A DNA stretch of 64,000 nt from Diplonema japonicum (lineage: Eukaryota; Protista; Euglenozoa: Diplonemea): NCBI GenBank assembly GCA_964019335.1, contig OZ025667.1, positions 620,001 to 684,000 of the forward strand. The letters run 5' to 3'. Each line of letters begins with the position of its first letter. The first letter of the stretch is position 1. This document shows, one piece after another, positions 1 to 64,000 of the stretch. A program made the translations under genes and the position numbers. The notes below the pieces were generated by a model. That model saw nothing but the letters and a program-made list of their open reading frames with translations. It was not told the DNA's origin and made no database searches.

Positions 1-219
1 GCCGCTCCGAAGAATGCGAAACTCGCTTCCAAAATTGGGTCCACTGCTTGGGGATGAAGCGGAGGGTATCCATTTTTTTCTTTCTTTCTTCCCTTTTCCC
101 TCTTTCCTGTAATCAAGTAGACAGTGCTTGTGCAAAGCGCCAACGCTGTCCTTCTCGTATGAATATATATATATAAATATATTTCGCTCTTTTCTTAAAT
201 ATTGTCTTGTACACCTTTG

Positions 220-257
<38 letters not shown>

Positions 258-350
258 AAAAAAGAAAAAAAAATTAGTATACCCCTCTTTTTTTTTGTTG
301 ATATATCCCACATTTTTTAAGCAAATAAAGGGGGAAAGGTCACCCCTCAT

Positions 351-1070
351 ATGGAAGCAACTGTCGATGATGTGGAAGCAGCTGCAACAGGCGTCATATT
401 CGAAGGACATATCGTGCCATTCGAAGACGTTGGCAACGTGTTTGGGGTAGTGGAGGAGGTGGGGGGTGGGTTACGCGCGGTGGGAGCCACGGTGCAAGGG
501 CTGGTGGTAGTGGATGTAGTGATGCAGGTTGTGTATGCGATTTGGTTGTGCGCTGTAAACAAAACAAGGGTAGGGGTGGCAAGCCTGGTCTGCCTTGTCT
601 TCACAGAAGCAAGCATCTTATACTTCTTCAGAGATTACAATAAATTCAGCATTTTGTACAGCAAGCCGCAGCGATTACGCTTGGTTTCGTTTTTGCTGCC
701 TGTTACCGACTTGGTGGCTTTTCATTCGCTCTGCTGCCCACCTCCTGTCCCCCGATATATATGGTGTACAGTGCTTACCTACAGACATGTGTCGGCAACA
801 GCGTCGTTTCGTTGTGTTCTGACCGTGCCGCTCTTGGTGTTGCACACGCAGACTGGTTCGCTCCCTTACCTTCTCACCTTAATTCCACACTCTCTGTTGT
901 ATTTACTTACAGTAGTTTTTCTGATTTTCCTTCGAGGGGGGGTTGCGTTTCCGAGGTTTTTGAACTTCTTCGGGCTGCCCAGTACCCCCTACACTTCTCA
1001 GTCCGTTGTGATGCTATTCATTTACGTGATTGCGGCTTCCGTGGTGCTAGTGTTGATGGAACAGTTGTAA
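351..1070 (+). CDS. Hypothetical multi-pass membrane protein
   Basis: 239-aa ATG ORF with several hydrophobic segments, flanked by A/T homopolymer spacers; no family recognised. Confidence 0.55.
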   Translation: MEATVDDVEAAATGVIFEGHIVPFEDVGNVFGVVEEVGGGLRAVGATVQGLVVVDVVMQVVYAIWLCAVNKTRVGVASLVCLVFTEASILYFFRDYNKFSILYSKPQRLRLVSFLLPVTDLVAFHSLCCPPPVPRYIWCTVLTYRHVSATASFRCVLTVPLLVLHTQTGSLPYLLTLIPHSLLYLLTVVFLIFLRGGVAFPRFLNFFGLPSTPYTSQSVVMLFIYVIAASVVLVLMEQL

Positions 1071-1169
1071 AATTGATATATATATATATGTTGGGCTGTT
1101 GCTGACCACTTCGTTTCCTATCTTGGTGAATTTTTTTTTTTTTTAACTCCTCTGTCAGAGTCGTGTGAT

Positions 1170-1205
<36 letters not shown>

Positions 1206-1570
1206 TTGAAACAAGTAAAACAAAACTTTGAAAAGCATTGTTATTGCGAAAAAAAAAAAAAAAGAATAGAGGCAGCGTGTCCGTTTACCCCTACTGTTGG
1301 TGAAAAAAACGGCTTTGCACAAACAACTAGCCGACTCTCTCCCCCCCCCCCTCTTTGTGGTGGTGCTTTGAAAGAGTTTTATAGATTTTTCTATTTCTTT
1401 TTTTTTGGAAAAAAAAAAAAAAAAAAGAGGGGTGCTGCCGCTTAACTCCTTTAGGCGTTCGTAATGGTATTGCTGTTTTCTTTTTTTTTTTTTTTTTTGC
1501 TTTGCTTTGTTTCTTTGTTGATTTCAACAAAAAAAAAAGAAGAGAAAAAGGTGAAAAAGAGCAGGGGGAA

Positions 1571-2101
1571 ATGGAAAAATTCATCGAGAGCCTCACGGCA
1601 CTAGATATCAAAGTGGTTGCGTTTGACATGGATCAAACTGCGGTGAACCAGCACTCCATGGGGAGGATGAAGAAGAACGAGGTCCACAAGTTTGTGGCAA
1701 ATGCTTCTGTTGACTTCGTGAAGGTCGTCCCGGAGCTGGTGAAGAGGGGGTTTCTACTAGCGATAGCCACCCATTCTGATGTTATAGAGTACACAGAAGA
1801 GATACCTAGAGAAGAGCACCTTATAGGAGATGACCTTGTGAAGCACTTACTCGAAGCACTCTTTCCACCACACATCTCAGCCAAGTTCTTCACCGTGGCC
1901 TACAACACCTCACGCAGGCGGGACCTAGTAAACCCCGGGAAGGTGCATCACATGAAGCTAATCTCTAACCACTACAGCATGCCCTTTGAAAATCTCATTT
2001 TGTTTGACGATGATGAGCGAAACATTGCGTCAACGAGCAGCCTTGTGAAGTGCTGCCATACCAACCCTAAACAGGGTTTCAAGTTCGCTGACCTCCGCTA
2101 G
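1571..2101 (+). CDS. HAD-superfamily hydrolase/phosphatase
   Basis: ATG at 1571; motif I VAFDMDQT and C-terminal motif LFDDDERN. Confidence 0.75.
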   Translation: MEKFIESLTALDIKVVAFDMDQTAVNQHSMGRMKKNEVHKFVANASVDFVKVVPELVKRGFLLAIATHSDVIEYTEEIPREEHLIGDDLVKHLLEALFPPHISAKFFTVAYNTSRRRDLVNPGKVHHMKLISNHYSMPFENLILFDDDERNIASTSSLVKCCHTNPKQGFKFADLR

Positions 2102-2212
2102 TCGGAGGCGCAACACCAAGCCACTAGCTTTTCTATCTTTTCTGGAGACGAGTCTTCTCCTTTTTTTTTATTGTCCCCGTCCGCAATCCTGTCATAGCAT
2201 AGTAACAGGGAA

Positions 2213-5200
2213 ATGGAGCCTCCAAATGGCACGAAGGGCTGGCAGCGAATCGGCAGCATACTGCACCTGATCACACGGCTCGCCTCGCAGCAAGGGATGC
2301 CCAGCGTGGTCCGCGACCACTTCACCGGTCTTGGCGATGTGGCAGAGACGATGCGACGGAACAGGTTCTCAATTTCCAAGAACACCGACGACAGTACACT
2401 TGCCGTGGTCGAGGCGTGTGTGAGCAGCATCGTAGAGACCGTGCAGCAGTGGGCTATGGACGGGACCCCACCACCGCTTCTCTGCAGGCACATCTCCACC
2501 GACTGGGCGTCCCGTCTGGTCGTAGTGCTGTCCCGTATTGGTGTCACCTACAAACTGCCATACAACGGGAGGCTTCGTCCTGCCCCTGACCCCACGTCAC
2601 GAGGGGTGCAGAAGGAATACAGTATCAGTCAAAGAGAAGCCCATTCTCAGATACAGTTCCGCAGGAGCGCGGTGCGTGTGACGGGGACGCTGCTCGGTGT
2701 GGATGGAAACGGTGCATGGGAGATGTACGAAGGCATTCACATGGACAGGGCGGTCGCTGTGAAGGTGTATTTTAACACTAAGGCTGCTGAGAGGAGCTTC
2801 CGTTCTGAGCTGGCCATGCACCTCCGTCTTTCGTACCACCCTAACATCCCCAGCCTGTTGGGATGGGCACACAGCCGTGCCCCGCTTGATGCGACCCCCT
2901 CGCCCTCGCACTCCCCACGTTCCTCCGTTGCCCCCTCGAGCCCGCGCTTCTCCACCATCCCCCTCTCCTCGCCCCTCGCCGATGACTGCACTTACATCGA
3001 CGACTTCCCCGACAGAGCGCCCGACGGCCCCCTGCTCGTCCTGGAGCACCTCGACGGCCCCTTGGACGACGTGCTCCCCGACAGGGGGTTCGGGAAGGAC
3101 TCTCACAGAATCATTCTGGGACAGATAATACGAGCAGTTATCCACATACACACCTCAGCACCGCAGCAGCTGGTTCACGGCCTGCTGAATGGAATGAACA
3201 TCCTGATCGGCAGCGACGGAAGCACAAAAGTGACAGGCATCGATGGGTGCCAGCCTGCCGACGATCCTGAAGACAAGGCGAGGCTCCTATCCGACACGCA
3301 TTGCAACCCTTGCTACCAGGCCCCGGAGCTGCTTCTAGCGACGGGGAAGATGCTGCCTTCTGCAGATGTTTTCAGTATAGGGTGTTTGATGCTGAAACTG
3401 TTGACAGGCGAAGACCCTCCTTTGGACCCGGACCAGCTATTGGACTGCATTGCAGCTGCTAGGCTGCCAGGCTTCTGGCATTCTCTTGTCGTACGTTGCA
3501 CGGCAGACGAGCCTGATGAGAGGCCTACAGCAGCAGAGCTGCTCACGATCATCGAGAACACGCCGTCGCTGTCCTCGTACCGTCTGGCGGAGGGGCCAGA
3601 TTCTGACTCGGACTCTGCGACAAGCGCTTCGACCACACCAGTGAAGTCAGAGCGTCAGATTCGCCGTGACATCGGCAACGAGCTGTCCCTCCTTGGGTGC
3701 TCCACCACAATGGCCACTGACACGGAGTCCGAGTGCAGCATCGACGAAAAGGACAACAACCCAAGCTACGTGAAGGTCCCCATGGCATCGGAGGGCGCAG
3801 CCCCTGTGAACCTCCTCGGGGTGGGCACTGAACCACTTATCAAAAGGGTACCTCTTGAGAAAGACGATGACAGCCATATGTACTTTCCGTCACGGCACAC
3901 GGCAGATGATGAGTGGATCACGGAGAGGAAGGAGCGGCTGCTCGAGATCGAAAGGCTGCGCGAGGAAATACGCACCATTGACAACGAGAGGGAAGTGAAG
4001 CCGTTTGGCTTCAGGCAGCACATCGCGGAGAAGATTAGCATGACACACTTCAGGAACACGTGTGATGTGGCGACCAACGAGGCGACGACGCAGCTGAGGG
4101 AAAATGGCGGGCGGTATAAGGGAACAGCATACGGCGAGCTGTCGCTGGGCTTGTGGTGCTCGCGGAATAACGGCGACAACGAACGGGTCGAGGGACACTA
4201 CAAGGCAGCAGTGGAACTGGCACAGAGCAACGACGCGGAGCCTTTGTGCCATCTGGGCAAGCATTACATGTCCCAGTACAAGGCTAAGGTGACGCAGGCA
4301 AACTTGAATTGCACGATTCTACTACTCAACGACGGTGTGCTGCGCCTGTCGCACAAGGACATGCTGCCCACCATCGGGGCGTCCGTGGTGCTGCCATTGG
4401 TGACGGGGAATATCATCTGGCGTGTGGACCAAGAGATGCACAACGGCGTGAAGCTTGTGACGCAGGAAACACTTGTGGAGAGGAAACGTATCGATGGGAA
4501 GTTCAGAACAGAGGAAAGTACATCGAGCAAAGACTGGCTATCGGCCGAGAACAACGACACCCTATGGAAGAATGGCGTGGCAGAGATAGGCCTGGAGATG
4601 AAGGACTGCGGCACATGGCTGGAGCTAGAGGGAGGGGAATACAAGGACAGCAAAATGAAAAAGAAGCTCGAGAACGCCTCGGAAGCCCTGCAGCAGGCCG
4701 CTGATATCGACCCGACGCATCTGCCTGCCATGCTTGCGTTGTGTGAGTCACAGAAGCTGAGCGAGAGATGGATCGACGCTGTTGCGACGCTGCGGAAACT
4801 TCTGAAGTACCACCCACGCAGCGCTATTGTACATGCTACCCTTGCAGAGGTTCTCCATCACCACTTTCCGAGTGAAATCGACGCTGCTGAGAAGTCATAC
4901 AGGCTGGCTATACAGTACAATGGTGAAGGCCGCAAAGAGCAGGCGAACCTGCAGGGCAACCTTGCCATATTCCTGGTTCACAAAGGTGCGAAGGCTGCCG
5001 CACTGGATACATTCAGATCAGCATTGGCATTGGACCCTGACCACACAAACAACATGTTCAATGCGGGCATGTTCTTCAAGATAATAGGCAGCCCCATGCT
5101 GGCAGTGCAAGGCCGTACAGAGGCGGAACTGAGGAGGGATCCGGTGCTCGCAAAGCTGGGCCTCACGCTTCTCAAGCACGCAGGGTCTCTAGGGCACGAC

Positions 5201-5437
5201 CATGCAGAGCTTGAAGCTAAAGAGCTCGAGGCCAACCTTACCAAACTACACCCACGCCATGTCGACGTTGCCTTGAAAGCGTCACCCGTTATACCCCCCG
5301 ACATCGACCACTTGTTGCATTTCAACATCCCGAAGGACATCCCCAAGGGCTTCGTGCGCCCAGCACGCTCCGCGTCTGCTTCCACATCTGCGCGGTCGCG
5401 ATCGAAGTCACTTGTAGGCATGCAACGTAGACTGTGA
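2213..5437 (+). CDS. Protein kinase-like (probable pseudokinase) with C-terminal TPR repeats
   Basis: VAVK, HPNI, YQAPE, ADVFSIG and ERPTA subdomains are present, but HRD reads HGL and DFG is absent. TPR-like helices such as ALQQAADIDP and FRSALALDP follow. Confidence 0.8.
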   Translation: MEPPNGTKGWQRIGSILHLITRLASQQGMPSVVRDHFTGLGDVAETMRRNRFSISKNTDDSTLAVVEACVSSIVETVQQWAMDGTPPPLLCRHISTDWASRLVVVLSRIGVTYKLPYNGRLRPAPDPTSRGVQKEYSISQREAHSQIQFRRSAVRVTGTLLGVDGNGAWEMYEGIHMDRAVAVKVYFNTKAAERSFRSELAMHLRLSYHPNIPSLLGWAHSRAPLDATPSPSHSPRSSVAPSSPRFSTIPLSSPLADDCTYIDDFPDRAPDGPLLVLEHLDGPLDDVLPDRGFGKDSHRIILGQIIRAVIHIHTSAPQQLVHGLLNGMNILIGSDGSTKVTGIDGCQPADDPEDKARLLSDTHCNPCYQAPELLLATGKMLPSADVFSIGCLMLKLLTGEDPPLDPDQLLDCIAAARLPGFWHSLVVRCTADEPDERPTAAELLTIIENTPSLSSYRLAEGPDSDSDSATSASTTPVKSERQIRRDIGNELSLLGCSTTMATDTESECSIDEKDNNPSYVKVPMASEGAAPVNLLGVGTEPLIKRVPLEKDDDSHMYFPSRHTADDEWITERKERLLEIERLREEIRTIDNEREVKPFGFRQHIAEKISMTHFRNTCDVATNEATTQLRENGGRYKGTAYGELSLGLWCSRNNGDNERVEGHYKAAVELAQSNDAEPLCHLGKHYMSQYKAKVTQANLNCTILLLNDGVLRLSHKDMLPTIGASVVLPLVTGNIIWRVDQEMHNGVKLVTQETLVERKRIDGKFRTEESTSSKDWLSAENNDTLWKNGVAEIGLEMKDCGTWLELEGGEYKDSKMKKKLENASEALQQAADIDPTHLPAMLALCESQKLSERWIDAVATLRKLLKYHPRSAIVHATLAEVLHHHFPSEIDAAEKSYRLAIQYNGEGRKEQANLQGNLAIFLVHKGAKAAALDTFRSALALDPDHTNNMFNAGMFFKIIGSPMLAVQGRTEAELRRDPVLAKLGLTLLKHAGSLGHDHAELEAKELEANLTKLHPRHVDVALKASPVIPPDIDHLLHFNIPKDIPKGFVRPARSASASTSARSRSKSLVGMQRRL

Positions 5438-5585
5438 GAGTTATTATAGATTTGTCATAAAGAACACTACATACATGTAGCTAGAAGTTGTTTAATAGAT
5501 ACGTATTCTTATTCACCGCATGTATACAAATCAACATTATACAACACAACAGTGATTATTTGATATCTTTCGCAAAACTTTTAAA

Positions 5586-6464
5586 ATGAAGAAGGCCGCG
5601 ACATCTACTGTGATGAGGACCGGGCGCCGCACGTACGCGACGGGGAAGGACATCAAGCACGGGATCGAGGCTCGCCAGGCGATGCTGGACGGTGTGGAGA
5701 AGCTGACGAGGGCTGTGGTGACGACGCTGGGGCCGAAGGGGAGGAACGTGATCATCCAGCAGCCGTACGGGGCGCCGAAGATCACGAAGGACGGTGTGAC
5801 GGTGGCGAAGGCGATCGAGTTCTCTGACGCGTTCGAGAACCTCGGGGCGCAGCTGGTGCGTCAGGTGGCGAACACGACGAACGACATGGCTGGGGACGGG
5901 ACGACCACCAGCACGCTGCTCTCGTGCGCTGTGTTCAAGGAAGGGTTCAAGGCGGTGGCGACAGGGTCGAACCCGATGGACCTGAAGAGGGGGATGGACG
6001 CGGCCGTGAAGGTGGTGCTGGGCTCCCTCACGGAGCAGACGAAGCACATCACGACGAAGGAGGAGATCGCACAGGTTGCGACCATCTCCGCGAACGGCGA
6101 CCACGAGATCGGACAGCTCATCTCGAACGCGATGGAGAAGGTCGGGAAGGAGGGAGTCATCACGGTGGCGGACGGGAAGACCCTCGACACGGAGCTCGAG
6201 GTGGTGGAGGGGATGTCCTTCGAGAGGGGTTTCATCTCCCCCTTCTTCGTCTCCAACACGAAGACCCAGAAGGTTGAGTTCGACGAGGCCTACGTCCTCG
6301 TCTCCCAGCAGAAGATCTCTTCCATCAACTCGATCCTCCCTGCTTTGAACTTCATTGCCCAGGCGAACAAGCCCCTTGTCATTGTTGCTGATGACATTGA
6401 GGGTGAGGCTCTTACCACTCTGATCTACAACAAGGTTTGAAAAGAAAAGAAAGAAGAAGAAAAA

Positions 6465-6495
<31 letters not shown>

Positions 6496-7788
6496 CAAAA
6501 CAAAAAAATGAAGAAAAAAAACAAAATAAAATAAATAAAACAGATCAACGGCAAGATCAAAGTGGCCGCCGTGAAGGCCCCCGGGTTCGGAGACAACAAG
6601 ACCAACACCCTGCAGGACATCGCGATCTTCACCGGGGCGACCATGCTGAGCGAGGATGCCGGGACCTCCATCACGGACCCCAGCGACTTCAGCGAGACCA
6701 TGCTCGGGCAGACGAAGAAGGTGACGATCTCGAAGGACAGCACGATCATGCTCTCCGGGGCCGGGAGCGTGGAGGGGATCCAGGAGAGGTGCGACCTTCT
6801 GAAGGAGCTGATCGACAACGAGACCAGCGACTACTCCAGGGAGAAGCTTCAGGAGCGTCTCGCGAAGCTCGGCGGCGGTGTCGCCGTGATCAGGGCCGGT
6901 GGTGCCTCCGAGGTCGAGGTCTCGGAGAAGAAGGACAGGATCACCGACGCCTTGAACGCGACCCGCGCCGCCGTCGCCGAGGGGATCGTGGCTGGTGGTG
7001 GTACCGCCCTCCTCTACGCCTCCACCCGCCTCCAGACCCTCATGGACGAGCCCACCCTCATCCCTGACCAGAAGGTTGGTGTCAGGCTCATGATGAACGC
7101 CCTCAAGGTTTGTTTTCTTTTTCTTGGTTGTTTGATCTTTTTTTTTCCCCCCCTCCGAATTTTCATGATGCACACCTATACTGACAATGTTTGATCCAAC
7201 ACTTAGGGAGTGGGGGGATGAGCCCCTCCCGCAAAAAATAACAATACTCAATTGATACTCCTGAGATGCAAAATATACCAAGGAAACGACTTTCTTTTTT
7301 TCATTTTCTTTTCATGATGCACACCTATACTGACAATGTTTGATCCAACACCTAAAGGGAGTGGGGGGATGAGCCCCTCCCGCAAAAATAACAACTCAAT
7401 TGATACTCCTGAGATGCAATACAATAAAGGAGGGGAAGAAATTGTGGGGTTGTTTTAACACACAACACCACTACAGCTGCCTGTTCGCACGATCTCTGAG
7501 AACGCTGGCGTGGAGGGAGCTGTCGTTGTGGAGAAGGTGCTGGAGCAGGGTGAGGAGGGGTTCGGCTACGACGCGCAGAACGACAAGTACGGTGACATGT
7601 TCAAGGCGGGCATCATCGACCCCACCAAGGTGGTGAGGTGCTGCATTGTTGACGCTGCCTCCGTTGCCTCCCTCCTCACCACCACAGAGGCGGCCATCTG
7701 CGACCTCCCCGCCAAGGAGGGAGGTGCTGCCCCTATGGGTGGTATGGGCGGCATGGGTGGCATGGGCGGTATGGGTGGCATGATGTGA
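5586..7788 (+). CDS. HSP60: Mitochondrial chaperonin Hsp60 (Cpn60), copy 1, 3 exons
   Basis: Exons 5586-6434, 6544-7107, 7477-7788 join in frame across GT-AG introns. Motifs [22 protein letters not shown] and a (GGM)n tail; Arg/Thr-rich presequence. Confidence 0.97.
7165..7264 (+). ncRNA. Intronic box C/D snoRNA, copy a (Hsp60-1 intron 2)
   Basis: C-box-like ATGATG, D' CTGA, internal GGGAG...CTCCC hairpin and terminal D box CTGA preceded by guide CAATTGATACTC, complementary to SSU rRNA GAGTATCAATTG. Confidence 0.8.
7314..7412 (+). ncRNA. Intronic box C/D snoRNA, copy b (Hsp60-1 intron 2)
   Basis: Near-identical repeat of 7165-7264; boxes and guides conserved, spacers diverged. Confidence 0.8.
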
Positions 7789-8578
7789 GCCCGGTGAAGA
7801 AATCAAACGAAAAAAAAGATTTTTTTTTTTTTTTTTTACATACTGACAACTGATGTTGCATACAAAAAAAAGAATACCCCCTCTATCCCCTCCCAACTCC
7901 CCCACCCGCACCCCAATAAGAAAAAAAGAAAAATAGGTTTTCGTTTCTTTAGGTTTCCCCCCGCTTTTCTCCCCCTTTTATTCTTTGAAGCTTTATTCTG
8001 AAAAAAAGGGGGGGGAGGGGGGGGGGGGGGGGGGGGCAAATGGCTTTATTAGCTTTGGTTTTTTTTATACTTTCCCATAATTTCTTTCTTGTCAAAAAAA
8101 AAGTAAAAAAAAAAAGAGGGAAAACTGCTTGGTGTTGAAGGAAACAGGCAGTTTTTATTTTTAAAAAAGGGGGGTGGGGGAGGGTGAATTGAAGGAAATC
8201 TAGTTGGCCTTCTATTTTCCGCCGCCCCATTCAATAGGATCAAACTATCATTTAAAAAAAAAGGAGGGGGGGAGAGAGAAAAGAGAAAAAAAACCTGTTA
8301 AAATTCAAGGAGAGCTGCTGTTAGTTGTTGTTTTTTTTTTAAAAAGAAAATGAGAAGAAAAAAAATTAAACACTCAAAGCGCCCGAAAGAATATAAAGAA
8401 AAAAAAATTTCTTTTTTTTTTTCAATAGTTTCAACTTTTTTTTATACCCCCCCTCTCTCCCTTCCTTCCACTGATTTCTTTTCTTTTTTTTTTCTTCCTC
8501 CCTTTCTTTTTTTTTTCTTCTTTTTTTATACATATCATATCCCATCCACACCTTGCAGGAGTTGTTGCCCAGTACCAT

Positions 8579-9180
8579 ATGCAACATGGGGGTAGGGAGC
8601 CTCCTCCAGCGCACTCCAGAGAATGGGAGGAACGGGCGAGTGTCCAAATAGGAGTAGAGGAAGGAAGAGGTATATTGGAAGAAATGAGTATTTTTCGGCT
8701 CCGCGAATTGTGTGAAGACATGTTACTGGAGGTGGGTGGGGGGAAGACTGACTGTATAAATAGGCTGAAAACTGCTGGTTACGGAGATGGGGAAGGTAGA
8801 GGTCCGGAGCATGCAGCCCCCGAAACCAATCCTGAAGAACTAAGCTATGAAGAACTGTTAGAGCTCACAGGCCGGATCGGGACCGTGCCAATAGGAGTCA
8901 CAGCAGACCAGCTCACTGAAGTATCTCTCACCCACGTACTTTCTGTTGAAGAGACGCTGTCTCTGTCCGGCACGTCATGCAGCATTTGCTTAGATCCCTT
9001 CCTTCCACAGGAACGGGTTCGCAGGCTGGTATGCATGCATTTATACCACACTCGGTGCATCGATCCTTGGGTATGTATTGGGTTGGGGAAAAAAAAAAAA
9101 AAAAAAAAAAAAAGGTAACCGGCGGGCGGTCACGGTGTTGTCCTGTGTGTCATTGGGATGTGTTGGTTACACCCCCGTAA
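8579..9180 (+). CDS. RING-H2 E3 ubiquitin ligase with SAP-like domain, 2 exons
   Basis: Exons 8579-9070 and 9115-9180 (44-nt GT-AG intron) complete CSIC...CMHLYHTRCIDPW|VTGGRSRCCPVC. SYEELLEL pre-RING motif; SAP-like LRELCEDMLLEVGGGKTDCINRL. Confidence 0.85.
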
Positions 9181-9700
9181 AAAAAAAAAAAAAAAGGAAA
9201 GAAAAAAATATATATATGGGACTGAAGGACCATTTTTGTTTTTTTTTTGGTGAGCACCCGCACGCCGAAATTTATCAAAAATTTTGTTCTTTCTTAAGTC
9301 GTTCTCATCATCTCCGTGTGTGAAGAAAGTCTGGAGAGGAACCCTAAGTGGTTCAGGTTGATACGCCCTTTTTTTTTCGAATTTCGAATTTCGCATTCAA
9401 ATCAAAAATGGGGGTACCGTAAATAGGGCCTGGTCCTTTTTCGGGGAAATTTTAATTCTAATTCACGAACTAAACTTATATTTAAAAGAAAAAAAATTCT
9501 AAAAAAAAAAAAAAAAAAAGGAAAAGAAAATGCATAGAAAATGAAAACACAAAAATTTAATAATAAGTGAGGGTAAAAGAAAAAAAGAAAAAAAAACTTT
9601 TTTTGTTGTATAGACACCCCCTTTCTTCCTTTTTTTTTTTCCGCATCCAGTTATCTTTTTTTCTTTTTTTTTCATTTCTCTCCCTTACTTTCTCTATTCA

Positions 9701-9741
<41 letters not shown>

Positions 9742-10257
9742 GTGAGTTGCCAATAAACTTAACCCCCTTCCTTCCCAGTGAACTTTTTCTTTTATATATG
9801 AGCTCGTCCGGAAAAAAAGTCAACAAATGACCCAGAAAAGTGGTCCGACACCACTTTGTGTGCAGAATACCGCCTAAGGGTGCACCATAGCGGTCAATAT
9901 GTACACCCTAGGTGCTGTATTTCAAGCTTTAAAATTGCATTTCAAACTTTTTTCGCCATTTTTTTTTGACCTCTGTTTTTCGCTTCCCGGGTTGTAAACG
10001 CTTTTTAAAGAAAAAGAAAGAAAGGCCGAGGCCCCAGAAGGGAAAAAGGGGTAGATAAGTAGAAACAAGGGGGGACGTTCCAAACAAGAACCTCCTTTAT
10101 CTCATCTCTCTTTAAAAAAAAAAAAGAAAAAAAAAAAGAAAAAAAAATGGAGCGGACATTTTAATATAAGAACGAGCTCATATTCCCCACAAAAAAAAAA
10201 AGAAAAAAAAAAAAGGAAATACCAAAACAACCACAACGAACAAAAAAAAAAAAAAAA

Positions 10258-11379
10258 ATGGACCCCCTCGTAAACGTAGGCGAAGCAGCAGCCCCTGGCA
10301 GAAAAGTGCTGGTAATAAACACAGGCGGGACAGCATCTATGAGGCAGAACGAAGAAGGGAAGCTGGATACAGTCCCGGGGTATTTAAGTGAGAGAATTGC
10401 AGGGCTGGAAGAGCTCACCGAACCAGGCATGCCTCTCGTCAGCATCAAGGAGTACACCCCTCTCATCGACTCTTCACACATGGAACCAGACACATGGATC
10501 ATGGTTGCAAAAGACATAGAGGACAATTACTACGAGTATGACGGCTTCGTGGTGGTGATGGGGACTGACACCATGTCGTACGCAGCCTCGGCAATGGCTT
10601 TTCTGCTAGAGAATCTGAATAAAACGGTTATATTCACTGGTTCGCAGGTACCACTGTGCCAGCCCTACACCGACTGTCGACGAAACATATTGGTTTCGAT
10701 AATATTGGCTGGAAACGGGCATTTTCCAGAAGTGTGTTTATTCTTCTCGGACAGGCTGCTCCGTGCCTGTCGCAGTACGAAACTGAATAGTTTTAATCTT
10801 GACGCGTTTGAGTCTCCAAATTGTTTGCCTCTTGCAACGCTTGCCACCGGTATGAGGAACGCAGAGCACGGTCTGCATCAACCAAGACAGAGGTTCAGGG
10901 TTCAAAAGGAACTCGCTACTGGTGTGGTTGTTGTGAAGCTCATCCCTGGTTTCGACGACAAATCAATCCGGTTCATGGTAGCCGCCGACGATTCAAACCT
11001 CCGTGCCATCGTCCTTGAAGTGTACGGTTCCGGCGGAGCTCCTTACCAAAAGGAAGGCCTCCGCGAGCTTGTCGCAACAGCATGTGAGAAGGGTATCCTT
11101 GTTGTCGCGAAGTCCCAGTGCATGACAGGGTCTGTCCTTCCTGATCTTTACGCTGCGAATGTATCGAATAATGTGGCTTCGGCGGGGGACATGACCACGG
11201 AAGCCTTGGTGGCTAAGCTGGCGTATTTGTTTGCGAAGCTGGCGTGCGATCGGTACACGGCTTGCCAGAAGGTTAGGGACTTGCTTCTTGTGCCCCTCCG
11301 TGGCGAGGTGTCCCCTGTTGAAATGTACAATCAGAAATTGCTTTCAAGGGAACCCGTCAGTAGTTTGGCGAAATTGTAG
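10258..11379 (+). CDS. Type I L-asparaginase
   Basis: NTGGT, DSS, GTDTM, FTGSQ and KLNS motifs; ends in AKL. Confidence 0.92.
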   Translation: MDPLVNVGEAAAPGRKVLVINTGGTASMRQNEEGKLDTVPGYLSERIAGLEELTEPGMPLVSIKEYTPLIDSSHMEPDTWIMVAKDIEDNYYEYDGFVVVMGTDTMSYAASAMAFLLENLNKTVIFTGSQVPLCQPYTDCRRNILVSIILAGNGHFPEVCLFFSDRLLRACRSTKLNSFNLDAFESPNCLPLATLATGMRNAEHGLHQPRQRFRVQKELATGVVVVKLIPGFDDKSIRFMVAADDSNLRAIVLEVYGSGGAPYQKEGLRELVATACEKGILVVAKSQCMTGSVLPDLYAANVSNNVASAGDMTTEALVAKLAYLFAKLACDRYTACQKVRDLLLVPLRGEVSPVEMYNQKLLSREPVSSLAKL

Positions 11380-11461
<82 letters not shown>

Positions 11462-11675
11462 GTTTTATGAGGGGGGGGGGAGACTATTTTACTGTAAAAC
11501 CAAAAAGAAAAAAAAATTTTAAAAAATGGGAACAAAAATTTTTACAAAATTTTTACAAAATTTTTTTTCTTTCGAATCTCCCCCTTTCCCCCCCGAACGG
11601 GTTTGTCTCTTGTTCATCATATTTTTGTTTTGTTTTGTTCTGTTTTACAGTATACTTAGGAATGAAATCAGATTG

Positions 11676-11708
<33 letters not shown>

Positions 11709-11959
11709 GAGTGAAGCAAAAGAAGAAAGAATGGGGAGGGGGAGAAGAAAAAAAGAAGAAGAAGAAGAAGAAAAAAAAAAAAACGATCTAGAAAGAGGTG
11801 TTCTTTGCCTTTTTTTGATGAGACAAAACTCGATGATGTCCCTTCACAAAAAAAAAAAAAAAAAAAAAAAAACGAGCTGGGAAAAAAGGTGGTTCTTTTA
11901 CGGCATTTTTTTTTCCCCTTTACTACTCTGTATTCCAACAAGCTGGTGATCAACCACGT

Positions 11960-12004
<45 letters not shown>

Positions 12005-12036
12005 CTTCATTCCTGTCCTCACCCCTCAAAGGTGCC

Positions 12037-12756
12037 ATGCCTGCACAGACGGATGCAGAGTACTTCGCGTCGCATGGCTTGCACGGTGTCCTCAACAGTG
12101 TAATCCTTCAGTTCATTGGAAGCGGCTACAAAGGACCGGTCAACGTCAGGGAGGTACTGGGCGATTTTCTACTGAGAGAAGCAAGCGATGGGCGGAGAGT
12201 GGAGACACTAGAAGAATTGGAAAAGATGGCCGATGGCGATGATAAAAATTGGAGAGAAGCATACCAAAGGGCGAAGGGCGAAGCCGATGGAAACACGTTC
12301 GTACAAAACACAAACAAGCTCATAAATAGTTTCAAAGACACCCCTTGGATTGATGTGGATTTCTATTCCCTGCACACCTCAGTCGATTCCCTTAAAAATG
12401 TGTATTACACACTGCCGCACTGCGTCACTACAGTGCCTGAGGTTAACCAAGCCATTAATGATCTTTACGAGATTTGTGAGTGCATTCTCCTTCTGCTCCA
12501 TCTTACACACCATGAAGATTACTGGCAGCCCCTCAAGGTCCAAACAGAGTATCCCTTTCACGACCCTGTTGAGAGGGCTGCATTTCCTCTGCACGTGTTT
12601 CTCCTTTCATTCCGTGTGCCTTCTGTCCGGAACCTCCTCTGGGAGGGGCTCGAAAACCAAGTTGACACTGCGGAGAAATTCAAAGAGCAGCTCAAGGGTC
12701 TTGGTTCAAACCCCAGCGCGGAAAAGTCTAAGAAAAAGAAAGTAGCGGCGAAATAG
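12037..12756 (+). CDS. Hypothetical protein
   Basis: 239-aa ATG ORF with coding-like composition after a long polypyrimidine tract. Confidence 0.7.
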   Translation: MPAQTDAEYFASHGLHGVLNSVILQFIGSGYKGPVNVREVLGDFLLREASDGRRVETLEELEKMADGDDKNWREAYQRAKGEADGNTFVQNTNKLINSFKDTPWIDVDFYSLHTSVDSLKNVYYTLPHCVTTVPEVNQAINDLYEICECILLLLHLTHHEDYWQPLKVQTEYPFHDPVERAAFPLHVFLLSFRVPSVRNLLWEGLENQVDTAEKFKEQLKGLGSNPSAEKSKKKKVAAK

Positions 12757-12904
12757 AGTATCTTTTTTTTTTTTTTGTCTAAAAAAAAGGGATGCTTTCA
12801 AGTTTTCCCATAGTTTTTTTTTTTTTTTTTTTTTTTTTCTCTTTCCCCCACCCTTCTATCTAGAAAAAAAAGAAGGCGAAAAAAAAAAATATTTTTTTTA
12901 AAAA

Positions 12905-14200
12905 ATGTCCGATGAAGAAAAAACACAGCAAGAAGTAGCGGAGGTGAAGGAGGTTGAGGCAGTGCAGGAGGTTGAGGCAGTGCAGGAGAAGGCACCGGAG
13001 GAGGCAACAGAGGCAGCGCCGGTGGAGGCAGCGGAGGAGCCCACGAAGCCTCAGGAGGAAGAAGCACCAGCGCAGGAGAAGCCCAGCGAGGGTAACGACG
13101 ACGCGAACAAGCCGAACTGGGGGAAGTGGGGCGCCCTGCCCGAGGGGTTCGACGACAACACTGAAGAGGTGATGGAAAAGCCGGCGCTACCCCTGCTGGA
13201 CGAGCTGAAGACTGTCGGCGAGGACGAAGAGAAACAGGTATGACATCACCACTAGCAACATGCCCTACAGACGATAACAGGCCCCGACGGCTACGAGTAC
13301 CCCCCCCTCCCTTTGGCAGGCATTGACATCCTGAACAGGCTGTGGAACAACGAGCTCCCTGCCAACCGTGCGCAGGCTGTGGTCGCATGGGAAGGAAAGG
13401 TTCGGATGGCCGTGAACGTCGGCCTTGCGATCCCTGTCCCGCCAAGAGTGCCTGCCACGGAACAGCTCTTGAGGCCGGCTGCTGCGAAGAAGTCTGGCAC
13501 AGACACAAACATGGCAAAGTGGGTTGTGGAGGAAGAGACTATTGAGGAGTCGGAGGAGCTGAAGGAGTTCAGGGAGAAGGGCATCGTCGCAGAGACGGTG
13601 AGCACTATGTGCGAGAAGAGGGAGACAGCACGCCGCAACAGGGCCTACCAGGAGGCCGACAAGATAAAGGCAGACCTCTTCGAGATGGGTGTCGAGTTCA
13701 ATGATGCAGCAAGGAAGTGGAGGAGCGGCGATGTCGAGGGAAACTACGCCGGGCAGGGCGCTGCTGACACCGCAGCGCAGGACCCCAACCAGCGCCCCGT
13801 TGAACTGCAGGATATCGACCTCCCAGGGTCTTGGGAGGACTTCCTTGCCCTCCCCGAGCCTAAGGTCCTCTGTGTTGGTCCCCGCATCGGTCCCCAAGGC
13901 AAGCGTGCATGGGGTGCTGGCGGCAAAAACTGGGGCACCGAGGATGCCCAAGCAGCCCTTGAACAGGCCATGAACAACTGCATCAACCAAGGGGTCCACA
14001 GGCCTCGTGTTATTTACCCTCCCCACCTCGTCGGGACTGGTGGTGGTCACCAGGACCATGGAGGCAAGGGACACCGTCAGGTATGTGGAATTAAAAAAAA
14101 AAAAAACCTGAAACAGAACTACGGAGGCAAAGGCGGGAAGGGCGGAAAAAACAACTACAACCGCAACTACAACCGTAACTACAACAGCAACAACTACTGA
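12905..14200 (+). CDS. Hypothetical protein with CysRS C-terminal-like helical domain, 3 exons
   Basis: Exons 12905-13237, 13271-14080, 14117-14200 (33- and 36-nt GTATG..CAG introns). Contains RETARRNRAYQEADKIKADLFEMGVEFND, an acidic N-terminus and a GGK/NY tail. Confidence 0.75.
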
Positions 14201-15438
14201 TGAGGGAAGAAAGGGGAGGGGAAGAAAATAAATATAAAAAGTAAAAAGAGGGGGGGAAGAGAGATGGAAAAAAAAATAAAGTAAGAAACATAAGTAAAAA
14301 AAGAAAAAAGAAAAAGGAGATGTATCCTTAAGGGAGGTGCGCAAGGCATTAATTGTCTACCCTTTTTTTTCTTTTTTTCCTTCTGATTTCCATAGTGTTG
14401 AAAGTGAGAAAGTTCTTTCAGAAAAATTTATTTAAAAAAAAAAAAAAAAAAAAAAAAAGAAGAAGGTTACATCGATTCATCTCGCCCTGCCCTTTTCCTC
14501 TCCCTCTGCCGTGCAAAGCCCTATTTTGTAGTTTTCGAGAATATGCGAATAATGAAAAAGAAACGGGGTATGGTTTCCTTTTTTTTTTCTTTTTTTTTTT
14601 CTTTTGCTCCCTTTCTCTTCTTATTCTCTCTCATCGGTGACCTTAGTTTTTATTCACTACTCAAGCACGGCCAAACACCCCTCCCCTTCTTCTTTTGTTC
14701 TTTTTTTTTCTTACAAAATCAGTAAGTGCGATGCAAGCGGTGCCTTTTTCCTTTTTTCAAGTTTTTTTTTCTCTCTTTTTTCCCCACCCTCCCCCACCCC
14801 CCTCCTTCAAAGACTGTGTTGTGCCTGAATAAAGGAGGGTCAAAGGGGCATCAAATATCGAGGAAAGTGTTGTTACATTGCTTAAGAAACAAGCTGTTTC
14901 CACTTTGGAGTGAGAGAAAAAAAAAGAGAAAAAAAAAGAGAAAAAAGAGGAGAAAGGCAGAAGAAGAAAAAAAATTCAACTCATGCACCAAATGGTGCCA
15001 TTTCAAGGAGCAGAAGCAAAAGAAGGAAAATAATTGCTTCTGAAACAATAATTTAAAAAAAAGAGAGGGAAGAAGAAGAGGGGGAAAAAAAAGGATTACA
15101 ATATAAGGAAGGATTTTGGAAACAAAAAGAAGAAAAAAAAAAAACCAGGGGGGAAAAAAAGGAAAAAAAAGGGGGGAGGGAGAAAAAAAATAGTGTGGGC
15201 TTTTCTTTCTCCTTTTTTTTTCTTTTTTTTCCCCCCCTTCTTCCCCCCCCCCCCCCCCCCCCTCTTTCTTTTTCCATATGCATAATTCTTCCTTCCCATT
15301 CTCACAAGTACTTTGTGCCCCTGTGAATTTGGCCTGGCTTTCTTTGTTTTTTTTTTTGTTGCTTTTTTTTTTTATTTCTTTGAATTTAAAAGAACATACA
15401 GAAAGGGGGGAGTGGGTTACATATTAATATTACTAAGA

Positions 15439-15999
15439 ATGAACTGCTGCGTCTGCCTGGAGCGATACACGGAGAACAGAAAGCCATCTCTGCTGCTGTG
15501 CGGGCACTCGATCTGCACGGTATGCAGAGGAAAGATATTAGCAAGTGACCAACCATTGTGCCCTACCTGCAGAGTGAGTATCTCGCAACACACGAATTTC
15601 GCCCTCCTGGAAGCGGCAAAAGAGTACCATGAATTAGATCAAAAATACACCAAAACGCATCTGAAACTTGAGATTGAAAAGGGAAAAAACGAAAAACTAC
15701 AAAAGGAAGTTGATTCGCTGAAAAAAGATCTCTCAAACGTGAAAACAAAGGACACCGTCACGAGCACCATGCTCGAAAAACTGACTGCCGAAGTGCAAAA
15801 CTTGGTCGCAAGCAAGAAGGCAAACGGCAAAAAACGAAAACAACTCCAGAATGAAGTCGAATCCTTGAAAGTGGAACTGGGATCCAAAAATGATGAAATC
15901 AGCGACCTCAGGCGGGAGCTGGATGAGGCAACTAGTTTTATTAAAAAATCCCTCAAGTTCAGGACCGACGATATTGCCAGGACAGAAGTTTCTTCCTAA
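15439..15999 (+). CDS. RING-HC finger plus coiled-coil protein
   Basis: ATG at 15439; CCVC...LLCGHSICTVC...CPTCR followed by heptad-rich sequence. Confidence 0.85.
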   Translation: MNCCVCLERYTENRKPSLLLCGHSICTVCRGKILASDQPLCPTCRVSISQHTNFALLEAAKEYHELDQKYTKTHLKLEIEKGKNEKLQKEVDSLKKDLSNVKTKDTVTSTMLEKLTAEVQNLVASKKANGKKRKQLQNEVESLKVELGSKNDEISDLRRELDEATSFIKKSLKFRTDDIARTEVSS

Positions 16000-16156
16000 A
16001 CTTTCTTTCTTCAAATATTCTTTTTTTATTGGGTGGTGGGGATAGCACTGTCGGTCATCAACGTATTGCAGATGCACGCTCGGCCGAAGTTCGCCCCCTG
16101 TAATCAAGTAGACAGTTCCTGCTACGTTGCACGCCACTAGTGTTGGAATCAAAGCC

Positions 16157-16190
<34 letters not shown>

Positions 16191-17173
16191 CCTGACGGTG
16201 TCCACCCTTGCCTCCCGCACACCCACGCGTTTCCCTTTTAGCCTAGCTACAGAAGATTGGCTGGAGAAACGAAAAATAAAAAAGGGCAGAATACTATGTG
16301 CGAGTTTCATATTCGTCTACAAGCCTGAGTTCTTTTTTTTTTTTTTTTTCCCAAGTTCTTTCCTATTTATTGTGTGTGCCCCCCCCCTTTTTTTTCCATT
16401 TTTTATTTTTTATTGCTTGAACAAGAGTCGACGATCGTTGATATTGTTTTGGGAGGGGGGGGGGGGGGGGAGTGAGAGAACATGGGGAAGGGGGAGAGTA
16501 GAAGGGAAAGAAAGGAAAAAAAAAGAAGGGAAAAAAAAAAAGAAAAAAAAAAGCCATCTTTGTTCGTTTCATTTAGTTCTATTTACTTATCTTTAGTTTC
16601 CTGTGTTTTTTTTTTCTTCTTTTCTTTTTTTCGTTTCATATAGTGAACAGAGTCTGGATGCTTGCGCAGTAGTAGTACGCTAGAGCGAGGCAGGACAAGC
16701 TGTTACCACTAACCCGAAGGACCGGCCTTGCAAGACAATTTCCGCTCACACTTTCTTCAGGCGTCCTGTCACATACCGCAGGTACCCTTAAATGTCTCTT
16801 TTTTTTTTTTCTTCTTTCTTTCTAACCCACTACAGCTACACAACAAACCACTTGGAAGAATATTCAAGAACCCCCTTGTGTACCCCTTTTGTCGGTAATT
16901 AGAAATTTAGTTTTCTATTTGGCGGGTGGTATAATCCCCAAAAGAGAAAGAAGGAACAAAAAAAAGGGGGGGGACAGGAAACCATCTATTAGGGATTTGT
17001 TTCTCTCTATCCCCCCCCCCCCCCCCCCCCCTCCACAGGGAATGAAAAAAGAAGGAAAAAAAAACTATTATCTCATTATTATTCATCTTCGGTCGCAAGA
17101 AAAGAAAAAAAACCCTGCATTCAGAACTATTGACAAAACTTTGTTATTTTATTTAAAAAAAGCTTTAAAAAAA

Positions 17174-17869
17174 ATGATGTACAAATTTGCTGGTGTTCTG
17201 CTTCTTGCGGCTGTGGCGATGGGGTGCAGCGTGGATGAGTACTGCTGCCCCGATGCGATGGCATGTCTCAAGCCAACGAATGTGAGCTGCTCCGCGAACC
17301 CTAACACCTGTCTGACTGGCCAGGTGTGCTGCCCGCTCACGAAGCTCTGCGTGAAGCCTGGCATCCCGTGCACCCCGCAGCCTGTGTGCAAGAGCGACGA
17401 GTACTGCTGCCCACTCACAAAGCACTGCCTGCAGCCCATGATGCCCGGTACCCTCTGTGACACTGCCCACCCCTGCGCCAACGGACAGGTGTGCTGCCCT
17501 CTCACCAAGGAGTGCGTCACAGTCAATGCCGCATGCGACGCCCCTAGGGCGGGGTGCAACGCCACTTCATACTGCTGCCCTGACGCGAAGCACTGCCTCA
17601 CACCTACCAATGTGAGCTGTGCGGCTGACTCGAACTCATGCCGTTCGGGGCAAGTGTGCTGCCCGCTTACGAAGCTGTGCGTGTCGGTGGGCCCTGCGTG
17701 CACTCCGATCTGCCCCTCGACCTCATACTGCTGCCCTGATGCGAAGCACTGCCTCACACCTGTGAACCCGGGTACTCTCTGCGACACTGCCCACCCCTGC
17801 GCCAGCGGACAGGTGTGCTGCCCCCTTACCAAGGAGTGCGTCACAGTGGGAGCCGCATGCAGCCCGTAG
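17174..17869 (+). CDS. Secreted cysteine-rich repeat protein
   Basis: Signal peptide MMYKFAGVLLLAAVAMG, then 4 units each with YCCP...CL and GQVCCPLTKxCV. Confidence 0.8.
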   Translation: MMYKFAGVLLLAAVAMGCSVDEYCCPDAMACLKPTNVSCSANPNTCLTGQVCCPLTKLCVKPGIPCTPQPVCKSDEYCCPLTKHCLQPMMPGTLCDTAHPCANGQVCCPLTKECVTVNAACDAPRAGCNATSYCCPDAKHCLTPTNVSCAADSNSCRSGQVCCPLTKLCVSVGPACTPICPSTSYCCPDAKHCLTPVNPGTLCDTAHPCASGQVCCPLTKECVTVGAACSP

Positions 17870-18693
17870 AAAGCAACGAGTGATGTTGTGAAATTGCGAC
17901 CTCCTCCCCCCTCCCCCATCGCCTGTTATTTACAGGGGATTCCTCACGTGTCTTGCTCAACTCTCCCCTTTTTTTCATTCTGGCGATGAACAGGTCTCTC
18001 GGCTTTACTGTTGGTTTTGAGTAAGATATTCACAACAAAAGGGCTTCAGAAGGGTTTACTGTTTTTGGGCATTTGGGTGGGGGTTTTTTTTTGTTCTCTT
18101 TTTTTTTTATTATTAATCTTTCCATGTTTCTACGTTTACCCGATTTCTGTTAAAACTACGTTTTTCTTTTCTCTCTTTTTTTTTTTTTTTTTTTTTTTAG
18201 AAGTAGCGGGAAGAGAGGTGTGAAGTAGTGAGACTAAACACACACACTCTTTTTAAAAAAAAAGAGGGGGGAGGGTAATTTTTTTCAGGGGATGAGATAG
18301 CCCACTCATTGTGACGCACATTCTTCTTTTGTCTGCTTTTTTTATTTATTTTTCTCTTTTCGTGGTTGTTATACTGTGCGGCTTCCTGCAACATCAAAAC
18401 CCATCATAAAGCTGCAAGTTTAGCAAACCGAAAGGATCTTTGTGGAAAATAACAAAAAAAACAAACAAAAAAAAAACAAAAAAAAAGCATTCACTTATCA
18501 TGAGCATTCCTCTTCTTTTTTTTTTCTTTTTTTCTTACCCTTTTTCTTCTCTTTCAATTAAACCCTTCTTCCTTCTTCTGAACAAAACAAAACAAAAAAA
18601 CAAAAAAAAAAACCTCCCTTTCGCGCAAAACTTCTATAATCTCTCTTTTTTTGTTGTTGTCATAACACCCGCCGCCCCCCTCCCCCTCTTTTT

Positions 18694-18728
<35 letters not shown>

Positions 18729-18801
18729 ATCCCGTCAATAAGCGTATCATCACCATCACACCACAAAAAGTGGGGAGGGCGAAAAGGGAAAAAAAAAAAA
18801 A

Positions 18802-20346
18802 ATGAATCTCGATTTCGTCGATAACAAAAAAGCCTTGATAATAGGAGGCACGGGGCAGCTTGGAGTCACGCTTGGTAAACAGCTTTTAAATGAGAAAATC
18901 GCAAAGAAGGTAGTGGTCACCGGAAGGAACGAAAAGAAGATGGAGGCTGCGCTCCGAAACATCCAAGAAGGAAAACCATCAAGCAGCGTCGCGGGGCACC
19001 TCACCGAAGACGCCGTTCTCAATGAAACTCAATTCGTTGACAACATAGCAAAATGTTACATTGAACACAACGGTTTCGACTTCATCATCATAGCCATTGG
19101 CTCAAACGTAAAATCCACAGGCCTCCCAAGCAAAGGCATGACCCCACAACAAAGCCTGCAGCAATTCAAAAATCGATCTTCGATTGATTTTCAAGCCCCA
19201 GCTTCCTGTTTGGTTTCCCTGCCTCCACTCATCAAACAGCTCCACCCAAGAAGACGTGTCTCCATCATTACATTGGGAACACAGCTTATCAGATACGGAA
19301 TAGGAGTGCCAACCAAAGCAGCCTTTATCTCATCGAAAGCTGCATTAATGTCTCTTGGAGCATCTGTCACAAGCGAGTATGAGTCGGTTACAGTGTCGCA
19401 GGTAAACCCGTCGTCGAAAATTTCTCATGAATCGGTGTCAGATGCTGTGTTGTTTATGTGTAAAGCATCGCTTCCTTGTCATATTCGGACGGTTGACGTA
19501 CTGCCGGTTAAAAATGTACGAAATGGTGTGTATTCTCCGAGAATCGGTTTGAAAGGCCATGTTGCTCTTGTAACGGGTGGTTCAAACGGGATCGGGAAAG
19601 CAATTGCATTGGGACTTGCCGGTGCAGGGTCGGACATTGCCGTCATAGGGAGGAATCAAACCTCGTTGAACGACGTTGTTGTTCAGTGTGAGAAGCACAA
19701 CGTGAAATGCAAAGGATACGCCATGGACGTGAACGACTGGGCGGGGATGAAAACGGTTGTTGACGATGTTGTGAAAACATTTGGGAGAATCACCACTTTG
19801 GTGGCATCTGCCGGTTTGAACAGACGGCGGAACGCGCTTGACATTTCCAAAAACGGTTCCGGATACCAAACAGCTGACCCCAAGGTTTGGGGTGACCTCA
19901 TCGATGTTAATGTAAAAGCATCTATGACCATAACTCAATTCGTGCTTCCTTACCTTGCTGAGGCTGCGAAGGACCCCACCCTTCGTGGCGGGCCTACCTT
20001 GATATATATTTCGTCAAACATGGCTCGTCTTCCCTGGTCTCCTCCTGGAGGGCAGACCTCCTACCATGTTACAAAATCTGGAATTTCGGCGTTTGCGAGT
20101 TCTCTACACAGGGATCTTGATCGGTTCGGGGTAAAGTCTGTCGGGTTTCACCCTGCTGTTGTGGACACGCCGTTGGGTAATAGGCCGAACACGGCGAAGT
20201 CGATGAAGGTCACCAACCCCCAGTATGTGATACAGCAATCAGACATGGCGCTTGGCGCTGTGTACGCGGTGGGGTCCACCGTGAACCCGCATATTGTGGA
20301 CTTCGACAACATCGGAGATTTGAGTTCTCCTGAAGCGAAGCTTTAA
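18802..20346 (+). CDS. Tandem double short-chain dehydrogenase/reductase
   Basis: Two Rossmann motifs (IGGTGQLG and TGGSNGIG). The second domain has catalytic YHVTK; the first reads FISSK. Ends in AKL. Confidence 0.85.
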   Translation: MNLDFVDNKKALIIGGTGQLGVTLGKQLLNEKIAKKVVVTGRNEKKMEAALRNIQEGKPSSSVAGHLTEDAVLNETQFVDNIAKCYIEHNGFDFIIIAIGSNVKSTGLPSKGMTPQQSLQQFKNRSSIDFQAPASCLVSLPPLIKQLHPRRRVSIITLGTQLIRYGIGVPTKAAFISSKAALMSLGASVTSEYESVTVSQVNPSSKISHESVSDAVLFMCKASLPCHIRTVDVLPVKNVRNGVYSPRIGLKGHVALVTGGSNGIGKAIALGLAGAGSDIAVIGRNQTSLNDVVVQCEKHNVKCKGYAMDVNDWAGMKTVVDDVVKTFGRITTLVASAGLNRRRNALDISKNGSGYQTADPKVWGDLIDVNVKASMTITQFVLPYLAEAAKDPTLRGGPTLIYISSNMARLPWSPPGGQTSYHVTKSGISAFASSLHRDLDRFGVKSVGFHPAVVDTPLGNRPNTAKSMKVTNPQYVIQQSDMALGAVYAVGSTVNPHIVDFDNIGDLSSPEAKL

Positions 20347-20486
20347 ATAGCTTTTTTTTTTTTTTTTTTGTTACAAATATTTATCTTTCAAAAAATGATT
20401 TTATAACTATGCCGAGCAAAAAAAACTTTCGCAGCTTTTTAAAAACCTTTTTTTGCTTGTGCGAACAACAAAGACATATAGTCATA

Positions 20487-20524
<38 letters not shown>

Positions 20525-20794
20525 TAGTACAACTGAAAGAAAATGAAGGGTGGTAAAACGGTCCTCCATCCGCCCAACCGTAGGTGGACTGCAGGAAAAT
20601 AATAAAAGAAAAATAAACCCCCCCCCCTGAGTGAAAAAAAAAGGAATATAAAAAAAAACTGCTCTGAAAAAAAAAAGTTCCTCCATTTGGTTAACGTTTC
20701 TTATTTTTTTGTTTCTCCATAAAAAAAGGGGGAGTGGGGGGGAACAAACGCACCAACACCATATAGACAACTACACATATCTTTATTAAAAAAA

Positions 20795-21421
20795 ATGACC
20801 ACCGCAGGAGGATCCCCCACAAGGAAGCTGAACTGGGCGGATTTCGATAGTGACGACGATGATTTTGGCAACCCACAGGAAATGTTTTGCGGCCTCCCGG
20901 AGATCGAAGAGCACAGGGGACAGGATGCGAAGGAGAAGATGAGGGAGGAAGAGGCGCAGCGGGCCGTGGAGGAGGCAGCGAAGAAGAAGAAGCTGAAGGG
21001 CGCAACAATCCCCCTTTCCCCCGCTCCTATGCTGACTCCTATGACCCCACTTCAGACGCCCCCTCTATGTGTGACACGAAGGTCAGTCCGGATAGAGGCT
21101 CAGCAGCAGCTTGTCGCAGCCCTGACTAGGAATGGGTCAATGGACGCACAAGAGCTCTCCAAAGCGCTGGAGTGGAAGAGGACTTTCTACAGGACAGTGG
21201 GTTCGCTCTATGCATTTGTCAAACGGGATTGCAAGGAGCTGCTTACCTATGACTCGAAAGGCAGGGTCCGAATGGCAACCTGCCCACCCGTGACCCCGCA
21301 GCCCCCCCTCCAAGAACAGCAACCTGCCTTCACCTTCCCTGACACCCCGTTGCAAAGCCAGTCTTCCCGAGAGACTGAAATCAACGACATCGCAAAGAGT
21401 TTGCTGGCAATGCAGTGGTAG
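20795..21421 (+). CDS. Hypothetical protein
   Basis: 208-aa ATG ORF after an A-run; possible small helical or winged-helix domain. Confidence 0.65.
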   Translation: MTTAGGSPTRKLNWADFDSDDDDFGNPQEMFCGLPEIEEHRGQDAKEKMREEEAQRAVEEAAKKKKLKGATIPLSPAPMLTPMTPLQTPPLCVTRRSVRIEAQQQLVAALTRNGSMDAQELSKALEWKRTFYRTVGSLYAFVKRDCKELLTYDSKGRVRMATCPPVTPQPPLQEQQPAFTFPDTPLQSQSSRETEINDIAKSLLAMQW

Positions 21422-22640
21422 ATTGTGTGGTTTGTGGTTTACTTTTTTTTTTTTGTATTTATTTATTTTTTTTTAAAAACATTTGTTGATATAAAAGAGG
21501 GAGGGGGGGGGGGGGGATGGTTGTGGAAGAAGGGAAGAGGAGGGGGGGGGGGGGGGAAGTATGAAATTGTGTTTTTTAAAAACAACCTCCCCCTTTTTTT
21601 TTTTGGTCCCACCATTGTTCCCTCCTCTTCCCCTCCCCCTATTGTTGCTGTACTGTATTTTTTTTCTTTTTTTTTTTTCTGTATTGATTTTTTTTTTCTT
21701 GTTGATTGGGAGTGGGGAGTAAGACGAGTGCATGGTGTGAAAGCAGAATAAAAAAAATGAGAATTGGCTAGTTAGCGTTATTCCTGTTTTTTTTTTTCTT
21801 CCTCTTTTCTTATCCTATTTTTTTTGTATGCCGGGTTGAGGAAAAAAAAAATCTGAAAATGCTACTTGCTTTCCTTCCCCCGTTTTAATTCACTTTGCAA
21901 AGAAAAAAAAAATCTTCTGTTCTGTTTTTCTCCTCCTGCTTAGAACGTCTTGCTTTCTTTTCTTACCCCTCCTCTTTTTTTTCTTTTTTTTTTTGTCTAG
22001 TATAACATTTTTTTATTTGCTTTTCTTTTTATTGAAAAAAAGAAACGGAAAAGAAAAAAAGGGAGAGGGGCACCAATCCTTCTTTAACATCTTTTAGGGT
22101 TTTGTTTTATTCCTCAGAATTATACCCCCCTTTTTTTTTGTATGATGAACAGAAACACTTGTTATTGTACCAAGAAAAAAAAAAGAAAAAAAAAAAAGAA
22201 AAAAAGAAGAACCTTGGCAGTGTCGTGTGTTCCAAATAATATCTTAATTAGGAAATAATTTTGCAACCGTAAACTCTCGCCTATTATGGTTCCCCCCTTT
22301 TTTTTTTATATTTAACATGCTGTTTTTTTCTTTATCCCCCGGGATTTTATACCACGTCACAAACAGCAAATAAACAAAAAAAAAAAAAAAAAAGCCAGAA
22401 ACAGCTTGCCCTTGAAAGGCATTCTTCTTCTTTTTTTGGGCTTTTTTCTTTTTTTAACCCCCCCACCGGGGCTTCGAATTTTTGCATCCCCTCCCCCCCC
22501 CCCCCGTTTTCTAAAAAAACTTTTCTGTCTCCTCTCTTACATGATTTTTTTTTGTCTCTTACACTTAATTATTATTTCCTGAAGGGAAGGCGAGAGAGGG
22601 AGAAGGGGAAGAAAAAAAAAAAAAAAAAAAAAAAAGGACC

Positions 22641-23639
22641 ATGTCGACCGTGCATACACACCACCCACACCCACACAGCCACCCTGCTCACCACCACCAA
22701 CATCATCCTTTGATAAAAAGGTTGAAAATTCAAGGGTATCGCGTTGAAGTTCCTGTCCACAGGGAGACAGGCAAGCGGATAGGAAAAATATTGTTTGCAA
22801 ATTTTTCGAAGAATGAGGCACTGCCGCAGATTGTGGTGGATAAAGCGTTTGCAGGGAGCGTGGAAAAAGGTTTAGAAGAGGTGATGCAAAGAGGGAAAAC
22901 AGTAGAGGACGCAGAGTCGAGGAGGGAACGTGCGGAACAACTGAACACTTTGAAGCAAAAGTGCTACCAGCTTGCAAGAAAGCAGGTCGTCCACCAGTTC
23001 ACAGGAGAAAACTACACAGAAGAAGAATGGGAACCCTTCATGAAACAATTAGGAAATGTGAAGCTCAACCTTGACGAGGAGCCTCGTGACCAGTATATTA
23101 AAATTATCGAAGCCGTTTGCCGTGCTGAAGAATATGCTATTCGCAAACACGTAGCAGCAGATCTGACCACAGAAACAGGTGACATTTCCGCCGTTGACCT
23201 TTTTTGCAGAACACACCCTAGCGATTTGTTGATTATTCGTAAAGGGGGTACCGCGTACACTGTGCTCTTATCTATGCCGTGTGCTAAAGGGCTCTTAGAT
23301 GATGAACAAATAAAAATCGAAGAAGCAACTTTAAAGCCAGAAGAGGCACACATTAAGCGGTTCTCAACTGGGCTAGGTACCCACCCCGAGCCTAAAAAGC
23401 ACCAGCACCACCACCATTCTCACGAAAAACGGATAAAAAAACCCGAAATGACGCCTTTGCAGAAAATCGCAGCTTATGAGACACACCTTAACACGTTGCC
23501 TGTCAAGGCGCTTGCCGAGCTGTGTCACCCGCAGAACATCCCCACAACAGGAAGGAAACCCGAACTGATCGAAAGACTAATGATAGCATTCGAGACAAAG
23601 AAACCGTTGAAAAAGGGAGAGGCGTCGGATTCTGATTGA
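22641..23639 (+). CDS. Hypothetical His-rich protein with C-terminal SAP-like motif
   Basis: LPVKALAELCHPQNIPTTGRKPELIERL resembles a SAP motif; two His-rich tracts. Confidence 0.7.
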   Translation: MSTVHTHHPHPHSHPAHHHQHHPLIKRLKIQGYRVEVPVHRETGKRIGKILFANFSKNEALPQIVVDKAFAGSVEKGLEEVMQRGKTVEDAESRRERAEQLNTLKQKCYQLARKQVVHQFTGENYTEEEWEPFMKQLGNVKLNLDEEPRDQYIKIIEAVCRAEEYAIRKHVAADLTTETGDISAVDLFCRTHPSDLLIIRKGGTAYTVLLSMPCAKGLLDDEQIKIEEATLKPEEAHIKRFSTGLGTHPEPKKHQHHHHSHEKRIKKPEMTPLQKIAAYETHLNTLPVKALAELCHPQNIPTTGRKPELIERLMIAFETKKPLKKGEASDSD

Positions 23640-24010
23640 AAAATACAAAATATAAACCTCCCCCCCCTTTTTTTCTCTTCTATCCCTTTTTTTTTCCCCT
23701 CTTTTTTTTTTCTTTCCTGGCCAGGCTCTTTCGCCCGATGGGCTGCTTAGGAACTCCCTGAAGGCATCTAGTCCTTCCTCTTCGGCAGGAGCACCCAATC
23801 TGTCCACGTCGATGCAAGCATGTTTTGTTGGTGCAAGCTACAGTAGGGATCCAAACGGACAAGCTGCCTCTACTCTTTTTTTTATTATTTGCAATAACAA
23901 TTCTTTTCAAAAAAAAAATTGTATTTCTTGTTCCAAGCAAAAAAAAAAAAAAAAGGAGGAGGGAGGGAAGAAAAGAAAGAAGAAAAAAAAAGGGGGAAAA
24001 AAAAAGAAGA

Positions 24011-25327
24011 ATGAAGCTACTCATCTTAGTAACAAGCGCCGTGACGTTTGCAGCCGGCCTAGAAGCGTCCTTGGATGGGGAGGCGATTGAGGTAGATTTG
24101 CAAGATGAAGATGACGACGAGGAAGACGACCTAGCAGCGGACTACAACACGTACCTGGCCGAGCGTGGTGTGCGTGTCGACGGTGTGAAAGTGAAGGTCG
24201 ACGGTGAAAATGGATTGATGGTCGTCGCAGAGAGAGACCTTGAAGCCGGCCACACAATCGCGAGCGCAACAAGAAAATCCCTACAAGTCCGCACTAGACA
24301 CGCAAGGAAAAAAGCGAAATCAGTCATCAAGGAAAACGACAACCTAAAAGACATGCAAGAACAAGTCCTTCTCGCCGTCAAACTAATGGACACAGAGGGC
24401 GCCCTCCACTACCTCTCCCAAGAAAACTACCCAACATCCGGCCTCAACGTCTCAGAAAGCACCATGAAATGCCTCTACGGCGATATCGTGTCCCACATCC
24501 ATCTCTTAAGGGAAACCGTAACAAAATTCACATCGACAATCGTTCAAATGGGTTTAAACACACATGAAAACGCGGAAAGAGCAATGCTTTACACGTTACA
24601 GTCTGGCGGCAACCTTCCTGGTACTAAGGAAATGGTTGTTTTCCCTTTAATTGATATCATGGATGGGGATATTTTTGGTCAGGTGGAACCCGGTGAGTTC
24701 ACGGCAGAAGGGATGACGCTTGTCATCAACAAGAAGGTGAAGAAAGGAGAGCGGTTGGCAAAGGTTCCCAGGATTACGCTTTTTAGAAGCGCGGCGTTGT
24801 TCGGGCAGATCGACGATGAGCTGGATGGTGTTCCAATCGAGCTCTCATGGCACTCCCTTCCCGCGACTGCTAAGGCAAAGCTAGTCGAACACGGATGCGG
24901 CACAGGAACAGTTGGTATGATTAAAAGCGATGGCTACTCCGATCTTCTGTTGAAATGTGTGTCCATTGCCGCCGCTTATCAAATCGAACACGAAGAAGCC
25001 GACACTACCGATTACAGCGACCCGCTTACCTTTGCGCCCGATATCACCTTGGCAGGGTACGACTTGCTGAATTCGCTTATCCAGGCGCATATCGACAAGA
25101 TCCCTAAAGATGAGGAATGTTACAAGCAGAACTCGATCCCCGTTCTTGTGAACATGAACCAGAAGATTCGCAAGCTGCTCAAGTCAGCCGGAACCAAGCT
25201 CAAGGATCTTGCCGACTCGTACATTCAGGTTCTTGAGAAAAACGGTTTCGTTCCCGCCGGAGTCCTTGAGAAGGCTGCTGGGATCGAGGAAGATGACGAC
25301 ATCGACGATAAGACTGAAGAATTATAG
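24011..25327 (+). CDS. Signal-peptide protein with degenerate SET-domain-like (LSMT-type) fold
   Basis: ATG at 24011 with signal peptide. GLMVVAERDLEAG, VVFPLIDIM and KKVKKGERL resemble SET motifs; C-terminal TEEL. Confidence 0.6.
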   Translation: MKLLILVTSAVTFAAGLEASLDGEAIEVDLQDEDDDEEDDLAADYNTYLAERGVRVDGVKVKVDGENGLMVVAERDLEAGHTIASATRKSLQVRTRHARKKAKSVIKENDNLKDMQEQVLLAVKLMDTEGALHYLSQENYPTSGLNVSESTMKCLYGDIVSHIHLLRETVTKFTSTIVQMGLNTHENAERAMLYTLQSGGNLPGTKEMVVFPLIDIMDGDIFGQVEPGEFTAEGMTLVINKKVKKGERLAKVPRITLFRSAALFGQIDDELDGVPIELSWHSLPATAKAKLVEHGCGTGTVGMIKSDGYSDLLLKCVSIAAAYQIEHEEADTTDYSDPLTFAPDITLAGYDLLNSLIQAHIDKIPKDEECYKQNSIPVLVNMNQKIRKLLKSAGTKLKDLADSYIQVLEKNGFVPAGVLEKAAGIEEDDDIDDKTEEL

Positions 25328-25545
25328 AAAATTGAGAGGGGAGTGTGTGTTTTTTTTTTTTTTTTTTTTTTTTCTCTTCCCCCTCCTGTTGATCTTCTTC
25401 TTTTTTTTTTCTAAGACACAAAAAAAAAAGAAGGAGAGCGCAATGGGGGGGAAAGTAGAACTTTAAGGGGAAAAAAAAAAAAAAAAAAAGTCGGAGAAGG
25501 TAGAAATTAACCACTGTCCAGGGATGGCAGCCGGTTGATTTTTTT

Positions 25546-25590
25546 TAGGCGATCCTGTCACATACTGCAGGTTCCCTTCAAAGACATCTT
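25546..25590 (+). repeat. Isolated 3'-end motif of family C
   Basis: TAGGCGATCCTGTCACATACTGCAGGTTCCCTTCAAAGACA is identical to the motif at about 33168-33208. Confidence 0.7.
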
Positions 25591-25885
25591 TTTTTTTTTT
25601 ATATTATTATTGGTGCCCGGGCATTTGTCGGTCCGATCCCCCTCTTTTTTTCCCCCCCAATACAACGCCGTTTTCTCCCTCCTTCGCCATAATGGTGAAC
25701 TTTTCTTCTTTCCCTTTTCCTTGGAAGGGAGGAGGGGGGATACATCTTCCCGAGGTACGATTTTTTTTTCTCCTCCCCCCCCCCCCCCCCAGCGTTATGA
25801 ATCGTATTAGAAAAAAAGAAAAACAACAACAAAAAAAGGAAGGTTCAAAAGAAGAGAAAAAAAAAAGAATTTTATATTTAAACAA

Positions 25886-26716
25886 ATGGTCTACCCCAGT
25901 CGGCAGATTGTAGTGACGGTGAAGAACAAGGTAGCGACGATTAGGTTCAATAATCCAAAGAGGTACAATGCGTGGGGGAGTTTGATGATGAAGGAGATGA
26001 AGGAAGCATTGGAGATTGCACTGCATGACAAGGAAGTAGGCGCCGTGGTACTGACGGGGACGGGGAAGTACTACTGCTCGGGCGTGGATTTCAGCGGGAA
26101 TATGCAGATGATGCGGCCAAGCTTGATGAAGAAGAAAATCGAGGAGGAAAACGCGGCCCTTTTCGCGATCTTCATCGAGTACACAAAGCCTGTTGTGGTG
26201 GCAGCCAACGGTCCAGGTATCGGAGCCTGTGTCACATCTGCCGTTTTGTGTGATGCTATTCTTGCAGATGAAACTGCTACGTTTTCGACACCATTTGCAT
26301 CGTTGGGTATAGTCCCTGAAGGATGTTCTTCATACACTTTTGAGCGGAAAATGAATGCTGAAAACGCTCAGCGTATGCTTGGTGCTGAAGGATGGGCCCC
26401 CACTGCCCGTGAGGCATTCGAGGCAGGTCTCATCCACGGGGTGCACCCCGACAACAACTCCCTCATGGAGGCAGCGCAAAAACACGCGGAGGGTTACATT
26501 GCTGCAGACTACACCCGGCCTACCCAGAAGGATACGACGTATTCTGAAATCCTCACAACCGTCAACCGCAAGGAGTCCGCCCTTCTGGCCAACGCCTTCA
26601 TGGACTACCCTTTCCTTGCAGCACAGTCGGCGTTCTGGTGGAAGAAAAACAAAATCCCCCTCGCAATCATGTTCAAGGTGCTGTACTGGACGAAGCCTAT
26701 TTGGTCTTTGATTTGA
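25886..26716 (+). CDS. Enoyl-CoA delta isomerase (crotonase family, ECI2-like)
   Basis: FNNPKRYNA, YYCSGVD, ANGPGIG and PFASLGIVPEGCSSYTF. Confidence 0.88.
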   Translation: MVYPSRQIVVTVKNKVATIRFNNPKRYNAWGSLMMKEMKEALEIALHDKEVGAVVLTGTGKYYCSGVDFSGNMQMMRPSLMKKKIEEENAALFAIFIEYTKPVVVAANGPGIGACVTSAVLCDAILADETATFSTPFASLGIVPEGCSSYTFERKMNAENAQRMLGAEGWAPTAREAFEAGLIHGVHPDNNSLMEAAQKHAEGYIAADYTRPTQKDTTYSEILTTVNRKESALLANAFMDYPFLAAQSAFWWKKNKIPLAIMFKVLYWTKPIWSLI

Positions 26717-27063
26717 GATGACAATTTTATTTATTTTTTTGTTTTGTTTTGTTTTTTTTTTCTTTTTTTTTTGTTTTGCTTTGTTTTTTTTTTTTCCTAA
26801 CATATTCGCGTGTGAAAAATGAACGAATAGTAGAAAGAAGAAGGAAGAAGGAAAAAGAAAAAAAAGATAATTTTTTATAAAAAAAAGGGGGGGGGGGAAC
26901 ACGACGTCCTAATTTATTTGTTCTCTTTTTTTTTTTTCTTCTTCTTTTTTTTTTTAACGGTGTTACCAACCAGTAAGAATCTGGCTTTTTTACCCCCCCT
27001 TCTATTTTTACTTTTCGAAGAAAAAAAAACCCCCCCCTCATCAGGAGGGCCTGGCTGGTTGGA

Positions 27064-29365
27064 ATGATTAAAAAAAAGGATGGAGCGAAGCGCCCCTCGA
27101 GGCCAAGCCCAATCCCCATAGGGAAGCCGTTGGCTACGGGGAGTGGGAGCGGGAGCGTGGTACCGGACCCACCACTAGAGAACATCGTGGGCGCTATTGA
27201 GTCCTTGAGGAAGGAGGGGCTTGGGGAGGAGGAGATGAAGGAATCCTTGAAAGTGCTACAGGTTGTGGTGTGGAAACACAAGGGACCGGGAACAGGTAGA
27301 TGGGCAGAACTCGACAGGAATTCAAAAATAGTAGAAGAACTAGAGGCAGCATGGAAGGTATCCCTGACTCTAGCAGTGAACGGGGGGAAATCTGTATGCC
27401 GGTTGTGCGAGCTGGAAACAGCCGTACACCCGTTCTGTTCAGCAAATGGTTCAAAGCACGCTTCCCTCAGCATCCCTGAGTACGCTCAGTACAAGAGAAC
27501 ATACATCCTCCCAGGGAAGGTGAAGGAGCTCCTCTCAAGCGAGTTCCTCCCCGATCTTGTTGAGATCATGCGGCAAAACACACAGCACCTCGAGGCTCTT
27601 GTTTTCGCAATGATGGTTATGACCGAAACCACTTCCCCCAAGCTAGCTGTCGAGGCCAACAAGAACGAGCTCCTCAGTGCGGGTGCCATTACCGTTCTCT
27701 TGGAGGCCATTGAGAGGTACCAGCACATTGAAGTCATTGCGCAGGATGCATGTGCTGTGCTTCGTAACCTGCTCACCCACATCCCGACAAACACCCACTT
27801 CGAGAAGGTTGGTGGGACTGTGCACCTCCTCCGAAGTGTGAACAAGTACCCCATGAACAGCGAGCTAGTCCACCGTGCGTGTGGCTGCCTTCTCATCCTC
27901 GCGTCGCGCGGTGTTGACTCACGCAAACAACTCTTCGACCTGGGCATCATCTCAACCCTTGTGCGTGTCATCGCCACACCGCACGGGAGGGAACACACCA
28001 TTAGACGGCTTGTCATCACCGCCTTCCAGAAACTCGTTAAATCCATCCCGAAAAAACAATTTTGCGAACAGATGGAAGAAGCGAAGGGCTTCACGACCAT
28101 CAACACGCTGTACAACAGCACGAAGGACGACGACAGGGGGGGGATGGCAGAGATCCTCGGTTTGAGAGGAGACCTTCCAAGAGGGACATTTGTGGACCCG
28201 AACGTGTTGGTGATCGACGACAAGGGGCAGATGCACAAGGAGTCTATTGTGCAGATGATGAAGGCGAACGAGACACGTGAGTACATCGAGGATCCCGTAA
28301 CGCCCAAGATGGCTCCGCAAGGTTGGTCCGCGTCATCTGTCGCGTCCCCGTTGTTCCCGTCGCCGCCGTCGTTCGGTGCTGGCGACTTCGATGACGATGA
28401 TGGCAACGACCCCGCCTCATACTTGAACGAGTTCCCTGCGCGGACGACGAGCATTGCGACGAAGGTTCAGAAGGCACGCACCCCTGGTGCGCCCAAGGCA
28501 CCCCAGTCAAGCCAGACAGATGTCGCCATGGCGGATGACGACCTCTCCGTCTACACAAGCACCAGCTCCAACATCACCACCCCTGGCACACGCGTGCAGA
28601 TGGAGACTGATCAGCTGTTCCTGGCCCCCCCTGTGGGCCCTGCTGCCAAGGCCATGAACATAGCCAACAAGTGCATCACATTCTTAAACAGTTCATTCAC
28701 TTCGAAGTATGTTTTGGGGAAGCAAATAAATAAATAAATAAATAAATAAACAGCGGCACCTTCATCCGCACCCCCGAGTACTCGCAGACCTTGTACCGGT
28801 ACATTTCGGAGCTGCTGTCGCCCGTCACCGAGATCCTCAAACCCCTTCCGAAGTGCGTCGATCTGAACGCACCTGTCTACGTGTTTGGAGACATCCACGG
28901 CAACTTCGGCGATCTGAAGTATTTCATGGACAACCTGATGGTGTTCAAAGACCTCACCTACACACCGTACTCTTTCCTATTCGTGGGGGACTATGTGGAC
29001 AGGGGGAAATGGGGACCGGAGGTGATGGCGTACCTTTTGGCGATGAAGATGCTGGCGCCAATGGACGTGCACATGCTGAGGGGGAACCATGAGGACGAGG
29101 AGGTGAACGGTGATGTGGACTTGTATGGTGAAGGAAGCTTTCGAAAGCAGTGTTTAAAGTGCTTCGGGCATGTGGTGGGGGCTGGGGAAGCCAATGCCCT
29201 GTTCGACAGGATCAACAACGCTTTCAAGCAGTTCCCCATCGCTGCTGTGGTGGACAACAAAATATTTGCCACGCACGGTGGGATCCCCAGGTTCGGAGGG
29301 GGCGACGACATCCGCATGGAAACCCTGCGCGATCCGTCTTTCGAAGCCTTTGAAAAGTATTTCCC

Positions 29366-29414
<49 letters not shown>

Positions 29415-29709
29415 TCCCCTCATCAACAGCTTCATCCTTCCGTACGAAATCGACATGAACGACAAGAAGACAAGGCAACACGTCTACGCGCATGACTGCA
29501 TCTGGTCTGATCCTTCTATGAATGGTGAAAGGCTGGACGAGTACGGGTTTGGGAAATCCTCGAGAGGCGGGCAGGTTGTGTCGTACGGCCAGACAGCCAT
29601 ACACAATTTCCTAGACAGTACTGGGATGGAGTTCATCATTAGGGGGCATGAAGAGAAAGCGGATGGGCTGAATATCTCCAAGCAAGCGAGAGTGCTGACA
29701 GTATGGGAA

Positions 29710-29744
<35 letters not shown>

Positions 29745-29881
29745 AGGTATTCTCCACGTCCGACTATTGCCGAAAAGGCAATAAAGCTGGTGTCGCCCTA
29801 ATCAGGAAACTTCAAAATGGTGACTTGGTTTGCAGAATGATCCACCGAGCCAAGCCTGCAGGTGTTCAGAGTGCTTACTAA
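27064..29881 (+). CDS. PPP-family Ser/Thr phosphatase with N-terminal ARM-like repeats, 4 exons
   Basis: Exons 27064-28706, 28754-29356, 29430-29700, 29747-29881 join in frame. Motifs GDIHG, GDYVDRG, RGNHE, HGG, WSDP, IRGHE and TVFSTSDY. Confidence 0.9.
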
Positions 29882-30715
29882 GAGGGATGGGGGGGGGGGG
29901 GGGAGTATAAGGGAGGCAATCTATCCCCTTAAGATTTTTTGTGTACATCACCTTTAAAAAAAAAAAGAGAAGAAGAAAAAAATTTTCGAGATTAAAAAAA
30001 AAAAATAAGAAAATGTTATCCAATAGTGCTTGAATACTTTTTTACTTTTTTTGAAAATTCTATCCCCTCTCTTTTTTTTTTTTTTTAAAAACGCCATTTC
30101 TTCAGCTAACTTCACTCAAACGGAAGGAAGGGAAAAAAAAAAGAAAGACAAAATACAAACGAGAGAGACTTAATGGGGGAAAAAAAAACGGAAATGAAGA
30201 AGAAAAAGTAGCGGTGAAGAAAAGCACTTTTTCTCTAAGTTATCTTTCTTTTTTTTTTATGTCTTCCTGCCCTACCCTTTTTTTTTGATACCTACCTTCC
30301 TTAGCTTTTCTTCCATTTCTTTCTTTCAGGTTGGTGTGTCAAAAGTATAGTTTTTTTTATTATTATTTCTTTTTTTTTTTTTTTTTTTATTCAAGAGGGC
30401 GAGGCCTAAAAGGAATAGGGTCCGCTTCAAGAGCCCAGTTTCAAAGGTGAAAAAAGGGGGGGGTGGAAAAAAAAAAGAAAAAATAAAGAAAAGAACCAGA
30501 ACCCCATTAAAAAGCGCAGCGCCACAAAAAAAAAAAGAGTGTATTTTCCACAGGAGAAAAAAAAGAAGAAGAAAAACAAAAAAAGAGAATAAAAAAACAA
30601 TAGAACAGGATTTAAGAAGGGGTGGGGTGGGGCGGACCTTTTTTTTTTTTTTTTTTCTTTCCGCCCAAGCATCACAAAATCACTAATCCCAACCCCTCTT
30701 TTTTTTCTTCTTCTT

Positions 30716-30748
<33 letters not shown>

Positions 30749-30869
30749 CGCACACATCTCGTCCCTTTGTTTTTCTTTTCCCCGTTGTTTTCTTTTTTTT
30801 TTCTAATATTTCCGCAAACAAACAAAAACCAGGTTGGGGGGGGGGGGGAGAAAAGGAGGGGGGAAAAAA

Positions 30870-31943
30870 ATGGATGACGAACCGTTGGTACCAGTAAGAC
30901 TGGAAAAAAATCAAAAAACACGGGAGTGGCAAATTGAAAAAAAGCTCGCAAAGCCACCGGAAGGGAAGCCCAACGGTGGGATAAACCGGAGGGTTCAGAA
31001 ACAAAAGGCAATCGAAAACCAGAACCTGATCGCGGTCAGCTCGCCGTGCTACGGAAAATTTAAAACAGAAACAGCAAAGATCGGGGGGAAAAGGGTGAGG
31101 CTTTTGGAGCCGCTGCCTCCTATTTACACAAAATGCAAGCAAGCGAAGGCGGAAAAAGCAAAGATGGTGACTGAGTTCGAATCGTTTGAGAAACACCTGC
31201 AAAAAGTAAAACAACAGCAACAACAACAACTCAAAAAAAATCAAAAATCGCAAAGCCCAACATTGCAAGAATCAACCCACATGAAGCTAGCAACAACGTA
31301 CGCCGCGAACCTCATTCGCTCTGTCACAATGACACAAATCTACCAAGCCTATGTTACAGTAATGGGCAGTATAAAACCAAAACTGACCCTGGAAAATATG
31401 CACGATCTCTTCCTGCACCTAGTACCAGAGTACCCCCTGGGAAGGGATCAGGTAAACTCAATTTTTACAGTCCTTGCCGATGACGACGGTTTAGTATGCT
31501 TCAAAGAATTTTTCATCAACCTCGGAGCAGTTATGTACGGCAAAAGCACCAGAGACGGAATCAATTTTTTCTTCGGAAAAATCGAAGCTCTTGGACCCCT
31601 TGGTGTTATGAAAGGCCATGTCCCTGTGACCAGATTCACCATGCGGCACTTTGAAGTCATCATCAAAGAGCACATTCCCGGGTGTCTTATACACAAGTGG
31701 TTCCGCCTTTCCAGTCTTCTCTGCTCAAGGCTGGAGGTGCACCCATTCGAGTCGACACATGTTGGTTATGATAAATTCTTGTGTTACATATATCTGTATG
31801 ATGATCTTTCAAGGGCCTTTCACAAGGTAGTCCCAGAGGTAGCACCCAAGAGGGGTTCCATTCCGTCCACCACTTTCCCTTCTCTCCGACCACCTTCTCC
31901 GAAAATCATCAAGCCTGAGAATACCGTTAGATGGAGTGAGTGA
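30870..31943 (+). CDS. Hypothetical protein, possible degenerate EF-hand
   Basis: ATG at 30870; IFTVLADDDGLVCFKEF is EF-hand-like. Confidence 0.6.
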   Translation: MDDEPLVPVRLEKNQKTREWQIEKKLAKPPEGKPNGGINRRVQKQKAIENQNLIAVSSPCYGKFKTETAKIGGKRVRLLEPLPPIYTKCKQAKAEKAKMVTEFESFEKHLQKVKQQQQQQLKKNQKSQSPTLQESTHMKLATTYAANLIRSVTMTQIYQAYVTVMGSIKPKLTLENMHDLFLHLVPEYPLGRDQVNSIFTVLADDDGLVCFKEFFINLGAVMYGKSTRDGINFFFGKIEALGPLGVMKGHVPVTRFTMRHFEVIIKEHIPGCLIHKWFRLSSLLCSRLEVHPFESTHVGYDKFLCYIYLYDDLSRAFHKVVPEVAPKRGSIPSTTFPSLRPPSPKIIKPENTVRWSE

Positions 31944-32013
31944 AAGAGGAAAAGAGTCTACCATTTTCGGGTGGTTGGATACTTTTTTTTTAAAAAAATT
32001 GGGTTCTTATTTG

Positions 32014-32042
<29 letters not shown>

Positions 32043-32044
<2 letters not shown>

Positions 32045-33210
32045 GGACGAAGATACTACCGCAAGGCAAACAGCTCCTGAAACACGAGATCAGGACGCTG
32101 CTGAAAGCCAAACTACGTGAGGATCTGGCCGAAGAGCGAGACACCTACCAGGGGGTCGAAACAGGCATTGACGAGGAGAAAACGAACTTCCTCCACAACG
32201 AGGTGACGACCACCAACCCACAGAAAGCAAGGAGGATACTTTGTGCCATTGCGGGCGCGATGCTTCCCCTACACCCCAGAGCTTACGGCGACATGAACGG
32301 CTCACATACGAAATGCCTGGGGTGTGGCACACCATATAACATTGGGAACGGGACCAGCTCCCTACTACAACATACGATCTGGCAATGCCCAGCGCACGCC
32401 GACTGCAGAACGACCAACACTGACCGCATTCGGCTGGTGCAAGACCACGTCAGCTGGCCAAGCTGCGCCCGACTACACGGCATTATTACCTCTGATATGG
32501 ACATAAGCCTGACAAGTGTCAAGGAACTACACCTGATGTTTGCGGAAATTGCGGGGAAACTCGAGAGCCTGCACACCGAGAAGCAGGTCAGATACGACAA
32601 TCTGCACTTCTGGAAAAGACCATTCCAACCGGGAAACCTATTAGAACCGAAACCCCTCATTTGGTATCACAAGCACGGGCTGGGGAAGAAGTACTTCCCG
32701 GCTGATCCCGTTTGTCCTCAAATGGCTGAGTGCCCTGAAATGGGGCAAGGATGGAGGGCAAGTGTCCAAGGCGGAGCTTGCTGTCGACTTCATAGCAACG
32801 GAGAGAATCCACATGGGTGGTGAAGACCTGGCATGCTGGGCTAGGAAAATCGGAAGAATCCTCAACGTCCTGGACAGGGCACACAGAACAGGAACGGGGA
32901 ATCACCTGATTCCAGCAGAAACTAAGAAGTCAGTACACTCACTGCGTACTGAGGCTCCACAGCCATTCCATCATTGGATACTCCACTCGTCCGGTCTTCG
33001 CGTCCCCGAAGGCAACCCACCCGATCCTAGAGGAGCAACTGCGAACGCATTGCATCCTCAACAACTCGCTAGTCGGTTTCACGCCCAAGCTGCTGATTAG
33101 ATACTACGACGGGCCTAAGGCACTACCACGACAGAAGGGATCAAACACTAGATGAGTTGATTGTCGTTAGGCGATCCTGTCACATACTGCAGGTTCCCTT
33201 CAAAGACACC
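32043..33210 (+). mobile_element. 5'-truncated, degenerate non-LTR retrotransposon relic (family C)
   Basis: ORF fragment with a LINE-like C-terminal knuckle (CLGC...HTIWQC) and frameshifts. Ends in a motif also seen at about 25546 and 16759; flanked by T-runs. Confidence 0.65.
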
Positions 33211-33378
33211 TTTTTTTTTCTTTTTTTCTTTCCTGAGATGGCCGCCCCCCCCCCCCCCCCCCCCCCTCAAAAGAAAAAAGAAAGGGGGAGAGAGTAGGGA
33301 AACCTGGGCAAGGCAAGATAACCTTCTTCCTCCCTCCCCTTTACTTTGAATCCCCAATATGCAAATACTCGCAACAGT

Positions 33379-33409
<31 letters not shown>

Positions 33410-33487
33410 CCCAATACCAAATGAAACAGGGGGTTCTAAGGGCAGGCGCCAAAGAATTTAACAACAGAAAAAAAACAAGAAAAAAAA

Positions 33488-34258
33488 ATGAGCGACATTG
33501 ATTTTGATGATGAAAACCAGTCGGACTGTGACTTCGATGATTGGGAGGATGCCGAGGAGGAGAAAGAGCTCGAGAAGGAGAAGGAGGAACAGAAACTGAG
33601 AGAAGAGGAAGAAAGAAAGGCGGAAATTGCGAGGAAGAAGCAGGAGAAGTGGGAAAGAATCGAAGCCGCCAAGGGCAACGTTGAGGAAGATGCGATAGAA
33701 GAAATCGACGGAGTCGGTGAGAAGGAGTACAAAGACATGATTGCTCGGCACGAAGTTGAGGTCACATACGGCGAGGTGTCGAATAAATTTGAATCTAAAC
33801 CAATTGCCAACATGGAACCTTCCACCAAAGAAGAGTACCAGGTAATGGGTGACAAACTGGGAAACTGTGTTAAAACTTTCAGGTACTATAAAAAAAAAAA
33901 AAAAAAAAAAAAGAGGGAAAAAAAAAAATGCAGGTCTAGCAAGTTCTATTTCTACATCCTGAACTCGCTTGTCACAAAGTCTTCTGATAAGCTCTGCCTC
34001 GAAGAGTGCCAGGAGCTCTCCAAGAAGCTAAATGTAATCCACGCTGAGAGAACCAAGGCCATGAAAGACGGTGTTAAGAAGGAAAAGAAAGACAAATATG
34101 AGAAGGTTGGCGAAGCTGAAGAAGAAACCGGACGACCTGTCCAGCCCAGCGGTATTTAAAAATTAAAGAAAAAAAGAGGGGGGGCAAAAAAAAAACCCCC
34201 AGGTGAAGGTAGAAACGACTTCAAGGATGACGGGAAGGACCTGGGAGACTTCATGTGA
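33488..34258 (+). CDS. EIF3J: Translation initiation factor eIF3 subunit J, 3 exons
   Basis: Exons 33488-33882, 33934-34151, 34203-34258. Acidic N-terminal DDWED, PSTKEEY and C-terminal GDFM. Confidence 0.8.
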
Positions 34259-34541
34259 AGACCCGGGCATTCCATGCCCCCCCCCCCCCCCTTTATTTCG
34301 GCTTTTTGTGGGTCGGTTGCTAACACCTTTTCCCCCCCACTTTATTTTTTTTTATCCCTTGGCCAATCATTTTTTTTTCCATCCCCATCCCATAGTGTTT
34401 TTTTTTTTTTTTTTTTTCTTTTTTTTCTCTCTCTTTCTTTTTTTTTCCCCTCGTCGAAATATAAAACAAAAAAAAAATTTCTTGAGCATCAAAACAGGTG
34501 GGAAGAAGAGAACAGAAGAAAAAAAAGAGGGAAAAAAGAAC

Positions 34542-35704
34542 ATGCCGCCCAAGAACAGAAGAAGAGGCAGAGGGAGAGGTGGAAAGCCTCCTGAAGGAGG
34601 TGGCGGACACCAACATGAAGAACCGGGCGAAGTTGTGCTACCCGCAACGGTGACACAGATCGCACCGTGCAAGCACAACGAGTGGATGTGCAGCGATAGG
34701 AGGAAGCACTTCGTCACGTTGAAGTGCTTGGCGTGCGACCAGAAGTGGAAGACCCGACTGAAAGAGTTTACGAAATGCCCCGACTTCCACGCAGAGGGGA
34801 GGTACTGTCCAAGAGGCGACCAATGCCCACACCCTCACGTGTACGCAAGATCAAGAATCTCGGAAGCACCGAGTAGAAAAGCCGCTGCCTTAGCCACAAT
34901 GCGGGTGAAGTCCATGCCCTCCAAAATAGTCTGCCAGGATGGTCAAGAACCAGAACAGACGCATGCCAGAGCACAAACTCTGCCCAACGGCAACTGGGGT
35001 CTCTCCCACGATCCGTCTGCGTCAGTCGGCTTGGGGCCGATCACAGAGCTTCTCTCACAGTCAGCCAACATCCCGCCGGAACAGTCGCTGCTCTTCATCC
35101 CCGAGCCTCATCGTGCTAACACTGACATTCAGAACCAGATGTATTCGGACCTTGCAGCCTCCCTCCTCCCCGATCGTGCGCTCACGATGCCTGCGAAGCA
35201 CGTCTTGCTTGCAACGTCGCTTCCTAACATCTCACACGAAGAGGCCACCGACCCTTCCCTCGGCGATTCTCTGGACAGGGACAGTACCACAACAGGCACG
35301 CTGAGCAGGTGCGGGACGGCCCCTGACGGAATGAATAGGTGTTTTATTTTTGAATGGAAAAAAAAAAAAAAAAAAAAAAAAATACAGAAACAAAATCATG
35401 CGTTCGCAAACAGAGCCCAAGTTCAACAGAGATGTCGATGAAGACCAAGGCACTGTGTCAATGCACCAGCCACCGACCAAGGTAAAAAAAAAAAAAAAGA
35501 GGGGGGGGAAACTGGAAAAAAATTTTTTTTTAAAAAAAGGAATGGAGTGGTAGCTGTGGGAGCGGGAGTGGTCATGCGGGCGAGACAACTGAAATGAGGA
35601 GGAGGCTGGTTGAAACCGGTGGTCTTATGCTTGATGGTGTGATAATGGAGAAGTCCGTCTGTGTTGGTGTTGATACTGACCCCAAGAGTCCCATCCGCCG
35701 CTAG
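34542..35704 (+). CDS. CCCH zinc-finger protein, 3 exons
   Basis: CPDFHAEGRYCPRGDQCPHPH. Inferred exons 34542-35338, 35388-35481, 35540-35704 splice in frame. Confidence 0.7.
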
Positions 35705-35834
35705 GTCCCTCCTGGGCCGAAAAAGGCCAGCAAGAGAGAAGCCATTAAGTGTTCCTTACTTGTAGAGATTTGTTTTTTTTTTTTGCCCCCTTTGTTTCAT
35801 ACGTAGGTGCTTTGTTGCAAAGCTTGTTTCCTTT

Positions 35835-35871
<37 letters not shown>

Positions 35872-36057
35872 CCCCTATTGGACAGGAACGTTACTCTCCA
35901 ACCTACTGGAACCCTGTAGGTGCCAATTGAAAAGGGTGCCCTTTGCCTGAGGAGGGCACCAAAAGCGAGATTTGACCGAAACTGAGAGCAGTCTTTGGCA
36001 CAGTTAACGCCCCTCTTTTTATTATTTCCCGTACTTTGCATAACAATTTGTGTGGTT

Positions 36058-36113
<56 letters not shown>

Positions 36114-36170
36114 CTTGTTTCCTGCCGTGTGTGAGCTAGGCGATTAACCAGGCATTTAGAATTATGAGTT

Positions 36171-36211
<41 letters not shown>

Positions 36212-36216
36212 GGAAA

Positions 36217-37092
36217 AACAACGTACACGGTAACCAAATAACTTTTTTCCGCCGTCGCCTTAAACCTCCAACTTTTTTTCCACCGTCCACGGTAACCTAC
36301 AACTTTTTTTCCACTTTTTACTGTAACCACCAACAATTTCCCTTATGCAACCACTAACTTTTTTTCCACCGTCCACGGTAACCTCCCATTTTTTATGCCT
36401 CATTGGGGTTTGGTACGAAATGTAGCGAGGGGGGCAAAACATGAAAGAAAAGGAAAAGAGACCTTTTAAGAGAAACAGGTGACTACCCTGAAGGCTGGGA
36501 CTACAACCGGGACAGCACTTCGAGGAGTGATTGTGGCTGTGGCGCAGCGGTTGAGTAATAAAGGTTTTTACAAGTTGCTGCATTATTTTCCCCTTCTCTC
36601 TCACTTCGCTTCCTCTTTGCTAGCCTGCCTATCTGTGACTTCGTGACAACAGGGGCATATCCTTCACAGGCAGGGGGGCGAGGGGTGGAGAAGTACATCA
36701 GACGCCAGATACCTCGGCTTTGGCTTTAAATCGTCTTTGGAAATTGCCCTTGCCAACTTCCAGGAGAAATTCTTGGTGTCTTTTTTCGAGCCCTGGTTGT
36801 GCCTACACGTTTTTCCCAAGTGCACACACACCTCCACCGTGGACGTTGGAAAAAAAGTTGTGGGTTTCCGTGAACGGTGGAAAAAAAGTTCTTACTTACA
36901 TGGTTTAGTGGAAATAAAAATAGGTTACCGCGGAGAGTAGAAAATTTTTTACAAAAAACCATTTGAGTGGAAAAAAAGTTGTAGGTTACCGTGGAGAGTG
37001 GAAAAAAAGTTGTGGGTTACCGTAAACAGTGGTGGAAATTCTGCTTACAGACTTGAGTGGGAAAAAGTTATTTGGTTACCGTTTACGTTGTT
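36217..37092. mobile_element. Foldback/MITE-like non-autonomous DNA element
   Basis: Near-perfect terminal inverted repeats of about 33 bp (AACAACGTAmACGGTAACCAAATAACTTTTT...) plus mirrored subterminal repeats (GGAAAAAAAGTTGTRGGTTACCGT); no transposase ORF. Confidence 0.75.
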
Positions 37093-37186
37093 CTTCTCTT
37101 TTTTTTTTTTTTTTTTTCCCGCGTATCTTGAAACCTGTTCTCGCGGGTCATGTTTTATCACTGCCATGTTGCACCCCCCTGCCCCG

Positions 37187-37224
<38 letters not shown>

Positions 37225-38601
37225 TTTCTCCCTCTTGACCGATGTTGCCCCCCCCCCCCCCCCCTCTCCTTTTTTCTTTGGCAACAGAGATTTCTGCTGG
37301 TTCTTGTAATTAGTCTTCGTGATGCTTCATTTCCTTAACTCAGTTTTTTGTTTTTTTTTATATATATACTTCACAATAGCTAATAGTGTATAAATACCCA
37401 ACATAGAAAAAAGTACCTCCCCCTATTATACACTGTTGTTATTGGGGGGGGGGGACTTTTTTCAGAAAAAAAGAAAAAGCAACAACTCAGATACCAAGTG
37501 GAAAAAAAAGAAGAAGAAAAAAAAAGTCAAATCGGAATGGGGGGGGGGGGGTGGAAATAGTAAAAAAAAATTAGAAAAAGAAAAGAAAAAAGAAAGAGGG
37601 CGAAGCGGGAGACGAATACAAGGAGGTGAGGCAAAGAGGGTTTTACAAACCCTCCTGAGACTCCTTTCTCTTTTTTATTTTCCCTTGATTTCCAAATAAA
37701 AAAAAGGGGGGGAAGCTTAAACGATGTGGCTGATAAAAAGCAGCCTTTATTTGTAACTTGTCTTTTTTTTTTTTTTTTTTTGAAAAATCCAAAAGACCGC
37801 CAAAGAGGCCCTTTGCAAGGTGTCCCCTTATATATTATATACACCCAAGCTGCAATGGTGGCGGGGACTAATGGTGGCAGATATTTCGAATGGCGGGTAC
37901 TAAAATTAGGGCAGATTTTTACTGTTTCTTTACGTGGTGGAAGGCGGGCATCAAAGGTGAATTGAAATACGGTTTTTTTTCTTTTTTTTTTTTTTTTTTT
38001 TTTTTTTTTCTGTTAGATCCGAAAGAAATGACTCCCCCCTTTTTTTAGTCACTATTTAAAACCCTCTCGGCATACAGTTAGTGACAAAAAAATTGACGAA
38101 CCAACAGACTTTTTTCTTCTTTCCCCTCCCCCCTTATTTTTCAAGGCGACCCGCAGACCAGAGATCGGCAGCGATCCCTGCCGAGCCCACACACGGGGGG
38201 ACAAGTCAAGGTGATTCCCTTCAGGCATGGTGAACGCAAACATTTTTTTTTTTTTTTTCAAAGAAAAAAAAGAAGAAAAAACTGCGTACCTTTAAGAACT
38301 GTCACAGTCTCCCACCCACCCCACACACACCTCGCCCCCCCCCCCCCCCCTTCTTCCTCGCTTGCTCGGTTTTCAATCACTTTTTTTTTTTGCATATTGA
38401 GCTTTTTTTTTTTACCCCCCTCTTCCCTTCTTCACACGTTCTATATGACCTTCGTCCCCCCCTCCCCCCTCCCTTTATTTTACCCCCCCCCCCTTTTTTG
38501 ATATAAAGGCTGTCGGCAAATTAGCCCCGAGTCAAGAAAAAATAGCTATCAAAAAAAAAAAAAAAAAAGGTAGGAAGGAAAAAAGAAAAAGAAAAAAGAA
38601 A

Positions 38602-39248
38602 ATGCCGTATACACCCGACTGCACGCCCCTGGCAGGGTTTTTTGGTATGATGGGCGCCACTATGGCGTTGGGGATGGCCAACTTGGGTGCGGCTTACGGC
38701 ACTGTGAAGTCTGGGGTGGCGGTCGCGCATCTGGGGATGGTGCATAAGGTAAGGATTTCTTTTTTTTTTTTTTTTCTTTTTTTGTTTCCCCCTTCTCCAT
38801 GTAATGAAACACTTACTAACAGAATCGTTCCATGAGAGGTATGGTCCCAGTAGTAATGGCGGGTATTCTGGGTATCTACGGCCTTATCATTGCCGTTATC
38901 ATCAGCAACAACGTGAAAAATGACGCGGCGTACTCCCTTGGTGCGGGGATGATCCACTTGGGTGCAGGTATTGCGGGTGGGTTCGCCAGTCTTGCTGCGG
39001 GCTACGCCATCGGAATTGTGGGTGAGGCCTGCGCTACATCGTATCAGAGAACTGAGGTGTGGAATGAAAGAGAGAGAAAAAAAAGGGGGGGGAAAAAAAC
39101 TAAACAGAGCATTTTCGTTGCCATGATTCTGATGCTCATTTTCGCAGAGGCGCTTGGTCTTTACGGGCTCATCATCGCCCTTCTCATGAACGGGAAGGCC
39201 ACCGGGCTTGCAGGCGACGCATGCAGCGTAGATATCTGGACTTGGTGA
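38602..39248 (+). CDS. V-ATPase 16-kDa proteolipid subunit c, 3 exons
   Basis: Exons 38602-38748, 38823-39056, 39108-39248. [18 protein letters not shown] and [11 protein letters not shown] with the conserved Glu. Confidence 0.93.
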
Positions 39249-39265
39249 ACTATCTAGTTGAGTTT

Positions 39266-39314
<49 letters not shown>

Positions 39315-39904
39315 CCTTTCAAATCCGAGTGCGGAGGAGTTCTCCTTTATTTTTTTGATTTTTTTTTCCGATTCCCAATTGATTTTCTTTTTTTCTTCTG
39401 ATTCGCTCTTCGACCTTTTTTTATTTTTTTTATGTGTTTTTTTTTTAACCCCGCCCAGTGAAGAAAAAAAAAAAAGAGAGAAAAAAAAAAGAAAGGTAAG
39501 ATACTCCCGTTGTACAGCATGCGCCCCCACGAAACAAACGCTTCTGGGGGGGGGGGGGGGGGGGATAGGAAGGGGATGGTGAGAAGCGAGAAAAGGGGGT
39601 TTGTTTTTCCCCCTTTCCCTCTTTCTTCCTCTGCATGGTAACCAACCCGCTGTTCAGTTCTATTTTTTGACCCCCCCCTCCTTTGTTTTCTGTGTCTCTT
39701 GTTTTAAAGCATTCTTTCCACCCCGCATTTTTTTTTCTTCCCTCCAACCCCTTCATATTAGTGTATGTTCATTTTTTTTTTTTTTTTTTTTTCCTTCCCT
39801 TTTTGGAATTTCTTTCCTTTTTTTTCCCCCCCTCATTGACGTCCATCTTTCTTTTCATCTCTTAAGAAAGAACGGGGGGAGGAAACGAGGGGAGGGGAAG
39901 AAAA

Positions 39905-41266
39905 ATGAACATTTATAACTTAGAAGAAGTTAAAGAGCTGTATGCTCAGGAACAGTGCATCATGGGCCTGCTGAAGAAAAGCACGGAAGAGAAGGACTCA
40001 ATGCAGGACCAAATCAACATTGCCCTTCAGAAGTCTAGGAGCCTTATTGAAAAAGCTGAGGACGGTGTATTAGAGGCGATCAAGAAAGACCAGAAACAAT
40101 ATTGGCCAGAGTGGTTAGAGATGCCGAACCCTGACTTGTGCCACCCGACGCCTCCTGAGGACATTATCGCTGGGCTAAGAGGGCTTAAAAGTCAGCTTGA
40201 AATCATTGACAGGGAAATGCATGCTGTGTGGCCTGCATCGTTCACTGCTTTGCTTACGTCGACAATCCAAAAGGCAAATGACATCGAAGGTTCGCTTCCG
40301 CCCATCGACGTTATTCCTAACCCAAACGCAGGTGTTGCACTTCTCCCTCAGCAGGTTCTTGTCCGCCTCGAGCATCTCGCAACGCTTGGCAGCAAGCTTG
40401 ACATCTCAACCACACAAGAAACCATCGTTTCCATCCGTGCTCAGCTTGCAGACCTCTGCACTGCAGAGACCCATCAAATGGACGCGAAAACCGCAAGCAG
40501 TATCGGTCTTACAAAGATTAAACTCCAAACAAAACTCATCGAATGTGTTAAAAGTATAGTCCGCAGTATCGAAGAGGCGCAAGAGGAGGCTGCTTCCCTC
40601 CCTGACCTTGTTGAGGCCAAGAACCTCGCCCTCCAGCAATCTGCGGCTCTGAAAGAACCCAGGTGGAGATTGAACTTGCAGTGCATCCAAGCACTTCGTA
40701 ATGTGAAAACAGCTTTAGACGCAATCAACAAAGCTGACAAGGAAGCCACCATGGAACACCAAGCCAATATGGCACGTTCGAAGGCGAAAATGAAACAGTG
40801 TGAGAACAGGCAGCACGAGGTGTGGAAGCAAATAAATGCGCTACATGAAGAGCTTGGTGCACTGACCCTCGAGCGGTCTGGGGAGGTGCAGTTCCAGATC
40901 GAAGCGCAGGAAAAGGAATTCAAAAGGAAAGAAGAGTACAAGTGGGGACAGCACGTCGCAGGCGAGCACATGAGGATGCTCGAAGAAAACCAAAGGTACT
41001 GCGAAGGTGCCATCAAGGCTCTGGAGGCAACTGAAGACCTCATCACACAAGGCTCTGACATCACCAGCCAGTTCCAGACGGCCACAATGCACGATTTGAG
41101 CTCCCACTCTATGTCTCTTCTTGCAGAGGAAGAATCCGAGCTTGCCACTCTCCAGCACTGGACTACCGAACACCGCCACTTTGTTAAAGACATGATGCAC
41201 AAAGCTCACCAAGCTGGTACCCCCCTCTCTCCGCGGTGGGCTCAGCCCCCTGCAGATCATCTCTAA
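39905..41266 (+). CDS. Paraflagellar rod (PFR) domain protein, divergent
   Basis: ENRQHEVWKQINALHEELGALTLERSGEVQFQIEAQEKEFKRKEEY...HMRMLE aligns by eye with PFR1/2 (from memory: RQDEAWRRIQELER...ERFEEVKRRIEENDREEKRKVEY...HKKLLE). Confidence 0.7.
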   Translation: MNIYNLEEVKELYAQEQCIMGLLKKSTEEKDSMQDQINIALQKSRSLIEKAEDGVLEAIKKDQKQYWPEWLEMPNPDLCHPTPPEDIIAGLRGLKSQLEIIDREMHAVWPASFTALLTSTIQKANDIEGSLPPIDVIPNPNAGVALLPQQVLVRLEHLATLGSKLDISTTQETIVSIRAQLADLCTAETHQMDAKTASSIGLTKIKLQTKLIECVKSIVRSIEEAQEEAASLPDLVEAKNLALQQSAALKEPRWRLNLQCIQALRNVKTALDAINKADKEATMEHQANMARSKAKMKQCENRQHEVWKQINALHEELGALTLERSGEVQFQIEAQEKEFKRKEEYKWGQHVAGEHMRMLEENQRYCEGAIKALEATEDLITQGSDITSQFQTATMHDLSSHSMSLLAEEESELATLQHWTTEHRHFVKDMMHKAHQAGTPLSPRWAQPPADHL

Positions 41267-41437
41267 GCAGCACTGGCTTTTCTCTCTTTTTTTTTCTGTT
41301 GTATTTGTCGTAAGATGTATTTCCTTTCCTCTCTTTATTTCTCGACTTGTTTTTGTATTTCTTTTATTCCTGTATTTTTGATCCGCTGCCTGCACTATGA
41401 AAGCACTACCAGACAAAGCATTATCATATTTCATAAA

Positions 41438-42316
41438 ATGAAGAAGGCCGCGACATCTACTGTGATGAGGACCGGGCGCCGCACGTACGCGACGGGGAAG
41501 GACATCAAGCACGGGATCGAGGCTCGCCAGGCGATGCTGGACGGTGTGGAGAAGCTGACGAGGGCTGTGGTGACGACGCTGGGGCCGAAGGGGAGGAACG
41601 TGATCATCCAGCAGCCGTACGGGGCGCCGAAGATCACGAAGGACGGTGTGACGGTGGCGAAGGCGATCGAGTTCTCTGACGCGTTCGAGAACCTCGGGGC
41701 GCAGCTGGTGCGTCAGGTGGCGAACACGACGAACGACATGGCTGGGGACGGGACGACCACCAGCACGCTGCTCTCGTGCGCTGTGTTCAAGGAAGGGTTC
41801 AAGGCGGTGGCGACAGGGTCGAACCCGATGGACCTGAAGAGGGGGATGGACGCGGCCGTGAAGGTGGTGCTGGGCTCCCTCACGGAGCAGACGAAGCACA
41901 TCACGACGAAGGAGGAGATCGCACAGGTTGCGACCATCTCCGCGAACGGCGACCACGAGATCGGACAGCTCATCTCGAACGCGATGGAGAAGGTCGGGAA
42001 GGAGGGAGTCATCACGGTGGCGGACGGGAAGACCCTCGACACGGAGCTCGAGGTGGTGGAGGGGATGTCCTTCGAGAGGGGTTTCATCTCCCCCTTCTTC
42101 GTCTCCAACACGAAGACCCAGAAGGTTGAGTTCGACGAGGCCTACGTCCTCGTCTCCCAGCAGAAGATCTCTTCCATCAACTCGATCCTCCCTGCTTTGA
42201 ACTTCATTGCCCAGGCGAACAAGCCCCTTGTCATTGTTGCTGATGACATTGAGGGTGAGGCTCTTACCACTCTGATCTACAACAAGGTTTGAAAAGAAAA
42301 GAAAGAAGAAGAAAAA

Positions 42317-42347
<31 letters not shown>

Positions 42348-43894
42348 CAAAAAAATGAAGAAAAAAAACAAAATAAAATAAATAAAACAGATCAACGGCA
42401 AGATCAAAGTGGCCGCCGTGAAGGCCCCCGGGTTCGGAGACAACAAGACCAACACCCTGCAGGACATCGCGATCTTCACCGGGGCGACCATGCTGAGCGA
42501 GGATGCCGGGACCTCCATCACGGACCCCAGCGACTTCAGCGAGACCATGCTCGGGCAGACGAAGAAGGTGACGATCTCGAAGGACAGCACGATCATGCTC
42601 TCCGGGGCCGGGAGCGTGGAGGGGATCCAGGAGAGGTGCGACCTTCTGAAGGAGCTGATCGACAACGAGACCAGCGACTACTCCAGGGAGAAGCTTCAGG
42701 AGCGTCTCGCGAAGCTCGGCGGCGGTGTCGCCGTGATCAGGGCCGGTGGTGCCTCCGAGGTCGAGGTCTCGGAGAAGAAGGACAGGATCACCGACGCCTT
42801 GAACGCGACCCGCGCCGCCGTCGCCGAGGGGATCGTGGCTGGTGGTGGTACCGCCCTCCTCTACGCCTCCACCCGCCTCCAGACCCTCATGGACGAGCCC
42901 ACCCTCATCCCTGACCAGAAGGTTGGTGTCAGGCTCATGATGAACGCCCTCAAGGTTTGTTTTCTTTTTCTTGGTTGTTTGATCTTTTTTTTTCCCCCCC
43001 TCCGAATTTTCATGATGCACACCTATACTGACAATGTTTGATCCAACACTTAGGGAGTGGGGGGATGAGCCCCTCCCGCAAAAAATAACAATACTCAATT
43101 GATACTCCTGAGATGCAAAATATACCAAGGAAACGACTTTCTTTTTTTCATTTTCTTTTCATGATGCACACCTATACTGACAATGTTTGATCCAACACCT
43201 AAAGGGAGTGGGGGGATGAGCCCCTCCCGCAAAAAACAACAACTCAATTGATACTCCTGAGACAAAAGGCCTACTTTTTTTCATTCCCATGATGCACACC
43301 TAACTGACAATGTTTGATCCAACACTTAGGGAGTGGGGGGATGAGCCCTTCCCGCAAAAAATAACAACTCAATTGATACTCCTGAGATTTAAAATGCAAC
43401 AAGGACCCAACCCATAGCTTTCCCCCCTTTCTTTTCATGATGCACACCTATACTGACAATGTTTGATCCAACACTCAGGGAGTGGGGGGATGAGCCCCTC
43501 CCGCAAAAAACAACAACTCAATTGATACTCCTGAAACAGAAGTTGTTTTAACACACAACACAAACACACAACACCACTACAGCTGCCTGTTCGCACGATC
43601 TCTGAGAACGCTGGTATGGAGGGAGCTGTTGTTGTGGAGAAGGTGCTGGAGCAGGGTGAGGAGGGGTTCGGCTACGACGCGCAGAACGACAAGTACGGTG
43701 ACATGTTCAAGGCGGGCATCATCGACCCCACCAAGGTGGTGAGGTGCTGCATTGTTGACGCTGCCTCCGTTGCCTCCCTCCTCACCACCACAGAGGCGGC
43801 CATCTGCGACCTCCCCGCCAAGGAGGGAGGTGCTGCCCCTATGGGTGGTATGGGCGGCATGGGTGGCATGGGCGGTATGGGTGGCATGATGTGA
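41438..43894 (+). CDS. HSP60: Mitochondrial chaperonin Hsp60, copy 2, 3 exons
   Basis: Exons 41438-42286, 42391-42954, 43583-43894; almost identical to copy 1. Confidence 0.97.
43012..43534 (+). ncRNA. Four tandem intronic box C/D snoRNAs (Hsp60-2 intron 2)
   Basis: Units at 43012-43111, 43161-43260, 43289-43385 and 43437-43534, each ATGATG...CTGA...CAATTGATACTC-CTGA, with diverged spacers. Confidence 0.8.
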
Positions 43895-44488
43895 GCCCGG
43901 TAACTCAGATTGAGAAGGAAAAGAAGAAGAAAAAAAAGGAATGAGAGAAGATCATCGTTTGGTTTTTATTTTTCACTGGCTTCAGGGGGAGGGGAAAAAG
44001 AAGGGGGGGGAAATAATATCCCCATCCATGCATCTCCGCACTGAAAAGGAATATGATTGATGTGATTTCCTGCGGCTTTTTTTTTCCTTTTTTTTTTTTT
44101 TTTCCCTGTGCTGTCTTGCCTAAGTGTCTGAAGACGCACTGCAAATTTAGTTTTTTATTGCTTTTCTCCCCCTCCCACACCCTCGATTCCTTTTTTTTTT
44201 TTTTTTGCATTTCCTTCGCTTGGGTAATGGTTTAATCATTTTTTTTTCTTGGCTTTTTATTTATCCCCCCTCCCCCATTCAACCCTCGTTTATTTTTACT
44301 TTTTTTTACTCCTCCTGTTTTCTTCTTTCTCTCTCTTTAAGTATTGGGACCCCCGGTTCCAATGTACCCCACACTTGTTCTTTTTTTTTTTCTTTTTTTT
44401 TCTTTTTTTCCCTTTTTGTTTTTCCCCATTCGTTTCATTCACGAGTACTAAACTCATTTAGTTTTCCAGGTTCAAAAAAAAAGAACAA

Positions 44489-45259
44489 ATGTACAGGTTG
44501 GTTTCGAAAAGGTGGTGCCACGTGTTTGATGGGTTTAACGCAATGAACGCAGCAGATGTGGGTAAGCAAATGCTGGCGATGAAACGAAAACGGGAACAAA
44601 CCCGCGCAAAAATAGTAAAATCGGTTGATCTTGAACCGAAAATGCTGCCGGAGGAGGAGTCAGTGAACTGGGGTCGTAACCGACCGGACCAAATCGAGGA
44701 AATGGCCAAGCACGTAAGAGTGATAAACGAATTCATCACAAAAGAACAAGAACAGGAAATCGATCTCATCATCACCTCCAGTCTCTCAGACCAACCATGG
44801 GAGAGCGCCCACTCTGACCAACTCATCAGAGCCTACCGAGAAATATATGTCCCCAAAGATGGGATTGAACCGCTAGCTTGTTTAAACACCCTTTACACAG
44901 ACCATCCCCTCACGGACTACTACCACTTCTTAGAATACAAACCCGAAGGGTATGTCAAGCCTCACCTTGACAACCGATCGGAGTCGAACCATGTTGTCAT
45001 AGGGTTGTCTTTGCTGGACACAAGGATTATGACTTTGGAGCCCCCTGCAAGGTCAGAGTTCTCACCGGTTGAGATTGTTCTAAGACCAAGGTCGGTGTAT
45101 ATCCTCACGGGGCCTGCAAGGCACACATGGTTGCATGGAATCGACTACAAAGAAGGAACAGAGGCTTATCTTGACAGCAAACTGTGGTACAACGGAGGTG
45201 TGGTGGTGGGGTCAGAAAGAAAGGTGAGAAAATGCGTCGTGGTTCGGGCGGCTCCGTAG
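44489..45259 (+). CDS. AlkB-family 2OG-Fe(II) dioxygenase (ALKBH7-like, probably mitochondrial)
   Basis: VKPHLD, GLSLL, LRPRSVYILTGPARHTWLHGI and a terminal Arg motif; presequence-like N-terminus. Confidence 0.8.
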   Translation: MYRLVSKRWCHVFDGFNAMNAADVGKQMLAMKRKREQTRAKIVKSVDLEPKMLPEEESVNWGRNRPDQIEEMAKHVRVINEFITKEQEQEIDLIITSSLSDQPWESAHSDQLIRAYREIYVPKDGIEPLACLNTLYTDHPLTDYYHFLEYKPEGYVKPHLDNRSESNHVVIGLSLLDTRIMTLEPPARSEFSPVEIVLRPRSVYILTGPARHTWLHGIDYKEGTEAYLDSKLWYNGGVVVGSERKVRKCVVVRAAP

Positions 45260-45321
45260 ATTTTTTTTTTTTTTCTTTTGTTTTTCCCGTTTCCAAAAAA
45301 AAAAAAAAGAAGGAGAGAGAG

Positions 45322-45353
<32 letters not shown>

Positions 45354-45363
45354 AATAAAGAAA

Positions 45364-46053
45364 ATGACGTACGTACCAGCGTACTGTTCGACGTTCTACG
45401 CTGTGGCTGTGACAGGGTACGGAAGCTCCTATGCATTGGGGGTTGGTTACGAAAGGAGCCCGAACTCTTTGAAGTATCAAAAGCCTGTTTTTTTTTCCGA
45501 TAACGCGTTCGCGAGGTGGAACGACAACTACGTGCCTGTGCTGCTGGTCGGTTCCTTTGTGACTAGCAACACGACAGACTTCGTGAGAAGCGTTGCAGAG
45601 CTGTCGTTGTTGCTGTTCCCTGCAGCGAGGGAGCTGGGCACGCTCTTCTCAGTGACAGCGTACATGGCGTGCGGGATTGCAGCGACGTTGAGCTGGCGGT
45701 TGCAAAGCAACATCAACCTTGAAAAAAACCAGACAATTTACGACAGAAACATAGGGACAGGCGGCGCAATCTGCGGCCTCGCAGGCGCCCTTCTCCTTCG
45801 ACCGAACGCCTCACTCTTGAAAAACACAAAAATTCCCGCCCTCCCCTTCGCCCTAGCTGTCATTGGTGAACGAGCCTACAGCGAATATGCCCCCAAGCAC
45901 GAAGCTGACAATGACGCCACTCCCGTCATCAGACAATGGGGCGGGTTAGGTGGTGCGATTTTTGGCGGTATTCTGGCGTTCACCACCCTTCGCCGCCGCT
46001 CCGGCGCGGCCATGAAACAAACCTTCCAGAAAAATTTTAAAATGAAGCCTTGA
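45364..46053 (+). CDS. Membrane protein, rhomboid-like (probably inactive)
   Basis: ATG at 45364. GTGGAICGL and RQWGGLGGAIFG occupy the positions of GxSG and HxxG but lack the Ser and His. Confidence 0.55.
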   Translation: MTYVPAYCSTFYAVAVTGYGSSYALGVGYERSPNSLKYQKPVFFSDNAFARWNDNYVPVLLVGSFVTSNTTDFVRSVAELSLLLFPAARELGTLFSVTAYMACGIAATLSWRLQSNINLEKNQTIYDRNIGTGGAICGLAGALLLRPNASLLKNTKIPALPFALAVIGERAYSEYAPKHEADNDATPVIRQWGGLGGAIFGGILAFTTLRRRSGAAMKQTFQKNFKMKP

Positions 46054-46156
46054 AAAGATCATTCGATTTGCTTTTTTATTTTCCCCTTTTCCATTTTTTT
46101 ATTTTTATTTATATTATTATTGCTCTCCAGATCACCTTTCACAAGGGGGCAGGTTC

Positions 46157-46483
46157 ATGGAATTTTCTGACCTGTCTGACCTCACTTGCCGAGTCTTCAC
46201 ACAACTCATAAATGAGTTGAAGGCCGCCTCTCCCTCCCTTGCCGCTTCTGTGAAGTTGGCCCCTTCCAGAACATATGACGTGCTGCTCTTGTCCGAAGAC
46301 GATGCTCGAAAAAGACTAAAGTTCACCGAACTTGTATGGAAAGGTATAAAGGAACTGCACGCCACCGAGGGTGACATTGGCGAAGTTCTTGCCTGGCTCG
46401 CGCCCCTCAGAGCGAGGTTTTCCCATTCTGTTCCCAACCCTGCCCTTCCGGCACCTTCAGTTCCGCTGTGGCGGGGAAATTAG
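46157..46483 (+). CDS. Small hypothetical protein
   Basis: 108-aa ATG ORF after a pyrimidine tract and AG at about 46130. Confidence 0.4.
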   Translation: MEFSDLSDLTCRVFTQLINELKAASPSLAASVKLAPSRTYDVLLLSEDDARKRLKFTELVWKGIKELHATEGDIGEVLAWLAPLRARFSHSVPNPALPAPSVPLWRGN

Positions 46484-46609
46484 AGTCACAAAGGGCTTTT
46501 GTATTTGTATTTTTGAGTTGATATTGCCAGGGCACTGAAACCACCACAAAGAAAGGAGGGGCACAATACACTGGCATAACTTCGTTTCTTTGCACGGAGG
46601 GAATTGAAA

Positions 46610-49600
46610 ATGTCAACTCTAGAAGCCATCCAGCAGAACAACACCTTAATTGTAGTGAAAGCGGGTGGCTTTGAGCTCCGTTTTCTCATCCTCACAGCTC
46701 CATCACCATCAAACCTTTCACTTTACATAAAAGTATGTAGGGAATAAAAATTAAAAAGATCGCGGACGGCAGGATTTGAACCTGCGCGGGCAGAGCCCAA
46801 TGCATTTCGAGTGCACCTCCGTAACCACTTGGATACGTCCGCTCGTGGATTTTTGCGCTTCAAAAGACCAGTACCTCATAGATGAAACCTGCAGCTGGTT
46901 GTAATTTATTTATTTTGAGGCGCGGAATTGGGCGTGGGACATGGCGTGACAAGGCGAAGGTCAAGGAGGTAAACCAACTCATGACCGAGTCGAAGCGCGC
47001 GGCCTGGGGTGAGATGGCGGCTGACCTCAGTCGGAGCAAGGACCTCGGGTCTGCGTTTAGGGCGGTGAAGAAGCTGGACGACACCGCAGACCGCACCTTC
47101 CCATTCTCGAGGGGAGGTTCGTGACGGACAAGGCGAAAGCCGACCGCCTGGGGGCTCACTTCGGCAAGCTCTACGGCCAGGGTGGTGATGGGGACGCGGC
47201 GGACGTAGCTCCTTCGACGAACGTGCTTGGGTGCCACGCCTTTACGGTGTATGATCTCACCCGCGGTCTGGGAAGGATGAAGACACGCAGTGCAGCGGGT
47301 GATGATGGCATCTTCGCGGAGATGCTTCTCCACCTCGACTAGCCCTCGCTCGGGGTTCTACTTCTGCTCCTCAATCGCTCATGGCAGGCGGGGATTGTGC
47401 CGGGTGCCTGGAAGAAGGGGGTGATTGTTCCAGTGGCGAAGGCAGGGAAGGACGCCACGTTGCTTGCATCGTACCGTCCCATATGTCTCACTAGCTGTCT
47501 TTGTAAGCTGCTTGAGAGGATGATAGAGGAGAGGCTTACCTTTCTCCTAGACTCTAGCGCGTCGGGCGTTGAGAGTCTCCACGACAGCCAGGCTGGCTTC
47601 AGGAGGGGCCGCTCCACGGAGGAGCAGGTGGCGTCCCTGACCGGGTGCCTGTCGAGGAACAAAGACAGTCGGCGTCTGTCGGCTGCCCTGCTGTTTGACT
47701 TCTCATCTGCGTTTGACCTGGTTCAGCACGAAGCTCTCTTGGGCATGATGCGGAGGAAAGGGATCCCTGAGCCCTTCGTCGAATGGACGCGCTCCTTCCT
47801 CTGCGGTCGTACGGCGGCGGTCACGGTGGGTCGTTCGCGAGGGTCGACGACGAAGGTGAGGAGAGGGGTGCCCCAAGGGTCTGTGCTGGGACCCGTCCTT
47901 TACACCATCTACGTCGACGAGCTAGCCAGGTTGCTGGTTGGGATGGCGGACCTGTCGGTTCTTTATGCCGACGATGTTGCGGTGGTGGTCTCAGCCGGGC
48001 AGGGCGACCTGGCTGGTCTTGAGCGAGGGGCCCAGGCTGTGATGGACGCGGTTGAGGGCTGGTGTGGGAGACGGGGCATGCTGCTGAGCTCCAGCAAGTC
48101 GCAGGCAGTGTGCGTTCCCTATCAGAAGCGGCTTAATGTCTACTTCTCTTCGTCGCGTGTCCCGCTTTGCCCGGGGGCCTTCCAGGACCCTGTCCTTAAT
48201 CTTGGGGTTGGGGTCTGTGGGACCTTGTCTGGCGTCCGTGAGCTGTCTGGCTTTCGGGTCGTGGAGGCGGGTGGCAAACGGTCCTTCGACATTCCCGCCG
48301 CCATCCGGAGGTCCGACATTGGTTACATGGCGGCTCGCCCCTTGCCTCTATGTGGGTCGGCGAAGTATCTTGGGGTCACTGTAGACTCTGGGCTCACGTT
48401 TGACGAGCATGCGGGGGATGTCCTGAGGAGCGCTGACAAGAGGCTGAGGGTACTAAGGCTCCTGTCGGGCACGACCTGGGGGTGCAAGAAGGCCACGCTC
48501 CGATCTCTGTACCTCACGTACGTTCTCCCGCTACTCCGGTACTGCATGGGTGTTTACTTTGCCAGGCTCAGGGACAGCAGGGTGGAGGAGCTTGTTGGGC
48601 TCCACCAGAGAGCGGCGGTGCTGATCTCGGGTTGTTGGCACGGCTCGGGCACGGCGAAGGTTGTTGCTGAGGCAGGTCTGCTACCCCTCCGACAGATGGC
48701 TGAGGGAGCTGCGGCGGTGTTGACGGCGAAGTCGTTCTGCTGGAGGACCTCCCCGGTTCACCGCGAGGTCCTTGAGCAGAAGCGGATGACCGGTATGGGC
48801 AATGGGTGGCTGCGTGCGGGTATCCTTGCGCTACGACGCTGCGGACTGCAGGGGTGGACGACGCAGGAAGGCTTCAGGAAGTACGACACCTTCGAGCTAC
48901 TGACTGCCTCGCCCAAAGTAGCACCGTGGCATGCGATCCTGGTGGAGTTCAGAACTGCCCTTCCCGGCAGGGTCACGCGTTCGTCGCCGGACGTGGATAA
49001 GCGGAAGGCGGCCGTGGAGGCTCTGGCTGCCCTTCCACCGGGTATCCATGCCTATACGGATGGTTCTGTCGTACGGGACCGCCAGAGGTGGAGGGGCGGC
49101 GCCGGGGTCTACTTGCAGCTCCCCCGCCCCCACGAACCCGTGTCCGAGAGCTTCGGCGTCAGCAATTTCTGCTCTTCCTTTCGGGCGGAGGGTCTGGCTG
49201 TCAAGGTGGCTCTGGACATGGTGGCCGCGCTCCGGAGCGAGCACCCCACGTTGGCAGACAGCCGGCTGTCGATCTGTACCGACTCGCTCTCTCTCCTTGA
49301 TCAGCTGAGGGCAGGTCCTTCGCGGCAGAGGGAGAGGCTCGACCACGAGACCTGGGAACTGCTGGTGGCCGCGGCACGTGCACAAGGTGCACCAGTCATT
49401 CTCCAGTTTGTGCCGTCCCACTGCGGGGTTCCTGGCAACGAGGCGGCAGACAGGCTGGCCGGGGAGGGCACGAAGCGCGAGCTGACTCGCCCCTCTCTCG
49501 ACTACAGGTCGGTCAGGGCCCTGGTCCGTCGCCAGATTCAGCAGAGGTCTGCGGTCATTGTCGGGGAGGTGGCCCCGAGATACGCGAGGGCCACGGGGCT

Positions 49601-52600
49601 CCGAGCGGCGTGCTTCCCCCAGTCCCTCCCCAGGCTAGCGGAGACGGTCATCTCGCGGCTGAGGGTAGGGCACTCCGCTCTCTTCTTCGGCTTCCTGCAG
49701 GCGGCTGGACCGAACAGGAAGAAGGCTGAGCTCAGCTGTCCAGCGTGTGGAGCACAGATGTCCAGGGAGCACGTTGTTGGGGGGTGCGCTGTGGTTGGAC
49801 GGGGTTCGCTCGACGCTCCCAATGGACGCCCCTCGCTGGTGGAGTGCCTGTCAAAACGCGTGACGCAGGTATTCACCCTCATCGCCGACTCTGGCTTGCT
49901 TGACTGGGCCAGATCCGGGGTCTTCACGTCGCCGTCTGCGGCAACGGCAGGTACCGCTGCCCCTTCGTTCATCCCGCCGGCTGTCTCCCTTGACGCCGGC
50001 CCTGCGGCCCCCGTGTTGCGCTGAAGTGAGTAGGGTGAGATCAACATTTCAATTCTTTTAGTGCTTACGTTCCCTTCCCCTCTCTTCCACTCCCTCTCAT
50101 CCTTTTCTTTATCATCATCCGGCGTCTGGCCTTTCTCTTACCAGTATGCCCGTCCCCTTTTAAACTTTTAAATTTTTAAAATTAACATCCTCTTGTTATC
50201 GTGTGCCCTGACATTGTAGTCAAAAACGGATGGCCCGGCCTACTCTGAAGTTGCCCAGATGAGTCCTCTCATCTTCGCACGAACGAGTGTGGTACGGCCA
50301 TCCCCTCCCCCCGCCTGCCGGAGTGCAGCGGGGAGAGCAAATACTTCCCCTATCATCCCCATGCGCACACGCACACTCGCTTCCCCTTTTGATTTTGAGA
50401 GATTTTACTCTCACCCTTTCATGTTTCGCTCAATGGAGCAAATCCCTCTCGAGGGGGCGACCGGGGCCAGTTCCGGTCACCAGAGGTCCCAGTTGAGAAA
50501 AACGACGAACTGGGGTCAAGGTCCCCGTCCGAGTCACGTAGGTCTACGCGGCTTGGAATTAAAGTAATTCAGCCCTCTTCGGCTGTTCCAAACAGGTGCA
50601 CGGGTTGGCGGAGTCCACAGCTCCATCTGATTGCAGAAGAACTGGTCTTCGCCCTCCCTGTAATATTTCCATGCTTCCCTTCACCTTTCCCCTTCCCAGG
50701 TGTTGCTCCCCCATGGTGGCACCTATTGGTATTTTGAAGAAAAAAAAAAATTGGGCGCCAACGATTCTAAAGCTACAGTTTCTGTACTTTATTGGGAAGG
50801 CTTAAAAAAAAAAAAAAAAAAAAAAAAAATGTCAAGTGACAAAATGACGAAGCCGAGCAAGGCGGGCGCCTCCAAGGGGCCCCTACCGGACGGGAGCGAG
50901 CCCGACCAAGACCCGCCGCAGCTAGTGCTGCAAACCACCGAGGTGGTGATCAGAAAGACCCCCCCCGAGACGACCCCCAAGACGAAGCCCACCCGGAAGC
51001 ACTACGACGCAGTCGTAGCCCCGCTTGCCCCCAAGCCCACGTGGGCGGCCTTCATTGCGCAGGCTGGACTGGGGAAGTCGATGAGGTTCGACGGTGTCCT
51101 AGGCACCATCGTAACCACAGGGACTCCCCCTCTTCAGTCCTACTCAGTGAGGGACGGAGACACTACCCATAAGGTGGTGTTCGAGGAGCAGAAGGGATCC
51201 TTTAAAAGGAAACTACCGGGTGGGTCTCGTAGAGGGACCAAAATAGACTTCCGCAGGGAGTTCGGGGGGGCGAGCTGGTCGCAGGTGTGGGAGCTGGCCG
51301 ACGAGAAGGAGGGGAGGAAGAAGAAGGCGAGAGAGGAGAAGGGGGCCAAAGCCGCAAAAAGGAAGGCCGAGGCCAGGGAAAGAGAGGAGAAGCTGGAGGC
51401 GAGGATCCAGGCGCTGGAGAGCGCCGAGAAGGAAGAGGGAGGCGGGATGGAGGACGACTGGGGCTGGAGGGAAGCCATGGACAGGCGGATTGCCGAGTTG
51501 GAGCAGGCGAGGGAACAGGCCGGGCTGTGGGAGAAGGCGTGCGAGAGGAAGGTGGAAGAGGTGGAGATGAGAAGGGTGCGTACGGACGAGAGGACTGAGG
51601 AGCTGAACAGGAGGGTGGGCCTGGTGGAGGGCGAGCTTGGTGGCCTGAGGGGGGAGATTTCTTCCTTGAAGGCGTCATCGGAGAGGACGGAGCGGTCGGT
51701 GGAGGAGCTGAAGCAAGGGATGAACAGATTACTCATCCACTTGACTACAGGAGCCCCCCCACCAGGAACCTCCGAGGAGGCAGACGGGTCCCCAGAACAG
51801 AGGGGACACGTGCCGTCCACCGATGGCGCTGACGAGGGGACTGACACCCCAGACTGCCCCAGGCACGCTGCGACACCGGAGAGAAAGGGTACCGTAGCAC
51901 CTTTATGCTACGACACCCCCCCACCAGCCGAAAGGCTCGTAGGAGTTGCCACAACAAGGCAGACAACCCTACACACCACCCCCTCGCAGACAACGCCCCT
52001 GCACAAGGTGAACCCTCCCGTAAAAAGGAAGGTTGAAGGCCAGTACTAAGGGCCGTGCAATCTCATTCAACACCCCTTTCACCCCCTTTCCCACACCGTC
52101 TCTCACTCCCTGTCCCTACTCCCAAACCCCCAACACTACACCCCATCTAAACGAAGATGAAGTACTACCCAGCCTCTCAAGCCCTGGAAGCTGGGGTGAC
52201 CGCAAAGGCAGCACATCATCACCACATCACCATCCCTCATCTTTCCCTCTCTCCACGCACAATTCCTCCCCAAACAAGCACTCACAAACTCCCGTCACCG
52301 GTGACGAAGTATTACCCAGTATCCAAAGGCCTGGACCTAGGGGTGACCACACAGGCAATCTTCACATTCGCAGAAATCCCGCAGCCAGCGGTCCGCACGG
52401 AAAACACTTACTGAGCTGCGGGGACATAGAAGCGAACCCCGGTCCAACCACCGAAAAGACAACAAGAGTTGAACACTCTCTCCCTCCCGTCCCCTCTACT
52501 TCCTCTCTCTCACAGGCACACTCCAACACAGCACCACCACCCAACAACATCAACGTACTGTCTCTCAATGTCAGATCCCTAACGGTGAGCACCACAGCGC

Positions 52601-55600
52601 AGCTGCTGAAGGGCATTGAGACACACAACATCGACGTGCTCCTACTCCAAGAGACTTTCCTGAGGCCGTCGAAAGATATAACCGGAGTCTTCACTGGGTT
52701 CAAGGCATACCGCCGAGACCGAACACGACCGGTGAAAAGAGGAAAGCAAATCAGCGGAGGGGGTCTCGTCACACTGGTCAGAGAATCGATACCGTCGAAA
52801 CAGATCGAAGTTCTTCAGAAACCCAGCGACGTGACGGAAAGACTCGACGTAGAGATCTCGCTGCCCAACCGGAAGCCGTACAGACTCGTCAACCTGTACC
52901 TGCCTCCGACAACGGGTAGAGACGGCGACGACAGACCACCCCCCGAGAAATATTTCCGCCCGGCAGAGCTGCCTCATGACAGTTACACCATCATCGCCGG
53001 TGACATGAACGCCCACCACACGATGTGGGACAAAAGGGGCACTCCGAATAAGCTGGGAGAAATACTGCACAGCTGGATGCTGCGATGGGGCTACAGCACA
53101 TGGAACAAGAGCAGCGAAGCCACGATCCTGAACCCGTCAGGAAACCCAACCTCTCCGGACATGGTAATGAGCGGCGCAGAGTTCGACAAATCTTCTTGGA
53201 GGACGTTGCCAGCAATGGGCTCAGACCACGTTCCGATGTTCTTCAGTCTGAGAGGGGGAGTCAGCCAACCGACCAGAAGAGTACTCTACTCTTGGGGGAA
53301 GGAGGCAAGGAGCGCGTACAGGGAGACGATGGAAGAAAAGTGCAGCAGGCTGCTCAGGGCCAGAGACCCGATAAGGCTAAACGCTGAGTTTCGCACACTT
53401 CTTCTATCGGCAACCGAATCGTGCGTCCCCAGGAAAGGACAGAAGAAAGGGAAGGTTTGGTGGAACGACGAGATTGACGCACTCGCAAGGCGACGAAGCA
53501 CACTGAAGGCGAAGCTGTTGTCCGAGGATCACGACGGGAACGACGAAGACCTGGCACGTCTAGCGGCGATGGAGGCTGAGCTGGACAGGGCGATAACGAG
53601 CGGGAAGCAGGCTGCCTGGGGCGACTACACCAAGAAGTTGTCCAAGGACGGAAACCTGACGCAAGCCTTCTCGGTCATCCGCAGATTCGACGGTCGCAGC
53701 GAGAAGCCACCAATAGCCCCGCTCCGACGAGGAAACGGTATCGCCACCACCGACAGGGAGAAGGCCAGTGTACTCGTCGAACACTACGCGAGGGCCTGCT
53801 CCCCAAGGACGACTGCCAAGTCGGAGGAAGTGATCACCACCATCAAGAAGGACGCGAAGCCCGGGACAGACAACGACTTCCCCCTGGTAACGAAGGACGA
53901 GCTGGACTCGGTGCTGCGAAGGCTGAAGAAGGGCAAGGCTCCGGGCCCAGACGGCATCTACAACGAAATGCTGAAGTACCTGGGACCGGTGGCCAGGGAA
54001 GTTCAACTCCTCCTCTACAACTCATCCCTCCAGACCGGTGTCGTCCCTGCCGAATGGAGGCGGTCTTCCATCATCCCCCTCATGAAAAAGGGCAAAGACC
54101 AATCCGAACCCGCCTCGTACAGGCCGATCGCGCTGACGTCAAACATCGTGAAGACGTTGGAGCGAATAGTCAAGGACAGGATGTGCTTCCTGCAGGACAC
54201 AGGACGGGTAAGGCAATTGCACACATCGCAGGCGGGTTTCCGGAAAGGGAGGTCCACGGAGGAAAACGTGCTGTACGCCGCCTCAAAGCTCAAAAGTGTC
54301 AGACTGAGCCAAGGTCTGGGGGGTCTCCTGCTGTTCGACTTCAAAGGAGCCTTCGACACAGTCTGGCACAAGGGAGTGATCGCAAAGCTGATAGGCGACG
54401 GATACCCTCCCAAGCTCGTGAAATGGATCACCTCTTTCCTCGACCAACGTAAAGCCTCCGTCTGTGTGAACGGGGAACACGGCTGCGTGAAGACAATGAC
54501 AGGGGGCGTACCCCAAGGCACCATCCTGGCCCCGCAGCTCTTTTCCATCTACGTCAACGACCTGGCCAGGTTGTACAGGAAGGCTGGAATCGACGCGGTA
54601 GTGTACGCAGACGACATAGCGATAGTGCTGGAGGCGGGGAGTCCTGCCGAGCTGAACAAGAAGGTGCAACGCGCGGTGAGCCTCACGGAGCGATGGTGCG
54701 AGACGTTCTCGATGAAACTGTCCCAGGAAAAGACAGAGTTCATGCCGGTGGAGGGACAGTTCTGGAACTCGCACGACAGTCTCGCAAACCTCATCAACGC
54801 CCGCTTCCCCTCGAGTGGGGCGAAAGTCAAGGTGGTACGCGAGGCTAAATATCTTGGCGTCACCTTCGACGAAAGCATGAACTTCCACGAGCATGTGCAG
54901 AAGGTGAAGGGAAAGATCAACAGCCGTCTTCGCCTGCTGCGCAAACTCGCCGGAACAAGGTGGGGCTGCCGCAAGCACACCCTAAGGACGCTGTACCTGA
55001 CGTACGTCCAACCGGTTCTGCGCTACTGTCTCGGTGCTTACGGCAACTTCGTGGGACATGCTGCTCTGGCCGAGTTCGACTCGCTACAATACACAGCAGC
55101 GAGGTTGATAACGGGATGCTTCGACAAGACTTCCGCGACGGTGACCAGGTCAGAGGCGGGCATCTGGGAGATTGAATCCTTGCTGGAACACGACACCCTG
55201 GTGCTCTACGAGAAGGCACAGCGTCAACCGGGGACGACAGCGGAGAAGGCAACAAAGATATCCGGGGGTCAGATGTGGTACGGGAAAAGCTGGCGAAACA
55301 CCGCGCTCGACTTGGCGAAGAGTCACGGGATGCCGGAACGCGAAGACCTACCACACCACTCAGTCACTCAGAGCGCAGACCTGCAGCTCCCTCCATGGGT
55401 CCAACCCAAAGTCCTGTTCCACCCCGACCTAGTCCGCAAGGTACACAAGAAGGACGAAAAAAGTCTCAAACTCCGAGCGGCCTTCGAATCGATCAGGAGG
55501 CACGGCATCCCAGATGTGATCGTCTACACCGACGGGTCAGTCACCGGACACAGGAACGGCGGTTCGGCAGCTGTGATAAGGATCGGGTCTGACACACCGA

Positions 55601-56403
55601 AGCAGGCTCGCAAGAGCGGAGGAGCAGTGACTTCGGCCTACCGATGCGAACTGAAAGCGCTGAACCTGGGGCTGCAATGGACACTGTACCATACCCGGAG
55701 ACAAGGTGTGACGACCGGAGTAGTGCTGCTGTGCTCGGACTCCCAGTCGGTGATCAGAAGACTGATGCAGGGCCACAGAGAGATGAGGCAGAAGGAGGAA
55801 CTGCTGGCTTGGAAATGGCTGGACGCGCTTGACCGCCAAGGCCTCTCCACCATCATCCAGTACGTTCCCGGACACTGCGGCCTACCAGGTAACGAGCAAG
55901 CCGACCGACACGCCAAACGCGCCGCAAAGGAGTCGACACCGGACGGACCGACGGACCTGATGACCACAAAGAGCCTCATCAAGAGGTCGGTGAACCGCGA
56001 CTGGGCAGCCTCGTGGGAGAAGACGGGTCGGGACAAGAAGTACCGAGAGGAGATCGGCGCGAGGTACCTCCCCTTGAAGGAACTGTCCTGCAGACACGAT
56101 GAGGTACAGATAACGAGACTGCGAACGGGCAGGAGCCACCTGACTTGCGGTTTCCTGTCGAAACCCGTCCAGAATGACTTACGTTGCCTCTCGTGCCATT
56201 CGATCCAGGACAGACACCATCTGCTGATCGGGTGCCCAGCTGGAGACAAGGTCCGCGAAGAGATCTTCGGGGATGACATCCCCACGACCACGAAGGAGAT
56301 GCTCACAATGAGGGTGAGTGAAACCGCCTCCTACCTGAAGAGGATGGACCTCATCTGAGACTCTCACGACCGCCGAGCCGCTGACCGCAATCGCAGGACG
56401 TAG

Positions 56404-56442
<39 letters not shown>

Positions 56443-57401
56443 AACAGAAAAAAGTGAACCAAAAAGTACTAGTGAACCCTCTCCCCCTCCCCCTGTGTTT
56501 CCCATTATTACCCTGTCGTGCACCCCAACTTCTGTCTTCACCTTTCCCCGCCCCTTCACACATCCCCCCGTATCATTTCCCTTTGTTTTGAATTTTCTAA
56601 GGCTCCGCCGCCCAACAAAGCTGGCTGAAGGGGATGCCTCCGTGCCAGTGTGCCGCTCGTGAGGGCGAGCACGGACGAGGTACCCCACTCCTCAAAAACC
56701 CGGAGGTTCGCCCGAAGGGTGCTGGCTTGGGAAGCGGGCTGGAGAGCTGCCGGGGTCACGGAGGTGGGCGAAGTCGCGAACACTGGAGCCCACGAACCGG
56801 CCCCACCTCCGTCCTCGGTACGTATGGATAGTTTAGCGGAAGTTTCAAGGTTATCACATTCCTTTCCTTTCCCCCTTTCGTTAGATACAGGGAGACCCTT
56901 GGTCCACCTGTTCTGTCCCCCCCCCCAGCCTTTGCTTCGCACGTCAGTGGTTCATTTATTATTATTTATTATTATTAAAATTGGGCGTGGGATCGATCGT
57001 GGTCTAGTTGGTTAGCGCATGGGGAAGCCTTCTAGTAGCGTCGGTTCAATTCTCCCAGCAGCCCGTTAGGCTAAGGCCGTCTCTGGAACAACTACCATGT
57101 CGGCGTGGGGCTGAACAACGCAGGCCGGACCTGAAGCGAAGTCGATATGGAAGCTGCTGGAAAAAAAAAAAAAATTGGGCGTGTAGCGGACGTATCCAAG
57201 CGGTTAAGGAGGTGCACTCGAAATGCATTGGGCTCTGCCCGCGCAGGTTCAAATCCTGCCGTCCGCGGTTTTTTTTTCTTCTGTTTTTTCTTTCTTCCAC
57301 TTCTGCAGGATTTGAAACGACATGGTGTTCAATCGCTTGTTCGCGTCTGTGCTCCGACATACAAGGAAGAAGTCGTGCGGAATCATGGCATTGAGGTTTA
57401 T
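46610..57401 (+). CDS. PRL/PTP4A-type protein tyrosine phosphatase, exons 1-2 (remaining exons beyond window)
   Basis: Exon 1 46610-46732 (MSTLE...RFLILTAPSPSNLSLYIK), donor GTATGT, acceptor CTGCAG, exon 2 57309-57401 (DLKRHGVQSLVRVCAPTYKEEVVRNHGIEVY), donor GTATGT at 57402. Matches PRL RFLIT..P....L..FIEELKKYGVTTIVRVCEATY. Confidence 0.85.
46761..46842 (-). tRNA. tRNA-Ser(CGA)
   Basis: Acceptor stem GCGGACG/CGTCCGC with G73, anticodon arm GTGCA-CTCGAAA-TGCAT, long variable arm, GGTTCAAATCC and a downstream T-run. Confidence 0.95.
46949..50750 (+). mobile_element. 5'-truncated non-LTR retrotransposon, family A (RT-RNase H-CCHC)
   Basis: YRPICL, QGSVLGP, YADD, YLGV, RNase H YTDGS/CTDS/HCGVPGNEAAD and CPAC..H...C. 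About 700-bp 3' UTR with poly(A); bounded by AATTGGGCG. Confidence 0.93.
50758..50794 (+). other. Retrotransposed spliced-leader (SL) exon relic
   Basis: CCAACGATTCTAAAGCTACAGTTTCTGTACTTTATTG contains the euglenozoan SL core ACAGTTTCTGTACT(T/A)TATTG. It is not followed by a GT donor. Confidence 0.9.
50829..52049 (+). CDS. Family B ORF1 (coiled-coil protein)
   Basis: ATG after an A-run about 35 nt downstream of the SL; long E/K/R heptad region. Confidence 0.75.
   Translation: MSSDKMTKPSKAGASKGPLPDGSEPDQDPPQLVLQTTEVVIRKTPPETTPKTKPTRKHYDAVVAPLAPKPTWAAFIAQAGLGKSMRFDGVLGTIVTTGTPPLQSYSVRDGDTTHKVVFEEQKGSFKRKLPGGSRRGTKIDFRREFGGASWSQVWELADEKEGRKKKAREEKGAKAAKRKAEAREREEKLEARIQALESAEKEEGGGMEDDWGWREAMDRRIAELEQAREQAGLWEKACERKVEEVEMRRVRTDERTEELNRRVGLVEGELGGLRGEISSLKASSERTERSVEELKQGMNRLLIHLTTGAPPPGTSEEADGSPEQRGHVPSTDGADEGTDTPDCPRHAATPERKGTVAPLCYDTPPPAERLVGVATTRQTTLHTTPSQTTPLHKVNPPVKRKVEGQY
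52033..56358 (+). CDS. Family B ORF2 polyprotein: 2A peptide, APE endonuclease, RT, RNase H, CCHC
   Basis: GDIEANPGP; SLNVRSL, LQET, GDMNAH and SDH; QGTILAP and YADD; YTDGS, CSDS and HCGLPGNEQAD; CLSC..HLLIGC. Uninterrupted for 1441 codons; real start unknown. Confidence 0.93.
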   Translation: MKASTKGRAISFNTPFTPFPTPSLTPCPYSQTPNTTPHLNEDEVLPSLSSPGSWGDRKGSTSSPHHHPSSFPLSTHNSSPNKHSQTPVTGDEVLPSIQRPGPRGDHTGNLHIRRNPAASGPHGKHLLSCGDIEANPGPTTEKTTRVEHSLPPVPSTSSLSQAHSNTAPPPNNINVLSLNVRSLTVSTTAQLLKGIETHNIDVLLLQETFLRPSKDITGVFTGFKAYRRDRTRPVKRGKQISGGGLVTLVRESIPSKQIEVLQKPSDVTERLDVEISLPNRKPYRLVNLYLPPTTGRDGDDRPPPEKYFRPAELPHDSYTIIAGDMNAHHTMWDKRGTPNKLGEILHSWMLRWGYSTWNKSSEATILNPSGNPTSPDMVMSGAEFDKSSWRTLPAMGSDHVPMFFSLRGGVSQPTRRVLYSWGKEARSAYRETMEEKCSRLLRARDPIRLNAEFRTLLLSATESCVPRKGQKKGKVWWNDEIDALARRRSTLKAKLLSEDHDGNDEDLARLAAMEAELDRAITSGKQAAWGDYTKKLSKDGNLTQAFSVIRRFDGRSEKPPIAPLRRGNGIATTDREKASVLVEHYARACSPRTTAKSEEVITTIKKDAKPGTDNDFPLVTKDELDSVLRRLKKGKAPGPDGIYNEMLKYLGPVAREVQLLLYNSSLQTGVVPAEWRRSSIIPLMKKGKDQSEPASYRPIALTSNIVKTLERIVKDRMCFLQDTGRVRQLHTSQAGFRKGRSTEENVLYAASKLKSVRLSQGLGGLLLFDFKGAFDTVWHKGVIAKLIGDGYPPKLVKWITSFLDQRKASVCVNGEHGCVKTMTGGVPQGTILAPQLFSIYVNDLARLYRKAGIDAVVYADDIAIVLEAGSPAELNKKVQRAVSLTERWCETFSMKLSQEKTEFMPVEGQFWNSHDSLANLINARFPSSGAKVKVVREAKYLGVTFDESMNFHEHVQKVKGKINSRLRLLRKLAGTRWGCRKHTLRTLYLTYVQPVLRYCLGAYGNFVGHAALAEFDSLQYTAARLITGCFDKTSATVTRSEAGIWEIESLLEHDTLVLYEKAQRQPGTTAEKATKISGGQMWYGKSWRNTALDLAKSHGMPEREDLPHHSVTQSADLQLPPWVQPKVLFHPDLVRKVHKKDEKSLKLRAAFESIRRHGIPDVIVYTDGSVTGHRNGGSAAVIRIGSDTPKQARKSGGAVTSAYRCELKALNLGLQWTLYHTRRQGVTTGVVLLCSDSQSVIRRLMQGHREMRQKEELLAWKWLDALDRQGLSTIIQYVPGHCGLPGNEQADRHAKRAAKESTPDGPTDLMTTKSLIKRSVNRDWAASWEKTGRDKKYREEIGARYLPLKELSCRHDEVQITRLRTGRSHLTCGFLSKPVQNDLRCLSCHSIQDRHHLLIGCPAGDKVREEIFGDDIPTTTKEMLTMRVSETASYLKRMDLI
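56990..57174 (+). mobile_element. tRNA-derived SINE
   Basis: A box TGGTCTAGTTGG, B box GGTTCAATTC, no closable cloverleaf, body enclosed by CCAGCAGC/GCTGCTGG, poly(A) and flanking direct repeat AATTGGGCGTG. Confidence 0.8.
57186..57267 (+). tRNA. tRNA-Ser(CGA)
   Basis: Same cloverleaf as 46761-46842 with 2 differences in the D arm; T-run terminator follows. Confidence 0.95.
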
Positions 57402-57489
57402 GTATGTACCGAGTTGTTTAGCTTTGTTTCCATTTATTATTTTGTGCATGGATTTTAAAGAAAGGCTCGATTGAAATAATGTGAAATAA

Positions 57490-60400
57490 TACGCACACAC
57501 GCGCCAAGCAATTGTAAAGGACAACGCCGCCGCCAGGGCGAAGCGCACGCGCGAGGAGGTGGAGAGGAAGCGCGCAGAGGGGGTCACGCCGGTGGTGACA
57601 CCCTCCCCCGGGCAGGGGAAGAAGGCGGCCAGAAGGGCCAGACAGAAGGCAGCAGCTGCTGACGCTGCCACCGCCGCCGCTTCGGGCTCCGACGACTCTG
57701 TCGTCTTAATTAGCGAGTCGCCGGGCGTTGCCACCTCGTTCACGGTCGACACGCCAGAGGTCAGGAGGGCGAGGATGAGGACTGCTGCCGCCGACACCAC
57801 TGCTCCTGCACCTGCTGCTGCCAACACCACTGCTCCTGCACCTGCTGCTGCCGACACCACTGCTCCTGCACCTGCTGCTGCCGACTCCCCTGCTCCTGCG
57901 CCTGCTCCAGCCTCTACTGCAGCCGTGTGGTCTACTGCCGTCCTCACTGCCGCTGCCTGCGACACCGCCCTCCCCATGTCGGACTCTGACACCGACGAGA
58001 AGAACACGGCCCCCGCTCCCGCACCGGCCCCGGAGCCTCACTGGGATCTGGTCCCCGACACGTGGGACGCCCCCATCTACACCAACACTGCTCCCCCTGA
58101 GGAGGTGCCCCGCGCCGTCGTCGCTCTCGACGACCTCCAGCAGGTGGACGCGATTCGCACTGCGAGGCCCACGGCCTCCCTGACCTTCGTCCTCTTGACG
58201 GAGGTTGCCGGTTCGACCACCCCATGCACCGTCATCGTACTCGCCGGCCAGCGTGCCGTGCACAAGGCCGTGCACACCTTCTCGGTCGGGTCGAACCCCC
58301 CCTCCTACACCCCACTCGCTTCTTTTGATGGCGGCTCTGAGGTAGTGTACGTCAGCGTGAAAGCTGACAGCGTGAACGCGGCGAAGGCCAGGGTTCGGGA
58401 CCTCGTCGCGACCCAGGGCGTGGCGGTGGAGGAGCAGGCGATCTTCCGCCCGAAGAAGATCGACGGGAACGAGCCGCGGGCGCGGCACTGGAGCCACGAG
58501 GTGGGCCTCGGGCGACGGCTGCATGGTCAGGACGACCGAGCGGCGCGGGGGGTACACCTACGTGCCCATCGTAGCGGAGGGGAGGGCGGAGGCCTTCCAG
58601 CTGGCGAAGGCACTGGGCGGGTTGTCCCTGGGGGTGGCCCATCGCAAGGGTTGGACCGTGAGGTGCCTGCCGGAGACGGAGCAGCGTCTGAGGGAGGCCC
58701 TCGCCAAGCAGAGGACAAAGCGTCGGTACCTGCTCACCGGAGCCCCGCTATCTGTTACCAGGGCAGCCTTCGACGGGATGATGGACCACATCGGTTGGAA
58801 GCCGTCGTCCATCAATCCGTGGTCATCTCCACCGAGCTCGGTTGCCCCTCCGCCACTTGGCACCGTGACTCCGGTCTCCTCTGCGGCTTCCCCGACCACG
58901 ACACCTCCCCGTGACTCCCAGAAGAAGAATCCCGCACCGGAACCTGAGGTCCCGGCGCTCCTCGCGCTGATCCAGTCGATGCAGGCGACCATCGACGGTC
59001 TGCAGGCGACGGTCCGCGACCTCCAGGAGAAGATGGCAGCGTCACTTGGCGCGCCGGCGCCATCTGCAGACGGTGCTGGGCGGACGGCAGTTGCTGGGAA
59101 GGGCAAAGGCGGCAAGGCAGGGTCCAAGGCAGGGACGAAGGGGCACCAGGCGCAGGGCGTAAGCACGCCAGGCCCCTACCCGACATCGACGGAGCAAGGG
59201 GGCGGAAGGGGACGCGCCCAGTCGCTGGCTGGCGACTCTGCTACCCCCAACGGGGTCGGCCGTGGACGGGCAGCCTCTGTGGGTCCGGCCCCCGCCCCTG
59301 CCAATTGAAGGGGACCCGCTGAGCAGGGGGGGCGGCAGATCGACGACCACGCCCCCTCTCCTGGTCTCCCGCGCATACAGCCGAGGAGACACCTTCCACA
59401 TCACTTGTACGACGTCCTCCCTTCCTTGATCCCTTCCTTACTTGAACGGATGTCGGCCAGGGACCTGCTGGGGCTGCTTGGGCTGGTTGAGACGAACCCC
59501 GGTCCACCTAAGAAGCTCCCACCCCCGAAGCCGAAGGGACTCAGGGTCCTGTCCTGGAACTGCAACGGTCTTGCCGCCAAGTGGTCAACCGTGTCCTACC
59601 ACGCTGTCCTACTGACGCTGGATATCATTATGATCCAGGAGACACACCTTAGGGAGGGGCATGAGACACCATACCTGCCTGGATACACGTCCTACAGGAG
59701 GGACCGCACAACACCGGTGACGGACGGCTCTGCGACGAGAGGCGGTGGTGTCATCACGTATGTCCGTGACTGCCTTGCCTCGGAGGAAGCTCCTTTCGTA
59801 CTCCCTGAAGGTGACAGTGTCACTGAGCGATTAGACGTGAGGATCTCCTGTGTGAAGCGCGTCCCGGTCACCCTCTCCAACGTGTACCTCACGCCTGTGA
59901 GTATAAGCAGAGGAACAAGGGACCCCGAGTACCTACGGCCGGGCAGCCTACCTGTGGGGAAGAACACGATCGTTGCTGGCGACTTCAACGCACACCACAG
60001 CTCTTGGGATGCCAACCGACGAGCCGACGCGGGACTCACCGCCACGCGTTCTGGACCTGGTGGTGGGACGTTGTGCGGAACTGGAGCCGAGGACGTTGGG
60101 GACGTGGGGCTCTGATCACAGCCCGGTTTCCTTCCACTTGCCGCTTGAGGACGCCTACTGCTCGGAGCGCCCCTGCCCTACCTGGAACTTCAAAAAGGCC
60201 AGGTGGGACGACTTCTCCGCGGCCGCTGCCGCCCTTCTGACCAAGATCGACACGAAGGGTCACATTGACTCCTTCACGAAGGAGGTAACAGAGGCTCTTC
60301 TGCATGCAGCTGACGACCACATTCCGCTTTGCGGAGTGCGACGAGGCCCGACCCCCTGGTGGACGGCCGAACTCGAAGACGCTTTCGAAGAACGGAACGC

Positions 60401-63400
60401 CCTGCGGGATCGCTTCCTCAAGTCGGCTGAGACAGAGGATGACAGCGTAGCGGCGGTGTACAAGGCGAAGGTCAAAGAGGTGAATCAACTCTTGACCGAG
60501 TCGAAGCGCGCGGCCTGGGGTGAGATGGCGGCTGACCTCAGTCGGAGCAAGGACCTCGGGTCTGCGTTTAGGGCGGTGAAGAAGCTGGACGACACCGCAG
60601 ACCGCACCTTCCCATTCTCGAGGGGAGGTTCGTGACGGACAAGGCGAAAGCCGACCGCCTGGGGGCTCACTTCGGCAAGCTCTACGGCCAGGGTGGTGAT
60701 GGGGACGCGGCGGACGTAGCTCCTTCGACGAACGTGCTTGGGTGCCACGCCTTTACGGTGTATGATCTCACCCGCGGTCTGGGAAGGATGAAGACACGCA
60801 GTGCAGCGGGTGATGATGGCATCTTCGCGGAGATGCTTCTCCACCTCGACTAGCCCTCGCTCGGGGTTCTACTTCTGCTCCTCAATCGCTCATGGCAGGC
60901 GGGGATTGTGCCGGGTGCCTGGAAGAAGGGGGTGATTGTTCCAGTGGCGAAGGCAGGGAAGGACGCCACGTTGCTTGCATCGTACCGTCCCATATGTCTC
61001 ACTAGCTGTCTTTGTAAGCTGCTTGAGAGGATGATAGAGGAGAGGCTTACCTTTCTCCTAGACTCTAGCGCGTCGGGCGTTGAGGGTCTCCACGATAGCC
61101 AGGCTGGCTTCAGGAGGGGCCGCTCCACGGAGGAGCAGGTGGCGTCCCTGACCGGGTGTCTGTCGAGGAACAAAGACAGTCGGCGTCTGTCGGCTGCCCT
61201 GCTGTTTGACTTCTCATCTGCGTTTGACCTGGTTCAGCACGAAGCTCTCCTGGGCATGATGCGGAGGAAGGGGATCCCTGAGCCCTTCGTCGAATGGACG
61301 CGCTCCTTCCTCTGCGGTCGTACGGCGGCGGTCACGGTGGGTCGTTCGCGAGGGTCGACGACGAAGGTGAGGAGAGGGGTGCCCCAAGGGTCTGTGCTGG
61401 GACCCGTCCTTTACACCATCTACGTCGACGAGCTAGCCAGGTTGCTGGTTGGGATGGCGGACCTGTCGGTTCTTTATGCCGACGATGTTGCGGTGGTGGT
61501 CTCAGCCGGGCAGGGCGACCTGGCTGGTCTTGAGCGAGGGGCCCAGGCTGTGATGGACGCGGTTGAGGGCTGGTGTGGGAGACGGGGCATGCTGCTGAGC
61601 TCCAGCAAGTCGCAGGCAGTGTGCGTTCCCTATCAAAAGCGGCTTAAAGTCTACTTCTCTTCGTCGCGTGTCCCGCTTTGCCCGGGGGCCTTCCAGGACC
61701 CTGTCCTTAACCTTGGGGTTGGGGCCTGTGGGACCTTGTCTGGCGTCCGTGAGCTGTCTGGCTTTCGGGTCGTGGAGGCGGGTGGCAAACGGTCCTTCGA
61801 CATTCCCGCTGCCATCCGGAGGTCCGACATTGGTTACATGGCGGCTCGCCCCCTACCTCTGTGTGGGTCGGCGAAGTATCTTGGGGTCACTGTAGACTCT
61901 GGGCTCACGTTTGACGAGCATGCGGGGGATGTCCTGAAGCGCGCTGACAAGAGGCTGAGGGTTCTAAGGCTCCTGTCGGGCACGGCCTGGGGGTGCAAGA
62001 AGGCCACGCTCCGATCTCTGTACCTCCGTACGTTCTCCCGCTACTCCGGTACTGCATGGGTGTTTACTTTGCCAGGCTCAGGGACAGCAGGGTGGAGGAG
62101 CTTGTCGGGCTCCACCAGAGAGCGGCGGTGCTGATCTCGGGTTGTTGGCACGGCTCGGGCACGGCGAAGGTTGTTGCTGAGGCAGGACTGCTACCCCTCC
62201 GACAGATGGCTGAGGGAGCTGCGGCGGTGTTGACGGCGAAGTCGTTCTGCTGGAGGACCTCCCCGGTTCACCGCGAGGTCCTTGAGCAGAAGCGGATGAC
62301 CGGTATGGGCAATGGGTGGCTGCGTGCGGGTATCCTTGCGCTACGGCGCTGCGGACTGCAGGGATGGACGACGCAGGAAGGCTTCAGGAAGTACGACACC
62401 TTCGAGCTACTCACTGCCTCGCCCAAAGTAGCACCGTGGCATGCGATCCTGGTGGAGTTCAGAACTGCCCTTCCCGGCAGGGTCACGCGTTCGTCGCCGG
62501 ACGTGGATAAGCGGAAGGCGGCCGTGGAGGCTCTGGCTGCCCTTCCACCGGGTATCCATGCCTATACGGATGGTTCTGTCGTACGGGACCGCCAGAGGTG
62601 GAGGGGCGGTGCCGGGGTCTACTTGCAGCTCCCCCGCCCCCACGAACCCGTGTCCGAGAGCTTCGGCGTCAGCAATTTCTGCTCTTCCTTTCGGGCGGAG
62701 GGTCTGGCTGTCAAGGTGGCTCTGGACATGGTGGCTGCGCTCCGGAGCGAGCACCCCACGTTGGCAGACAGCCGGCTGTCGATCTGTACCGACTCGCTCT
62801 CTCTCCTTGATCAGCTGAGGGCAGGTCCTTCGCGGCAGAGGGAGAAGCTCGACCACGAGACCTGGGAACTGCTGCTGGCCGCGGCACGTGCGCAAGGTGC
62901 ACCAGTCATTCTCCAGTTTGTGCCGTCCCACTGCGGGGTTCCTGGCAACGAGGCGGCAGACAGGCTGGCCGGGGGAGGCACGAAGCGCGAGCTGACTCGC
63001 CCCTCTCTCGACTACAGGTCGGTCAGGGCCCTGGTCCGTCGCCAGATTCAGCAGAGGTCTGCGGTCATTGTCGGGGAGGTGGCCCCGAGGTACGCGAGGG
63101 CCACGGGGCTCCGAGCGGCGTGCTTCCCCCAGTCCCTCCCCAGGCTAGCGGAGACGGTCATCTCGCGGCTGAGGGTAGGGCACTCGGCTCTCTTCTTTGG
63201 CTTCCTGCAGGCGGCTGGACCGAACAGGAAGAAGGCTGAGCTCAGCTGTCCAGCGTGTGGAGCACAGATGTCCAGGGAGCACGTTGTTGGGGGGTGCGCT
63301 GTGGTTGGACGGGGTTCGCTCGACGCTCCCAATGGACGCCCCTCGCTGGTGGAGTGCCTGTCAAAACGCGTGACGCAGGTATTCACCCTTATCGCCGACT

Positions 63401-64000
63401 CTGGCTTGCTTGACTGGGCCAGATCCGGGGTCTTCACGTCGCCGTCTGCGGCAACAGCAGGTACCGCTGCCCCTTCGTTCATCCCGCCCCCGCCGGCTGT
63501 CTCCCTTGACGCCGGCCCTGCGGCCCCCGTGTTGCGCTGAAGTGAGTAGGGTGAGATCAACTTTTCAATTCTTTTAGTGCTTACGTTCCCTTCCCTTCTC
63601 TTTTCTTATGTTATCATCATCATCCGGCGTCTGGCCTTTCTCTTACCAGTATGCCCGTCCCCACTTTTAAATTTTTAAATTTTTAAAATTAACATCCTCT
63701 TGTTGCCGTGTGCCCTGACATTGTAGTCAAAAACGGATGGCCCGACCTACTCTGAAGTTGCCCTGATGAGTCCTCTCATCTTCGCACGAACGAGTGTGGT
63801 ACGGCCATCCCCTCCCCCCGCCTGCCGGAGTGCAGCGGGGAGAGCAAATACTTCCCCTATCATCCCCATGCGCACACGCACGCTCGCTTCCCCTTTTGAT
63901 TTTGAGAGATTTTACTCTCACCCTTTCATGTTTCGCTCAATGGAGCAAATCCCTCTCGAGGGGGCGACCGGGGCCAGTTCCGGTCACCAGAGGTCCCAGT
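57490..64000 (+). mobile_element. Near full-length but disrupted non-LTR retrotransposon, family A (continues past window)
   Basis: Frameshifted ORF1 to 59308, 2A-like GLVETNPGP, APE (SWNCNGL, IQET, GDFNAH, SDH), RT, RNase H and CCHC to 63540. Nearly identical to 46949-50510. Confidence 0.93.
57784..57905 (+). repeat. 30-bp tandem repeat (about 4 copies) in family A ORF1
   Basis: GCTGCYGCCRACACCACTGCTCCTGCACCT encodes AAADTTAPAP. Confidence 0.85.

Follow-up and report, generated by a model that had tools for sequence, protein, structure and literature searches.

Serial retroelement insertions upstream of a tRNA-Ser gene and evidence for position-directed LINEs at tRNA genes in Diplonema japonicum

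What leads different retroelements to accumulate at a single site, directly upstream of a tRNA gene? The question is raised by a 64-kb stretch of Diplonema japonicum DNA (hereafter the window), where three inserts of a single orientation are stacked with their tails facing a tRNA-Ser(CGA) gene (Table 1). A preliminary description had reported four copies of a short motif, at 46926, 50749, 56979 and 57173, delimiting a truncated LINE A, a full-length LINE B and a SINE. Indeed, AATTGGGCG has exactly four matches in the window, all on the + strand; each lies at an element junction and the motif is absent from the rest of the window, shuffled sequence containing 0.69 matches on average and reaching four in 1 of 100 shuffles. 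The third copy is located between the (TTA)nAn tail of LINE B and the small insert, and the last one ends, as described, 2 bp before the tRNA (57183, followed by TA, with the tRNA starting at 57186). The layout and common orientation of the inserts were equally borne out; the SINE label was not, as the small insert has no full-length copy elsewhere in the genome and is treated below as a chimeric retrocopy. As a whole, the stack is best explained, and very probably so, by three serial target-primed reverse-transcription events at one site just upstream of tRNA-Ser(CGA). LINE A1 would have inserted earlier than B, and the retrocopy would have been mobilised in trans, as the last of the three or ahead of B; in the latter case its Pol III-like head may have served as landing pad for B.

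The host intron holding the stack reads GTATGT at 46733 and CAG at 57306-57308, and its splicing is documented by an X5 contig over 57309-57402, which is directly preceded by the letters of window positions ~46703-46732, with exon-like depth there. The divergent tRNA-Ser(CGA), 83 bp left of T1, harbors no LINE tail in its upstream flank (46843-46925) and its site is unoccupied.

Table 1. Features of the retroelement stack and its surroundings (window coordinates).
Feature	Position	Strand	Basis or remark
Host-gene intron, GT...AG, 10,576 nt	46733..57308	+	Holds both tRNA-Ser genes and the whole stack
tRNA-Ser(CGA), second, divergent partner	46761..46842	-	ARAGORN; Rfam tRNA, 58 bits
T1, 5' target-site duplication of LINE A1 (AATTGGGCGTG)	46926..46936	+	Followed by 5'-truncated LINE A
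LINE A1, 5'-truncated (RT, RNase H, C-terminal CCHC)	46937..50748	+	Pfam RVT_1, RNase_H
T2, 5' target-site duplication of LINE B (AATTGGGCG, 9 bp)	50749..50757	+	Poly(A) of A before, spliced leader after
Reverse-transcribed spliced leader, 37 nt	50758..50794	+	Joined at AG acceptor of B 5' UTR
LINE B, full length	50795..56978	+	Pfam, translations
T3, 5' target-site duplication of chimeric retrocopy (AATTGGGCGT, perhaps + G, to 56988/9)	56979..56988	+	
Chimeric non-autonomous retrocopy, 184 bp	56989..57172	+	Genome search, junction-bridging contigs
T4, tRNA-proximal target copy (AATTGGGCGTG at 57173-57183, + TA)	57173..57185	+	tRNA positions -13 to -1
tRNA-Ser(CGA), targeted gene	57186..57267	+	ARAGORN; Rfam, 59.8 bits; T-run terminator after
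Host exon between two retroelement-bearing introns	57309..57402	+	X5 contig with spliced flanks
LINE A2, second family-A copy	57514..64000, to window-equivalent 64245	+	~100 nt missing at 5' end, frameshifts

Near-identical repeats are hard to assemble, and T3 lies within a simple TTA repeat that is thinly covered in independent runs; the array might hence be an assembly artefact, or a segmental duplication of tRNA and element modules, instead of a record of independent insertions. However, the poly(A)-T4-tRNA junction is bridged by an X3 contig over 57130-57500 (an independent public run) and the internal junction of the retrocopy by X1 and X5 contigs over 57041-57174 and 57046-57137, so that contigs containing the two junctions come from runs of three studies. 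Moreover, tRNAs, flanks and tail lengths differ from locus to locus, which excludes one copied module, and we consider an artefact or duplication extremely improbable. Neither an empty-site allele nor a paralogue came up in a pattern search allowing 2 mismatches, and no joint skipping the array was seen in four runs, all of them Logan contigs, in which such an absence means little.

The LINE B of the stack is composed, in order, of a 5' UTR with an A26 run, ORF1 (50844-52049), ORF2 (52033-56358), a 3' UTR and the (TTA)nAn tail. Its ORF2 contains the 2A motif GDIEANPGP, APE, RT, RNase H and CCHC. Exo_endo_phos, RVT_1 and RNase_H are recognised by Pfam in B and A copies, a CCHC-like motif is found near the C-terminus of ORF2 in both families, and Pfam detected no DNA-binding domain besides APE and CCHC. 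The two LINEs had been called unrelated, which applies to their ORF1 proteins only: these have no similarity, whereas the ORF2 proteins are 32% identical over 800 aa, which makes A and B distant relatives. The closest matches of B ORF2 are EukProt transcriptome proteins (44% identity), along with distant metagenome or animal LINEs. Family A elements start with (GAAAA)n at their 5' end. A1 ends in poly(A) at 50740-50748, shares its 3' 199 nt at 100% identity with 17 further copies in the genome, and is 98% identical to A2 from 46943 onward. The missing motif at the 5' junction of the latter (near 57490), initially raised as a caveat, finds its explanation in the fact that A2 is 5'-truncated and belongs, as distal member, to a second stack. 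This stack ends at an intron-containing tRNA-Tyr(GTA) read by eye 2.1 kb beyond the window end (window-equivalent 66118-66205), and the target TGTAA/GCCTCTC (-5 to +7) recurs in it.

The 5' ends of these elements are informative about their expression. Family B begins with GGTAGGGAAGGCTT-An and its unspliced copies with GGTAG/GGAAGGCTT. The same spliced leader is present in 5 of 11 full-length B copies and in 2 of 19 A copies; the templates of transposition are thus often Pol II transcripts trans-spliced to the leader, and the elements can consequently be expressed from host transcription units, for example from the very intron in which they reside.

The tRNA- or Pol III-directed targeting suggested at first is supported by genome-wide copies of both families as well as by an unbiased sample of tRNA genes. 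Ten of 29 other family A copies end 5-13 nt upstream of a same-strand tRNA (mode 12), and so do, at 3-11 nt, 12 of 29 other copies of family B (10 by script and two, L057 and L062, by eye), a family with at least 42 genomic 3' ends. The tabulation proposed in the preliminary description hence gives 22 of 58 copies at 3-13 nt on the same strand, with unrelated flanks, these counts being subsets since the search scored best candidates only and tRNAs in flanks were detected by ARAGORN with its intron option. The remaining copies are mostly stacked, directly adjoining the 5' end of another element. About half of the copies examined have no directly adjoining tRNA within 1.5 kb; they were read as stack members and were traced as such for some. 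At least 14 isoacceptor types of tRNA are targeted (Asp, Lys, Phe, Ser, Ile, Glu, Val, Gln, Tyr, Leu, Thr, Met, Pro and Gly).

The sequences of gaps and duplications bear no relation to one another from locus to locus, as illustrated by the targets CGGCGGTTGTAA, CTAGAAAACACA, TATATCCGCGTA and TAGAATCTGAA, the first of which (-12 to -1) flanks a full-length A copy at a tRNA-Ile. Target-site duplications measure 9-27 bp overall, with 8-9 bp for family B at the tRNA-Ile on contig 17. At a tRNA-Lys, a full-length A copy exhibits a 27-bp duplication (-12 to +15), and -12 is also where an A' tail ends: two different families used one -12 nick. This shared nick and the genome-wide copies support the three independent target-primed insertions at one nick that were originally proposed for the stack. 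Given unrelated flanks across tRNAs and a common nick, the target is chosen by position, not by sequence. An endonuclease specific for AATTGGGCG(TG), with a merely coincidental tRNA next to it, might have been imagined from the four exact copies that delimit the inserts. However, these repeats are fully explained as target-site duplications, the motif is absent elsewhere in the window and the targets of other A and B copies are unrelated, so that this explanation is hardly credible. Targeting specific for AATTGGGCG, the second option of the preliminary description, is refuted by the differing flanks at other insertion sites. Similarly, the motif does not belong to the ends of the elements, since quite different sequences flank other A and B copies.

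The unbiased sample comprised 54 tRNA genes picked without regard to transposons. An A-run of at least 6 ending at most 16 nt upstream was found for 19 of them, compared to 6% of random positions, and all 19 A-runs follow a LINE 3' motif that could be recognised as belonging to one of six tail families. Two further genes present TTA-type tails, bringing the total to 19-21 of 54 (roughly 35-39% occupied), and LINE tails in opposite orientation were found at none of the 54. The behaviour first ascribed to two LINE families is thus shared by at least five or six tail families. The gaps to the tRNA are bimodal, at about 5 and about 12 nt. Among other Pol III genes, a LINE tail was present at 0 of 6 U6 and 1 of 14 5S genes, both small numbers, the occupied 5S gene having an A' tail 8 nt upstream. 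A degenerate tRNA-like gene is also targeted and has box A/B-like motifs, as does the 134-nt unit discussed below. One could argue that insertion is random and that selection spares only those copies that happen to lie where they do no harm, such as upstream of tRNA genes, given a gene-dense genome in which introns and tRNA flanks offer refuges and given that the intron of the stack is still spliced. Yet such a filter can yield neither single-nucleotide precision (-12 or -5), nor strict orientation, nor the re-use of a nick by different families; in addition, A and B copies are 99-100% identical, too young for much purging. Random insertion followed by selection is therefore very improbable.

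The small insert of the stack is of composite nature. Its first part (56989-57070) corresponds to the first 82 nt of a 134-nt Pol III-like unit, of which it matches 7 copies, while a 3' module (~57088-57160) occurs with poly(A) at only two other loci, where the heads are different. The A-run begins at 57161 and shares its two final As (57173-57174) with T4. Box A-like TGGTCTAGTTGG and box B-like GGTTCAATTCT are present, and neither a tRNA nor another family was called in the retrocopy by ARAGORN or Rfam. The 3' module is unlike the 3' ends of A and B (sequence read directly, without alignment) and no LINE copy was matched in a genome search with the retrocopy. A SINE family was considered and rejected, as the same search returned no second full-length copy and the 3' end resembles neither A nor B. 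The retrocopy is a single chimera, in which the 5' part of the 134-nt unit is fused with a 3' module unrelated to it. No tRNA was called in the unit by ARAGORN, and no tRNA, HDV-like ribozyme or other family by Rfam (E <=10); its fold z-score is only -1.6. At 3 of 5 loci, LINE tails lie 5-17 nt upstream of this unit. L1-type chimeric retrocopies, e.g., U6-L1 chimeras, arise by template switching and similarly combine the 5' part of a small Pol III-type RNA with the 3' end of another polyadenylated RNA, a duplication and poly(A). Unlike them, the present retrocopy landed at a LINE-specific tRNA target, and its head may attract further insertions.

Taken as a whole, these observations are in all likelihood best explained by a guild of APE-RT-RNase H LINE families that integrates at a fixed position by tRNA genes and occasionally by other Pol III genes. 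The first nick would fall on the bottom strand, i.e., the tRNA template strand, at about -12/-13, a second class of nicks lying at about -5, and the element always takes the orientation of the tRNA, with its tail adjoining it. A second nick on the top strand, varying between -7 and +15, would then generate 9-27 bp duplications by which the upstream flank of the tRNA is restored. With the target regenerated each time, the next element could land again and push older ones outward. The site would be found via the Pol III transcription complex assembled on the tRNA gene, be it through TFIIIB, TFIIIC or Pol III itself, and the targeting determinant probably resides in the conserved ORF2 protein, since the ORF1 proteins of A and B have no similarity.

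The low occupancy of U6 and 5S genes means that the signal may lie in the tRNA-type A/B-box DNA and not in Pol III transcription in general. The ORF2 protein would in that case bind box A/box B or the shape of the tDNA directly and cut at a fixed distance. Such direct recognition would fit targets that have the tRNA gene alone in common while their flanks differ, the box A/B-like motifs of both the 134-nt unit and the degenerate tRNA-like gene, and the six unoccupied U6 genes. On the contrary, the 5S gene with an A' tail has no tRNA-type boxes, the Pfam survey offers no candidate DNA-binding domain beyond APE and CCHC, and the precedents TRE5-A and Ty3 target through TFIIIB/TFIIIC (PMC5911963). 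Direct recognition of DNA thus appears rather unlikely, though well ahead of the explanations dismissed above, and guidance by the Pol III complex is preferred.

Several known systems share part of these features. As in tRNA-targeting non-LTR elements generally, APE and RT are associated here with an A-rich 3' tail, target-site duplications and insertion near many tRNAs at similar distance, independently of the flanks. The closest precedent is NLTR-A of Dictyostelium purpureum, a non-LTR element with APE, RT and RNase H that inserts 2-6 bp upstream of tRNAs (Spaller et al. 2016, PMC5006619) and likewise targets by position, not sequence. The initial account named TRE and Ty3 as precedents but omitted this one. 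NLTR-A is a single family of 28 copies in an amoebozoan, whereas in the euglenozoan system the behaviour is common to at least five or six families, insertion positions fall into two classes (-12 and -5) and elements form stacks, and the likeness is probably convergent. TRE5-A and TRE3 of Dictyostelium discoideum are also LINEs aimed at tRNA genes, with occasional 5S hits and stacks formed by repeated insertion, and tRNA flanks are thought to serve them as safe havens; the ORF1 protein of TRE5-A binds TFIIIB (PMC5911963). However, TRE5 lands ~48 bp upstream in opposite orientation and has a zinc finger instead of RNase H, and TRE3 lands ~100 bp downstream. The yeast Ty3 and the dictyostelid DGLT-A insert at the Pol III start site, ~12-17 bp ahead of the 5' end of the mature tRNA and thus in the zone of the -12 nick, but they are LTR retrotransposons with an integrase tethered to TFIIIB and do not use target-primed reverse transcription.

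Among elements of euglenozoan hosts, the trypanosomatid ingi/L1Tc share the order APE, RT, RNase H, the poly(A) tail and target-site duplications. L1Tc carries a 2A motif, and the N-terminal 2A-type motif of INGI elements has its counterpart in B ORF2. The INGI single polyprotein ends with a C-terminal zinc knuckle; domain order and CCHC are the same here, with a separate ORF1 in B in addition. Neither Pr77, the conserved 77-nt 5' sequence of the INGI clade, nor an HDV-like ribozyme was matched by Rfam in the 44-64 kb part of the window (E <= 0.1), the 5' end of A lying outside the window. No tRNA targeting is reported for INGI elements (PMC12278014), and we found no published report of tRNA-gene-targeting LINEs in Euglenozoa.

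The most far-reaching reading, to which we grant somewhat less than an even chance, is that a diplonemid guild of distantly related, promoter-less LINEs reads the Pol III pre-initiation complex and nicks the template strand in the Pol III start zone (-12, or -5), rebuilding its landing pad with each insertion. Its members would be expressed through host Pol II units and capped through spliced-leader trans-splicing, and the system would represent an independent, third eukaryotic invention of tRNA-gene targeting, after those of Amoebozoa and Fungi. The spliced-leader 5' ends identify trans-spliced mRNAs as templates, which explains the continued activity of elements without recognisable promoter; if the guild reading is true, this mode of expression is undescribed for tRNA-targeting elements.

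Targeting of tRNA genes is a textbook example of transposon safe havens in compact genomes and, to our knowledge, has been documented for LINEs only in dictyostelids. A clean system that involves several families and looks very recent, with 99-100% identical copies and intact ORFs, would add another independent origin in Euglenozoa. Its geometry is unlike that of TRE5: insertion follows the orientation of the tRNA, the nick falls at -12 or -5, and the tRNA 5' end can be part of the duplication. In an organism with poorly known transcription, the system can also serve to locate Pol III complexes and start sites, and the mechanism could be tested, as the relative Paradiplonema papillatum is transformable.

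The 64-kb window holds four occurrences of the motif AATTGGGCG, starting at 46926, 50749, 56979 and 57173 and all on the plus strand; its mean number in the shuffled window is 0.69, and four occurrences were reached in 1 of 100 shuffles. Reading of the junctions, together with tRNA identification by ARAGORN and Rfam, showed that the four-copy layout given in the preliminary description is correct: four target copies (T1 to T4) separate a truncated LINE of family A (A1), a full-length LINE of family B and a 184-bp insert, all lying upstream of tRNA-Ser(CGA). Relative to this gene, the duplicated targets extend from -13 to -3 (A1), -13 to -5 (B) and -13 to -4 or -3 (184-bp insert). The TG following AATTGGGCG, which only the original sequence has, is kept in T1, and A1 is outermost, indicating that A1 is older than B. 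The tail of B is situated 9-11 nt ahead of the Pol III-like head of the 184-bp insert, and the insert may have arrived either before or after B. No empty-site copy of this first stack was found in the assembly, and no joint skipping the insert in the contigs of four public runs. Runs from three studies bridge the passage from poly(A) through T4 into the tRNA, as well as the internal junction of the insert. A second tRNA-Ser(CGA) gene, divergent from the first and differing from it at 2 positions, has no insertion on its upstream side. With the inserts taken away, about 96 bp would separate the two genes, a spacing that recalls the divergent tRNA or small-RNA gene pairs of trypanosomatids.

Features of the two stacks and of related loci (L-numbers are genomic stretches fetched for comparison; window-equivalent numbering continues past 64000)
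Feature	Position	Strand	Basis or remark
tRNA-Ser(CGA), second, divergent	46761-46842	minus	
T1 = AATTGGGCGTG	outermost, after unique DNA	+	junction reading
LINE A1, 5'-truncated, tail A9	between T1 and T2	+	junction reading
T2 = AATTGGGCG	after A1 tail	+	junction reading
Spliced-leader sequence, 37 nt	50758-50794, then full-length LINE B	+	junction reading
LINE B, full length, tail (TTA)nAAA	after spliced leader, before T3	+	junction reading
T3 = AATTGGGCGT, perhaps plus G	after B tail	+	junction reading
184-bp insert with terminal A-run of about 12	between T3 and T4	+	junction reading
T4 = AATTGGGCGTG, then TA	followed by tRNA-Ser(CGA)	+	junction reading
tRNA-Ser(CGA), targeted gene	57186-57267	+	ARAGORN, Rfam
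tRNA-Tyr(GTA), intron-containing	window-equivalent 66118-66205 = L160:2118-2205		second-stack anchor
Spliced-leader LINE copies	window 50758-50794; L135, L136, L138, L140, L144, L149		
About 134-nt unit, example copy	L005:1447-1582	minus	

The two LINEs, initially described as unrelated, proved to be distant relatives, as their ORF2 products are 32% identical over 800 residues spanning the RT, the RNase H and a C-terminal CCHC motif; comparison of the ORF1 products of A and B showed no similarity. Pfam domains comprise RT and RNase H in A1, and APE, RT and RNase H in both the ORF2 of B (1441 aa) and A2, the frameshifted family-A copy located downstream, to which A1 is 98% identical from 46943 on. 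The intact ORF1 of B encodes 402 aa with a coiled-coil-like middle part. Its ORF2 overlaps the end of ORF1, lacks an ATG near its start and carries a 2A-type motif, GDIEANPGP, upstream of APE (residues about 128-136, window 52414-52440). Family A begins with 2 to more than 12 GAAAA repeats ahead of the ORF1 ATG (L142-L159).

Insertion upstream of tRNA genes is a genome-wide property of these LINEs. For each of the two families, A and B, 30 genomic 3' ends were inspected for the sequence following the tail; leaving aside the copies of the window, 29 remain per family. A same-strand tRNA gene begins 5-13 nt after the tail in 10/29 copies of A (12 nt or more in five of the ten), and 3-11 nt after it in 10/29 copies of B by script, to which two were added by eye (L057, L062), giving 12/29. 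The genes concerned are those for Asp, Lys, Phe, Ser, Ile, Glu, Val, Gln, Tyr, Leu, Thr, Met, Pro and Gly. Most other copies of A and B show a short spacer of similar size and then another LINE, entered at its 5' end or at an internal point, and are thus stacks. Stacks were confirmed at tRNA-Gln as well as at tRNA-Tyr. The spacers between tail and tRNA resemble neither AATTGGGCG nor one another. Hence AATTGGGCG is just the target-site duplication of the tRNA-Ser locus; it is no element terminus, since other copies of A and B have unrelated flanks. Of the two modes of targeting previously suggested, tRNA-directed and sequence-specific, the former is thereby upheld and the latter abandoned. An unbiased control started from the 63 best tRNA matches of the genome, for 60 of which 150 nt upstream were taken, 54 being orientable. 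An A-run of 6 or more ends 16 nt or less upstream of 19/54 tRNAs, as compared with 6% for an A-run alone at random positions of the transposon-rich window. In all 19 cases the sequence ahead of the run can be recognised as a LINE 3' end from one of six tail families (A, A', B, E, F and G in our labelling), and TTA-type tails occur at two further tRNAs; no tail was found in opposite orientation at any of the 54. Gap lengths fall into two clusters, one near 5 nt and the other near 12 nt. An inverted repeat, (AC)n ... (GT)n around ATGAAAATGTA, also recurs about 20 nt past LINE tails (L028, L029, L041, L066); this sequence may represent a further small-RNA gene or the start of a different element.

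The geometry of integration was read at three further tRNA genes. On contig 17, a full-length A has CGGCGGTTGTAA, positions -12 to -1 of tRNA-Ile, at either end, and a B copy upstream of it has an 8-9 bp duplication from -15. On contig 42 (L181/L182), the duplication around a full-length A reaches 27 bp, from -12 to +15 of tRNA-Lys (CTT), leaving a 5' fragment of the tRNA (its first 15 nt) upstream of A; an A' element inserted earlier has its tail abutting the identical -12 position. Beyond the window, the repeated target of the tRNA-Tyr stack, TGTAA|GCCTCTC, covers -5 to +7 and so extends 7 nt into the tRNA. These positions show a precise first nick, on the bottom (template) strand, and a variable second one, as expected for target-primed reverse transcription. 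Each duplication rebuilds the tRNA flank and so makes the site usable again.

A2 belongs to this second stack, its tail (window-equivalent 64245) leading through tail remnants, the target TGTAAGCCTCTC and more truncated LINEs to the tRNA-Tyr gene, which ARAGORN does not call without the intron option. The absence of the target motif from its 5' junction, raised earlier as a caveat, is real and finds its explanation here: A2 is 5'-truncated at 57514, lacking the (GAAAA)n start and about 100 nt present in other A copies, and its 5' junction shows GTAA microhomology to the flank.

The 184-bp insert had been taken for a SINE, a classification that is not retained. A genome search with its 175-bp body yielded no second full copy, and its head and 3' part match different loci. 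The first 82 nt correspond to a unit of about 134 nt present in seven copies (L002-L008), which are spread over five loci and include two tandem pairs. This unit ends in TTTT and contains box A- and box B-like motifs, gave no tRNA with ARAGORN and no tRNA, ribozyme or other family with Rfam, and has LINE tails 5-17 nt upstream at 3/5 loci. The last 75 nt or so, with the poly(A), recur at only two other loci, with a different 5' sequence at each. From these matches, the best reading of the insert is that of a chimeric retrocopy, mobilised in trans by a template switch; at most, it would belong to a very small family whose heads vary.

A spliced leader, joined at an AG in the 5' UTR, forms the 5' end of 5/11 full-length B copies, that of the window included, and of 2/19 A copies. 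Unspliced B copies start with GGTAG directly followed by GGAAGGCTT, and unspliced LINE copies with GGTAGGGAAGGCTT. The spliced-leader starts show that trans-spliced Pol II transcripts serve as templates of transposition. The leader sequence also marks the organism as a probable diplonemid. In public run X5, a contig links the exon 57309-57402, where depth is exon-like, with sequence that stops near 46732 on one side and with a downstream exon on the other, which places the tRNA-Ser pair and the first stack within a removed GT-AG intron of 10.6 kb (46733-57308). The second stack is within the next intron, and all three elements of the first are in the sense orientation of the host gene.

Targeting of tRNA genes by LINEs is established for TRE5, TRE3 and NLTR-B of dictyostelids and for NLTR-A of D. 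purpureum (PMC5006619, PMC5911963). TRE5 inserts about 48 bp upstream of the tRNA in opposite orientation, through contact of ORF1 with TFIIIB, and the foremost comparison is NLTR-A, which has APE, RT and RNase H and lies 2-6 bp upstream of tRNA genes (PMC5006619, PMC5911963). Ty3 and DGLT-A share with the present LINEs the zone from -12 to -17 but, unlike them, use an integrase. No account of tRNA targeting was found for diplonemids, in line with the earlier statement on them, nor for kinetoplastids or other Euglenozoa: the genome paper on D. papillatum records LINE-like genes but does not analyse their targets, and a mobilome survey of 57 trypanosomatid genomes describes site specificity only for CRE elements in spliced-leader genes.

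Among other Pol III genes, an A' tail lies 8 nt upstream of 1/14 5S rRNA genes (L169; sample L167-L180), and no LINE tail was found upstream of the 6 U6 genes. The 5S rRNA genes do not form a single array but are dispersed, with 22 matches over many contigs. With this occupancy of 5S and U6, two readings of the target stand: it could be recognised via Pol III factors, such as the TFIIIC/TFIIIB complex of tRNA-type promoters, or via the tDNA itself. In either case, the insertions are aimed at tRNA genes. Such targeting is already known, and the present LINEs are a multi-family variant of it in a new eukaryotic lineage, with its own geometry, a documented link to trans-splicing and, probably, an independent origin.

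Follow-up and report, generated by a model that had tools for sequence, protein, structure and literature searches.

The retrotransposon studied here, a 6.2-kb LINE at positions 50758-~56979 of the analysed window (the whole 64-kb stretch of Diplonema japonicum DNA), begins with a copy of the host's spliced leader (SL), and the RNA from which it was made was, with a probability of about 0.8 judged from the sequence, an SL trans-spliced LINE mRNA. Positions 50758-50794 of the (+) strand, which read CCAACGATTCTAAAGCTACAGTTTCTGTACTTTATTG, are identical at 37/37 nucleotides to nt 3-39 of the genome's own 39-nt SL exon. The earlier note had taken this stretch for a diplonemid SL lacking its first two nucleotides, which the comparison with the true SL RNA genes bears out; the 'small differences' it had seen were those between this species and the SL of Diplonema papillatum. 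The relic is cut at the exact end of the SL exon and continues into the LINE 5' UTR GGAAGGCTT (50795-50803), without the SL intron GTACCCAATC, and is followed by 25 A (50804-50828) and the ATG of ORF1 (50829-50831). The SL is thus joined to the LINE 5' UTR and not to the intron of an SL RNA gene, as had been proposed, and the intron has zero occurrences across the entire 64-kb window. The 23-nt 3' core of the SL occurs a single time in the window, where it was matched by 0/100 shuffles even at 3 mismatches, and 234 times in the 62.5-Mb genome (0 for the reversed control). The features of the locus are as follows.

50747..50757, no strand: 5' copy of the target-site duplication (up to three A's and ATTGGGCG); the same 8-11 nt recur at 56977-56987
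50758..50794, + strand: SL relic, exon nt 3-39, 37/37 identity to the SL RNA gene exon
50795..50803, + strand: GGAAGGCTT, nt 6-14 of the element's 5' end (GGTAG followed by GGAAGGCTT); SL-less copies begin GGTAGGGAAGGCT
50804..50828, + strand: run of 25 A, the remainder of the 5' UTR; present in all copies, with 15-40 A
50829..52049, + strand: ORF1, 406 aa, intact
52033..56358, + strand: ORF2, 1441 aa, intact, with AP endonuclease, reverse transcriptase and RNase H (Pfam PF03372/PF14529, PF00078, PF00075)
56359..56979, + strand: 3' UTR; an A-run (56405-56440) and a pyrimidine-rich stretch lie inside it, and an (ATT)n-AAA tail closes it; other full copies continue past the A-run with the same sequence
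56977..56987, no strand: 3' copy of the target-site duplication, directly after the element tail
57186..57267, + strand: tRNA-Ser(CGA) gene, context and not part of the element, a few bases 3' of the reused target

The relic is enclosed by the target-site duplication ATTGGGCG (plus up to three A's), and the SL begins directly after the upstream copy, as the earlier note had described; ATTGGGCG stands upstream of the SL and again after the tail of the element. Because the relic lies between the two target copies, the SL belongs to the inserted cDNA. The element had been thought to end at the A-run 56405-56440. This end was rejected, since the same 540 nt continue beyond the A-run in other copies, and the true end was placed at ~56979, with the second ATTGGGCG following at 56980-56987. 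The 3' flank of the insertion in the window consists of the duplicated target and then a tRNA-like repeat, and a third ATTGGGCG is present at 57174-57181, beside tRNA-Ser(CGA). The 5' target copy (50747..50757) lies where the A-tail of an older retroelement ends. The element targets A-rich sites that often lie directly upstream of tRNA genes, and the flanks are made up of retroelement tails and tRNA genes.

With ORF1 and ORF2, an A-rich 3' tail, variable 5' truncation and target duplications, the element is an APE-type non-LTR retrotransposon with RNase H (I/ingi-like). The start of ORF2 overlaps the end of ORF1 (52033 versus 52049); the encoded protein carries the Exo_endo_phos (APE) domain at its N-terminus and RNase H at its C-terminus. 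The same domain set is found in its relatives, of which the transcriptome protein P0001 is the closest, at 47% identity. The 5' UTR of the element comprises only 14 nt and the A-run. An Rfam E-value scan of 50300-57400 detected no ribozyme, and no known RNA at the 5' end; this is a weak test, and Rfam covers such ribozymes incompletely.

To identify the SL RNA genes of the species, the loci that contain the SL core were compared. In 9 loci the core is joined to GTACCCAATCTGATCC, and at least 4 of these (C4, two on C15, C51) have a conserved upstream block in common. Their exon is AACCAACGATTCTAAAGCTACAGTTTCTGTACTTTATTG, 39 nt long, starting with AACCAACGATTCTAAAG and ending with TATTG; the intron starts with GTACCCAATCTG, is ~100 nt long and has a T-run at its end. 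The predicted fold of the SL RNA consists of stem-loops around a single-stranded U-rich stretch (z = -3.75). The loci with the upstream block, the 39-nt exon and the intron ending in a T-run are SL RNA genes. An abundant form in which the SL is followed by GTCGTYYGTGTT was rejected as an SL RNA gene, as its upstream flanks differ and its copies lie at contig ends; the true genes were told from it by the common promoter block and the GTACCCAATC intron. The relic matches the exon of the species' SL RNA genes over all of its 37 nt, which disposes of the concern that the stretch might not be this species' SL. SL RNA genes of environmental diplonemids have the same exon. A metagenome scan with the SL core retrieved mainly metatranscriptome contigs headed by the SL, together with SL RNA genes from other diplonemids; the 80 metagenome SL-core loci examined included no LINE transcript. 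In public Logan contigs, whose kind of library is unspecified, SL words were ~1600-fold deeper than the LINE body in run X2. This excess hints that some of the runs are RNA, a hint on which the reading given here does not lean; the comparison covered the sequence outside the A-run stretch 50806-50839, across which SL and ORF1 are therefore not bridged.

About 30 copies of the family retain the 3' region, with 96-100% identity. The set with a complete 5' end contains 11 copies, ten of which reach the start of ORF1 while the eleventh (C52) is rearranged after ~305 nt. The SL is present in 5 of the 11, with three different junctions.

SL joined to GGAAGGCT: the window copy (SL from nt 3), C51 (from nt 2) and C52 (A-run upstream, start ambiguous)
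SL joined to GTAGGGAAGGCT: C17 (SL from nt 2)
SL joined to TGGGGG and GGTAGGGAAGGCT, with a 14-nt SL fragment (SL nt 7-20) upstream: C44
No SL, GGTAGGGAAGGCT directly after the A-rich target duplication: five copies, most clearly C74, with AAAAAATAAA on both sides
No SL, truncated within the A-run: one copy

The insertion at C17, from SL to tail, has the 10-nt ACCACGGCGG on both sides. The four full-length SL copies that were compared agree at 99.5-99.8%, and three of them have both ORFs intact; the window copy is very recent. The SL copies do not form a clade. Over the first 2 kb, where shared variants were compared, C17 and the SL-less C74 copy have four variants and the same A-run signature in common, and one variant is common to the window copy and the SL-less C51b copy. 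These variants show independent acquisition of the SL in different sublineages. The possibility that the window insertion was a one-off is contradicted by the five SL-bearing ends and by the presence of the SL in a second LINE family.

The interpretable junctions coincide with AG sites. Between the upstream tail and the ATG, the five SL-less copies contain only three AGs, which precede nt +2, +6 and +11 of the element, and the two interpretable types of SL junction lie at exactly +2 (C17) and +6 (window, C51, C52). These candidate acceptors are the first and second AG after the pyrimidine-/U-rich tail of the upstream retroelement, which at C74 is another copy of the same LINE family. The window copy lacks the first 5 nt of the element, GGTAG, which end in the AG taken to be the acceptor; SL-bearing copies are without the AG they would have used, and trans-splicing at +6 removes it. 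An A-run separates the polypyrimidine tract from the proposed acceptors, and the acceptor rules applied are assumed from kinetoplastids and not from diplonemids. The C17 junction is ambiguous by one G and can be read either as the SL followed by GTAGGG or as the SL minus its last G followed by GGTAGGG. At C44 six additional nucleotides, TGGGGG, stand at the junction; they have no extant source and look like template jumping or untemplated addition, as does the SL fragment, and the two show that such events also occur at these 5' junctions. Since the relic in the window is exact to the exon end, lies inside the target duplication and is joined at a position preceded by an AG in sister copies without the SL, a trans-spliced LINE mRNA very probably served as the template, in agreement with the earlier proposal.

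A template switch, in which the reverse transcriptase copies an SL-less LINE RNA and jumps onto the 3' end of the free SL exon (the intermediate of the first splicing step) or onto another SL-bearing RNA, is an unlikely source of the relic. Template jumping does occur in this genome: C30:484543 consists of a complete SL RNA, unspliced and still with its intron, joined to the 5' end of another element, and is a genuine template-switch product, unlike the SL heads of the window family. At C44 the SL[7-20] fragment before the SL and the additional nucleotides before a complete GGTAGGG terminus would also suit a jump, and the C17 junction is readable as a full element end joined via 1-nt microhomology. 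However, all five junctions fall at the last base of the exon, although the full SL RNA is expected to be available as an acceptor far more often than the short-lived free exon. GGAAGG follows the SL three times at one post-AG position, and a jump would need the same 5-nt truncation each time. SL junctions at AGs are likewise found in a parent/retrocopy pair and in tandem relics elsewhere in the genome. The SL head resembles the U6-L1 template-switch chimeras, in which a small nuclear RNA is fused upstream of the 5' part of a LINE; there the small RNA is complete including its 3' end, whereas here the SL part stops at the exon boundary, without intron, and the junctions lie at AGs.

It is improbable that an ancestral element captured the SL a single time and that later copies inherited it as a fixed 5' module whose transcription starts at an internal promoter. 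The identical junction of the SL to GGAAGGCT in three copies could be explained in this way, and inheritance may exist elsewhere in the genome, where two other families have the SL-end TG on 13/13 and 7/7 copies. The family in the window, by contrast, has three different SL junctions, its SL and SL-less copies are interleaved by shared variants, the relic begins with SL nt 3 in the window copy but with nt 2 in C51 and C17, and no subfamily is defined by the SL. Elements that insert specifically into SL RNA genes have precedent in trypanosomatids and nematodes (SLACS, CZAR, CRE and NeSL type), and this general precedent is what speaks for the SL of the window LINE being target DNA. That origin is barely credible here and was rejected: the SL lies inside the duplicated target and so within the insert, the SL intron is nowhere in the window, no SL gene promoter block is found upstream of the relic, the endonuclease is of the APE and not the restriction-like type, and the flanks are retroelement tails and tRNA genes. 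Nor is the relic part of a disrupted SL RNA gene with its intron at the other end of the insertion, as the 3' flank is the duplicated target.

If the template was a trans-spliced mRNA, the start of each relic records where reverse transcription stopped. Of the 36 distinct SL sites whose complete sequence was read, 20 have a retro-copy beginning at SL nt 2 and 4 have one beginning at nt 3 or 4; starts at nt 1 were seen only where an A-run blurs the call or in a few subtelomeric copies. Within the window family the first SL nucleotide is C3 in the window and A2 in C51 and C17. Reverse transcription would then end 1-2 nt short of the cap, which fits a block at the cap-adjacent nucleotide, by analogy with trypanosomatids, where the first, cap-adjacent nucleotide of cap 4 is hypermodified. 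The earlier suggestion that the RNA was copied almost to the cap holds, with a stop 1-2 nt away both here and in most relics; that modified cap nucleotides are what stopped the enzyme is an extension from the trypanosomatid cap 4.

The SL is not the only means by which this family obtains a 5' end. It had been suggested that the element would rely on read-through transcription and trans-splicing; this is not supported, as 5 of the 11 copies begin exactly with GGTAGGGAAGGCT after the target duplication and a sixth, truncated in the A-run, is also SL-less. Since five copies start at their own GGTAGGGAAGGCT without an SL, another route to a defined 5' end exists, and the GGTAGGG terminus without SL implies an internal promoter or another processing step. 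Copies with this terminus are at least as common as SL-headed ones. Trans-splicing is a frequent but not the sole route to a retrotransposition-competent 5' end in the family. We speculate that the long A leader before the ATG may aid the translation of SL-less RNA. The idea that the relic supplies a pyrimidine run and that a nearby AG downstream of it might be the next acceptor found no support: re-splicing elsewhere in the genome uses AGs inside the relic SL, and neither a tandem SL relic nor a second-generation SL 5' end was present among the five SL-bearing copies of the family.

The same process has left traces in other sequences of the genome. The retrocopy C2:58503 has the SL joined to GAACCTAC, and at the partner locus C65:484426 the same GAACCTAC is preceded by AG. 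In eight tandem relic SLs the junction lies exactly behind an AG of the SL itself (ACAG in seven, AAAG in one). In a second APE-RT-RNase H family (L070), whose 5' flanks were compared via short sequence patterns, 2 of ~13 copies have an SL head, and the junction fits an A-run/G acceptor present in one SL-less copy. In the two repeat families mentioned above, the TG of the SL end stands immediately upstream on every copy found, and the full SL was confirmed in those members that were read. A subtelomeric family comprises at least 111 SL-headed copies, which point toward the contig ends. Retrocopies of intron-containing SL RNA were seen only 2 times, and most of the 234 SL-core sites are without the GTACCCAATC intron. 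It is possible, though we put it forward tentatively, that SL trans-splicing is a regular, used step of retroelement life cycles in this organism, in which the SL confers cap and translatability, is copied back into the genome and has become a standing 5' module in some families.

The proposed sequence of events would start from a source copy of the SL-less type, with an A-rich flank, GGTAGGGAAGGCTT, the A-run and the ATG. This copy would be transcribed from upstream by presumed read-through, typically through the pyrimidine-/U-rich tail of another retroelement, and the trans-spliceosome would join the 39-nt SL at the AG of GGTAG, giving the SL followed by GGAAGGCTT. The capped mRNA would be translated, and its own proteins would copy the same mRNA, presumably in cis, by target-primed reverse transcription into an A-rich site that lies directly upstream of a tRNA gene. 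The cDNA would reach SL nt 3, or nt 2 in most of the other relics, and stop just before the cap, possibly at its modified nucleotides.

Relic SLs at the head of retroposed sequences have been described for dinoflagellates (PMC3229502, PMC6050394, PMC5585692, PMC11453091), where retrogenes with such relics were interpreted as 'mRNA recycling' (Slamovits and Keeling 2008, cited after PMC3229502). As in dinoflagellates, a genomic copy of the SL exon heads the retroposed unit, the junctions are at AG acceptors, and tandem relics cut at an SL-internal AG (PMC3229502) occur, here elsewhere in the genome and with none in the window family. The tagged RNA is, however, not that of a passenger host gene but the LINE's own bicistronic mRNA, and the tag therefore reports on the life cycle of an autonomous element; the host is a euglenozoan, the SL is 39 nt long, target duplications are clear and the copies are essentially identical. 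Such a tag is known mainly from dinoflagellate genes, not from LINEs. With SLACS, CZAR, CRE and NeSL-1 the element has in common that a non-LTR retrotransposon is physically tied to SL sequence in a trans-splicing host. Those elements have a restriction-like endonuclease and insert into the SL RNA gene, leaving the remainder of the gene at the other end, whereas here the SL is inside the cDNA, the endonuclease is of the APE type and the targets are A-rich sites often upstream of tRNA genes. The distinction from SLACS/CZAR/CRE made in the earlier note is therefore upheld by the SL inside the target duplication, the lack of an SL intron in the window and the APE domain.

The L1Tc/ingi elements of trypanosomes, with their Pr77 internal promoter and HDV-like ribozyme, are likewise euglenozoan APE-RT-RNase H LINEs, and the window family resembles them in that most copies have their own defined 5' terminus. 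L1Tc-type transcripts are described as unspliced, and L1Tc RNA as not trans-spliced, in PMC8190864, whereas many copies carry the SL here; a Pr77-like or ribozyme signal was not detected, by what is a weak test. For SL-containing retrotransposon gene models of Schistosoma mansoni, the authors suspected 'trans-spliced retro-transcribed elements' (PMC5832876); their suggestion was tentative and left room for assembly chimeras, and neither target duplications nor sister copies nor an analysis of junctions accompanied it. SL-tagged retroposition goes unmentioned in the genome paper on D. papillatum (PMC10161547). In the literature searched, no report of SL-headed LINE copies or SL-tagged retroposition in Euglenozoa was found, and the SL sequence itself had no match.

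The finding bears on how autonomous LINEs make capped, translatable, full-length RNAs in a host in which mRNA caps come via the SL; the trypanosome model, L1Tc/ingi, is described as avoiding trans-splicing. The D. japonicum genome records that SL-capped LINE mRNAs probably served as templates, repeatedly and recently, beside an SL-independent route. With the SL head as a built-in tag, templates and the choice of acceptor can be traced, and the usual start at SL nt 2 gives an indirect view of the cap. If SL trans-splicing is a regular step of retroelement life cycles here, SL relics would be a genome-wide, datable record of the templates, and that start a natural read-out of the diplonemid cap. 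With near-identical copies and intact ORFs the system may be active and open to experiment, and diplonemids may offer a second lineage, besides dinoflagellates, for studying SL-tagged retroposition.

The 5' UTR of the studied APE-RT-RNase H LINE consisted essentially of an A-run of 15-40 nt directly before the ORF1 ATG (50804-50828 in the window), and this run occupied the same place in all copies. A second A-run of ∼36 nt was present within the 3' UTR (56405-56440). At L044 (G000:C16:715833, minus strand) an isolated stretch was found behind an A-run that read, in order, GGGGG, GGTAGGGAAGGCT, AGT and ATGTCAA. This stretch resembles a fragment from the 5' end of the studied LINE family plus five additional G's, and the SL-headed copy on C44 contained the same G-run.

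Copies of the studied LINE terminated 2-6 bp upstream of tRNA genes in the window and at the loci L056, L058, L059 and L061. The gene behind the window copy was for tRNA-Ser, and those behind the other copies were for Pro, Leu, Phe and Gly tRNAs. In one more flank, the sixth, the sequence appeared tRNA-like, but no tRNA gene was called. The ATTGGGCG target was used three times in the window (50750-57, 56980-87 and 57174-81), and two tRNA-Ser genes were located there.

tRNA-Ser genes in the window
57186-57267, tRNA-Ser, downstream of the studied LINE copy
46761-46842, minus strand, second tRNA-Ser(CGA)

A second LINE family (L070, G000:C3:788200-796200) had the 5' terminus GGTTAGGTGGGGGGTCTG, to which the 5' end of the studied LINE, GGTAGGGAAGG, is similar. 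Two copies of this second family were SL-headed, and its SL-less copies had 0-5 nt missing at the 5' end.

The SL also headed other repeat families of the D. japonicum genome. The TG of the SL end preceded all copies of a family starting with the SL joined to GTATCGACCGTGCC (13/13 loci, e.g., L016 and L027) and of one starting with the SL joined to GTCGCTCCCCGTGG (7/7 loci, e.g., L015), and no SL-less copies of either family were found. The C83 copy of the GTATCGACCGTGCC family adjoined a tandem relic, directly behind it. Eight such relics were detected in the genome. In seven of them a full SL directly followed the ACAG within an older SL, and in one it followed the AAAG, the same arrangement as in dinoflagellate relic SLs.

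Tandem relic SLs (contig:position)
C8:849420
C12:811877
C20:399043
C58:506924
C76:2342
C83:358325
C102:195398
C60:376461

A further family, in which the SL was joined to GTCGTYYGTGTT, comprised at least 111 copies, including those at L069 (C3:991700-999969) and L012 (C5:1-2037). Nearly all were located less than ∼10 kb from contig ends and were oriented toward the end, their 5' flanks varied between copies, and the leader continued into an ORF of ∼500 aa in which a 2OG-Fe(II) oxygenase domain was present. The contig ends carried an 8-nt repeat (last 200 nt of L069, first 300 nt of L012).

Contig-end repeat
right end, + strand, (CAAACCCG)n
left end, (GGTTTGCG)n

The C-rich strand therefore runs 5' to 3' toward the contig end, which is the opposite polarity to that of usual telomeres.

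Unspliced SL RNA had been retro-copied in its entirety at L067 (G000:C30:484543, minus strand) and L063 (C2:150582), and the gene promoter block was absent upstream of both. In one of the two, AAA connected the SL RNA copy with GGTGGTGGGGATAACATGG, the 5' end of a different repeat family, a fusion that looks like a template-switch chimera; this family was also found as the SL exon followed by G(G)TGGTGGGG.

In four marine metatranscriptome contigs (L076, L082, L127 and L108) the SL at the start was directly followed by another SL, from which the first 5-6 nt were missing. The junction, TATTG joined to ACGATTCTAAAG, did not lie at an AG. These double SLs could be a library artefact, or they could be relics of truncated retro-copies in other diplonemids.
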